64,000 bases of DNA from the human T2T-CHM13v2.0 reference genome, Homo sapiens: assembly GCF_009914755.1 (NCBI RefSeq), contig NC_060925.1; one strand, 5' to 3'. The position numbers and the translations under genes are program-made. A model generated the notes under the pieces. The model was given only the letters and a program-made list of their open reading frames with translations. It did no database searches and was not told the DNA's origin. Of this stretch, positions 1 to 64,000 are shown one piece after another. How positions within the stretch are numbered: position 1 is the stretch's first letter; every line of letters begins with the position of its first letter.

Positions 1-1136
1 TACCAGCAATAAGCAATTAGAAAATGGAATTTTATAAAAATACCATTTACAATAGCACCAAGAAAAACCCCTAAGAATAAACCTAATGAAAGATGCACAA
101 GATCTCTATCCTGAAAACTATAAACCACAGTTGAGAAAAATTAAATAAAACTTAAAATGAAGAGCCATACCATCTCCATGGTTTGAAATACACAATATAA
201 TAAAGACGTCAATTTTTCCAAAATTGATCTGTAAACTTAATGCACCCCTATAAAACCCAGATATTTGTATGTGAAATTGACAAGCTGCTTTTAAATTTTA
301 TATTGAAATGCACCTAATGTAGCCAAAATAGTCTTGAATAAAAACAAATCTGGACTGTTTACACTACCAGATAATCAAGGTAAGGATAGTCACACAGACC
401 AATGGAACAAGGAACAGAACAGAGAGTTCAGAAGCAGACCTGCACATCTGTAGTCACCTCATGCACAACAAAAGCACAACTGTAATTCAGTAGGGGAAAT
501 TATGGTCTTTTCAATAAATACTCTCAACTTACTGGCTATCACAGAGGAAAACAAAACAAAACAAAAACCTTGAACCTTTCCTCACACCATACACAAAAAT
601 ATTTTGAGATCAATCAGTATACCTAAATGTTAAAGGTCAAGCAGCAAGGCTTCTAGAATCATATATTGTATAATATCTTCATGAATTTGGGAAAGCTGTC
701 TTAAATATGACACAAAAACATTATACATAAAAGATTAAATTGGACTGTACTAAAATTAAAAATCTCTATTCATCTAATGATACTATTAAGGCAAGCTACA
801 AACTAGGAGAAAATATTTTCAATATATCTTTCAATACAAAAGACTCAGTATCCAGAACATATAAAGAACTCCCATAAATCAATAAGAAAAGACAATTTAA
901 TTAAAAATTGTGCAAAAAAAAAAACTTGAAGAGATACTTCACAAAAGACCAATATGTATATAAAAAGGTCTTTAACAACATTAGCCATTAGGGAAAATGC
1001 AAATCAAAACCACAGAACGATATGACTACACTCCCAAGAAAATGGATAGTTAGAAAGACTGACAGTACAATGTACTGGTGGAAATGTGGAATAACTTGTA
1101 CAACCACTTGAAAAGTATTTGGGAGATCAACATAAT
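1..1136 (+). mobile_element. Old L1 (L1M-type) ORF2 3' region fragment; continues ~1589-2000 after the MER31 insertion
   Basis: A-rich degenerate L1 ORF2 motifs (cctcacaccatacacaaaaat, atccagaacatataaagaactc, aaatgcaaatcaaaaccaca). Confidence 0.8.
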
Positions 1137-1140
1137 CTAG

Positions 1141-1584
1141 TATCAAAGAAAAACTTCATGCAAACACTTGTTAAAGATGGTAAGGGGTGGGAGGCATGGT
1201 GATAGGTACAAGGACCATTGCAAGGAGGTCTTGCAGTTGGGGAGAGAAAGTAGATTAACTCCAACTCCAATAAGGACAAGTGGGAATTTATAACCAAGGA
1301 GAAGGGTGGGGTCAGTGGATGAAAAATGCCTATGAGGAAACATCAAGGATAAGGAATGTCTGGCTAAACTGACTTGATAGGGTTATTGCTGAAGGCAGGC
1401 CATGGTGGAAAGATGCTGAGAATGGTCAGATACCAAACGTGGGGATTTTCCCTAAACTGACTTAGCAGGATTCTTGCTCAAACTGGATTCTGCAAGGACA
1501 GAGAGGGAAGCCCAAGGTCAGACCTAGTCAGAGAAGACTCAGGATCCTGACTTAAGTTTTGGTCAAAGGAGGGAGTCTTTGTCA
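1141..1584 (-). mobile_element. MER31-like solo LTR (ERV1) inserted in L1
   Basis: Reverse complement starts TGACAAAGACTCCCTCCTTTGACCAAAAC; 4-bp TSD CTAG at 1137-1140 and 1585-1588. Confidence 0.75.
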
Positions 1585-2945
1585 CTAGATAGATGTATAC
1601 CCTGTCACCCAGCAATGTCACTCTTTGTATATTTGCAACTGAAATCAATGCTTACATCTATGGCATCTTCATTCATAATAGTCCCAAACTGGAAATAGTC
1701 CAAATGTTCATCAAGAGTGGGTGGTAAGTAAATTGCAGTATTTTTTACAGTGGAATGGAATGGAAAAAGAACATATTACTGCTACATTCAACAACTTGGC
1801 TGAATCTCATATAGAAAATGTTATGTCACAATAGCGAAATGCAAGAGTACATACAGCATATTTCTGTTTATATGAAGTTCAAAAACAGGCAAAATTAACC
1901 TATGTGGCATAGAAGTCAGAATAGCAATTATCTTTTGGGGGGATTTACTGGAAGGGAATGCAAAGGAAACTTCTAGAATGCTGGAAATATTCTTTGGTGA
2001 AAGGTTGTCCCTTAGGGTGCTAACTCCCTGCATCTCTGGTTTCTGTTATTTGGCCCATTTGGGCTGCCTCTGACAAAGCCAGATCCCAGTACCATGGTGC
2101 AGTGATTTATCTGAGCCAAAAGCCTCCACACATCCATTCAATCCAGACTTGGGAACGGGAGAGAATGGAGGAGCTGCCCCCACAATCTGCACAGTGAAGG
2201 CCATGCTAAACTAGGCCCTCTTCCTGGGGAAAGCTAAGAAGAAACACTGGTATTAGGAGATGTGTGAATTTTAGCAGCAGCCAGGACTCTCCACTGAGCA
2301 AGCAGCCAAGACCCAGCTTGCAGGGAATGCCAAGCAAATTTGGAGAGCACTTAAACTGAGTCTGTCACACCAGATGACCTCTGTCATAGGGAAATGCAGC
2401 AGCTGCAGCCAACAAGGGCAGGACAACTAAAGACCCCACTCAGGGATGAAGGGTGGGATTACCCCAACAAGAGAACAAACAATACAGATCAACCAAAATG
2501 CTGAGTAAAAGTGAGGGAAATAGGTGATAAAGGAGGGAGATTATAAAAGCCTTGAGACCAGCTGTAACAGCAGGCATTGCAATTTATTTCAATAACCTTC
2601 TTGCCTTATGCACTTGAGCAGATTGCAATTGACCACCACTTTGAAGGAGATTCTGTAAATGATTAAACTTGTACCTTCTCTCAGGGGAAAAGTGAGACAG
2701 CTAGTGCTCACACACACAGAAACACAAATCCTACATTATAATATTGGAGCTTGATATGATGAAAGTACTAGAGTGAATCTGAGCAGCTCAGAGTGAACTG
2801 TATCAGACTCTTCTTATTGAACCTCCTCAGATTTGCTTGGTTCCATCTGTCTACCGGGCACTCAGTCATTTGCTCCACCTCAGTCACTATCCACTCCTTG
2901 CAGGTCCAAGCAGTTCCACTGCCTGAGGTCAAGCTGCCACCTCTT

Positions 2946-3356
2946 GTAACCCCTGGCTCCTCACATACCACAAGGCATGGGGGTCTCTCTTTCTAAGCGA
3001 CTGCCGAAAGGGCTGGATGACACAGCCAGGAAGTCTGGGGGGAGATGATCACCTGTAGAAGATGAGAAGGAGCCAAACGCTTTTCCTTCCTCTCTCCAAA
3101 GGGCTGCTCCAAGGCGTGGTTTCTTTGCACAGCCCCTTAGGAGACAACCCACACAGGAAGGCAAGGGCGCCTGTGGGCTGGCCTGCTGGGTGTCTCCATT
3201 GCAGGGCTTAGTAATGCTCCTCCTTTAGTTGCTTCCCAGCCTTCCCTGACTCATTTCCCCATTCCCTCATTCTCACTGCTCTGGGATTAAACTCTCAAAC
3301 TCTTAGCACATATGCCTGCCTTAGGCTCTGTTTTTTAGGGAACCCAGGCAAAGACA
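2946..3356 (+). mobile_element. Old ERVL-type LTR (LTR16/LTR33-like)
   Basis: Ends ...ggctctgttttttagggaacccaggcaaagaca, typical of LTR16/33 3' ends; left boundary uncertain. Confidence 0.4.
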
Positions 3357-3514
3357 CATACATTTGGGGTCTGAGATATCTTGGAATCTACATTTTTAAA
3401 TTTTGTATGAATAATAAATGTATATGTATTTTGATATAAAAGCATATTTTGGATCATCTGGACAACCACATTATAATTGAGCATTTCCACTCTATTTCAG
3501 TGTTTCCCTTTTAA

Positions 3515-4036
<522 letters not shown>

Positions 4037-4384
4037 TGAAATTAATGCTTATCACCATCTGAAGACCAAATGAATTTATGAACGAAGAGATATTTCAAGT
4101 ATTTCAATACAAGAAAATGGGGGGCCAATTTGAGGTTCCACCTGAGGTTTGGCAAATTGAAAGAATATACACAGCCACTGACAGCCCATAATTCATGTTC
4201 CTAGGGACATTTAGTTTCAGCAAAATAATTTAATGATGTTAATTGGAATTTTATTGACTGGTAGGAGCTATGCAATAGAGAAAGCAGAAATCTGATGAGG
4301 AACTTGGAGTATGCTTTGCAAAGTAAGATATACATTTTATCTTTACTCTCCATTATAAAATAGTCAATAATATCTACATCACTT

Positions 4385-4474
4385 GCTAATGCTTTTGGTA
4401 CAAATGGATGTGGAATATAATTGAATATTTTCTTGTTTAAGGGGAGCATGAAGAGGTGTTGAGGTTATGTCAAG
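4385..4474 (+). other. CLCA1: Candidate upstream non-coding exon of CLCA1, splicing to an acceptor at 4727/4728; 5' end approximate
   Basis: Donor CAAG|GTAAAC at 4474/4475 and acceptor cccttaccccag|CATCTGG at 4728; matches my recollection of the long hCLCA1 cDNA 5' end. Confidence 0.6.
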
Positions 4475-4920
4475 GTAAACAAAACCACCATTGTGGTAAA
4501 GACCACCAGGAGGGATAACTGAATATATGGCTTACAAAATGTTTACTGAATAAGCAGAACAGTCTGGATTTTCCTGGGCAGGAGGGGGTTGGGGGCTTTG
4601 GGTGGGTTGGTGTCCATGGCTTGGTAAACATTTCCAAGAAGTAAACAAACCTATCAGCGGCCAAGCTGCTTGTCACCTGTGAGTGCTTCCAAGGAACCGG
4701 ATGTGGGCTCCCCCACCCTTACCCCAGCATCTGGCACAGCTGAAGGCAGATGGAAATATTTACAAGTACGCAATTTGAGACTAAGATATTGTTATCATTC
4801 TCCTATTGAAGACAAGAGCAATAGTAAAACACATCAGGTCAGGGGGTTAAAGACCTGTGATAAACCACTTCCGATAAGTTGGAAACGTGTGTCTATATTT
4901 TCATATCTGTATATATATAA
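4475..4920 (+). promoter_or_regulatory. CLCA1: CLCA1 proximal promoter/enhancer
   Basis: Forkhead GTAAACA/TGTTTAC at 4475, 4540, 4624, 4641; TTCCAAGAA 4632-4640; TTCCAAGGAA 4687-4696; CCGGATGT 4697-4704; GATA sites at 4792, 4858, 4873; TATA-like ATATATATAA 4911-4920. Confidence 0.6.
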
Positions 4921-4987
4921 TGGTAAAGAAAGACACCTTCGTAACCCGCATTTTCCAAAGAGAGAAATCACAGGGAGATGTACAGCA

Positions 4988-5149
4988 ATGGGGCCATTTA
5001 AGAGTTCTGTGTTCATCTTGATTCTTCACCTTCTAGAAGGGGCCCTGAGTAATTCACTCATTCAGCTGAACAACAATGGCTATGAAGGCATTGTCGTTGC
5101 AATCGACCCCAATGTGCCAGAAGATGAAACACTCATTCAACAAATAAAG
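4988..5149 (+). CDS. CLCA1: CLCA1 coding exon 1 (aa 1-54, signal peptide)
   Basis: gcaATGG start, MGPFKSSVFILILHLLEGALSNSLIQLNNNGYEGIVVAIDPNVPEDETLIQQIK, donor AAG|GTAAGT. Confidence 0.98.
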
Positions 5150-7082
5150 GTAAGTTCATAGTAATTATCCATACTTTTTTAAAAATAGCATAATGTTGTG
5201 ATAGAGAGAACATGAGTGCCCTATTCCAGCTGCACGACACTGGCATGTATTTTTATGTCTAAGTCTCAGTTTCTTCATCTGTAAAATGGAAATAATAACA
5301 AGTTAACCATTAGGATTCTTGTGTCAGATAAGATAATGAATGCAATGCACATAACTCAGAGTGATATATTGTTGGCAACTGATAAATGATAAATTGATAT
5401 GTACTGCTGTGGATTATGTCACTGAAAATTATTTAGTTCTATAGTAAGGCAGAGTCAGCTACATTTGACAGATATTGTGAGATGCACAGATCCTTTGCCT
5501 GATTTTACCCTTGGCACGAGTCAGACTCTCCTTTTATTCTCCTAATAGGAACCCCCTTCCCTGTGATCCTAAAAGGAGCCCCAGATGCAAATCTCTGATA
5601 TAAGAACAACCCTGACCTTCTGATGGGAGAAAACCTTGCATTTTATCAGTCCCAATTCAAGGGATCCTTTCAGAGATTTCTTGCTACCTCTTATGTAGCA
5701 GAAGGGAAAGGAAGAAGACTTCCTGTCCTGGCAGGGGTATCTATACCATTGAAGAAGGTCTTGTACAACAACAAACAGCTAAAACTAAGAGGGAAATGCT
5801 TTATAAAAGACCGCCCTGGAATCTGGCTGTAACACATCCAGAGGCAGTGCTGTACTAGTAACAGTATTAGTCTGTAAAATGGGAATAATAATAATAAATA
5901 TCTCCCTTATCAGATTTTGTGAGGATCAAAGTTTAAAATGCATGCATATAAAGGGAAGCTGGGTGGAGTATGTAAGAATACGGTGCAATACTTTGCATGT
6001 CTTCTGTTCATCTAAATTTATCTCAGAACTTTAAAAAATAACTTTAAAAATGCATGCATAGTGCCTGGTACATAGTAAGAGCTCAATAAATGGTGGATAT
6101 AGTCATTGGCTCTCTCTAGATGGAAAATTAATAGAACAAGGGCCCAGAGGGATTTCCCCAGAGATCCACTGCTCTAAGCAGAGGCAAATATAGAAAGATA
6201 ATGTTTGGAAAGAAAACCATCTCTACAGTGTGTGGTTAGAGAATTGCAGCAGTAGGGGATAGGGATAGGGAACAGAGTGGAGGGTGTCACTCACCATAAA
6301 GCTTACCTACTTAACCCAAAGAGGATCAGGCTGTCTGTGGTAAAAGGGAGATTCAGACCTCTTGAATCTCTCAATCATCTAAAATGTTGAGTGGGTTTTT
6401 GATTGTTTCTAAATTTGGAAGTGGCATCAGCAAACATGTGACCAGTGTGTTTCAGTCTCTGGCTAGACAGTGGGGTTCAGCAATATGCCAGAAGGAGAAT
6501 GTAGATGCCGTATTCATCTTCAGTGACCGTGGTAATTTGTATCTACAGTATATAGTGACTAGAGCTTTCAAAGTGCTTCTACTTCATTGTCCTTGGAGGT
6601 TTTCCTCCCGAGATACGTACTTCTCGCTACAATTATTAAATTGTCTTTCCAGTATGGATCCTAAAGTTGGGGGTGAGATAAGTTGGCTTCCATCATTTCC
6701 TTCTCTGTAACAAGAACACTTTAGTGAATAGAATGCTCAAAGTCCCTAACTCCTTCCTATTTGATGTTCCAGATCTGCAGAGTTGAGGGACCTCGTTGAG
6801 GGCTTGGCCACCTTTCCCAACCATTCCTCCCTCTACTCCAACAACCTTCTTGCTGATGAGAGACTCTCCCCTGGTGCCCCTGTGGGGACAGAAGCCCCTA
6901 ACTCAGCTTTTAAAATATTTGCTTCAGCAGGACAGTCCCCAGATTTCCCCACCTACAAGAGCAGTTAATCGCTCTGCACCACTTCCATCCACTGCATTCT
7001 TGCTAATATTAGCAGGGGGAGTACACGTCACAAGATGAGGAAGGGAGAGTCAGAGAGAAACTCTCTCTTCCCCCGTCAAATA

Positions 7083-7166
7083 TACATACACACACACCAC
7101 ACGCACAAGCTCGTGTGCACACACACACGCCCATGCACACACGCAGACATACACGCACACACGCAC
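7083..7166 (+). repeat. Imperfect (CA)n microsatellite
   Basis: tacatacacacacaccacacgcac...acacgcacacacgcac. Confidence 0.85.
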
Positions 7167-9433
7167 GTCAGAAGGTACACAGTAGGGTTATTTTGGAGTC
7201 TCTGCAATGCTCAGCACCCCAGGCACTGTGCCTGTCTTGGCAGTTCTATACCACTTTGCCATTTACTAAACCCACTTTATTTATCCATTTGTTTGTTTAT
7301 TCATTCAACAAATATTTACAGAGCATCTAAATTATGTCAGGTACTAGAAGTCCAGTGGTCAATATACTGTCCCTGTCCTGAAGGAATTTCTAGCCCATTC
7401 TATAAACTGTCACCCCCAACCTTCTCTCAGCCTAAGAGTCTAAATATGTATTAGGATATGAGGTCATTTTCTGAAAATCTGAAACAGATGCCAAAACAAA
7501 GATCCCTTATTATTGTTTCTATTACAATGTGGAAGACAAGAGCATTTCATGGTACTTATTCTTCCTGGGAGACATTGGAAATTCACATTTCACAAGTCAA
7601 ATGGTAAAACAATACTCTAATATATGAAGTTTTATACCTACTTTTCAAGTTTTTGGTGATCTTGGCTCATTTTTTAATTTTATTTTTTAAAGTGACATAA
7701 TATTAAACTCTCCTAGTGAGTGTTAAAAATCTGGGAGTTTTAGAAGGAGAAAATGTAAATCATTAAGAACACTTAAAAAAATAGAGGCAACCATTATTAT
7801 CACTATTTGAAAGGGAGAAATTGAGGCTCAGAGAAGTAAAATAAGTTCTTTAAGTTTACCCCTTAGGAAGAGGCACAGCAGGACTTACCCGTGCACTAAC
7901 ACCCAAGTGCTGCTTCCCCATAAAATGGTGAAGCATTTCTGCTCCTAACACGACCCCCACTAGGCAATGGAGTCTAGTCACTCTGGTCTGTTCCCGCAAG
8001 GACTTTGCTCCTGCAATGACCCCTTTTTCTTTTACATTTTTGTTTTTTTTTTTCATTAGCATAGAAATATTTTATAATATAATATTAAAACAAACAAAAC
8101 TGTCTTGTCCTGAAGTCCACTTCCAGCTGCTGCCTATTTCTCCATTCCCCTTTAGTTCACAGAAAAACTTCTGAACCTGTTGTTGTCTGTATTTACTGTC
8201 TCCACTGCCTCACCTCCCACTTTCTTGAAACCACTCTTACGGAGCTGCTGTATTTATTCCACTACTAGGGCTCACCATGCTGCCAAGTCCAGTGATCAGT
8301 TCTTAGTCCTCATATGAAGTGATGGCTCAGCAGTGCTTGACACCGATGATCACGCCCTCCTCCCTATAGCTCTCTCATCCCACAGCTCCTCATTTCCTCT
8401 GCAGGCACTGACTGCCCTTCTGAGGCCCCTGTATTGGCTCCTCCTCTTTCTACCTCTGAATGCTGGGGTCCCCCACATTCCCTGGGCTCAGTCTTCAGCC
8501 TCTTTTTTCCTCTGTCTATGCTCACTTTCGAAGCAAATGGTTTTCAGTCCTAACAGATACACTGCCCCCTTTCTATAACAGTATCTTCTATCACTCTCCC
8601 TACTCTCTCGTCATAACATATCACAGGGAATCTGCAGACACATTTATAATTTAACGCTGCAGCTATTTCATTTTAGAGAAGTAAAATTAGGTGTAATTTG
8701 AAAATATATAATTATGCTATTTTCTTATATCTCTTAGTACCACACTGCACAAAAAATAAATACTTCTATCAGCACTTGGCAAAGTTTAAAAAAAAGAAAA
8801 ATGAATCAATAAATAAATAATACCACAACATTTAGTATTACATTTAATTTGACTTAGTATATAATCCCAAAATTATTACAGGAGTCAGCAGGTGTTAAAA
8901 TCACATTCACTTTTTCTCTTCATTACTACTTGCTGTGAGACCTTGAGAATTATACTAAGTCTCAGTTTCACCCTCAAAGATTTGTGGATTCTCAAAGAAG
9001 CAAGTGAAACGCATAGCTAATATTTTATACTTGCTTGTGTGAAGTAAACACTGTTCCTAGCACATCATATGTTTCACTTTGTTCCTCACCACAACCTTAT
9101 CAGCCAGTCACTATAATATAATATTCCATTTTGTTAATGGGAAAACTGAGGCTCAGAATTAGAAATTGCCGAAAGTCCCACAAAAAGTGGTGCAGCCAGG
9201 ATTAGAGTCTGTCTCCAGAGTCTGCATTGTTACTGATTACTTGGTGACACAGAATATTTGGTAAATGCTCTCAAAGCTTAGCTATTATTATTAAAAGGTA
9301 TTTCTATATTTCTTCTTCCCATCTTAACAAATAACAAGTTTTTGAAAATGTGAAATCCAGATGTGAATTTGAATGACTGATAATTTAATTTATTTTCAGT
9401 CAATTGTTACGTATGTTTTCTTTTTCTTCCCAG

Positions 9434-9574
9434 GACATGGTGACCCAGGCATCTCTGTATCTGTTTGAAGCTACAGGAAAGCGATTTTATTTCAAAAATG
9501 TTGCCATTTTGATTCCTGAAACATGGAAGACAAAGGCTGACTATGTGAGACCAAAACTTGAGACCTACAAAAAT
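9434..9574 (+). CDS. CLCA1: CLCA1 coding exon 2 (aa 55-101)
   Basis: ttcccag|GAC; [47 protein letters not shown]; AAT|GTGAGA. Confidence 0.98.
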
Positions 9575-9745
9575 GTGAGAATATCAAGTTCTTCTTTAAA
9601 ATTCCACTTTCTCCTGTAACCAAGATTTTTTAAAATCAAAATATTCTAGAATCAAATGTGATTGTTTGAAACTTACTCCAGTACGAATATGGTTAATTCA
9701 TTTGCTGAAACTTTGTGATGATAAAAACTTTTTCTTAAATTTCAG

Positions 9746-9893
9746 GCTGATGTTCTGGTTGCTGAGTCTACTCCTCCAGGTAATGATGAACCCTACACTG
9801 AGCAGATGGGCAACTGTGGAGAGAAGGGTGAAAGGATCCACCTCACTCCTGATTTCATTGCAGGAAAAAAGTTAGCTGAATATGGACCACAAG
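9746..9893 (+). CDS. CLCA1: CLCA1 coding exon 3
   Basis: tttcag|GCT; ADVLVAESTPPGNDEPYTEQMGNCGEKGERIHLTPDF...YGPQ; G|GTATGA. Confidence 0.98.
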
Positions 9894-10228
9894 GTATGAA
9901 ATATTCTACCATACTTCTCATACAATTTAACTATTTTATGTTCAAAGTGTATCAACACTAGCATTATCTTTGTGAGTAAGCATGTATAAGCCAAACAATT
10001 AGAGATAAAACATCATAGCATTTTTCACTTAAAATAGAACATGCATTTCACTTAGAATTTCCAGCATTTCTCAGCTATGAATTTAATTTACTTTAGATAC
10101 ATGTATAAATACGGTATTTTGAATTCTCGTAAATTATTATTATAGCATCATACTATAACTGTAAAAGAATTTAATTTGTATTAAGTTTCTATGGATATGT
10201 AAGGAGACAACGGAATTAAATCTTCTAC

Positions 10229-10263
10229 CTGCAATTCATACAATAGCCACCAGATGGCGTATA
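10229..10263 (+). promoter_or_regulatory. Strong CTCF motif with upstream module
   Basis: TGCAATTCA-TACAA-TAGCCACCAGATGGCGT fits the CTCF core plus the U motif spacing. Confidence 0.55.
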
Positions 10264-10330
10264 TGTGCAGTGCTCTCAGACGTGCATTCAAATTATATAT
10301 GAATCTTGTTAAAATGTGGATTCTCCTTTA

Positions 10331-10636
<306 letters not shown>

Positions 10637-12464
10637 TTAACAAGCTCACAGGAGATGTTGATTCTACCGGTCTGTGGATCACACTTTGAGTAGCAGACAG
10701 AATACCTTTGCAATTCATCTCTCAAAAACATGTAACTAAAGAAAAAACTCCAATGATAAATAAACTTTATCATTTGTATATGAGGTACATATAACAATTA
10801 TTGGAGGAAATATTAAACAAGTAATGACATATATATAAAATGTACTTTCCAAGAATCAAATGTGACTCTTTACTAAATAACTAGCATTAGATTTCTTTAC
10901 CTCAAAAAAGATTTGGATCCCCTAGAACCAGCTTGATTTTTTTTAACATATAAGGCACAGAAAACAAGCAAACAAAAGAACGCTATCCAAGCCCCATCCC
11001 CAAACACACTAGAGCGCTTAAAGACCTGGTCAAAAGGATGTGTCAAGCGTACCTCTTTGTTGTTCTACAACACATTTCACCTCCATAACAGGAACAGAAC
11101 ATTCTCAATGTATGACTCAACAAATAAGTGTTGAATTGATTGACCTGACTGCCCCATCCCACTCCTGAGCCCACTCCAGCCATCATGATCATATATAAAA
11201 CCATTCCTTAATAGTGTTTCCTTTCTGTATTGTGACTCCACTCCAACTCTCTCACAATCATCTTTAAAGAGACCACCAATACCTACAGAATAAAGTCCCA
11301 ATCCTTAGTGTGGGATACTGAGTTTCCACAGAATGCCCCACCTCACATAACCCTCCAAATTCAGCCTTCCTTGGAATTTACATTCCAGAAAAACTGAGCT
11401 GTACATAAGTCATTCACTCAAGTTTAACAAATATCACTGAATGCCTGCTAAGTTCTAGACACTATGTGCCCAGATATGACAGTGAAGAAGTCATATTGTC
11501 TGTCCTCATGGAGACAATTTTCTATTGTGGGAGACTGGCAAGTAAGTAGCAATGACTGTTTATCATTGTAAGTGCCTAATGGGAGATGGTGAAATGCAAA
11601 CGCGGAGTACTGGGCCTAAGATGAGGATTTCAGGGCAGGCTTCTAGGCACATAGAAGCTTGATTTTCAAAGAAGAATAAGAGTTATCCAGACAAAGATGG
11701 GAAGGAAGTATTCCAAGCTAAGGAAACATAGGTAAAAAAAGACCAGAGTTGAACAAGAGCATGATATGACCTAGGAAAAAAAGGAGTTCAGGAATTCATC
11801 CTAATTCTAGAGTTTGGGAAGGGAGTGGAGAACAGCAAGAAATAAGGCTGCAGAGAAGAGCAGGCCTGAGGCATCAGGGACCTTGTACACCATGTTGAGA
11901 AGTTGGACTTACCCTGAAGGATGGAGACATGGAGGCCAATCTGGTGACTATTGCAGCAATTCAGGAGTAAGTGGCAATGGGCCTGGAAAGGTGAGAATGA
12001 ATAAAAAAGACAGAGATGGAGTAAGCAGACCTTGAGGTCTGATGGGATAGGAGCCATGAGGGAGGAGAATTGGTTGAGGATGCTGCCCTGGCTGCTGTAG
12101 GAATGCCTGGGCTCCCATAGCCGCCTTTGCTGACCTCTGTCATCATACCTGTACCACCAGGCATTTTAGCTTCTAATCACACATGCCCTCCACTACACCA
12201 GGAGCTATGTGAGGATAGGGCAGCTGTTTGTGTCTGAATAACGGCTTGGCACTTACTAGGTGCCTGATTAACATTTGATAAGCCAAAATAAGTATTTATA
12301 TTTTAAGAAAACGTACAGTTATATTAGATCTAAAGAAATCAAGTCTTTAATTTAAAAAATTAACACAGCAAAGCATAAATATTCCAAACATTGCTTTCTT
12401 CCAGTGTGAGAAGGTAATTTTGCCATTCTTATTGTAATCAGTTTTTTAAAATACTTTCTCACAG

Positions 12465-12570
12465 GTAGGGCATTTGTCCATGAGTGGGCTCATCTACGAT
12501 GGGGAGTATTTGACGAGTACAATAATGATGAGAAATTCTACTTATCCAATGGAAGAATACAAGCAGTAAG
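12465..12570 (+). CDS. CLCA1: CLCA1 coding exon 4 (zinc metalloprotease HEXXH, H156-E157-W-A-H160)
   Basis: ctcacag|GT; [36 protein letters not shown]; AG|GTATGT. Confidence 0.98.
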
Positions 12571-12935
12571 GTATGTATATTTTGATTTAACTTGTTCCAA
12601 ACTATTTTAAATTGCAACCTTTTTTTCTTGAATTGATTACTTTAAAAAATGTGTGTCCTGGCTTATTTTCTAATTCAAATTCATTCTTAGTGCCTTCTTT
12701 TTCAGATTTCCACAAAACTACCATTTTGTTTACTTTACAAGTGCTTCAGTTAATTGAATTATTCACTCTGCAGCTAGAAGTCATTTGCCTCCTTTTTTCT
12801 TTTTTTTTTAACTGTACCAACTATAAAAAATCTACAGTTGCTGTGTTTAGTGTCTCCATCATCCCATACCAGCATCAGTGACGTAAGCAGAGCTAATGAG
12901 GCTCTTCGGTGCCTTCAGGGCAGAATAATAATATC

Positions 12936-13288
12936 TTCTTTTTTTGAGAAAGGGTCTTACTCTGTCACCCAGGCTGGAGCGCAGTGATGCAATCACAGCT
13001 CACTCCAGCCTCAGCCTCCCGGGCTCAAGCAATCCTCCCACCTCAGCCCCCTGAGTAGCCGGGACTACAGGCACACATTACCACATCAGACTAATTTTTA
13101 TATTTTCTGTAGAGATGGAGTCTCACCATGTTGCCAGGCTGATCTTAAGTTTTCGTACAGGCAGGGTGTCCTTATGTTGCCCAGGCTAGTGTTGAACTCC
13201 TGGACTCAAGAGATCCTCCCACTTCGACCTGCCAAAGTGCTGGGACTACCTCTGACATCATGGTGGCGTGAGCCACCATGCCCGGCCC
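12936..13288 (-). mobile_element. AluJ
   Basis: T-tract followed by gagaaagggtcttactctgtcacccaggctgg...ccaccatgcccggcc. Confidence 0.9.
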
Positions 13289-14164
13289 AGAATGGTATCT
13301 GTGTGGACTCTGTCAGTATGAATGGGCTTGGGAGGGACTGTGAAACTTATCTGAAAAACAATCCAAATATCAAAGCAAAACAGAAACTCCTCCCAGTTTG
13401 AATTAAACCTTGCGCGATGTCAGTAGAAATCAAGTACAACACTTGGAAAGAACGCTTGGCTGCCATGAATTTATGGGCTAATTCTTGCAGCCAGCAGTCT
13501 CAGTGCACAAAAACTGCTTTAGTGCAAACAGAAGTGATAGGGAACTTCCTAATTTATTTTAAAGAGTTAGTACAACTCAGATACTAAAACCTGACAAATG
13601 GAATGAAAAAATTCTGTAGCTACAGGCTCTCTAAAAAGATAGAGGCAAAGATTTCAAATAAAAGGATAGTAAATTACATCTGGCAAAATTAAGGGAAAAA
13701 CAAACATATTAAAGCCAAGTAAGAATGTCTTCCAGAAATCCAAAAATGTTGTAATAGTAAGTAATGAATATAGTATATGAAGAAAAGAAGAAAATAAATG
13801 ATTGTTCCAATAGATTCTCAAAAGAAACTTGATAAAAACGCACACTTATTCCTGCATTTAAAAACAACACCATCTTTTTAAGTAGAAGTTGGTACAACAC
13901 CCTCTCCATGTCTGCTTCCGGTCTTGCTTGCCTGATGGCCCTTTAAGGAGATGCACTCGGCTTTGATTCCTAACTGTCTTGACCTAGTACAATTTTTTCA
14001 AAAGGGGCTCAGAACACAGATTTGGCTTCCATTTCTCGCACAGGACCATTACTGCTCTTTACTTTTCTCTTTCTTTATAACAGTCAGACTCTGTACACTT
14101 GGCCCATTTCCATTATATTATGCCTCATTGTTGGATCTCTTCAGGCATAAAGAGACATCAAGTG

Positions 14165-14542
<378 letters not shown>

Positions 14543-15620
14543 CTACATGGACCACAGCACAGAGGGGCTTCTCTGATGCAATCATACGTTGCTTTGACTT
14601 TTCAAACCCAGTGGGCACCATTCCAAACCTGATATCTCTTTCCCAGTTCTCTTTCCTAAGCTTCCAGCCAGTTAGACACCATATATTGCCTTGGCAGAAA
14701 GGGTGATTAGTAGTATTTCCTTCTAGAGATATTCTAGAAATGAGTACATATACAACACATTTTTCTTTCGACAGATAAGACATGATCGCCATGTCCTCTT
14801 TAAAACTTTTAATTTCAATATATTAATAATATGTATTGCTCATTATCTTCCAAATTTTTAAATTATTTTTAAGGCTTAGAAGCAATCACACAAATAACAG
14901 CACTGCCCAGGACAGGAGGTTACTTCATTCATATGATACAGAACATCTGTTCAAAGCTAACAATCTACCTCATATTTAATAGGGAAACACTAGAGACACT
15001 GCCAGGACTAAGAATAGCCACTATTATCACAATTATTCAATCTTGCTTAGGAAATTGTGGCCAATGTAATAAAACTGGGGATGTAAAAAGATGGAAAGGA
15101 AGAGAGAAAATCATTGTTATGCAGATGATCTGTGATCCACTTAGAAAACACAAGGAAATAAATTGAAATTAAAATTGACAAGGGAAGCCAATAAGGTGAC
15201 CAAATACAAAATAAATATTCAAATTACTTTTCCATATATTAGCAATAACCAGTTCAAAAATATAATAGAACAATACTTCAAGACAGCAATGAAAGGTATG
15301 ATAAAAGTAGAAACAACGCTAAGAAATGTGGAAGATGTATTTAAAGAAAACTATAAAATCCTTCTCAAGGGGTTAAAAGAAAACCAAGGTAAATTGGGAA
15401 ACATTCAATTCATGGAAGATATAAACGCAAACAAAATTCATATATAGGGTTTATGAAACGCTAATCAAAAGTACATCAATTTTTACCTCATTAAAAAAAT
15501 CCAAGAGTTCGTTGAGTAGATAGTAGCTAAGATCATTTTGGGAACAAGAAAGTAATAAAGGGAATTCTTACTTTTCAAATTTTAAATATGCTATAAAACT
15601 ACATTAATTAAAACAATGTG

Positions 15621-15959
<339 letters not shown>

Positions 15960-16427
15960 TTAGTTATTATAGGTAGAATTACAAGTCTGTGAAGAAAGAT
16001 AGGATTTCTTGAGATAGACAATTTTTTAACTGTGTGGGGAAAAAATTAACAGACTCTTTTCCAATTGGATGGACTCTTTAAAGATAAAAAGCAGAATGAT
16101 AATGAAAACTAGAAGAATGTTAATAAGTATCAAATCCCTAGATAACAAAACTCTTTCAATGCATTCAATCATTGAAAAATATAACTAAGAGAATAATAAA
16201 TGTGGCTACATATAAATTAAAAATTTTGTTGCACACAAACCAAACATAAACTAAATAAAAAGGAAAAAACAGAAAAAGATATTTGCAAAAACAGAAAAGA
16301 AAGCCTTTAGAAGCTTAGTATTGTAGCACATAAAGAGCTTTTGAAAAATCAGTAAAACAGTAACATCCAAATAGAAAAATAGACAAAGGAGAAGAATAGA
16401 TAATTTACAAAAGAAGAAATTAAAATG

Positions 16428-16660
16428 CCCAGGAGTTTGAGACCAGCCTGGGCAACATGGTGAAACCCCTTCTCTACAAAAAATACAAAAATTGGCCTGG
16501 CATGGTGGCACATGCCTGTGGTCCCAGCTACTTGAGAGGCTGAGGTGGAAGGATCACCTGAGCCTGGGGGTGAGGTTGAAGCTGCAGTGAGCCATGATCA
16601 CACCACTGCATTCTAGCCTGGGCAACAAGAGTAAGACCCTGTCTCAAGAAAAAGAAAATT
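16428..16660 (+). mobile_element. 5' truncated AluJ
   Basis: cccaggagtttgagaccagcctgggcaac...gaccctgtctc. Confidence 0.85.
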
Positions 16661-17139
16661 AAAGAAATGAAATAAAAATGTCCAATAATAAAAATGTTCA
16701 TACTTACTAGTAATGAGAGATGTAAATTTGATAGGGATGAGATTCATTTATTGTCTAGTAAGTTATTGTCAGCAGGATGAAAGCTCTCACAGATGGTTGT
16801 TAGAGGCATAAATTCATGCAACTTTTCTGGAAAGCAATTTGGGTGACACATATCAAATTAAAAAAAGTCTTGATCCTGTGATTTCATGTTTAAAAATGCA
16901 TTGTAAGGAAATGATAGAGCAGCTGTATCAACGGGCTTTAAAATGTTCAAACTTTTGGATATAGTAATTACTCAGGGAATCAATCACAGGGCAAACTTGG
17001 AAATACAGTCAAAATTGGATATGAAATTTTGTTTATTCATTGATGTTTTATTTTAGTACTGACAAATTGGGAGGGGAAACTAAGTTCAACAAGTTAGTCT
17101 GAATACATATGATAGTATTAAAAGATATAAAATTATTAA

Positions 17140-17472
<333 letters not shown>

Positions 17473-18222
17473 TAAATAATAATATTAAAAAATTAAATAT
17501 GCTAAGTTTTTTTTAAAGCAGGAAACAAAGCTATCTGTGCAGTGAGTGTTATGTTGATATATACAAAGTGAAAAATGCTTCAACTTGGTAACAGTAGCTC
17601 ATTTCTGATGGTGAGACATGTTTTTTTCTTTTCTTCATGCTTTTTGCCATTTTCCAAATTTTCTATACCGGTCATGCATGGTTATATACTTAAAAAATAC
17701 AATTAAACAATAAGGTGTAGGGGGAAAGCATTCCAACTATAATAGCAACAAAAGTCATAAATACCTAATACATGGAAACATTTAAAATACCTATGAACAT
17801 ACCAGAACTCTACAAAAACCATGTGAAATAAACTAATCAGAAAACAAACAAACAAGAAATGTCAGCAAATCTTTTGTGGGAAATAAAAGAGGGCTCTTGA
17901 CCTGCTAGGGATGAAGGGAATAGATTCAAAGGTGCCTGAGGACTTAGTCTGTATTAATGCTAACAACAGCCCTAAGCCAGACTTGGCTTTTCTGCTGCGT
18001 AGAAATACATTCTGATACCATTTTTGCAATCCCCTCAGATACTTTCTGGCAAACAGAAATGACTCTGATGACAATTTAACAATTTTGCTATGATGGGATG
18101 TCCTTGTTTCTTGGATCATGAGAGGAAAATCACAGAAAGGCAATCTGTCAGAAACTGAGCATAGACTCTGACCCTTTGAAATGACGACATCACCTAAACA
18201 TCTAACCTTCCTATATTTTCAG

Positions 18223-18400
18223 ATGTTCAGCAGGTATTACTGGTACAAATGTAGTAAAGAAGTGTCAGGGAGGCAGCTGTTACACCAAAAGATGCACATT
18301 CAATAAAGTAACAGGACTCTATGAAAAAGGATGTGAGTTTGTTCTCCAATCCCGCCAGACGGAGAAGGCTTCTATAATGTTTGCACAACATGTTGATTCT
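18223..18400 (+). CDS. CLCA1: CLCA1 coding exon 5 (Cys-rich)
   Basis: ttttcag|A; [24 protein letters not shown]...MFAQHVDS; TCT|GTAAGT. Confidence 0.98.
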
Positions 18401-19836
18401 GTAAGTACCTTGTTCTCACCCCCTCCCCCAGATTCTTATGAATTTAGTGAGGCTTTTACTCCAAGTGCTCCAAGGGAGAATCAAAGTTTAGAGAAATCAT
18501 CAGTGAGCAGTGGATTATCTCTGGGACAAGCTGGGTGTGCAAGTCAAGGATAAAGTCCTGTCTTCCTTCCCCTTACCCTCCTCGTGTCCACGCTTTCTTC
18601 TCCATCATCTCCCTCCCACTAGTTTTTAGTTCAAGTGCTTAGGATTACTTTAAATACTCACAAAGGCATACAAGCACACACATTCTTACTTAAATAAGGA
18701 CTTAACCCAGGGGGATTAGGCAGTTCCTTTTATTAGTTAATAAAGACATGATCAGTAGGCTCTTGATTTAACTTTCAGAGAGCTCTTTTCAGACTGCATG
18801 TTTGCTTTTGGTTGTTAACTGAAATTTTCTATCTTTTTAAGAGTGTTGGTTACATTAGGGAGTTTACACATAGTTTAAATAGCTTTAAATAGTTTTAAAA
18901 TTCTTAATGTTTTTAATGAATAACTGGTCATAAAATGAACTTGGCCAGTTATTGATATTACTGCTAAATATATAAATCAGAAATTTTGTGCAAAATGAGA
19001 TTGAAGGCATCAGTTAACTGACTTCAGTGGGAAGTCTCTCTTATCTTCCAGTCTCATATAAAATTACATTTTCCTTTTGGAATAGAGGGTGCAATAAATT
19101 GCAAGAGTCTGTTCAACTGGAATGGAGCATAAGTTTTTAAAATGTGATGCACCATGGCTCACCAGGCCCATCGTCCTTCAATTTGGCATTGCAGTCCATT
19201 CCCAGGCGTATTCAGAAACTTCCAGGAGGAGGCCCAGATTATATATTTTAAATTAGCCACAGAGTTAAATATGATGCCTAGTCAGGTGTGGAAGCCTCTG
19301 CCTGGGGTTTACACAAACGTTTTTCAGGTCTGCTTCCTAAAAAGTATCCATATTGATAACATAAAAACATTACCAAAACACATGACCTGAAAAACGCACA
19401 TAAAGAGAAAAATGTTGTACAACTAATGATTACTTTCTAAATTAATAGCATCCCAGATATTAGGATTTGTAATTGCATGATAATATTGTAAAGTCACTGA
19501 GAGGAGGAATCATGTTACTTTTCTTTTGTATACTATGCCTTAAAAAAAAAATCCCCCACAGGCGAGAGATATAAATACTAGCAAGTGTTATATGACATAA
19601 GAAAGGTAAAGGAACCATCATTTATTGGCTGTGTTAGTATTGACCTTAGTGCATATATTCTCATTTATTTCCTGCATAATAACTATCACTATTTTGTAGA
19701 TTTAATAATTCAGGTGCAGAGAGGTTAAGGTTACTCAAAAAATAACAAAGTCATATTGAGTTTTTGTTATGTGTCAGGCACTAGGGCTAAATTTTGAGGA
19801 AGCAAAATTTAGTAAGCAGGTTTCTGTAATAGATGG

Positions 19837-20197
19837 TGTATTAATTCATTTTCACACCTCTATAAACTATATCTAAGACTGGATAATTTATAAATGAAAG
19901 AGGTTTCATTGACTCACAGTTCCACATGGCTAGGGAGGCCTCAGGAAACTTACCATCATGGTGGAAGGCGAAGGAGAAGCAAGGCACACCTTACGAGGTG
20001 GCAGGAGAGAGAGAATGCAAGGGAAATTGCCGCTTACAAAATCATCAGATTACGTGGGAACTCACTCAATATCACAAGAACAGCATGGAGGAAACCATCT
20101 CGATGATCCAATCACCTCCCACCAGATCCCTCCCTCGACACGTGGGGATTACAAATCAAGATGAGATTTGGGTGGGACACAGAGCCAAACCATATCA
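19837..20197 (-). mobile_element. THE1/MST-type MaLR solo LTR
   Basis: Reverse complement starts TGATATGGTTTGGCTCTGTGTCCC; 5-bp TSD GATGG at 19832-19836 and 20198-20202. Confidence 0.9.
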
Positions 20198-21360
20198 GAT
20201 GGATTTACAGTCCAGTAAGTGCACTGCAATGTTAAAGGGGCCTTATTGAAATTTCTACAAGATACCGTGAAGCTATAAAGGGTGGAATGGAAATTCTCAG
20301 GAGGAAGAGTAGAAAATGGAGAAACATTTCGGAAGTGACTTTTTGGCTGAACATGAAGGTAGAGTTTACAACGTAGAAGACAGAGGAGGAGCAATAGAGA
20401 TGCCAAAGGCTGGCAAGTTTGGGAACTGACAGGCTATAGTGGGGTAAATTAGAGACATGGAATACACAGCCAGAATGAGAATGGAGAATGAAGCAAAGCT
20501 CCAAGTCATAGAGTTTGCCATTGGTATATGAAGAGTGGATTGTAATGTATGAACAATTAAAGCAGAGGAGTAAGAGGAAAGACTCTCAGGCAGCTGTGAG
20601 GTGGAACAAACAGAGAGGAAACAAGATGGAAAAGTCACAAAGTAAACTGCAATCGTCTGAGGGAGGGACTGTGATGGCTTGGGTGATGGATATTTCATTG
20701 GAGATGGAGAAAAGATGAAGAAATTGAGATATAGTGAAGTGCACTGGTCTTGGGTACTTTTTAGGAGGGAAAAGGTAGGAAAACTTCCAGTTTCCTAATT
20801 TTGGTGATGGGGTGCATAGTGGTGACATCAAGTTAGGAAATACCTGAGGAGGAGGAGCAGATGGGAGAAAAGTGATAAGGTCAATAATGAACATGTGGAG
20901 TTTGAGGCGCATGTGAGACATCCAAGTGGATTTTGGAGAGAGCTGGAACATTGGGAGTTGAAGGTTAGAATATAGTGTGTTGGTAAATGAGTGAGAAGTA
21001 AGGAAGTGGAGTTTGGTGGTATAAGGGTGGAGAGATAAGATGGTTCCAAGAGAGGAATGCTGGAGAGGGTGCTATGGAGAGAGCAGTGATGGCTTGAAAT
21101 GGTAAATTTGAGGAGTAGGAAGGAAACCAAAAAGAGGAGGTAAATGGATTGCTGAGGAGCACTAAGGGTCCAATGAGATTGAAGGCCTGGTTTAAGGTAG
21201 GAAATCTGCATTATTACTGTGATTTTCCCCAGCACTGTTCCACAGTGATTGTGCAATTGAGCCAAGGTTATGCATTAGCAGAGCAGACAGGTCTAACAAA
21301 TTATTAAATATTCTACCACATAGTTTACCATTATCTATATAATTTCATTGACAATTTCAG

Positions 21361-21579
21361 ATAGTTGAATTCTGTACAGAACAAAACCACAACAAAGAAG
21401 CTCCAAACAAGCAAAATCAAAAATGCAATCTCCGAAGCACATGGGAAGTGATCCGTGATTCTGAGGACTTTAAGAAAACCACTCCTATGACAACACAGCC
21501 ACCAAATCCCACCTTCTCATTGCTGCAGATTGGACAAAGAATTGTGTGTTTAGTCCTTGACAAATCTGGAAGCATGGCG
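21361..21579 (+). CDS. CLCA1: CLCA1 coding exon 6 (includes VWA MIDAS DKSGS)
   Basis: tttcag|ATA; [19 protein letters not shown]...[14 protein letters not shown]; GCG|GTATGT. Confidence 0.98.
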
Positions 21580-21873
21580 GTATGTTCAATGAGTCTTGGT
21601 CTTCTGGATGCTGGTCACAGATATGCATGTTCTGGACCCTGACTCGGAACTAGTTGCGAATAAACATAACCCGAGGGCCAGAATAGTTATAACTGTAACA
21701 TTGTCTTCAGAAATGCCCACTTCAACTTTGTTCAACAAAGGTTCAGCATCAACTATCTCATTTGCCAAATTGAATTAATTTTCAATTTATGAACCAAGAT
21801 CTGATGAATTATATGAGCTTAACATTTTTAATGTTTCACTGACAATATATAAGTCTATAGGTCCATAGTCTTA

Positions 21874-22260
21874 TATATTAGTCTGTTCTCATACTGCTAT
21901 AAAGAAATACCCAAGACTGAGTAATTTATAAAGGAAAGAGGTTTAATCAACTCACAGTTCCACACGGCTGGGGAGGCCTCAGGAAATTTACAATCATGGT
22001 GGAAGGGGAGGCAGGCATGTCTTACATGGCAGCAGGAGAGAGAGAGAGAGAGAGAGTGCGCAATGTGGGAAGAGCCCCTTAGCCCCTTATAAAACCATCA
22101 GATCTCGTCAGAACTCACTCACTGTAACGAGAACATCCTGGAAGAAACCACCTCCATGTTCCTCCCACCTCCCACCAGGTCCCTCCCTCGACATGTGGGG
22201 ATTATGGGGATTACAATTTGAGATGAGATTTGGTTGAGGACACAGAGCCAAACCGTATCA
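21874..22260 (-). mobile_element. THE1/MST-type MaLR solo LTR
   Basis: tatattagtctgttctc...acagagccaaaccgtatca, similar to the copy at 19837-20197. Confidence 0.9.
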
Positions 22261-22539
22261 CCTGATACAGAACTTACCTAGAATTATTACTAATGCATTG
22301 AACTTTAATGATTATGTAATCTGTTTTTATCTTTTACTATTTATACTCTGGCCCTAAAATTCTACCCAAAGGTGCTGCTAAATATAAATAAGAAATTTTT
22401 CCCCATAGGATATGCCTCAAGTAAGCTTATGGTCATTTGCTCTACATTAAGGCAGCCACTTCCAAATTCCCTATGGCCTTTTCTGTTATTAGTCTTTCCA
22501 TCTAAACGTAACCTGTTTTTCTTTTGCTTCTCCATTTAG

Positions 22540-22767
22540 ACTGGTAACCGCCTCAATCGACTGAATCAAGCAGGCCAGCTTTTCCTGCTGCAGACAGTTG
22601 AGCTGGGGTCCTGGGTTGGGATGGTGACATTTGACAGTGCTGCCCATGTACAAAGTGAACTCATACAGATAAACAGTGGCAGTGACAGGGACACACTCGC
22701 CAAAAGATTACCTGCAGCAGCTTCAGGAGGGACGTCCATCTGCAGCGGGCTTCGATCGGCATTTACT
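22540..22767 (+). CDS. CLCA1: CLCA1 coding exon 7 (VWA)
   Basis: catttag|ACT; TGNRLNRLNQAGQLFLLQ...GGTSICSGLRSAFT; ACT|GTGAGA. Confidence 0.98.
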
Positions 22768-25009
22768 GTGAGATGTGTTTTTCTATTGTAGTTTGGAATG
22801 TTTGCAATTTATGTTGCTTAACAAACTTCCATTTCCAGTGTTTCCATACATGCCTAGGGTCCAACTGGATGAGATAACCAAGGAGCAATATTCCATATTT
22901 ACTTGGAGACTGTTTAGCCACATGAAACAGAATAGGAGGTTGAAAGGGGCTGGCAGGCATAAGGTCTCAGAACCTTGCAGTGTCTTAGGCAGGTTTGCCC
23001 TAAGCCTGCTATTTGGGCACATCACACTCAATAGTGCTGTTCCAGTTTCCCATGTGGCAGCAGGAATATGTAGTTTCCAGCTCACATGGCCTGATGTGGA
23101 CAATGGGCTTGACCATTTCCTCAAGTGCTTTCTGTCTCTCTGACCATTTTGGTCCACTTTGAATATCAGTTCCCTGAAAGTGGTTTCTATTGCATACACA
23201 GTCAGCTATGAAACACTTCTCCAGATGCCTGCGTGCATCTGTGTTTTATTACCCCTGTCACCCACCCAAGCTTTGACTAAGGGAGCAAATAAGGGAGGAA
23301 AACAGACAATGAAATCACTGATGTGCTGTACCAAACCCTTGCTGTGCAAGACCCTAGGGGAGATGACTAATGCCAGATGGCGTGGTGGTGAAGAGAGAAC
23401 CTCTGATTCTGCATCTTCCATTCAGATGAGCGAGAGAGAGAGAGAGTGCAGTACACCAGTGGAATTTAGGATGCCCCCTGGGGTGGAGTCTGGGTGTGGG
23501 GTGGGAGAAGCTCATGTGGCTTCAGGGTGATGAGGCAAAGGACCTTGGATCTTATACTGTGTTCAAGATCCCTGCTAGTCCCTGCTGCAGGCCCTGGTCA
23601 GGTCTGCCCTGTGCTCCTTGCAGTGGTGTCTGCTGTGGCCATATTAGTTTGGCTTGTTCTCTTGGCTTGCTCAGGGCCCAGTAGTCCTCCTCCACTGACT
23701 CAGCCCCACCCTGGCTCTCCCCGTTGGAGCAGAGCCCTGAGCACCACCCTATCCTCCATCCAGCCTCTAGCCATACTGTATACTCCTCAGCCTCTGTGGC
23801 AGGATTATCCTTCTCTCACCTGCCAACACCCAACTCAGCTGTCTTCTGTCTCCTCTTTAGGATATGTGGCAACATTTGCCTGTTTTCCATGACACACAGC
23901 AGTTATGGGGAGTGCGACAAGAAAATCCAAATTGGGCCTCTCTGGCCTGCAGCTTAGTAAGGCCAAAGCCGTGATCACAGCTGACAGGCTTCTGGGCTCT
24001 GGGCTCTTTGACACAGCAACAGCAACAGTCACTGTTCTGTTCTCTTCTAGGGAGTCAAGGTAGCCTCCTCTAATAGCTGAAACAGTGAGTGAGGCGGAAA
24101 CCTCCTCTGCCCTCAGCTTTCCCTTCCACCTTCAGAGGACGCCTTCTTTTCTGAGATTCTAGGCCTTTGGAAGATGCCTTCTTATCTGAGATTCTAGGCC
24201 AGAGATGCTTAGGCTTGATTTCTTGTTTCCCCTAATTCTGGGTCTCTCCTTCCACTCCGTTTAGGGGAAGAGTGGACTCTTGCTTTCTCTTCTTAAATAG
24301 ATAGCATTATTCTTTTATCTAATTTTCCTCCCGTCCTAATCTTATTCAACATTGGCAGAAGGAGTATCCTGTCTATACCATATAAAAAAATAAATAAATA
24401 ATCCAAATATACCAGGAGTAGTTGAGACATAGGTGTCACAGAACAACTAGGAACTGAGAATTAATGGAAATGAAATGTTTTGCTTTAATCAGAAAGGCTG
24501 TTAAAAATATTGACAACTCATGTGACCTAGGTAATGACCAATCAGAACCAATGCCAGCCAGAAATAGCTGGTATTGTCAGACTGGTGAATATCATATAAG
24601 TTAAAGTCTGCCCTGGGTCTAATATCCCCCCAATATAATCCCCATTAAATGAGATGGTTTCTGAAGGCATCTTGGAAGCTCTGAAAGCCTATCAAGGAGA
24701 GACCAAGTGAAGGAAACTAGGAACACCTTCTTTGCTGTTTCCCCAGTGCTGTCCACCCCTAGAGTTGCCCTGCATCCCACACCGTCCCTCTCTGCAGCAG
24801 ACTAGCCAAGGGGAAAGACAGCGGTCAAGTTCCATGAATGCTGCTGGGTTAAGATTGTATCATTTCAAGACAGACAGATATTTGGTCATTCCCAGACAAT
24901 TTTGGTTATTCCCTCTAGAATTTCTTTTCTCCTTTCCTGTAAGCAGAATTTTCATAAACACTTTGGCCACCCTAAGTCTGATAACTCGTGCCCTAAATTC
25001 TGTCCTTAG

Positions 25010-25184
25010 GTGATTAGGAAGAAATATCCAACTGATGGATCTGAAATTGTGCTGCTGACGGATGGGGAAGACAACACTATAAGTGGGTGCTTTAACGAGG
25101 TCAAACAAAGTGGTGCCATCATCCACACAGTCGCTTTGGGGCCCTCTGCAGCTCAAGAACTAGAGGAGCTGTCCAAAATGACAG
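25010..25184 (+). CDS. CLCA1: CLCA1 coding exon 8 (VWA, LLTDGED)
   Basis: ccttag|GTG; VIRKKYPTDGSEIVLLTDGEDN...LSKMT; G|GTGAGG. Confidence 0.98.
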
Positions 25185-25905
25185 GTGAGGGATGATTTGC
25201 TGAGACCCCCGGTATTGTCTCTCCTACTGGACTGTGAGCTCCAGTGAACTGGGGAGTGGGGGAAAGATGGGATGGAGAGAGATAGGATAACCTAATTGGC
25301 TAACTAGCCACCCTTACCCCTGAATGACTGTTTAAGTGGACTCTGCCCATTTATTTTAAAGCTTTGTGTCTAGGACTAAGGCAGCCTGGAGAAGATGGAA
25401 CTAGCACAGCACTCTAGTGAGGACTCAGGACCTTCTTCCCGGGCCAGGAACCACTCCTTTCCAGTGGCAGCTGGCCAAGAGACCTAGGGGAGACAGATGA
25501 CAAGCCACTAACTACATAACACCATGGCATAAGTGCTATATTAGCAACAGAAAGTACAATAAAGCACAAATAAGGGAGGCTTTAACTTTACCTGGAGAAA
25601 AAGCATTCAAGAAACAGGAGAAGTAGCAGGGAAGAGCAAAGGGCATGTTAAACAAGGCAAAAGATCACTCCCAAAATGGAATACAATGCAGTTCCTCCAT
25701 AAAACCTTCACGTATTGTGTGTCTAACTCCCATACACAGACAGATGGTTAAAATAGATTCCATGTGTCACCAGCTTCTTTAGCAGAGTAGGTGAACACAT
25801 ATTTTTCTTTTTTAACTTAGGGATAATATTGTGGATCTCAATTATTATACTGAGTTGCCTTCTGAGGCCACTAAAATGCCAGAGCTGTTTATTCCTAATA
25901 CTACC

Positions 25906-26335
25906 TGTCCTAGGCTGGGTTTCTTAGAAGCAGAGCCTGAGACAGGGATTTGGGTCCATGCAATTTATAGGAGAGAGAGCTCTTAGGAGAAAAGGAAGGA
26001 GGAAAGGATAGGGCCAGGGAAGGAGCTAAGCACTGATGCAGACCTAGTCGGAGTCTAGCTGTGCCCACAGGGGACTCTGGAATGGAAAGTACATCACAGA
26101 CTTGTCTCACCTTGAGACAGGAGGGTGGCCTTTTGCACCATTGTGTCTATCAGTCTTTGGCTGTGGACTGTCAGAACAGGGCAGAGGAGAGGGGCATGTT
26201 ATTTCTCTAGGTAGGGTGGCCCCTTTTGGTAAGATAATTCCCTGGAAGAGGAGGCAGCTATAAGCCAATGCCTAGAGCAGCTGGGAAGAGATGCACTTGG
26301 CTGGGTAAGGGGATGTGCGTGGGGCATCAACAGCC
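25906..26335 (-). mobile_element. Old ERVL-type LTR (LTR16/33/41-like)
   Basis: tgtcctaggctgggtttcttagaagcagagcctgagac is the reverse complement of a typical LTR16/33 terminus. Confidence 0.5.
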
Positions 26336-26797
26336 TTACTGAAATTATTTCCTTAAGTTCAGATGGAATTATAATAGTTAAAAAGTGCTTTCACATCAAC
26401 TAACTTAGTGACACCTATTCTAAATAGCCCAGGACTGCCTGGCCTGGTGTAAAATCCTGTTTTTATAATATACTATTCTGTAAGTGTCCCTTTGTCCACT
26501 GTTTTTTCTTGCTGCTGTCACATATGTGCCTTTCCTCATTTAGAAGAAAACTCTAAAGCCACGTTTGTTGGAATTATGTTTCAAATAAGAGTAAATCGAT
26601 AGTCCTGGAGTACGGCTTAATGACTTCTCTCATGTAAAAGTGCAGGACCTTTAATATGTAGATTTTATGACATCAATTTATATCATAAATTAATATCAAA
26701 TCATATCAGAGATTCATGGCTGCTTTGCAGATAGTTGAAGTAGCCAGGTGACTGAGATGTTGCTGAAGCTATTATTTACTAAGATTTAAAAATTAGT

Positions 26798-27100
26798 GGC
26801 TGGGTGTGGTGGCTCACTCCTGTAATCCCAGAATTTTAGGAGGCCAAGGCAGGTGGATTTATTGAGCCCAGGAGTTCAAGACCAGCCTGAGTAACATGGC
26901 AAAACCCATCTCTAAAAAAAAAAAAAAAAAAAAAAAATACAAAAATTAGACATGTTGGCATATGCTTGTAATCCCAGCTACTTGGGAGCTGAGGTAGGAA
27001 GATCGCTTGAGCCTGGAAGGTGGAGGTTGCAGTGAGCCAGGATCATGCCACTGTACTCCACCCTGGGCAACAGAGTGAGAGCCTGTCTTAGAAAAAATAA
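26798..27100 (+). mobile_element. AluJ with expanded middle A tract
   Basis: Alu body with a long A run at 26914-26938. Confidence 0.9.
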
Positions 27101-27279
27101 ATAGGTTAAAAAAATAGTATCAAATTCTGAGTTAATGTAGGCACCTATTTGATGTTGATCTATTTATACTTTAATAACACAAAGGGATATTTATATTGTA
27201 TGCTCTCTAAACAACAGCTAAAATGTTGCAAATAGTTGCTTTCTGGAAAATAATTTCTGAAAATGTAATTGCATTTTAG

Positions 27280-27386
27280 GAGGTTTACAGACATATGCTT
27301 CAGATCAAGTTCAGAACAATGGCCTCATTGATGCTTTTGGGGCCCTTTCATCAGGAAATGGAGCTGTCTCTCAGCGCTCCATCCAG
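27280..27386 (+). CDS. CLCA1: CLCA1 coding exon 9
   Basis: ttttag|GA; GGLQTYASDQVQNNGLIDAFGALSSGNGAVSQRSIQ; CAG|GTTGGA. Confidence 0.98.
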
Positions 27387-29400
27387 GTTGGAGTTCTTAA
27401 TCTTTGGTTTTTCATATTTACACATAATCATAGCCAAGATGGAGAATTTAATGGCTAAAAGTTTTAAGTTTTCCACTCTTCTGGTACTGAATTAAAATGA
27501 AAATAGAAGGTCCAGCTTGATATTAAACATTATTCCTAAAATGCAACACTACTCATTTAAACAAGGCAATTAGTGTCTACTTGTTTGGAAGCAATACCAA
27601 GTGAATTCCTCACAGAAATCAGCAGATAAAATGTCATATGTCCAAGAATTCTTTTTTAACATCTCTGAACAAGCAACTAGAGCAATATAATTGGCTCAGA
27701 ATTTTCTTCAGAGTAGATCATCTCAATTACAAATTTTCTGGGACAAGTGTCCAGGGATTACTTGCTTTATTTTTCCATTACATCAAATTTCTGTTGTTTG
27801 CCAAGATTTACATATAATGGACAGAAAGTGCTTTGTACTGTAAAAAGCCAGTGGTGTGAGTCCAGACCCCTGGATCTTGGTCCTCGGTCTGCCATTAACT
27901 ATGTGACCTAGGCAAAGAACTTCACCTCTGTGGACCTTCATTTCTCCACCAGGTAGAGACAGAAAACTTCCAATGGCCCATCTGGTTCTAAAATTTCAAG
28001 AAAACCAAATTGCCTTTTAAAAGTCTTGAAACTATTAAGAAAAAAGAAAAATGTATTTTTTCAATGCTCTTTTTTAGTAATTGCAGAAATTATTCACATT
28101 AATTTTTAAACTAGAGAGAGTGAACAATCAGCATTCACACTGGTGTGAATTATAATTTTTATGATGAAAGTTCAGATAAAGATAAAGGAAAACTGTAATG
28201 TCAAAGCCTAATAATGAGAGATTTTGAAACCATAGGCTTTCTGGCTTACCAATGGAGCATTTATTCAATCTAGGAAGACAGCAATTATACCCATCTGGGT
28301 TATTCTGGTTCAGATTTAGAAAATTAAATGCAAGGGCCTGCTTTGGAAAAGGGAGGAATGTCTCCTAGAAAAGTAATTAAAGTGATAAAAGGACAAGTTC
28401 ACATTTAGGAAATTTCTGCCTATGATTTTTGTATTTAAGAAACCTAACAGAGAGAGAGAGAGAGATGGAGAAATGAGCAAGACTCATTCACCAGTGTGCC
28501 ACAAGAACCAGATCTAATAGCCCTTCGCTTTCTCCACATGCCAGCTTGTGATCTACCTGTGAAACTAGGAAATCTGGCTCTATGACCAGCCCACTCTGTC
28601 TTCTAATAGGTGCTAACTCTGAGACAATAACTACCTAGGAGATAATCCTCAAAATCACATTTTCTAAAAAAGCCTTGTTAATCCTTCCTTACCTCACTCC
28701 CACTCTGCAGCTCCCTCATTCTATTCCAAACAAGCTGGCCTTGGCTTATGTCATTTATCTCCACAGGGCCTGCAATACTACCTGACTTAGCAATTAGGTA
28801 ATTCAGACAATCCATGCGTGGGTAAAAAATAAGTCACAGTGAGTCCCCTTAAGGGTTCATAGTCTAATAAATAAGATGAGCTTCATATACCAATAAATAT
28901 AGGGCGAAGCACAATATGATGAATGTCGAAGGATTGATAGAAATAAAATCCTATAGGAGATCAGAGGAAGGGGAGATTTTTTACAACTGGTAAATGAGAT
29001 GGACAGCAGAGAAACCTTCATGGAGAAAGTAATATTTGAATTTTGAAGGATGGGTAAGGCTTAGACAAACAGAGAAGACTAAGAAGGCTTAGATAAATGG
29101 AGAAGACAAATGTAAAGCCTTCTAGGAAAACTAAAGAGTACGATAATAAAGTCAAAGAGTCAGGGATTCACAAGGACCTTTTGGGGAGTGGTCTTGTTTG
29201 GGTGGAGGATGGAAAATTGTGGAAGCTAAGGCTAGAAAGGTAACTTAGAACTGCATCATAATTGCTCCTAACACCAAATCAAGGATTCAGGCATCACTGA
29301 AGTCTTTTTAATGGCGCACTGGGGAGACAGGGGCAGAAGGGAAAAGACCATGTGATGGGAGCTGTATTCTCCAGAAAGTAAGAGCTGTTTTTCTTAACAG

Positions 29401-29616
29401 CTTGAGAGTAAGGGATTAACCCTCCAGAACAGCCAGTGGATGAATGGCACAGTGATCGTGGACAGCACCGTGGGAAAGGACACTTTGTTTCTTATCACCT
29501 GGACAACGCAGCCTCCCCAAATCCTTCTCTGGGATCCCAGTGGACAGAAGCAAGGTGGCTTTGTAGTGGACAAAAACACCAAAATGGCCTACCTCCAAAT
29601 CCCAGGCATTGCTAAG
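29401..29616 (+). CDS. CLCA1: CLCA1 coding exon 10
   Basis: ttaacag|CTT; LESKGLTLQNSQWMNGTVIVD...IPGIAK; AAG|GTATGG. Confidence 0.98.
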
Positions 29617-30203
29617 GTATGGAGTCAGCTTTTTTTCTTTCTCATAATTCAACAAGATAAAATAAAGTTTTTACAGAATAATTGTAGCATTTTAAATGTT
29701 GGTGGTTGCTAAAAGGAGAGTCAGTATTGAATCAAAGAGAGAACGAGGAAAAAAAATATCCATCCAATGAAAATCACTCAGTATGTCAGCAAGTAAAGAC
29801 AAAGGAAATAGGTGATATTTTGTCCAGGTACTAAATGGAGAACCTTTAAATTACATAGTAATCAAGATGCAAAATGATCCTCGACATTTTGGGATCATAA
29901 AAGTTATTTCCTTTATCTCAGAGACTCATCTCTTATAAAACCAAGGCAACAATAAGCATATAGCTTTCAGACCTCACCATCCCCCTCCCACCCGCCGTGG
30001 AATTTTCTTGACAATGGGAATGATATAGTTAGTTCAAACACACTGAAGCTCCCCGTGGCTGACAGAGTATCAAACATGCACACCTCTTCTTAGATATGCT
30101 TCCAACATGCTTATATCAGAGGGTTTTCCTGTACGTGACATTGAAGTCAGGTCTGTGTCACCTGAAGTTATTCATTGGAAATGTTTACATGTGTTTTGGT
30201 CAG

Positions 30204-30465
30204 GTTGGCACTTGGAAATACAGTCTGCAAGCAAGCTCACAAACCTTGACCCTGACTGTCACGTCCCGTGCGTCCAATGCTACCCTGCCTCCAATTACAG
30301 TGACTTCCAAAACGAACAAGGACACCAGCAAATTCCCCAGCCCTCTGGTAGTTTATGCAAATATTCGCCAAGGAGCCTCCCCAATTCTCAGGGCCAGTGT
30401 CACAGCCCTGATTGAATCAGTGAATGGAAAAACAGTTACCTTGGAACTACTGGATAATGGAGCAG
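30204..30465 (+). CDS. CLCA1: CLCA1 coding exon 11
   Basis: ggtcag|GTT; [13 protein letters not shown]...LELLDNGA; G|GTAATC. Confidence 0.98.
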
Positions 30466-31522
30466 GTAATCACCCAAGAAATTGGAAGATATTTATTTCT
30501 TTTTCCAAGAAGCAACCAGGGAATGCCAAGAGGGCATGGTCTGGTGAGGGCAGTTAGACAGGCAAGGCAGCACAGCACTGAGGTCTGGTTGGGAGAGTTC
30601 TCCATTTCCCCACAATTCCTACATTTCAAAATGCTGGAAAACATGAGGGCTTCTGCAAGGCCCAAAACACATTAACAGCTCAAGCTCAATAGATTCAGTC
30701 TCTGGGGAGTTGCCATAGGGTATTCCACAACCCCCAAAAAAGGAAAAGAGGAAAATTAATAACCATATTGTGTTAGGTGCTTTGTATATACACATACATA
30801 CATACACACATATGAGTGTGTGTGTGTATACACAAATACATATATACAAAGATGTATATAACCTTTGTTTTTATAATATCTTCACTGAGGCTTTCACATT
30901 TAGAAAGCAGCAGAGATAGATTCAAGCACAGTCCTATATGATTCCTGTATCTATGCAGACTCTATATTAGCTTGCCCCAAAAGTGAAAATTCTGCCCATT
31001 ATTCTTGTCTTTAAGAAGTCTATCAGGGAGAGAGAGAAAGAGAATTCTACAGTTTAAAAAAAAAAAAAAAAACATGTCTGCTTACTGTGAAGCAAGTAAC
31101 CTTAATAGAATGAATCCTGTGAATGAATTTCCCACCTAAATCTACCCTGGGGAGAAGTGATGAATTTTATTAAATAATCATACAACATTTTTTTCTTCCA
31201 CATTTGCATATAGCAGTTTAATTTAGTTCAACAGATACTTATTGAGTAGTTACCTTGTGCTACATTGGGTGTAACACAGAAACGATACCATCTTAGATTT
31301 CAAAAAGAAAGTCAACAATTCAAGAAGACAGAATGTATACATAAAACCACACACAGTGATAAAAGAAGTAAGCCTTACCCTCAACACACCAAAATCTTAA
31401 GGTCTCTTGGAGCTAATGCTGAATTTCTTGTTGCTTTGAAAATTCATAGCCTACATATGAGTTGGAAATATACAAATACCCTCCCCGTTACCTATTTATT
31501 AATTCCTTCATTCTTTATCAAG

Positions 31523-31693
31523 GTGCTGATGCTACTAAGGATGACGGTGTCTACTCAAGGTATTTCACAACTTATGACACGAATGGTAGATACAGTGTAA
31601 AAGTGCGGGCTCTGGGAGGAGTTAACGCAGCCAGACGGAGAGTGATACCCCAGCAGAGTGGAGCACTGTACATACCTGGCTGGATTGAGAATG
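31523..31693 (+). CDS. CLCA1: CLCA1 coding exon 12 (self-cleavage region near [11 protein letters not shown])
   Basis: ttatcaag|GT (AAG acceptor); [16 protein letters not shown]...YIPGWIEN; G|GTAAGT. Confidence 0.97.
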
Positions 31694-31789
31694 GTAAGTA
31701 ATTTGTAATAACATACCTGGCTTGTGCAAAAGCATTGGTTTCAAGAGGAAACTATTAAGCCTGTGGGGCAGAATGGTGCATGATTAAAT

Positions 31790-32004
31790 CAGGGTTTCTC
31801 AACCTTGGCATTATTAAGATTTTGAGCCAGACAATCCTTTGTTGTGGAGGGCTATCCTGCACATTGTGGCATGTTTAGCAGCATCCTTAACCTCTATCCA
31901 TTATTTGTCAATAGCAATTCCCTAGTCATGACAATCAAAAATGTCTCCATATGTGGTCCACTAACCCTTAGGGGGGCAAACTAGCCTCCAGCTGAAAATC
32001 ACTG
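31790..32004 (+). mobile_element. MER20 (hAT-Charlie) DNA transposon
   Basis: cagggtttctcaaccttggc...tgaaaatcactg termini and a typical MER20 body. Confidence 0.8.
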
Positions 32005-32745
32005 GATAGAACATAGCTTTTGACTGCCTTACTTCAAAGCCCAGCCCTCTATCAAATACAGTATTTTGTGTAATCTTTTTGTACTTCACTCTCCTCTGTT
32101 GTAAAATAAGGATAATAATGGCAGCTACCTCATAGGATGGTCACACAGAATAAATAACTAAACACATCTAACAAACTGTTACTGGTAAATAGTGTTTAAT
32201 AAAGGTTTTATCATTATTTTAAAAACACTTCTAATGAAGTTCTTTCCATTGAAGCATTTCTAATTTATCCTAATGAATCTGTTCCACAGAATAAAAAACT
32301 AATAATTTAGGGTTTGTTATCTACATCAATATCATTATCCAAGTCCACTGTCTGTCTTTCCTCTTTTCTCCTCCTGCTCAGGCCAGGGAGCATAGTAGAT
32401 GAATTTCATGTGGGCCAGCACACTGAGCCCACGTGTAAGCAGGTGGGAAAATTATGTCCATGAAACAGACAGTCCCATACCACTTTTGGTTACAAACACT
32501 TGCCCTGGACTAGAGAAGGAATTGAGACCAAGTTTGTGTCCCAATGGGTTCCAGGACTAGTTTTCCATCAATCTCCACCCTGTCCTGGGCAGGCTTTCTC
32601 CTGAGGTTGGTGTGCGGGAAGGAGAAGAGCTCCTTTGAGAACCTTCCCACTGTCATCTTTACTTGGGTGTGTGCTTAGTGAAGAGAGGATTCAGAGACAC
32701 ATGGTGTCACTCATGCAAAGGTGATAATAGAGGGAAATGTTTTAA

Positions 32746-33045
<300 letters not shown>

Positions 33046-33871
33046 CATGCCACTGCTTTTTGAGTTAGGGGAAGGAGGCAGAAGGGGACTGGTTTAGTGG
33101 CTAGGTCTAGCCTTATGGCAGCATTTTACTTACAGTAATATATTTCATTCTTGTAAGTATCCCTTTTTAAAGATGGGGAAACAGAAGCTAGAGAGCTTAT
33201 GGGTTCATATAACTAATAGTGTTAGTGCCTGGCATAACAGTAGAAGGCCATATTCTTCCCTCTATCCCTCGATAAGCCTTAATGGCAGTCTCTACTGGTG
33301 CTTTCAACATGAACCCTGAACCTGCTAGAGCATTCACTTCATCTTTGCCAAGACCAGATTAATGGGTATGAAGATTAAACGGTCTTTAACAGATAAAAAT
33401 TCTATAAAGAGGTAGAGTTTATGAGAAAACAAATTCTAAGTAATGCCATGTTAGGATCTTATGAGATATTTTTATTGAAAAGAAAAGAGAACCTGAGAAC
33501 TCTACAGATTGAACAGACCAGGGTATTTTTTAAATTCCAGGATTACTTTTATACATGTCTTCAACAAGAATGTGAATGAAATTGGGATCACTACAAGAAC
33601 TAGATTCCCATGCATTCACTGAGAAAATGAGAAGTCTTTCAAAAGCACAAAATTTTGGAAACCTAACATAAAACATTTTATTAAAAACTGAAATTTAATA
33701 AGAAAAATGAAATACAAACATCGAGAAAGTGAAAGAAATATGCATAAACAATCAAGGCATTCTTGAAGGTCCAGTTGATTAGTTGCCAAATAAATAGGAA
33801 AGATAATGAAACTCACACTATTATTTAGGAGGAATACATTTCTTGAGGCAGTCTGAGGTTTAAAACACTTA

Positions 33872-34170
<299 letters not shown>

Positions 34171-34175
34171 AGAAA

Positions 34176-34239
34176 GGAAGGAAGGAAGGAAGGAAGGAAG
34201 GAAGGAAGGAAGGAAGGAAGGAAGGAAGGAAGGAAGGAA
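34176..34239 (+). repeat. (GGAA)16 microsatellite in an Alu tail
   Basis: 16 perfect GGAA units. Confidence 0.95.
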
Positions 34240-34600
34240 AAAACAGATGTAGTATTTAAACTGACCTTGTGGAAAGACAAGATCAGGATGGGCAAAAAGA
34301 TGGGAAAATAAGCAATTTTAGGACAAATGTCATGAAAATAAATTCCAAAAGGTTATTCCACTAAATATCCAGGAAATATCTAAGAGATAAAAAAAAGAAA
34401 CTGTGATTCTCTGTTTTCTCTGTTCCCTCTGATGAAACCGTATTTGTGGTCTTGTCTCCAAATATTTAAAATTAATTCGTGTGTGGAAGGAAAGAAGCAG
34501 AAGTGGGGAACAGGAAGAGGGTGATCTGATAAGAAAACAGACGGAGGTGTCACCATTTAGTGATGTTGCTTACCATATTTTGAGTATTTTTTTAATGCAG

Positions 34601-34840
34601 ATGAAATACAATGGAATCCACCAAGACCTGAAATTAATAAGGATGATGTTCAACACAAGCAAGTGTGTTTCAGCAGAACATCCTCGGGAGGCTCATTTGT
34701 GGCTTCTGATGTCCCAAATGCTCCCATACCTGATCTCTTCCCACCTGGCCAAATCACCGACCTGAAGGCGGAAATTCACGGGGGCAGTCTCATTAATCTG
34801 ACTTGGACAGCTCCTGGGGATGATTATGACCATGGAACAG
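34601..34840 (+). CDS. CLCA1: CLCA1 coding exon 13 (FnIII-like)
   Basis: aatgcag|AT; DEIQWNPPRPEINKDD...LTWTAPGDDYDHGT; G|GTAAGC. Confidence 0.98.
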
Positions 34841-35682
34841 GTAAGCTGAACCTGGTGTGGACCCTGTAAAAGAGTTTACCAGCCAAGTAGAAGAGCAGAA
34901 GCGGGTGAGGCAGGCAGCCGTGTTCTGATACTTAGGGGGCAGAAGGCAGGAGGGATCTTGCCGGTCCTTTGAAATGAGGGATAAATGTATTTAAAGAAGA
35001 GAGATTTAAAACCTGAAAAACTGGTAAACTTTGGGAGTAAGAGGCTTCAGCCAGGAAGGGTAAACCTCACTTTGTTTCTGAAATCTTACCAAACTGTCCT
35101 TTGACAAACTCCATTTTCTGGGTAGCAGTGACTCCTGGGGAAGAACTGGAAATGGAGCATAGATGTCTGCAGAGCAGAGCTCTTTTGGAAGGAACCTCAG
35201 GTCCTACCAGACTTTCTCTCTCAAAGTGTGGTCTGTGGACTGCAGCATGTAGATACCATGAACACTTGTTAGAAAGTGTTTTCAGATCTGCATTTTCAGA
35301 TCCCTGGGTGATTTGTACACACATTACAGTTTGAGAAGCATTGGTGCAAACTGCCTCTATAAATAATAAAACAATAAACAGTTGTTAAACAGTCTCTTCT
35401 TTCTGCCGGGCACTATGGCTAGAAATGCTGACCAAGGCTTTACGTCATGCCCAATCCAGTTTTACGCTTATCACTGTGTCATTATATACAAACAAGAATG
35501 TAAAAGAGATAGTAATCCTTGTAAACAGGACCATCAGTTCATTTATTTGGGAACCTTATGGGGTGATGATATAATTTCTCATAGACTTTTAAAGCTTTTT
35601 AAATATTTTTTAAAGCTCTACTGCTTAAGAAGTTTCTTTAATATTTCAGAATTAAAGTCACATTCTTCTTTTTTCTTTTTAG

Positions 35683-36074
35683 CTCACAAGTATATCATTC
35701 GAATAAGTACAAGTATTCTTGATCTCAGAGACAAGTTCAATGAATCTCTTCAAGTGAATACTACCGCTCTCATCCCAAAGGAAGCCAACTCTGAGGAAGT
35801 CTTTTTGTTTAAACCAGAAAACATTACTTTTGAAAATGGCACAGATCTTTTCATTGCTATTCAGGCTGTTGATAAGGTCGATCTGAAATCAGAAATATCC
35901 AACATTGCACGAGTATCTTTGTTTATTCCTCCACAGACTCCGCCAGAGACACCTAGTCCTGATGAAACGTCTGCTCCTTGTCCTAATATTCATATCAACA
36001 GCACCATTCCTGGCATTCACATTTTAAAAATTATGTGGAAGTGGATAGGAGAACTGCAGCTGTCAATAGCCTAG
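35683..36074 (+). CDS. CLCA1: CLCA1 coding exon 14, to the TAG stop
   Basis: ctttttag|CT; AHKYIIRISTSILDLRDKF...WKWIGELQLSIA*; exon lengths sum to 2745 nt = 914 aa + stop. Confidence 0.98.
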
Positions 36075-36094
36075 GGCTGAATTTTTGTCAGATA

Positions 36095-36392
36095 AATAAA
36101 ATAAATCATTCATCCTTTTTTTTGATTATAAAATTTTCTAAAATGTATTTTAGACTTCCTGTAGGGGGCGATATACTAAATGTATATAGTACATTTATAC
36201 TAAATGTATTCCTGTAGGGGGCGATATACTAAATGTATTTTAGACTTCCTGTAGGGGGCGATAAAATAAAATGCTAAACAACTGGGTATACATGCATAAA
36301 AACTATCCATTCAAACCCAAAAATTTAATAATCATTGAGTCTTTTATTAATGAATTTGAATACTAGAAAGAAACAGGGCTTGCATCAATAAA
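36095..36392 (+). terminator. CLCA1: CLCA1 polyadenylation signals
   Basis: AATAAA at 36095, 36100, 36265 and 36387. Confidence 0.6.
36140..36263 (+). repeat. Triplicated TTCCTGTAGGGGGCGATA unit in the 3'UTR, with an internal inverted repeat
   Basis: CCTGTAGGGGGCGATA at 36158, 36211 and 36248; TAAATGTA/TACATTTA at 36177-36197. Confidence 0.9.
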
Positions 36393-38637
36393 TGGAAGTA
36401 TGTTTTTATTTGTTTTAAGGAGCTTTGCCAGTTAAAAACAACATGCAATTGCAGAAATCTAACAGAGTTGCTAAAAGTTGTTTGATTTCTTTTGGTGAAG
36501 AAAAGCCAATCTAAATTATTTAAATATAAAAGACATGACTTGTTTTATAGGAGTTTTGGACCAGCATCACTAGGAATATGTCTTATTTTCTCTAAATTTG
36601 AGCAATGATGGTGCATTTAAGGAAGAGATGGCATTGAAGAAAGAAAGAACAGCACAATGAAAATTCCCTAGGCACAGAAATGAACGTTATGTGCATGAAA
36701 TTACAAGAGTTAGTGATGCTTTAAGCCATGGCAGTGGGGATAAGGTGGGAAAGGTAGCTTCAGGCCAGGTGTGAAGGGAAAGTGATTGAGAAATAAACAT
36801 TTATTGTGTACTTTGTCCAAGGGCCCAACTAATGCCTTATGTGCATTAGTTTATTTAATGTAATTCAGTTCTTTCAACAAATGTTCACCAGCTGCTTATT
36901 ATTTTCCAGGCCAATGCTAGGTTCTAAGGATAGAAAGATGAGTAAGCATTGGCCTTTTTCCTGTATACTAAAAAGAGCATTTGAGGATTTATTTTTGAAA
37001 TCAGGAGGCAGATATGCTCAGAGATATGCTTGAGAAGGGAGTCTTTAAGAACCGCACGAAGGCCTTAATAAGTGTGAGAAAGACCAGCAGCATAACAAAT
37101 GAAAGGGGAAGGAGAAGAAGAGGAAAAAGGGTTGGAAGTGTAGGCCTAGCACTATGGCAGTCCTCGTGAAGGACTAGTCACAGATTCCAGTGCCTGCAGG
37201 TGTAGATAGTCCTGTGAAAATTGTTTCGAGTTCCCAGTTATTAGTACAATGAGTTCAAGATGTGGGTGGCTCTCTTTATGATTGAAAACAAAATATCTAG
37301 CATATCATTTCTGCGTAGACCCAAAATTTCTTTATTTGTAGACCTTTCTTATTTCAAAACCAGATTTGAGCCATCTTAGTGATACATGCAATAAACATAA
37401 AAATAAAGAAATAAAATATATAATAAAAACTAGAAGAAGTGCTCAGGTATAAACCTATAAAGAATACATGGGGGAAAAAAACTAGAGGGAAAACCACCAC
37501 ATCAAATGCATAATATAATGTTCTGTACAATTGCTACAGCCAAGTCACATATTTCACTTTGTGACAAGTAGGTAGGACAAATGAAGTGTATATAGTAACA
37601 AGATTAACAGAGTCTATAGTGAAAAGCAAGCCAGAAGCAGCTCAGGAGAAGCATGGCTTTTCCTAGTCGTGAGACCCACAAGAAGTTTTATCTGTGGATC
37701 CTCAGTTTATTAGGGCACTGTGATGTTAAGGGCCGCAGCCAAAGCAGCAACCGTATAGTAATCATAACAACAAGTTTAATATAGGGCTAATTACTTCCTT
37801 CACTGTAAGCCAAAGGAGTAACACCACAGCATTGTTCAGGAAAGGCAATTATACAGGGACCCAAAAAATGCGGGCCTAGCAATTAGCTCTTGAGCTTGCC
37901 CCAGAGGTAAAATTTGGAGTGAATGGATTGCATGTCCTTCAGGCTGTTTCCTAGGACCCGTATTTCTTACATATAAATTTGTTATAAAAACTGAACAGTA
38001 GAGAGTTCCAAGACTAGGAAGACCCTGATGTTCCCAAAGTCAGTACTGTTTATTGAGGGCACAACCAGTTGCTTTGCCAGCCAAATGGGCAGAGGGTTGT
38101 TGGGGGTGCATGGCAACAAATTCAAGCTTGTATACAAAGCATTTGAGGTCGGGGCATGGAAAAAGACGGAGGCACTGTGTGTATGTTATTTGTGCATGGA
38201 AATGTAACTCCTTGACCCTGAAAACAGGACAAGGAGTGGAGTGTGTCATGAGGAACGCTGAAAACAGCCTCCTGAGAATGTGGTTTGAATGCTTTTAGAA
38301 GGCCACAGGTGTGTCACGACCCGACCTCAAGAGGCCATCTAGTGGATGTTTGTAGTTTAACAAGCCCTTTCAATAAATACTTGGCGGATGGATTCTGGGG
38401 TGATACTCTCTCAGAAGAGTGGTCCGCCGCTCCGCTCAGCTGGAATTGTCTGAGAACTCATTCTGGGCGTTCACTGCAAGCTATAAACTCTACAAGTGGT
38501 GCGCCCGAAGTGATCGCCTTGAAGTTGCACGTGAAGGAGGAAAACTCCTTAATTTTTGGGGAATCCCAGTAAGGGACAGTCCTGATTGCCATTAGGAGGA
38601 CGGGACCCACGCGTAAAATACCAGGGGTTGGGTCATC

Positions 38638-39286
38638 ATGGGTCAGGAAATGACCAAAGAACAGAAAGTATTTTTTAAAACAGTGCAACAGCTACTTAAG
38701 GCTATCCAGTGCACTGTAGAGCCTGGAGCTCTACACAAGCTTATGCTTTTAATTCGGCAGGGATGCCCTTGGTTTCCTGATCAAGGAACCTTAGATTTAG
38801 AGTTATGGGAGCAGGTAGGTCGCTGCCTGAAAAGAGGATATGAGCAAATGTTACTATTTTGACCACCTGGGCGCGCTGGTACGCTCTGCGTTGTATCCTC
38901 TTTATCTGCCAGATTGCGGTGAGTCAGACGGCCCATTATCTCCACCTGAAAGGAATTCAGAAGATTTAAAGGGAGAGATTCCTCTCCCCTCTTCATTCCC
39001 TTCTATGGGGAATAAAGAAGAGATTTTTTCCAGTGAGGAAAAACAGGAACCAGAGCAGCAGGGGGGTGCTCCTCTCTCTACTTCATTCCCTTCCGTAGGA
39101 CATGAGCAGGATATTTTTTCTAGTGAGGATAAGGACGGACCAGAGCCTTTTCCTCCCCCTATAGAAAAGCCATTGCCCTCCTTTCTTCCACCCTTAAAGG
39201 GACCTGCATTTGTTGGCCCCGTTCAGCCAACAGCGCCTCCCATCCCCCTTAAGGAGATTGGAAACTGCCCAAGGGACGGTTCTTAG
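38638..39286 (+). pseudogene. gag 5' part (matrix plus proline-rich spacer), frameshifted
   Basis: MGQEMTKEQ...CPWFPDQGTLDLELWEQVG is a betaretroviral MA signature; PTAPP late domain. Confidence 0.9.
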
Positions 39287-40769
39287 ATAAGACCCCCGGT
39301 CAGCGAACATCTGTATGATCGGGTGTCCGCTTCTCCTTGACAAACTTCCCTGCTGGAGGGGTGCCTCCAAGAGGGAAGGAAAGTGGCTGAGTATGATTGT
39401 CTTCCTAATACGCAAGTTCTCATTTCCTACTTCCAGCATCAGCCTTTCTGGCCTTGTCGGTTTTCTGTTTCCCTGGAGTATAAGGGGAACTTACATGCTG
39501 CCTCCTGGGTTTTATCCTAGATAGCTCTGGCTTTCTTGCTGCCCGCAGAGGCCTGGGGCAGGAGAGTTGCTAAGATGCCATGGAGTGCCCATTTAGTCAC
39601 TTGCAGTCTGGGCAGGTTGCCCCTTTCTGGGTTTGTGGTGATGGAGGGGAGGTCAAGAGGCACAGACCGAGTCCCCGGGTGGCTGCAGGCAGCTCCAGCC
39701 GGGTCCTGAGGATCCTCCTCACCATGGTCACGTGCCTTAGTAACCGTGCCCGGGAAGTGGCCTGCTGCTTGCTGTGCTGCTGCTTTTCCTACTTCTGCCC
39801 TTCCCTGCCACCCCTCGCATGTCTCAGTTGACAAGCAATTCCTTGTCTTCCCTGGCCCCCTAGGGAAAGGGCTAAGAAACAGTCCATGTGCACGCCGACC
39901 TTACTAGCCTAAGGTGGGCAAAGTAGTGCGGAGGAGCCTAGAGTACGGAGCCCTGAGGGAGGAGCCCGCTAATAAGGGACGCTCTCCAGTAGCCATATGC
40001 TAAATGCTAACTAGGCTGAGGTGGATGAGCTCTGCCAGCTGCTGTCATCGTCAGAAGATAAGACGCAGCAGTAAGGAATGTTTGTTTCGCTTTTTTATAA
40101 AATGTTTAAAAACACTGGGGCTAAGAAACTTCAAAGCAGACACTGCGCTGCCTGTCTGCTCCTCCCCTGAGCCTCTCTGCTTGAGGGTGGTAAAAATAAT
40201 AAAAAGCGCAGTCTATTTTCAGTACCTTACCTAACAGGGTTGGCTTCAGGCGTAGGTGGCCTAAAAGATAAGCGGAGTGGTTTTCTCCCAGCCGGTTACC
40301 TTCTTCCCTCCAGCCTCTGCGCTTACACACGCACGTTACCACCCGGTCATTCTTTGGCCTCTTACTGCCACTTGTAGTCTTCCTTCCTTTCTTTCAGAGT
40401 AAGGGCAGCAACAAGTGGCAAGCTGTTAAAAACAGAAGCTGCCTAAGGAGCCCAGACCGAATAAAAGAAACTGGCCACAGCCCTACTTTCCCAAGCTCAC
40501 TTCTAAGACATTCCATCTAAAGGCTGATGCAGGAAAATGGCCAACACCAAAGGACATTTTAAAAAGTTTTTTGGGGTTTTTTCTTTTTTTTTTTTTTTAC
40601 ATACTTAAGCTAACTCAATGCAGGTTTATTATCCTGGCGACTTGCAGTCACATTCTAATGATTTTCAAGGGCCAAAATATAGTAATAATCATTTGAAATA
40701 TCCATCGCTTCCATGCCTTAGTTTAACAGGTAGGCTTTATCTTTTGCCATTTCTGTATTTTACATCTGT

Positions 40770-42030
40770 TATGTACCTGTCTCATAATCCCTCTAAACAT
40801 ACACAAAAGACAACAGATTTAATAGCTTCTCTTCTCATAAAGGGACGCCAACGTTGCGTCCAGCTGTCAGGATATGACCCTGCTACTCTTTCCTACCTTT
40901 AAGCAAGGAACAATTTCATACTCTCTTAGCTCGTGATCTTGATTGGCAAGTAGCAATGGCTGACTTTATTCGTAATATCAGCTTCAATTTACCAGCCTCT
41001 AAGCTCCTGAACTTTTTACAAACTATGCCTGTGAAGTTTGTATCTATTGTTGTCTCTGAGCCTTTACTTCATGCCATCACTCTCTTTACAGATGGTTCAG
41101 GAAAAACTGGAAAAGCAGCTATAGTGTGGCAAGATGCCATGCAAAACTGGCAGTACAGAATCCAGGAGCATTTTAAAAACTACACAACAGGCAGAGTTAG
41201 GTGCCTTGATATTGGCCTTACAAATTTTCCTCACCAAGACGTAAATATACTTAGTGATTCCACTTATGCGGTGTATAGTATTACTCATTTAGATCTTGCA
41301 CATGTGAAGGGCATTACTAATGAACCCCTACTAGCTTTGTCTCTTGCAGCGCAAGACTCCTCCTTGCCAGTCATCACCCTCTTTACATCACACATATTCG
41401 CTCTCATTCTGGGCTATCTGGTCCCTTGTCAGAAAGGAATGCTTGAGCTGATGCTCTGGTACGACCACAGATGTGGTTTGCAGATTCTCCTGCTTTTTTG
41501 CGAGCTCAAGCTGATCATGCTGTTTTTCATCAGAACGCCTGCAGTCTTAAACAACAGTTTCATTTGACACTTGCTTAAGCTCACATGATTATTAAAACTG
41601 TCCTGATTGCCAACAGCGTTCTCTTTCCCCTTTTTCCTTAGGGCTTAGTGCCAGCCTACGAGGTCTGGTGCCTAACACTATCTGGCAAACTGATGTTACT
41701 CAGTAACCATCCTTTGGAAGTTTTAAATTTCTCCACGTTACCATGGACACTTATACAGGCCTGACACATGCTACCCCCCAGACGGGAGAAAAAAACTAAA
41801 GATGCATTTGCTAATTTGTTTAACTCTATTATGACTCTAAGCTTTCCACACACTATAATAACTGATAATGGACCTTACTATCTTAGTGCTCAATTTGCAT
41901 ATGCATTGCAACTTTGGTACATACAACACAAAACTGGTATTCCTTCTAACTCAGCCAGTCAGGCCATTGTTAAATAAGCTCATCAAACTCTTAAAATATA
42001 TCTTAATAAACAAAAAAGGGGGAATATGGG
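40770..42030 (+). pseudogene. pol 3' part: RT connection, RNase H and integrase core, disrupted
   Basis: IASLLIKGRQRCVQLSGYDP; LFTDGSGKTG and VNILSDS (RNase H); IWQTDVT and ITDNGP (integrase). Confidence 0.9.
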
Positions 42031-42073
42031 GCTCTGTTCTCGAGACTAGGACCTGTCGGAGAATCAACCAATA

Positions 42074-43976
42074 ATGACAATGATGACTCAGAAGTCACCT
42101 AACATTACCTGGGGACAGCTAAAGGGATTGGATCAACAGGCATCTATCCTGCTTGCAGCCGTGGAAGCCCATGCAACTGCAGAGAATCGGTTTCTTATGT
42201 ATCTGTGGCAACTGGGGAAACTTCTGAGAAAGTAAGACAGACATGGATGTTGGGGTGGCTGGTAATTCTTATACTTTGCCAAGTGGGATCAGCTCAAGAA
42301 CATGTTTATTGGAGTCATGTTCTAAATCCCCGTGTTTTTAATGTTATTACATGGTGGGATGCTGACCCGCCTTTGTCATCTAATGACACTTCTTGGATAG
42401 GAGGTCGATGGATGCTCTTGTCTTACCCCTTAACTGAAAATTTGGGATGGATTAAACTTAATTACTCCTTGATTTTATTGTATAGCAATCCCCCTATTTG
42501 TTTTTCCACAATAGCACGTGATAAGTGTGTCATTCTCAATCTTCAGGAATATCTTTACCTCAGTCCAAAAGGGATACTAAGCTTGCAAACTTGACCTTTA
42601 TTTCTGCTGTTACCACTAATCTTACTGAGGTCTCTAATGAAGCTACACAAGGGCCTGATCTTCCTATATGCCGTCTGAGTAGAGACTGGCAATATAAGTT
42701 TGATGTCGTCCAGTGTTCGCTGTGCAGACAGCCTGCGCCCCATCAAGGGCCTCTGTTTGATAATGGGGTCCCCATGGTAATCTTATGTGTGCCAATCAGA
42801 CTACTGGATTTGGAGTCCTTCCAATAGTTTTGTCACCTGGTCAGAGTATGGGCTTTCAGGACCAATATTATAACTAACAGGGAAACAGGCTTTAAGCCCT
42901 GCTCATACCGAAATTTGGAGACTAGGACTTCCTTTTATTGAATGGGTTCTTTCACATGGTGAGTATATTACTAGTGGTGGCAACTATACCCTCTCTTTGC
43001 ATAATAATGTTACTGACACAGTCCTGATTTGTACTATGCACCCCTATATACTTTTGTTTGGGCAAGGTGTTCCTAACATAGAGCAGAATCAATCCTTTTA
43101 TAGTATTAAAGTCTCTTCCAGTAGTTAGTATGCTACATGATTGTCTCATCAAAACATTACACAGTTGAATATAACCTATGTCATGATTGTAAAATGGCGT
43201 GCAGAATTGTAGCTGCCCATAAATTTAACCAGGAGCTGGGAAGGAGATTCCACTCTGCAGCTATTTAGAAAAGCACTGTCTCATACTCAGAAAAAAAGAT
43301 TTCTGGCCACTTTAATTGCCTTTTTAGTCTCAGCTATTATTATATTAGCAACTGCCGCTACTGTGGCTGTTTCTCTGACACAATCTATTCACGCAGCCTC
43401 AGTGGTGAACCACACTGCATATAATGTAACCCATGAATTTCAAGAACAGGTAAATATTGATAAAACTATTCTGCCTCACCTGGAGGCTCTTAAAGCCACT
43501 GTTAAATAGCTAGGGAATCAGCAGCAGGCATTCATTACCTGTCAAAATTTACATTGTGATTGGCAATATAATTCTATCTGTGTCACACTTCTGCCATATA
43601 ATAGCTCCCAATATGCTTGGGAGAGAGTGAACACACATCTGCAAGGGGCTTATTGCGACCATTTGTCTTCTCAAGTTTCTACTCCTAAGTGTGAGTTGAA
43701 GAAACAACTTGAAGAAAGGTCACAGCAATCACAAACAAGTACCCTTCAGCAATTTCAAGAAGGCTTTCAATGGTTAAACCCAAACACTTGGTTGTCTGGG
43801 TTAAACATGCGCATCTGGGTGATGGCCGCTATAGTTATTCTTTCTTGTATCTGTTTGCTAGACATCTGCAGATGGCTCTGTGCTGCTACCCAGCGCGTCG
43901 ACAACCAGGGAAGAACGATAGAAGTTTACCTTGCATTGGATGACCAGCACGCTCTAAGAATTAAAGAAGGGGGAGA
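42074..43976 (+). pseudogene. env (leader, SU, TM), disrupted
   Basis: NITWGQLK leader; YWSHVLNP SU start; KKR|FLATLIAFLVSAII furin site and fusion peptide near 43290; HCDWQYNSICVT loop; hydrophobic anchor. Confidence 0.88.
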
Positions 43977-45753
43977 CGTCGGGGGTGCATGGCAACACAT
44001 TCAAGCTTGTGTACAAGGCATTTGAGGTAGGGGCATGGAAAAAGACGGAGGCACTGTGTGTATGTTATTTGTGCATGGAAATGTAACTCCTTGACCCTGA
44101 AAACAGGACAAGGAGTGGAGCGTGTCATAAGGAAGGCTGAAAACAGCCTCCTGAGAATGTGGTTTGAGTGCTTTTATAAGGCCATAAGTGCCTCACGACC
44201 CGACCTCAAGAGGCCATCTAGTGGATGTTTGTAGTTTAACAAGCCCTTTCAATAAATACTTGGCGGATGGATTCTGGGGTGACACTCTCTCTCAGAAGGG
44301 TGGTCCCCCGCTCCGCTCAGCTAGAATCGTCTGAGAACTCATTCTTGGCGTTCACTGCAAGCTATAAGCTCTGCAAGGGTCAGTTTGGAGTCCTTTTCTA
44401 AATGTTACAAAACCAAACCAAGCACTTAGCTGATGAGAAGGCCACTTTGTGACAAATGAGACTGAGGTCCCAACTTCGTAGAACATGGTTACCATGGATT
44501 TCGCCTGGAAATTTTTCAATAAGTCACTCACTGAGATTTTAATTTCCCATTTGGGTGAACTCAGTAAAATGTAGCATGGGATATGGTAGTAAACCAGAGA
44601 TGCATACCATGTGACTTTGGAGAAGAAGAGGTAAATGTTAACATATAGATAAGATAGAAAGTAGAGAACAACAAAGAAAAAACATTCTTATGTACTCTGG
44701 GTTATAGGAAAGTTTATTGCGAAATGGATCTGTATTGTCATAGGTGATAAAATAAGCCAAATTTTTGCCTTATGCCATCATTGACCCACAATGGCCTTAG
44801 CCTCTGATAAGTCAATTAAGTGAGTGAGTAAATCTGGTAAATCTGTTCCAGATGTTGGTACTTCTCTTAATATCCAAGTATCCAGCATCAAAAGAGCGTA
44901 GGGAGAAATATTCTCCAAGCTCCCCTTTGCAACTTCCAAGCTAGGCTGTTACCCCTATGATCTAATGTGGTTTGTTTAAAGCTTCCATCCTATGTCATTG
45001 ATCTATGCTGTTTTTTAATCCCTTCTCTTCACTGTTATCTACCACACTCACCCAAGTTAGGCACAACACTCTTCCCCCCTCACCTCTTAAAATCACTCTG
45101 AGTGGTCTCAGAATCTATATGAATGAGTCAGTTCATATCTCAGCCTCAAAATTCCTTGATCGTCACCCCACCTCCACTAAAATTGAACAAACTATTGGTT
45201 TGAATAATAAAAGTGTATTTTTATAAGTAAAAAATTCGAATATTGGCAATTGCATATGGTTTGAGCAAGTCTTGCTAAGGCCACATTTTGACCTAGTAAT
45301 GACCTGAAACAACCGCACCTGTGAAATCTTAAAATCCAGTATCCTATTCTGGACACAACCTCCTAACCCTCTGTGCTGTTCACTTCCTATCCCACTGAAC
45401 TGACGTTGTAATTTCATGATGACTCCCATCACTTGATTGTTTCTTTTTACCTGGTCCATTATCTTTTTCTTTATATGGACCCTATATGCCTTGGGATGTC
45501 ACTTCAAGTCCTCCTTTGACAATTCCTTCAACTTCCACCTCTTAAGACACCTGCCCTGAAATCCTTTAGCTTTGCATTAAGCATGTTGTCTGTGTGCTTG
45601 AGACATTCATTTATCTATTCAGCAAATACTTTTAAAGTACCCACATTGTATCCCAAGTCCCATGTTAGACACTAAGATTACAATGGGTAATGAGCTACAT
45701 GGTTTCTGCCAACTAAAGTACTATCAAGCGAACAGGCACTTAACAATGCGCAG

Positions 45754-46647
45754 ATCTATAAGGAGCTTAAATTTACAAGACAAAAACAACCCCATTAAAA
45801 AGAGGGCAAAGAACATAAACAGACACTTCTCAAAAGAAGACATACATGCAGCCAACAAGCACATGAAAAAATGTCCAACATCACTAATTATTAGAGAAAC
45901 GTAAATCAAAACCACAATGAGATACCACCTCACACCAGTCAGAATGGCTATTTTTAAAAAGTCAAAAAATAACAGACGCTGGCAAAGTTGCAGAGGAAAG
46001 GGGACACTTATATGCTGTTGGTGGGAGTGTAAATTAGTTCAACCATTGTGGAAAGCAGTATGGTGATTCCTCAAAGAGCTAAAAGCAGAACTACATTTGA
46101 CCCAGCAAACCCATTACTGGGTATTTACTCAGAGAAATAGAAATCATTCTATCATAGAGACACACGCATATGAATGTTAACTGCATCACTAATCACAATA
46201 CCAAAGACATGGAATCCACATAAATTCCCATCAATTATAGATTGGATAAAGAAAATGTGGTGCATATACACCATGGAATACTATGCAGCCATAAAAAAGA
46301 ACAAGATCCTGTCTTTTGTGGGAACATGGATGGAGTTGGAGGCTATTATCCTTAGCAAACTAATGCAGGAACAGAAAACCAAAGACCACATGTTCTCACT
46401 TATAAGTGGGAGCTAAATGATGAGAACTCATGAACATAAAGTAGAGAACAACAAACACTGTGGTCTACTTGAGGATGGAGGGTGGGAGGAGGGAGAGGAG
46501 AAGAAAAAATAACTATTGTCCTCTGATCTTTATACCTGGGTGATGAAATAATCTGTACAACAAACCCTCATGACACAAGTTTACCTATGTAATAAACCTT
46601 CACATGTACCCCCAAACCTAAAATAAAAGTTAAAAACAAACAAACAA
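45754..46647 (+). mobile_element. 5' truncated L1PA/PB 3' end
   Basis: ORF2 C-terminus (WIKKMWCIYTMEYYAAIKKN), 3'UTR and A-rich tail; TSD-like caatgcgcag/caatgcacag. Confidence 0.9.
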
Positions 46648-46949
46648 AGCAATGCACAGTATGTAGGGTCTATTTCAGGGGAAGCACATATTATAGGAAC
46701 TCATGCTTTGCATACCTAATCCACATGTGGTATCTGCCAGAGAAAGTGATCCTTTTACTTTCATGATGTCTGGGTATATGTATAAAATAAGAAGAGAAGA
46801 GAAAAGCAAGAGAAAGAAATGAAGCAAAATAACCCTAATCGAACCTCTGTTTCTCCAAATATTACTACATCTCGGAATTAGTCATGCTGGGCAAAATCTG
46901 CTTCCAGGTATACTCTGGAATTCCTCTAGGGATTGAATTATTTTTTAAT

Positions 46950-47012
46950 TAATTTTTTGTTGGATATTGGCAAGTTATAATTGTATATATTTTATGAGGT
47001 ACAAAATGATTC

Positions 47013-47061
<49 letters not shown>

Positions 47062-47395
47062 CAATATGGAATGATTGAATCCAGTTAATTAAGAAATCCG
47101 TCACTTCAAATTCTTATCATTTATGCCTCCTGTCTGGCTGAAACATTATATACTTTGACCAACATCTCCCCATTCCCCTAACTCTCCAGCCTCTGTTAAT
47201 ACCCATTCTACTCTCTGCTTCTATGTATTCAATTTTTTTAGCTTCCACGTATAAGTGAGAACATATGGCATTTGTCTTTTGTATCTGGCTTATTTCACTT
47301 AGAAAAATGTCCTTCTGGTTCATCCATGTCACAACATAATCTATTTTTTTAAGGCTGAATAGTATTCTATTGTGTGAATATATAGATAGATACAT

Positions 47396-47434
<39 letters not shown>

Positions 47435-50400
47435 TATATATATATATATAATATATACACCTGTATATGTATGCATATACAGATACACATACATTCATCC
47501 AAACAGATGGATAAAGAAAATGTTCTATATATGGATGGACACTAAGATTGATTCCATAACTTGGCTATTGTGACTGATGCTGTAATGAACATGGAAGTAC
47601 AAATATTTCTTCAACATAGTGATTTTAAAACTTTTGGATATATACCCAGAAGAGGATTTGTGGATTATATGATAATTTAGTCTTTTGAGAGACCTCTATA
47701 CTGTTTTCCCTAATGGCTGTCTTAGCTTACATTCCCACCAACAGTATACTAGGTTCCCTATTCTCTACATCCTTGCCAACAACTATTTTTTGTCTTTATT
47801 ATAATTGCCATTCTGATAGGTGTTAAGTTATATCTCATTGTGGTTTTAATTTGCATTTCCCCAGTAATTAGTGATGTTGAACATTTTTTTCATGTATTAT
47901 TGACTATTTGTATGTCTTCTGTGTTGCTCCGGCTCATTTATCAACTGACCCAAAAGACTGCCAGTTTTGAGGGGGGTCCAGAACAGAAGGCTCTGCAACA
48001 AATCCAGGCTGCTGTGCAAGCTGCTCTGCCACTTGGGCCATATGACCCAGCAAATCCAATGGTGCTTGAGGTGTCAGTGGCAGATAGGGATACTGTTTGG
48101 AGCCTTTGGCAGGTCCCCATAGGTGAATCACAGCTAGGATTTTGGAGCAAGGCCCTGCCATCTTCTGCAGATAACTACTCTCCTTTTGAGAGACAGCTCT
48201 TGGCCTGTTACTGGGCTTTGGTGGAAACTGAATATTTGACTATGGGTCATGAAGTCACCATGCTCCCTGAACTGCCTATCATGACCTGGGTGCTTTCTGA
48301 TCCATCTAGTTATAAAGTGGGGTGTGCACAGCAGCATTCCATCATCAAATGGAAGTGGTATATAATGTGATCTGGCTCAAGCAGGTCCTGAAGGCACAAG
48401 TAAGTTACATGAGGAAGTGGCTCAAATGCCCATGGTCTCTGCTCCTGCCACCCTGCCTTCTCTTCTTCAGCCTGCACCAATGGCCTCATGGGGAGTTCCC
48501 TATGGTCAACTTACAGAGGAAGAGAAGACTAGGGCCTGGTTCACAGATGGTTCTGCAAGATACACAGAAACCACCCGAAAGTGGACAGCTGTAGCAATAC
48601 AGCCCCTCTCTAGGACATCCTTGAAAGACAGCAATGAAGGGAAATCTTCCCAGTAGGCAGAACTTCCAGCAGTGCACCTGGCTGTGCACTTTGCATGAAA
48701 TTAGAAATGGCCAGATGTGCAATTATATACTGATTCATGGGCTGTAGCCAATGGTTTGGCTGGATGGTCAGGGACTTGGAAGAAGCATGATTGGAAAATT
48801 GGTGACAAAGAAATTTGGGGAAGAGGCATGTGGATGGAGCTCTCTGAGTGGTCAAAAACTGTGAAGGTATTTGTATCCCATGTGAGTGCTCACCAACGGG
48901 TGACCTCTGCAGAGGAGGATTTTAATAATCAAGTGGACCCGGTGACCCATTCTGTGGACACCACTCAGCCTCTTTCCCCAGCCACCTCTGTCATCGCCCA
49001 ATGGATCCATGAACAAAGTGGCCATGGTGGCAGGGATGGAGGTTACTCATGGGCTCAGCAACATGGACTTCCATTCACCAAGGCTGACCTGGCTATGGCC
49101 ACTGCTGAGTGCCCAATTTGTCAGCAGAAGAGACCCACACTGAGCCCTCCATATGGCACCATTCCTTGGGGTGATCAGCCAGCTACCTGGTGGCAGATTG
49201 ATTATATTGGACCTCTTTTATCATGGAAAGAGCAGAGGTTTTTCCTCACTGGATAGAATAAGTGTCTATCCGGAATAGACACTTACTCTGGATATGGGTT
49301 TGCCTATCCTACACAAACGGCTTTTGCCAAGACTACATCCGTGGACTCACAGAATGCCTTATTTACCATCATGGATTCCATACAGCATTGCCTCTGATGA
49401 AGGCACTCATTTTATGGCCAAAGAAGTGTGGCAGTGGGCTCATGCTCATGAAATTCACTGGTCTTACCATGTTCCCCAACATTCTGAAGCAGCTGGATTG
49501 ATAGAACGGTGCAATGGCCTTTTGAAGTCACAATTACAAAGCCAACTAGGTGACAATATTTTGCAGGGCTGAGGCACAGTTCTCCAGAAGGCCATGGACG
49601 TTCTGAATCAGCGTCCAGTATATGGTACTGTTTCTCCCATAGCCAGGATTCATGGGTCCAGGAATCAAGGGGTGGAAGTAGAAGTAGCACCACTCACCAT
49701 CACCCCTAGTGATTCACTAGCAAAATTTTTGCTTCCTTGTCCCATGACATTATGTTCTGCTTGCCTGGAGGTCTTAGTTCCAGAGGGAGGAATGCTGCCA
49801 CCAGGAGACACAACGATCCATTATACTGGAAGTTAAGATTGCCACCTGGACACTTTGGGCTTCTCCTCCCTTTAAGTCAACAGGCTAAGAACGGAATTAC
49901 AGTGTTGGCTGGGGTGATTGACCCGGACTATCAAGATGAAATTAGTCTACTACTCCACAATGGAGGTAAGGAAGAATATGAATGGAATACAGGAGATCCA
50001 TTAGGGTGTCTCTTAGTATTACCATGCCCTGTGATTAAGGTAATGGGAAACTACAACAGCCCAATCCAGGCAGGACTACGAATGATCCAGGCCCTTCAGG
50101 AATGAAGGGTTGGGTCACTCCAACAGGGAAAAAACATGGCCGCCTGAGGTGCTTGCTGAAGGCAAATGGGATACAAAATGGGTAGTAGAACAAGGTAGTC
50201 ATTGGTATCAGCTACCACGACAGGACCAGCTGTAGAAACGAGGACTGTAATTGTCATGAGTATTTCCTCCTTCTTTTGTTAAAAACATGTTTGTACATGT
50301 ACACACTTGTACCAAGAAAATATCTTCATTTTTTTTCCTTTCTCCTTTATCATGTGACATAAGATTTATTGACTTCACATTAGCATTTAAGTATCGTTAA

Positions 50401-51265
50401 CTTTATGTATTTGGGTTGGGGACTGGTGCATTTTGGTTGTATGAAGGATAGTTGTATTATGTTAAGCGTAATTATGACCTTATTATTGTCTTTATTTGAA
50501 GATTATGTGTGATCTTAGGAGATGTGTATGGCTTCAAGTTGACAAGGGATGGCTAATACTGAGGGTCAACTTGATTCAGTTGAAGGATACAAAGTATTGA
50601 TCCTGGGTGTGCCCTTGAGGGTGTTGCCAAAGGGGATTAACATTTGAGTCAGTGGGCTGGGAAAGGCAGACCCACCCTAAATCTGGGTGGGCACAATCTA
50701 ATCAGCTGCCAGTGCAGCTAGAATATAAGCAGGCAGAAAAATGTAAAAAGAAAGACTGGCCTAGCCTCCCAGCCTACATCTTTCTCCCGTGCTGGATGCT
50801 TCCTGCCCTTGAACATCAGACTCAAAGTTCTTCAGTTTTGGAAATCAGACTGGCTCTCCTTGCTACTCAGACTGCAGATGGCCTATTGTGGGACCTTGTG
50901 ATCATGTGAGTTAACATTTTTAAAAATCCCCTTTATATATTCCATTAATTCTGTCCCTCTAGAGAACCCTGACTAATACATCCTCTTTTGAGAAATGTCT
51001 GTTTAGGCCGTTTGCTTATTTTTTAATCAGGTCGTTTTCTTGTTATTGAGTTGTTTGAGTTCCTTATATATTTTAGATATTCCCTCTTTATTGGATGTAT
51101 GGCCTTGCAAATATTTCCTCCCGTTTCACAGGTTGCCTGTTCACTCTGTTATTTGTTTCCTTTGCTGTGCAGGAGCTTTTTTGTTTGATGTAATACCATT
51201 TGTCTATTTTTGGTTTTGTTGCCTGAGGTTTGGAGTCGAATCCAAAAAAATCATTGCCCAGAACA
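46950..51265 (-). mobile_element. L1M(A) 3' end, interrupted by HERV-L (47920-50980), containing (TA)n 47017-47054 and (TG)n 47399-47432
   Basis: Antisense L1 3'UTR/ORF2 sequence is contiguous on both sides of the HERV-L. Confidence 0.85.
47920..50980 (+). mobile_element. 5'-truncated HERV-L: pol 3' part (RNase H, integrase), dUTPase, and 3' LTR (MLT2A-like, ~50549-50980)
   Basis: RAWFTDGSA, LYTDSWAVANG, HEQSGHGG...CPICQQ, WQIDYIGP, IASDEGTHF, GVIDPDYQDEI; LTR ends gactaataca. Confidence 0.93.
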
Positions 51266-52763
51266 ATATCAAAAATAAAGAAAATATAAACACTATAATC
51301 TTTAAATTATACTTTAAAAATACACCTGACATATGGCCTCAATAGATTTTCATTGCCTCCAAGTAATTCTACATGGTTTCAGACTTTTAAAGAAACGTCA
51401 AAATCTTTCCCAAAAAAATCTGTTAGAGTGATTCATTAAACTAAGAAAGAGAAGACAAATCAACAAAGCAGTGTTCAAGGAGGCTTACAGTAAAATTTCA
51501 CATAGACAGTCAAATCTAACAACCCAGGTAAGAACTAAATAAAGAGGACAAGAAAGTCATTCAATTAAAAAGCCCAAGCAATGCAAAGTTATTGTAATTG
51601 AGAAAAATCTATTTAACTCGGTTCCTGAACCCACATGCAAAAGGAAAACATGTTAAATGCTTCTTCCTAACCTATTTTAGCTGTTTCTAGAGATAAAGCT
51701 TTTCCTAAATTTCAAAGAAGCTCAGAATTCTTAAGGGGGAGGGGAGACTAAAAATTAGTGATGACCTGTACAATGGACAGCACAAATCAAACTCCAGAGG
51801 GCACACTGAGTTCACGTGTGATTCAGGCAGGCACAGGAATGCACTACTCCTACTGGTAGGGCATGGAAGTGGGACCCCAGGCAGCACTTTAAGGATCAAG
51901 GCAACCAGTCCATGTAGAGAAAAGTCTCCCTCCTCAGACACTAATCTGAGGTTTGGAAAGCAAAATACTACCACCATCATCACACCAACTCGGGGGGGAA
52001 AGTGCAGGGTGAGGGAGAGGTGAGCAAAACTCAGGGCCTTGACAGAGAAGAAAATGGTGTGATATTATTATCATTATCATTAATTATTTTATCTGATAAT
52101 GATAACAGCTACCGTTTCCTGGGTTTTTTGTTTTGTTTTGTCTTGTTTTACTGAGTGCCAGGCACTAAGTGCTTCACATCTTCACGTCTAGGTCCTCCAC
52201 TAATATTTGAGTGTCCTGAGGCAAGAGGACAAATGTAGATCCAGATACCATGTGTCTAAATATGTAAACATTATAAATCAGGCCTACAAGCTGTTACAAT
52301 GTGTTATCTCCGGTCTTGACAAATATACCTTCATAAGGATTTGGAAGTCCAGGTTCAAATTTAAAATTCTTGGAAACCTCTTAGTGTGATGGTGGGACAT
52401 GACACCTCAGGAACAGATGGGCCATGATTCACCATCTTCCTATCTTTCTCTACTCCACAGTCCAAACCCCAGCAGGCCTCATGCATATGGGTGTGGCCTC
52501 ATCAGCCCATACACCACATCAATAGCTACCCTTTGTCCATCTTTCCAACCTGGAAGTATACATATCTTTGTCACAATCTTCCCTAGGAAGAACTCCAAGT
52601 CAGTTGTGGCACACACAGACCATGGAAGCAGGATGAGTCATTTGTCAGGGAATTTCATGTTGGGTATGTTATGCAGGTTCTAGAAATGTGGGGCTGTGGG
52701 AGGACACACACTGGGTGTCACAACCCCTTGGTCCTGTGGACTCTACACTCCATCGGAAGAGGA

Positions 52764-53821
52764 CAGGACACATTACACAATTTTGGGGACCCAGTACAAA
52801 ATGAAAATGCAGGACCAAGGCCTTATTCAAACATCAGGAAAAAAGTGTAATTAAAGTCACTAAAATATAAAGCTTTTTTCTTTCTTCCATAGTGCATCTC
52901 AGCTTGTCACGGTGTTTTTTTGTTTGTTTGTTTGTTTGTTAGTTTTTTGTCATTTAATGTTCTAAGTAAAGAAAAATTATAATTCTAAAGTATTCATATG
53001 AATTTCACCACATGAATTTCACCACATAATGCATCTACATTATGTGTTGCCAGTTTTAAACACAAATGTAAGAACTTTTAACTTGTATATTGAATACACA
53101 ATTTGTATTTTGTAGCTTGTACATGCATACTTACTTTGTTTTGTCAAAACAATGAAAATACTGCATAAAACTGGCTCAAGTGTTTTTATTTCACTTAATA
53201 TGTTCACATTCTACCAACACCCTCTACCTTCAGCTGACTGATGAATAAGAAAAGACTGAAAGGAAAAGGAACTATGGGCTGCCTCATCTTTCTCCTTCCT
53301 TCTATGTCATCATTTTCAGCACAAGTAATTGGCAAATACAGGGAAGTAACACAAATAAAAAAGGATAGGTAGAATCACGTGGTCTTTTATGTTTCTTAGA
53401 ATGTCTTTGCCTTCTTTCTGTGTTTAAAGAAAGTTCTGGTTTGAACTAAAAGTGTGGTCTCAAGATGTCAGGGCACCTGCTTACTCAGTCCTAGAAATGG
53501 CATGCTTATCTGGCATTTTGAGTCTCACTGACTTTCCAAGCATTCTAGGCCTACCCAAATTCTTTGTGCATGAGCCATCAGGAACCTGTATGCAAATGGC
53601 ACAGTAAGGAATGGCAGATACACATAATCACACCTATCTCCACTAGTTACACATGTTCTCTATTGTCCCATCAGGCTTCCCTTATAAAACACAAGTTCAA
53701 AGATAAAATTATTAAGAATTTTAAGACAACTGAAGCAGAGGATTAAACCAAGCACAGGACCCCTTGAGTGCAGGGCCATAAGTGACTACACAGGTCTCTC
53801 ATGCCCTTGAAACTCACCCTG
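52764..53821 (-). mobile_element. MER45-like hAT-Tip100 DNA transposon
   Basis: Termini caggac...caccctg and gttcaaagataaaattattaagaatttt match the recalled MER45 consensus. Confidence 0.65.
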
Positions 53822-55159
53822 GGTCCACTAAGGGGAAGAAATGTCTTATCAAAAGGCTGTGTAGATGGACAACTAAGACTGAGAGCTAAATGATCTGCCT
53901 GCAACCTCACTTGGTAAGTGACTTAAGCAGTATGTAAATCACAGTTAGTCTGACTCTGGAAGCCAATCTCTTTCATCAGTTTATTATATTTCCTCTTGAA
54001 AGAAGCTTAGTTGCATGAACTGAGCCAACACTGTACAAGCCTCAGATGTTCAACAGCTTTAGTCCCTATAGCCAAGAAGCATTTTCAGGTTAATTCATTG
54101 GCAGGCTCACTCCAGAAACACAATTGCAATTATATTAATGCTATTCACAAGACATTATTTGCTGGATGAAGAAAGAAGTGGAAAACTACTTTCCTTATAG
54201 CAGTAACAGAATACTTATTAAAACCAAGAATAATAATAACAAAATTAGAATAACAAAATACTTATTATAGCTTAGTAATAATACTAAGAACTGCTAATAT
54301 TTACTAAGCACTTTCCATGTGTCAAGCACTACTCTAAGAGCTTCTGCTATATTATCTCATTTTTCTTCACAGAAACCCTAGGTCAATAACATTATTATCC
54401 ATATTTACAAATCAGGAAGCTGAGGCAAAGAGTGGTTCAACAAGTTGAGTAAGGTCATACTGTGTTAGTGAGCTCTATTTGCAGGCAGGTAGAACTAAAG
54501 CAATTGACCCAGACAAGATAATCCGTAAATATTTCTAGAGTAATAGTACAAGTAACTTCAGGAACATTTTAGTTTATCTGATGAACATCTAACATTAGCC
54601 ATTTTTTTCTTGCATTTTACTTTTCAGAAAGGAATTTTAAATGCTTTCATTATAGATCTAATTTTTTATTGTGTAGTCAAGGTCCCATATGCAGGAAATA
54701 TTTTGTATTTAATTCAATGTCCTGTGTGCCTTCCTTATCTATATTTCCACTAACCAGGAAATAAGGGGAAATTCCTATGGATTCAGGGAAGAACTATTAC
54801 AAGGGACTATTCTCAACATAGCTATTGACTTTGGAATTTTTATGACTGTGCATCCATCAAATTTACTAACTTAAAGTATGTAGTTAAATGGCCTAGCTTG
54901 CTTGTCTGTTTTGTTTTTCTGTTTTAACATTGGATAATGTGTGTCAATCAAATTTGCTAATTTAACATAGTTGTCTAGTTAGTTGGAGTTTTTTGTTTTG
55001 TTGTTCTGTTTTACTGCTGAATAGATTCTTAAATCAGGAGAACTGACATCTTGCTAATCTTTGTCACTGTGGGCTAGATGGTTTGAGAACCTAGTGAGAC
55101 TTTGAATCAGAATCCCAAAAGTGGCTTTAGATGCTTTAAATTCTTACCACTTTTCTATC

Positions 55160-55296
55160 TTTTTTTTTTTTAAATAACAGAGACAGGGATCTTGCTATGT
55201 TGCCCCAGGCTGGTCTCAAACTCCTGGCCTCAAGTGATTCTCCCACCTCAGCTTCCCAAAATGCTGTGACTACAAGTGTAAGCCACCTTACCCAGC
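55160..55296 (-). mobile_element. Alu monomer (FLAM-like)
   Basis: Single antisense left-arm-like monomer with a T tract. Confidence 0.8.
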
Positions 55297-58200
55297 TCGT
55301 TCTCTGTTTGAAAAGAAAAAAAAAAATCACCACCTGAAATGATTTAAACCATTAACCACAAAAAAGCTACTATAGAAAAAATATCTATCGTATTTTAATT
55401 TAATTCATCAACAATAAGTGACATAAACAATTCTGTGTAAAAAGTCAATATTCTTTGGAACTGTCCTTTAATCCTTTGGAAATATGTTGTAATCAACCTT
55501 CATTTTGACTAATAGCAAAGACATAATCTGATTTTTTAAAGCTCTGATATGCAGAGAAGATAAAAAGAATGGTTGATTCTTGAAAATGTTTTTTGCTCCA
55601 CTCAACCAAAGAACAAATTCTTTACTGTCAAAAAGCATTTTCTAGACTTCACCTGGAATAAGCTAGAAAAAAGGATTGGTAAATTTAAGAAACCTGTTAC
55701 TAACTTTATTTCATTTTTTATTTATTTAATTATTTCCTTTTTTTTTTTTTTTTTTTTTGAGACGGAGTCTCAATATCATGTGGAGAAAACGTAATTAGTG
55801 TGAGGCCCAAAGAGGAAATAAGTCACTGGTATGGAAATAGGTATTTCCAGGTGCCAGTATTTAGTCTCTGGGGTGAATTTGTTTAAAAAAAAATAGATAA
55901 AATTTATTATAGAAATGATGGGAGAGTAAAGTAAGTTTGAATGTCTATTTCTTTGCATATATGACAAACTATTCCAGAGAAAAATAGTGAATATTTCTCT
56001 AAAATTTCTACCAAAAGAAAATTCCAAAACTTTTCAAGATACTGTTGTATTCTGTTTTAAACACAAGATTATCTCGCAAACATTTCCTTGAAACACCTCT
56101 TGCTACAACTTAAAACCAGTACTAATTTTCCCAGTCTCAGAAAAAATAGAGAACTGTCATTCCTGGTTAATGTGTTCTATGCCTCTTAAACTTGAGTGTG
56201 TACATGAATCACTTGGGAGCTAGTTAAAATGCAGATTTTGGTTCAGTAAGTTCAGGAGCCCAAGATTCTTTATGTCTAATAAGCTCCAGATGATGCTGGA
56301 GGACCTCATTTTGCATGTCAAGAATTGAGACTGCTCCACTTCTCATACCTTTGGCTATCTGCCTCTTCCCTTCTAGCTATCACCGATTCACCCTGGGTGG
56401 GTAACTGACTCAGAAGACGTTATCAGAGCTCTTCTCCAAGACTTATTCAACAGGAACCAGTGAAGAAGATCAATGTCTCTGACAAAAAAACTATGTGTTG
56501 TAAGGCTCGGGGCTCCTCTCTGCCCATTTTTCCCGCTGAAAGAGGGAAGCTGATATAAGAGGTGAGGCCAGTAGACCAAGAGACAGTCAGAACGCTGGCT
56601 ACATTCATGTCCCCAGTTTTCCCGGTTCCCTTTGAACCTGAGCTGTAGGAGCAGCCTCACCTTTACAATGCTATTTGAGACAAGCCCAATATTTTTTACA
56701 AATACCGTACATTTAACTAACTTATTTGAGTTGGTTTTCTTTCACATGCCACCATCAGAGTGCTGCCTAAGTATAATACTCATACAGTACAATTAAATTT
56801 CAGAAAATAACTTGTTTACGTTAATTTCCTTTTTGAGCTAACTAAATCATTTACTGTAACCTTTGTATGCAGAACCTATTTCCTAAATTTTTGTTTCTTA
56901 CCTCTTGGTCTGAGTCTAACACTGTCTAGCACCTGAGACATAGTATTTGTTGTCTCGGATTCATCTATTCATGGAGAACAATCTGTACCACATGGCAGGC
57001 ACTGTGCTGGAGGCTGGGACCACGTGATCCCTGTTTTCCAGTAGTTTACAATTTAGTAGGGGATACGGATAAAGCAACAAAGTAATGTAATGTGATGTAA
57101 TATAATGTCATATAAATATAGGAGTATAAAGGAGACAGTATCATGGAGAGGGTGGTACCTCCTCAAAGTCTTGATGGATAAACAAGGAAGAAGGAAATTC
57201 CAGCCAGAAAGATCCAAATAGGCAAAGGTACATAAATGAGAACTACAGTGCTTTATTTAGAGAAGTGCATATGTTTCATCCCAAAGCATGAAGAGGAGAT
57301 AACAGGAGGGTCAAGGGTACAGAGGTAATAGGGAAGTAGCCAACATAAATCAAGAAAGGCTTTGAAAAACATGACAGTGATCTTGGACTTCTATCCTATA
57401 GGCAATAGATAACGATTGTGAAAAGCAGCAACAGGTGTGAATCATGTTTTTACTTAGACTGTGTTGCAGGACATATTGAGAGCAATCAAGATAGAGACAA
57501 AGAGTTCTGTAGAACAGAGTTGGCAATCTTTGAGCTAGTGAACTATTGAGCAAAGTTATAATGAGGCAGAATAAAATATTCTAGGGTCAACTGTTTTTTT
57601 CTTTTTCTTTACCTGTTACAAATATCCTTTCATACATTTTCTTTTACACGTAGGTAATTTGGGAATTGTTACATTATCATTTTAAGTATTTCTCTATGAA
57701 CCTTATACTATTGCATCATTTAAAAATCTATACTGAGAGTCTCTCTCTTACTAAAAGTGAGTTTAATTCACAAACGTTTATTATTTATTTCTTGCATTTA
57801 TCTCTTCCATTTTCTGTATTTCCTTTTTGTTTCTTCTGTTTCCCTCCTTTCCTAACATCTATTGGATAGACTGAGTTTTACTCTGCTGGTTTGAAAATTA
57901 CACATGATTTTAGTCTTCTGGTATTTTTCTCAACTTCTGTTCTTATATTTAGTATTCACTGATTTATTTCCTACAGTAATAGAATTCTAAAGCTTGTCAG
58001 TAGCTATATTTTCCTTATCCCCTTCACTTTCAACAGAAATGCCTTAGTAAGCTCTTTGGTCTCTCTGGACTCCAACACCAACCTGACTCATGTTGTTGTT
58101 TTCTAAGTTTAAACATTGATAGACTTTTGTTGTCATTCATTACTTGTTTAGACAAGAAATTTTACTAAATTATTTACTGATATTTATTTCCTATATCTTA

Positions 58201-59150
58201 TTTGCTTCTAACCGGATAATTTCCTCCAACAGTGCTTTTAACATGTGTGTTAGGTGGTCTGAGTCTTAGTATCCACTTCATGAAAATATGTAAGTGATAA
58301 TTAAAAACACTGTTTAATTTTTTTCTTTAAACACTTTGAAAATTTATTCTACCACTTCTTGCACCTAGTGCTGCTGTTCAGAAGTCTGAGCTGGATGTGT
58401 AGTTGGTCATCGTCAGCATACAGAGGATAACTGAAGCCACGTGTGGGAGGGAAGATCACCAACTGGGACACAGATGCTGAAAAGAAGGCAGCCAAGAATG
58501 AACTCTGAGAAAAGCCAACATTTAAGGAGTGGATACGAGAAGAGGCATTGTGAGCTAGACTGAAAAGGAATGGCCAGAGTTTTGCAAATGTAATCAGAAG
58601 TGCATCATGAAAACCAACAAAGGGAGCAGTTTCAACAAATAGGGATGATCAGCAACAACCTAAAATATTACAGAGAGATCTAGCAATACAAGTATTTCAA
58701 ATTGTTCTTCAGATGTAACAATATATCCAAGTTACTGCACTTTCTTTAACCTTCTAAGAAAAGTTTGTATCATTTTTCTATGTTGGTGGGTGGTGAGGGC
58801 CAGGGAGAGGAGTAGGAAACCAGTAGAGAAGAGGACATAAAAAAGAGAGGAGACAAATAGAACATCAAGGTATTTAGAGAGAATGGAAGATAAAGAGCAC
58901 AAGTGCACAGACATTACCCTTTACAAACGTAATGAGCAGTGTTCTCTGGTGATTAAGGAACTAGTCATGAAGGCAAGCATTTAATGGAGTTCATGTCTAG
59001 GAGCTTCTATATTCTTTGTAAGTAGGAATCAAGGCCTTTCGCTGATCGACAAGGAGTGCAGTGAGTTAGCAGCGACAGTAGTATTGCAACTATTGATACC
59101 AGTAAATAGTACCAGTAGTACTGCTCTACTTGTTGTATGAGGTATCTCTT

Positions 59151-60410
59151 TGTATCTGGAACTGGTGGGTTCTTGGTCTCACTGACTTCAAGAATGAAGG
59201 CCCGGACCCTAGCACTAAGTGTTACAGTTCTTACAGATGGCATGTCGCAAGTTTCTTCGCACCGTGATCTCGCTGACTTCAGGAGTGAACCTGCAGACCT
59301 TCGCAGTGAGTGTTACAGCTCTTACATGCAACGCATCTGCAGTTGCTCGTCCCTCCCAGCGGGTTCCTCGCTGGCCACAAGAGTGAAGCTACAAACTTTC
59401 GTGGTGAGTGTTACAGCTCATAAAAGCTGTGCAAACCCAAAGAGCACGCACCAGCAAAATTCAGCACAAAGAGGAAAAGAACAACACTTACACACCACAA
59501 AAAGGAACCCCAACCTGTTGCAGCCGCTGGCTCCGGCAGCCTGCTTTTATTCCCTTATTTGACCCCACCCACATCCTACTGATTGGTCCATTTTACAGAG
59601 AGCTGATTGGTCCATTTTACAGAGAGCTGATTGGTCTGTTTTGACAGGGTGCTGATTGGTGTGTTTACAAACCTTGAGCTAGACACAGGGTGCTGATTGG
59701 TGCATTTACAATCCTCCAGCTAGACATAAATGTTCTCCAAGACCCCACCCAACTCAGGAACCCAGCTGGCTTCCCTAGGGGATCCAGGCGCTGGGGCCCT
59801 GGGTGGAGCTGCTTGCCCGTCCTGTGCTGCGCCTGCACAGGTTAGCCCTTCAGCGGTTGATGGGACCGGGGGCTGTGGAGCAGGGGGCGGTGCCTGTCAG
59901 GGAGTCTCAGGCTGCGTGAGAGCCCACAGGGTGGGGGGCTCAGGCATCGTGAGCTGCAGGTCCCCAGCCCTGCCCCATGGGGAGGTGGCTCAGGCCCGGT
60001 GAGAATTCAAGTGTGGGGCAGATGGGCAGGCAGTGCTGGGCGACCTGGCGCACCCTCAGCAGCTGCTGGCCCAGGTGCTAAGCCCCTCACTGCCCGGGCC
60101 TGTGGCGCTGGCCCACCGCTCCAAGTGCGGCCCACCGAGCCCACGCCCCCCAGAACTGGCGCTGGCCTGCAAATGCTGGGCGCATCCCTGGTTCCCGGGC
60201 GCATCCCCGGTTCCCGGGCGCATCCCCGGTTCCCGTGCCTCTCCTTCCACACCTCCCCGCAAGCCGTGGGAGCTCCCGTCCTCGACCAGCCCAGAGAGGG
60301 GCTCCCACAGTGCAGCGCGGGCTGAAGGGCTCAAGTATAGCCAGAGCGGACGCCGAGGCCGAGGAGGCATTGAGAGCAAAGGAGGGCTGCTAACACGTTG
60401 TCACCTCTCA
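59151..60410 (-). mobile_element. LTR12 (ERV9) solo LTR
   Basis: Reverse complement starts TGAGAGGTGACAACGTG and ends ...GAACCCACCAGTTCCAGATACA; tandem CTGATTGG (CCAAT) repeats at 59579-59700; GC-rich U3; TSD TCTT at 59147-59150 and 60411-60414. Confidence 0.93.
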
Positions 60411-60760
60411 TCTTCTAATTAGACCAAAGAACAAAAACATTTGCCTAGAGTAAATAATTAGATTTCCCCCATTGATTCCCCATAATCAAAAACCAAAATA
60501 AACCTAAGAGAAAGTGTTGCTTCTATGTCCTTGAAAAGTTGTGAAAAGGAACCATAGTGCTTTAATTGCATGTTTAAGAATCTATTACATTTTCCTTTTA
60601 ATGTTATGAGATGGAAGTTGTTTGATGAGTCTCTGGTTCTTTGGGGAAAATTGTGGTTCCAACCTAGATTTTTGTAATTCTAAACTCTATAATTAAGGCA
60701 AAGACTCAGTTAACAGAATTTTACAGTTAAAGAATGATCAGGGAGCAAAATTTTGGTCCC

Positions 60761-61216
60761 TGTATAGTTTCCTAGGGTGGCTATAACAAAATGCCACAAA
60801 CATGGCAGAATTTTATTGTGTCATAGTTCTGGAAAATAGGAGTCCAAGATTAAGGTGTTGGCAGGTTGATTCCTTCCGAGTTTTTGAGGGCTGTGAGACA
60901 GAATTCGTTCCATTCCTTTTCCCCCCGAGCTTTTGCTAGTTTGCTGCAATCTTTGGCATTCTTTGGTTTCTAGACACATCACCTGATCCCTTGCCTTCAT
61001 GTGTATGTGGTGGTGTCTCTATTTGAGGGTCTATGTCTAAATTTCACCATTTTGTAAGTACACTAGTTATACTGAAATAGGAGCTTCACCAGTATAATCT
61101 CTTAATTAATTAACATCTTTTATGGCCTTATTTTCAAATAAAGTTATATTCTGAAGTACTAGGGGTCCAGACTTCAACATATGAATTTTTGGGGTAACAA
61201 GATTCAACCCATAATA
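60761..61216 (-). mobile_element. MLT1-type MaLR LTR
   Basis: tgtatagtttcctagggtggctataacaaaatgccacaaac...gattcaacccataata. Confidence 0.75.
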
Positions 61217-61599
61217 GCCCTCTTCCAAACTTCCAAAATCCCTTTCCAAACAGTCTGTTTCAAAGCTTTTTGGGTCGTGAAAGTGACCTAGGGTATTTCA
61301 AACTCTGTCTATGATTATTACCTTTGTTTTAGTTTTTATTTTTTCCCAGTTTTTCTGCTTATGAGAAGAAAAGCAAAGGTGAAAAGGAGGAAGCCATGTA
61401 TGTGAACAACCTAGGAGAAAGGTACTGGCAGCCTAAAGAAACAGATGTGAGTGGAATTCTGTTCAATATAAGAAGTCTGACTGCCATTTAAAAATTCAGG
61501 ATTTTAAAAAATAAGTTTGTTTAAACAACAGGGTCAAAAATACCAGCTAATCAATAATTGAAAAGAGTTAAGATTTAGTGAATGCCAAATCACTAAATG

Positions 61600-62810
<1,211 letters not shown>

Positions 62811-64000
62811 AAATTAGTGAATGTAATCCTGATAAAATTAATAGAATTTTAGAGTTGAAAAGAATCTTAGGAATTATCTATTTTAATATCTTAATTTGCC
62901 ACATCATATTATAGAAGGTCAGAGAGGTGGCAAAGTTAGACCCAGAAATCATTTCTCCAGATTTCTAATACAGTGGTTCTTCTTCTGTCTTTTATGACAC
63001 CCAGTGTGTTCTACATGACAATAAATCAATCAGTAAATACCTGCTAAAAATCCTTAATTATGAAAGAAGGCAAAATATAAGGCATGACTGACGCTTCAAA
63101 GAAGCTTACAATTTTGTTAGAGAAATAAGACAAGTACACTATATGAAGATGATAGTAGGTAATTTTAGGTTATTGTCTTTCTGGATGAGAACTGCCTCCT
63201 GCATCCAGATCTCTAGGACTTTAGAACTTTTTTCCCATATGACCCCCATATTCTGGCCACAGGTGATTGGTTTAGAGATTGGCATGTGACCCATGATGGG
63301 CCAATTATAGTATCTCATCCCCCTCCCACTCTGGTAATTGACCAAGGGATGGGTATCTAATCCAAGCCAGGCCAATCAAAGTATTTGCCTAAGAAACTGA
63401 ATGAATCCATACCTTTCCGGTGAGAGAAGCTTTAAAACATAAAACTCAGTTTCTGTTCTTGGCTCTGTTTCTTGTCATATGGACAAAGGTCAGCCTTCGT
63501 AATAGAGAATGGAAGTGACTAAAGGAAGTAGAAACAAAGGAGAGAGAGAGAATGTGTAAGTTCCTGGTTTCGACCGCTCTTGAAATTAGCTGTACCTTGA
63601 CCTTCCCACACTTTCAGTCTTTACTGGGATCTAATAAGTATTTACCACATGTTAAGCACTAATCTAAGCATTTCACAATAAGAACCCATTTAATCCTCAC
63701 AACAATCCTGTGAGGTAAGAATCATTACTACTCTGATATTACAGAAACTAAAAAACAGATTTAGTAATTTGCTTAAGATCACACTACTGGTAAAAGTAAT
63801 CAAGCCTGGATTCAAATTCAGGCAGTGTGTACCAGAACCTGCTCTTTCAACCAGAATGTCATATATATTTCTGTTATACGTTGCATTGCACTAAGTTGCA
63901 GTCATTTATCTCCATGTCTGTCTTCCATGCTAATCTGTGACCTCACTAAAGTCAAGGGCTATATTTAACTTCTTTTTGTATCTTTAAGGCCTACTACAGC

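What the first reader, a model, noticed from the sequence alone, without database searches (positions are those of the whole stretch)
39290..40770. About 1.5 kb of non-retroviral, 3'UTR-like sequence replaces CA-NC-protease-RT inside the provirus: candidate host-gene transduction
Seen: gag similarity stops shortly after PTAPP and pol resumes at the RT connection domain. In between I find no capsid MHR, CCHC knuckle, dUTPase, DTG protease or YxDD motif. The sequence grades from GC-rich to AT-rich, with AATAAA at 40198 and 40460 and a T tract near 40580-40598, and has no obvious TSD. The LTRs, PBS, leader and PPT are all retained. Known: acutely transforming retroviruses, and the FAM8A1-carrying HERV-K elements, arose by recombination with co-packaged cellular mRNA that replaced viral genes. 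Inference: a non-autonomous ERV carrying a captured cellular mRNA segment, possibly amplified in trans as a family. I could not identify the donor gene, and boundaries are uncertain by about 50 bp.
Basis: partly seen in the sequence, partly recalled or inferred. Interest (0 to 1): 0.85.

Follow-up and report, generated by a model that had tools for sequence, protein, structure and literature searches.

The report
ERV-Hako provirus carrying SUSD6 3'UTR
An old defective endogenous retrovirus just downstream of CLCA1 has had its capsid-to-reverse-transcriptase genes replaced by a piece of the 3' untranslated region of the host gene SUSD6, a case of host-gene capture that was already described in print in 2025.

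Summary
The provirus runs from 38098 to 44375: 397/399-bp LTRs, a 5-bp AGGGT target-site duplication, a tRNA-Trp primer-binding site and a PPT. It keeps gag MA to just past PTAPP and resumes in pol after the RT thumb.

The donor is the 3'UTR of SUSD6 on chr14, captured in sense orientation. The match starts 2.6 kb past the stop codon and comes in two parts, with 844 bp deleted between 8-nt direct repeats.

A full-length relative on chr19 carries CA, NC, dUTPase, protease and RT in the 2751 bp that the block replaces.

The same gag|SUSD6 junction occurs in proviruses on chrX (an inverted duplicate pair), chr3 and chr2. chrX and chr3 also share the SUSD6|pol junction and the internal deletion. 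Flanks and TSDs differ at each site. This points to one capture, followed by spread in trans.

Frith 2025 (Mob DNA 16:11) names the family ERV-Hako and shows a chr1 relic with this SUSD6 insert. That relic is almost certainly this locus.

The parts
38093..38097 (+). Left copy of the 5-bp target-site duplication, AGGGT
   Evidence: Identical AGGGT at 38093-38097 and 44376-44380.
38098..38494 (+). 5' LTR (397 bp, TG...CA)
   Evidence: Direct repeat with 43977-44375. 23 differences in 397 aligned bases, K2P 0.061. 42 LTR matches in the genome.
38497..38514 (+). Primer-binding site, tRNA-Trp type (decayed)
   Evidence: 15 of 18 bases match the PBS form kept in the chrX and chr11 copies. A 15-mer from that form lies at the 3' end of 5 ARAGORN-called tRNA-Trp(CCA) genes.
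38638..39376 (+). Retained 5' part of gag: MA (Gag_p10) and the following proline-rich region with PTAPP (39227-39241); frame broken by stops
   Evidence: Pfam Gag_p10, E 2.9e-15. Homology to full-length relatives ends at 39376.
39377..40408 (+). SUSD6 3'UTR part A (= chr14 locus L012 4418-5448), sense orientation; includes the AATAAA at 40198, inherited from SUSD6
   Evidence: 89% identity to chr14. The AATAAA aligns to the AATAAA at L012:5238.
40401..40408 (+). Site of an 844-bp internal deletion relative to SUSD6; AAGGGCAG is the single remaining copy of an 8-nt direct repeat (AAGGGCAG / AAGGGTAG in SUSD6)
   Evidence: The same deletion is in the chrX and chr3 copies. The boundaries are not GT-AG on either strand.
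40409..40774 (+). SUSD6 3'UTR part B (= L012 6292 to about 6700); includes the T tract, inherited from a T/G-rich tract in SUSD6
   Evidence: 78-79% identity with indels. The junction alignment is and the T-tract alignment.
40775..41570 (+). pol resumes after the RT thumb: connection region and RNase H (TDGS motif at about 41090)
   Evidence: Homology to the chr19, chr8, chr12 and chr1 relatives starts at 40774. Pfam RNase_H, E 6.2e-5, below cut-off. In the chr19 copy the RVT_thumb hit ends about 50 codons upstream of the junction.
41765..41974 (+). Integrase core fragment
   Evidence: Pfam rve, E 4.1e-4, below cut-off.
42050..43950 (+). env remnant (SU plus TM), broken by stops
   Evidence: Pfam GP41, E 2.2e-14 and 1.6e-4, on ORFs 43510-44022 and 43213-43506. 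Colinear with relatives.
43963..43976 (+). Polypurine tract AAAGAAGGGGGAGA
   Evidence: Read directly in front of the 3' LTR.
43977..44375 (+). 3' LTR (399 bp)
44376..44380 (+). Right copy of the target-site duplication, AGGGT

Best explanation
This is a replication-defective relic of ERV-Hako, a small betaretrovirus-like (group II) family primed by tRNA-Trp.

Before this copy integrated, a viral ancestor lost 2.75 kb encoding capsid, nucleocapsid, dUTPase, protease and most of reverse transcriptase. In its place it gained 1.4 kb copied, in sense orientation, from the last exon (3'UTR) of the host gene SUSD6.

The most likely route (inferred, about 55%) is copy-choice by reverse transcriptase between viral RNA and a co-packaged SUSD6 mRNA:
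- one switch into the UTR and one back, each at a short imperfect microhomology;
- a third jump inside the UTR between two 8-nt direct repeats, which dropped 844 nt.

The chimera kept everything needed in cis: LTRs, PBS, leader and 5' gag, and PPT. Proteins of full-length Hako helpers then copied it in trans. This gave at least four independent germ-line integrations in the human lineage (chr1 here, chrX, chr3, chr2) and probably a fifth relic on chr6.

The captured piece has no ORF and no recognisable RNA family, so it reads as a passenger rather than an oncogene-like payload.
For: **Host origin and orientation**
- In one search the 1481-bp query gave 14 matches. Apart from itself, the long ones are chrX (two), chr3, chr14 (two pieces), chr6 and chr2 (two pieces). 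Two more (chr8, chr11) cover only the gag part of the query, and three are matches of 35-42 nt.
- Only chr14 lacks LTR, gag and pol around it within 10 kb.
- The chr14 site lies 2.6 kb 3' of the SUSD6 stop codon on the same strand.

**Replacement of viral genes**
- The chr19 and chr8:79 Mb relatives hold 2751 and 2764 bp between the same two break points. In the chr19 copy that interval carries Gag_p24, Gag_p24_C, zf-CCHC, dUTPase, RVP, RVT_1 and RVT_thumb.

**Single capture, then spread**
- The gag|SUSD6 junction is identical in chr1, chrX, chr3 and chr2.
- The SUSD6|pol junction and the 844-bp deletion are identical in chr1, chrX and chr3.
- TSDs and flanks differ: AGGGT, (G/A)TGGG, CCAA(C/T) and CAAAA.
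- The two chrX copies are 99.94% identical over 9.87 kb including flanks, so they count as one event.
- ERV-borne copies differ from each other by K2P 0.065-0.088 but from SUSD6 by 0.10-0.13. At 86 of 1347 sites all three full copies agree against SUSD6.
- The chr6 fragment shares 33 of 34 such sites.

**Template switching**
- The junctions show A/G-rich GAGGGA vs GAGAGA at 5' and ACCTGTCTCA vs TCCCGTTTCA (7/10) at 3'.
- The deletion sits between AAGGGCAG and AAGGGTAG.

**Family identity**
- Frith 2025 (PMC11905727) gives an LTR of 401 bp, TSD of 5-6 bp and a Trp primer, and reports the SUSD6 insert on chr1, chr3 and chrX.
Against: - **Direction of transfer is not proven by an outgroup.** I could not look at SUSD6 in species that predate Hako. 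Direction rests on the absence of viral flanks at chr14, the extra 844 bp there, and the paper.
- **The microhomologies are short and imperfect.** They do not separate RT copy-choice from a DNA-level deletion or read-through fusion.
- **No intron test is possible.** All captured sequence comes from one exon, so loss of introns, the classic sign of an mRNA intermediate, cannot be checked.
- **The 3'UTR's end is uncertain from my data.** Between the stop codon and 0.9 kb beyond the captured part I found only two canonical poly(A) hexamers, at L012:2754 and 5238. That part B lies inside the annotated 3'UTR therefore rests on the paper's statement, not on my data.
- **The LTR date is young.** LTR divergence (K2P 0.061) gives about 14-30 Myr at assumed rates of 1.0-2.2e-9 per site per year. 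That is at or below the age the paper infers from presence across catarrhines.
Confidence: 0.93

Rival explanations
1. Same end product, but by the classical route for transducing retroviruses. A Hako provirus integrated upstream of or inside the last exon of SUSD6 in the same orientation. A DNA deletion or read-through transcript fused 5' gag to the UTR. Only the 3' junction was then made by reverse-transcriptase recombination with a co-packaged helper genome.
For: The insert is in sense orientation and the structure is 5' virus - host - 3' virus, which this route predicts equally well. The 5' junction is not at a splice site on either side, so it would have to be a deletion. Deletions also use microhomology.
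Against: No Hako LTR or other Hako sequence was found within the 28 kb fetched around the SUSD6 last exon. L012 gave only insert matches, and L025 and L026 gave no match to the provirus. A somatic or lost germ-line provirus would leave no trace, so this is weak evidence. The extra 844-nt jump between direct repeats shows RT-type template jumping did act on this sequence.
Confidence: 0.35
2. The block entered after integration at this locus. A processed SUSD6 retrocopy landed in an intact provirus, and an independent deletion removed CA to RT.
For: None found. The lack of a TSD and of a poly(A) tail around the block already argues against it.
Against: The gag|SUSD6 junction recurs at three other sites with unrelated flanks and TSDs. 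Two of them, chrX and chr3, also share the SUSD6|pol junction and the internal deletion.
Confidence: 0.01
3. The transfer ran the other way. The chr14 sequence is a stray fragment of the Hako variant that landed in the SUSD6 3'UTR, and the block is an unrecognised viral accessory region.
For: The chr14 match ends where the block ends. A fragment would show this too.
Against: - The full-length relatives on chr19, chr8 and chr12 have CA to RT in this position and no trace of the block.
- chr14 carries 844 extra bases flanked by the repeat that explains the deletion.
- There is no LTR, gag or pol at chr14.
- SUSD6 is the outlier to a tight cluster of ERV-borne copies.
- Frith 2025 calls it SUSD6 3'UTR.
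Confidence: 0.02

Closest known systems
ERV-Hako, SUSD6-carrying subtype (Frith 2025, Mob DNA 16:11, PMC11905727; Dfam DF003576559 LTR and DF003576584 interior as listed in its Table 1)
   Same: - Group II ERV with an LTR of about 400 bp, a 5-6 bp TSD and a tRNA-Trp PBS.
- An interior segment matching parts of the SUSD6 3'UTR, with copies on chr1, chr3 and chrX.
- The paper's Fig. [quoted passage not shown] My genome search found only one chr1 locus with the insert, which is this one.
   Different: Nothing of substance differs.

Added here, and not stated in the parts of the paper I read:
- base-level junctions and their microhomologies;
- the 8-nt repeat flanking the 844-bp internal deletion;
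- the chr2 relic, which keeps only the first 200 bp or so of the insert;
- the chr6 fragment;
- the per-copy TSDs.

ERV-Hako, SPHKAP-carrying copy on chr1 (same paper)
   Same: Same family, and again part of a host 3'UTR sits inside the interior. I found an 855-bp foreign block in the chr1:160.04 Mb copy whose only non-self match is chr2:228.463 Mb, at 87%.
   Different: It has a different donor gene, different break points (pol resumes at about window-equivalent 41473) and a single copy. I did not verify the gene's name myself.
HERV-K14C (HML-9) proviruses carrying part of FAM8A1 (Jamain et al. 2001, recalled; Flockerzi et al. 2005, title seen only in a reference list, text not held)
   Same: A class II human ERV that picked up host gene sequence and then multiplied.
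   Different: A different ERV family, a different donor gene and, as I recall, a Y-chromosome-rich distribution. No copy of the present insert was found on the Y.
Acutely transforming retroviruses and other defective recombinants such as RecKoRV (as cited in the introduction of Frith 2025)
   Same: Host or foreign sequence replaces viral genes between intact cis elements, and the element depends on a helper virus.
   Different: The payload here is non-coding 3'UTR, with no fusion ORF and no sign of a growth advantage. It survives as germ-line relics tens of millions of years old.

Membership tests
ERV-Hako (Frith 2025) | LTR of about 401 bp, repeated some tens of times in the human genome | tested here: met
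   The LTRs are 397 and 399 bp. There are 42 matches in the genome (46 candidates, 40 scored, so a lower bound), against about 47 in the paper's Table 1. I could not align to the Dfam consensus itself.
ERV-Hako (Frith 2025) | Group II (betaretrovirus-like) gene content | tested here: met
   Gag_p10 in the window. dUTPase ahead of RVP, two zinc knuckles and Gag_p24 in the chr19 relative.
ERV-Hako (Frith 2025) | Primer-binding site complementary to tRNA-Trp | tested here: met
   The 15-mer from the PBS of the chrX and chr11 copies has 10 exact genome hits. Three are Hako PBSs. Of the other 7, 5 are the 3' ends of ARAGORN tRNA-Trp(CCA) genes and 2 have no tRNA. The window's own PBS keeps 15 of 18 positions.
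ERV-Hako (Frith 2025) | Target-site duplication of 5-6 bp | tested here: met
   AGGGT on both sides here. 5-bp TSDs at the chr2, chr3 and chrX copies, two of them with one mismatch.
ERV-Hako, SUSD6 subtype | Interior segment matching parts of the SUSD6 3'UTR | tested here: met
Transducing (host-sequence-carrying) retrovirus | Host sequence flanked on both sides by viral sequence inside one LTR pair, in sense orientation, present before integration | tested here: met
   The 5' junction is shared by four independently integrated sites, and the 3' junction by three of them. The insert is on the same strand as the SUSD6 coding sequence.
Transducing (host-sequence-carrying) retrovirus | Captured sequence lacks the donor's introns (mRNA intermediate) | not testable with these tools
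   Everything captured lies in one exon. The 844-bp gap is not GT-AG on either strand, so it is a deletion and not a splice.
Transducing (host-sequence-carrying) retrovirus | Expressed host coding sequence (oncogene-like payload) | tested here: not met
   The capture starts 2.6 kb after the SUSD6 stop codon. 0 of 12 ORFs in or across the block match Pfam.
Non-autonomous ERV mobilised in trans | Lacks CA, NC, PR and RT yet has several independent integrations, with full-length relatives present in the same genome | tested here: met
   The helper relationship itself is inferred.

The most novel reading that the evidence does not exclude
The SUSD6 3'UTR piece may not have been a passive passenger. 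It may have given the defective genome a cis-acting edge in RNA stability, export or packaging.

This would help explain three things:
- the chimera makes up at least 4 of the roughly 16 human Hako interiors;
- it is the form that reached platyrrhines;
- the family captured a second 3'UTR (SPHKAP).

A linked oddity is that an unrelated Hako deletion variant at chr1:159.86 Mb breaks pol within about 3 nt of the SUSD6|pol junction. That hints at a template-switch hot spot in pol.
Probability: 0.1. Interest if true: 0.5.

Novelty: already known. Interest (0 to 1): 0.15.

Why it matters
It is a clean human example of a retrovirus picking up host RNA and spreading it through the germ line. According to Frith 2025, the same chimera also moved host DNA between Old World and New World primate lineages.

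For annotation:
- the 1.4 kb here should be read as SUSD6-derived, not as an unknown repeat or a novel gene;
- similarity between this locus and the SUSD6 3'UTR is a capture relic, not a sign of shared function.

The finding adds only base-level detail to what is already in print.

Tried and rejected
- **HERV-K14 / FAM8A1 lead.** I first suspected this was one of the HERV-K14 family elements known to carry cellular sequence. Flockerzi 2005 could not be read. The donor turned out to be SUSD6 and the family ERV-Hako, so the lead was dropped.
- **Splicing as the cause of the 844-bp gap.** Rejected: no placement of the boundaries gives GT-AG, or CT-AC for the other strand.
- **Known RNA element in the block.** The Rfam scan of 38000-44400 at E<=1 gave only two chance-level hits: OxyS (E 0.21) and mir-74 (E 0.35), both far below gathering scores.
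- **chr6 fragment as a possible second parent locus.** Rejected: it shares 33 of 34 sites that set the ERV-borne copies apart from SUSD6. A Hako LTR plus leader also lies 10.6 kb upstream on the same strand.
- **The 770-800 bp between gag and pol in the chr8:29.59 and chr11:60.71 copies as another host capture.** Rejected: it is Hako gag/CA sequence, with a shared deletion of chr19-sense 2133-4215.
- **Supplements of Frith 2025.** Closed.
Full report
**What is there**

The window holds a 6.3-kb provirus about 1.8 kb past the last CLCA1 exon.
- The LTRs are 38098-38494 and 43977-44375. They show 23 differences in 397 aligned bases, K2P 0.061.
- The same five bases, AGGGT, flank them at 38093-38097 and 44376-44380.
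- A primer-binding site follows the 5' LTR at 38497-38514, and a polypurine tract (43963-43976) precedes the 3' LTR.
- The gag MA domain is recognisable (Pfam Gag_p10, E 2.9e-15), and PTAPP is encoded at 39227-39241.
- After the block come RNase H, an integrase core fragment and env TM (RNase_H E 6.2e-5, rve E 4.1e-4, GP41 E 2.2e-14). The first two are below Pfam's cut-off.

**The block and its borders**

I compared the provirus with full-length relatives found in the same genome (chr19:24.095-24.104 Mb and chr8:79.075-79.084 Mb).
- Homology runs up to 39376 and starts again at 40774. Base-level alignments put the junctions at 39376|39377 and 40774|40775, give or take two bases.
- The relatives hold 2751 bp (chr19) and 2764 bp (chr8) between these points.
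- In the chr19 copy, 8 of 12 minus-strand ORFs scanned across that interval match Gag_p24, Gag_p24_C, zf-CCHC, dUTPase, RVP, RVT_1 (two ORFs) and RVT_thumb. RVT_thumb and one RVT_1 hit are below cut-off.
- In the window, 0 of 12 ORFs in or across the block, on both strands, match any Pfam family at E<=0.01.
- The stated motifs and the GC gradient (0.60 falling to 0.33) are real.

**The donor**

A search of the window's own genome with 39290-40770 gave 14 matches: the locus itself, chrX twice, chr3, chr14 in two pieces, chr6, chr2 in two pieces, two matches to the gag part only (chr8, chr11), and three matches of 35-42 nt.
- Of the long matches, only chr14:63919411-63921685 has no LTR, gag or pol around it in 10 kb. 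The two neighbouring 9-kb stretches also gave no match to the provirus.
- On the same strand, 2.6 kb upstream of the match, an ORF ends that is the C-terminus of SUSD6. It is 85-93% identical to the listed mammalian proteins named sushi domain-containing protein 6, best E 2.5e-83.
- The block is therefore SUSD6 last-exon sequence downstream of the stop codon, copied in sense orientation.
- It comes in two parts: window 39377-40408 matches L012 4418-5448 at 89%, and 40409-40774 matches L012 6292 to about 6700 at 78-79% with indels.
- The 844 bp between them in SUSD6 are bounded by AAGGGCAG and AAGGGTAG, and the proviruses keep one copy of that repeat.
- No placement of the gap gives GT-AG on either strand, so it is a deletion between direct repeats and not a splice.
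- The AATAAA at 40198 and the T tract come from SUSD6. The AATAAA at 40460 arose in the viral lineage.

**One capture, then spread**
- The gag|SUSD6 junction is the same in the chr1, chrX, chr3 and chr2 copies.
- The SUSD6|pol junction and the 844-bp deletion are the same in chr1, chrX and chr3.
- The chr2 copy later lost everything from about 39493 to 41221, apart from an inverted 88-bp piece.
- The chr3 copy is split by a 9.2-kb insertion next to the 3' junction.
- Flanks and TSDs differ between sites: AGGGT; (G/A)TGGG; CCAA(C/T); CAAAA.
- The two chrX copies are 99.94% identical over 9.87 kb in inverted orientation, flanks included. They are one integration that was later duplicated.
- ERV-borne copies differ from each other by K2P 0.065-0.088 and from SUSD6 by 0.10-0.13. 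At 86 of 1347 sites the three full copies agree against SUSD6.
- A 661-bp fragment at chr6:33177602-33178262 shares 33 of 34 such sites. A Hako LTR and leader lie 10.6 kb upstream on the same strand, so it is a broken fifth relic and not a second parent.
- The four-taxon tree places SUSD6 opposite the three copies, but its one inner branch is unsupported. It adds nothing beyond the distances.

**Mechanism**

What is shown:
- host 3'UTR in sense orientation replaces CA to RT;
- the cis elements are kept;
- the structure was fixed before at least four integrations.

What is inferred: the junctions were made by reverse transcriptase switching templates between viral RNA and a co-packaged SUSD6 mRNA.
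- The switches occurred at short imperfect matches: GAGGGA vs GAGAGA at 5', and ACCTGTCTCA vs TCCCGTTTCA at 3'.
- The internal 844-nt jump between 8-nt repeats is the same kind of event.

The classical alternative is that a provirus in or upstream of SUSD6 formed the 5' junction by deletion or read-through, and only the 3' junction was made by recombination. It gives the same product, and I cannot exclude it.

Spread in trans by full-length Hako helpers is inferred from two facts: the chimera lacks CA, NC, PR and RT, and the same genome holds relatives that carry them.

**Comparison with what is known**

A full-text search for SUSD6 or KIAA0247 with ERV terms led to Frith 2025, Mob DNA 16:11 (PMC11905727). 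I read the abstract, sections 3, 6 and 13, Table 1 and the legends of Figs 1-3.
- The paper defines ERV-Hako as group II, with an LTR of 401 bp, TSD of 5-6 bp, a tRNA-Trp primer, about 47 LTR copies and 16 interiors.
- Its Fig. [quoted passage not shown]
- It adds that Hakos on chromosomes 3 and X have the same insert, that another chr1 Hako carries part of the SPHKAP 3'UTR, and that a platyrrhine form (HakoP) has the same SUSD6 insert.
The window's locus is the only chr1 site with the insert in my search, so it is almost certainly the Fig. 1 relic.

I tested the family's defining features here:
- LTR length and copy number;
- group II gene content;
- TSD length;
- the Trp primer. A 15-mer from the intact PBS of the chrX and chr11 copies has 10 exact genome hits. 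Three are Hako PBSs. Of the other seven, five are the 3' ends of tRNA-Trp(CCA) genes and two have no tRNA. The window's PBS keeps 15 of 18 positions.

**Age**

LTR divergence of 0.061 gives roughly 14-30 Myr under assumed rates of 1.0-2.2e-9 per site per year; the rates are my assumption and come from no call. The paper places the insertion in the catarrhine ancestor from genome alignments I could not repeat. The upper end of my range is compatible with that date and the lower end is not.

**Verdict**

The finding is already in print, so interest is low.

Noticed in passing
L024 (chr1:159857000-159862500), about locus 3725-3740, minus strand: Another Hako relic is a plain gag-to-pol deletion variant. 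Its pol break point lies within about 3 nt of the SUSD6|pol junction (gag at about window-equivalent 39179 joined to pol at about 40773). Its LTRs are only about 73% identical to the window's, so it is not a derivative of the SUSD6 subtype. This is a possible template-switch hot spot in pol, or a coincidence.
   Followed up: partly
L017 (chr8:29592400-29599400) and L018 (chr11:60707200-60714800): These two Hako proviruses share one internal deletion (chr19-sense 2133-4215) with the same end points. They represent a second defective form that integrated at least twice.
   Followed up: partly
L023 2691-3545 (chr1:160044190-160045044): An 855-bp foreign block in this Hako copy has a single non-self match, chr2:228463162-228464018, at 87%. 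This fits the SPHKAP 3'UTR capture reported by Frith 2025; I did not confirm the gene myself. A high-copy repeat of about 390 bp is also inserted in this copy.
   Followed up: partly
window 38031-38945, 39495-39852, 40231-40361, minus strand: All annotated exons of the predicted lncRNA LOC105378827 lie inside the provirus on the antisense strand, and two of them lie in the SUSD6-derived block. The splice sites are good: donors TTAG|GTAAGG and GCAT|GTAAGT, acceptors ...CCAG| and ...TTTCAG|. Such a transcript would be about 89% complementary to part of the SUSD6 3'UTR. No expression data were available.
   Followed up: partly
window 38473-38562 and 43817-44318: The two RefSeq 'enhancer' features in the hub's table fall on the 5' LTR end/PBS and on the env end/3' LTR of this provirus.
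   Followed up: no
L009/L010 (chrX:70.127-70.137 and 70.2115-70.2215 Mb): The chrX Hako-SUSD6 provirus sits in a large inverted duplication whose arms are 99.94% identical over the 9.87 kb compared. The insert itself is 0 of 1390 different between the arms.
   Followed up: partly
window 36120-36270: The end of the CLCA1 3'UTR holds short direct repeats: 'aaatgtattttagacttcctgtagggggcgata' twice and 'tactaaatgtat' several times.
   Followed up: no
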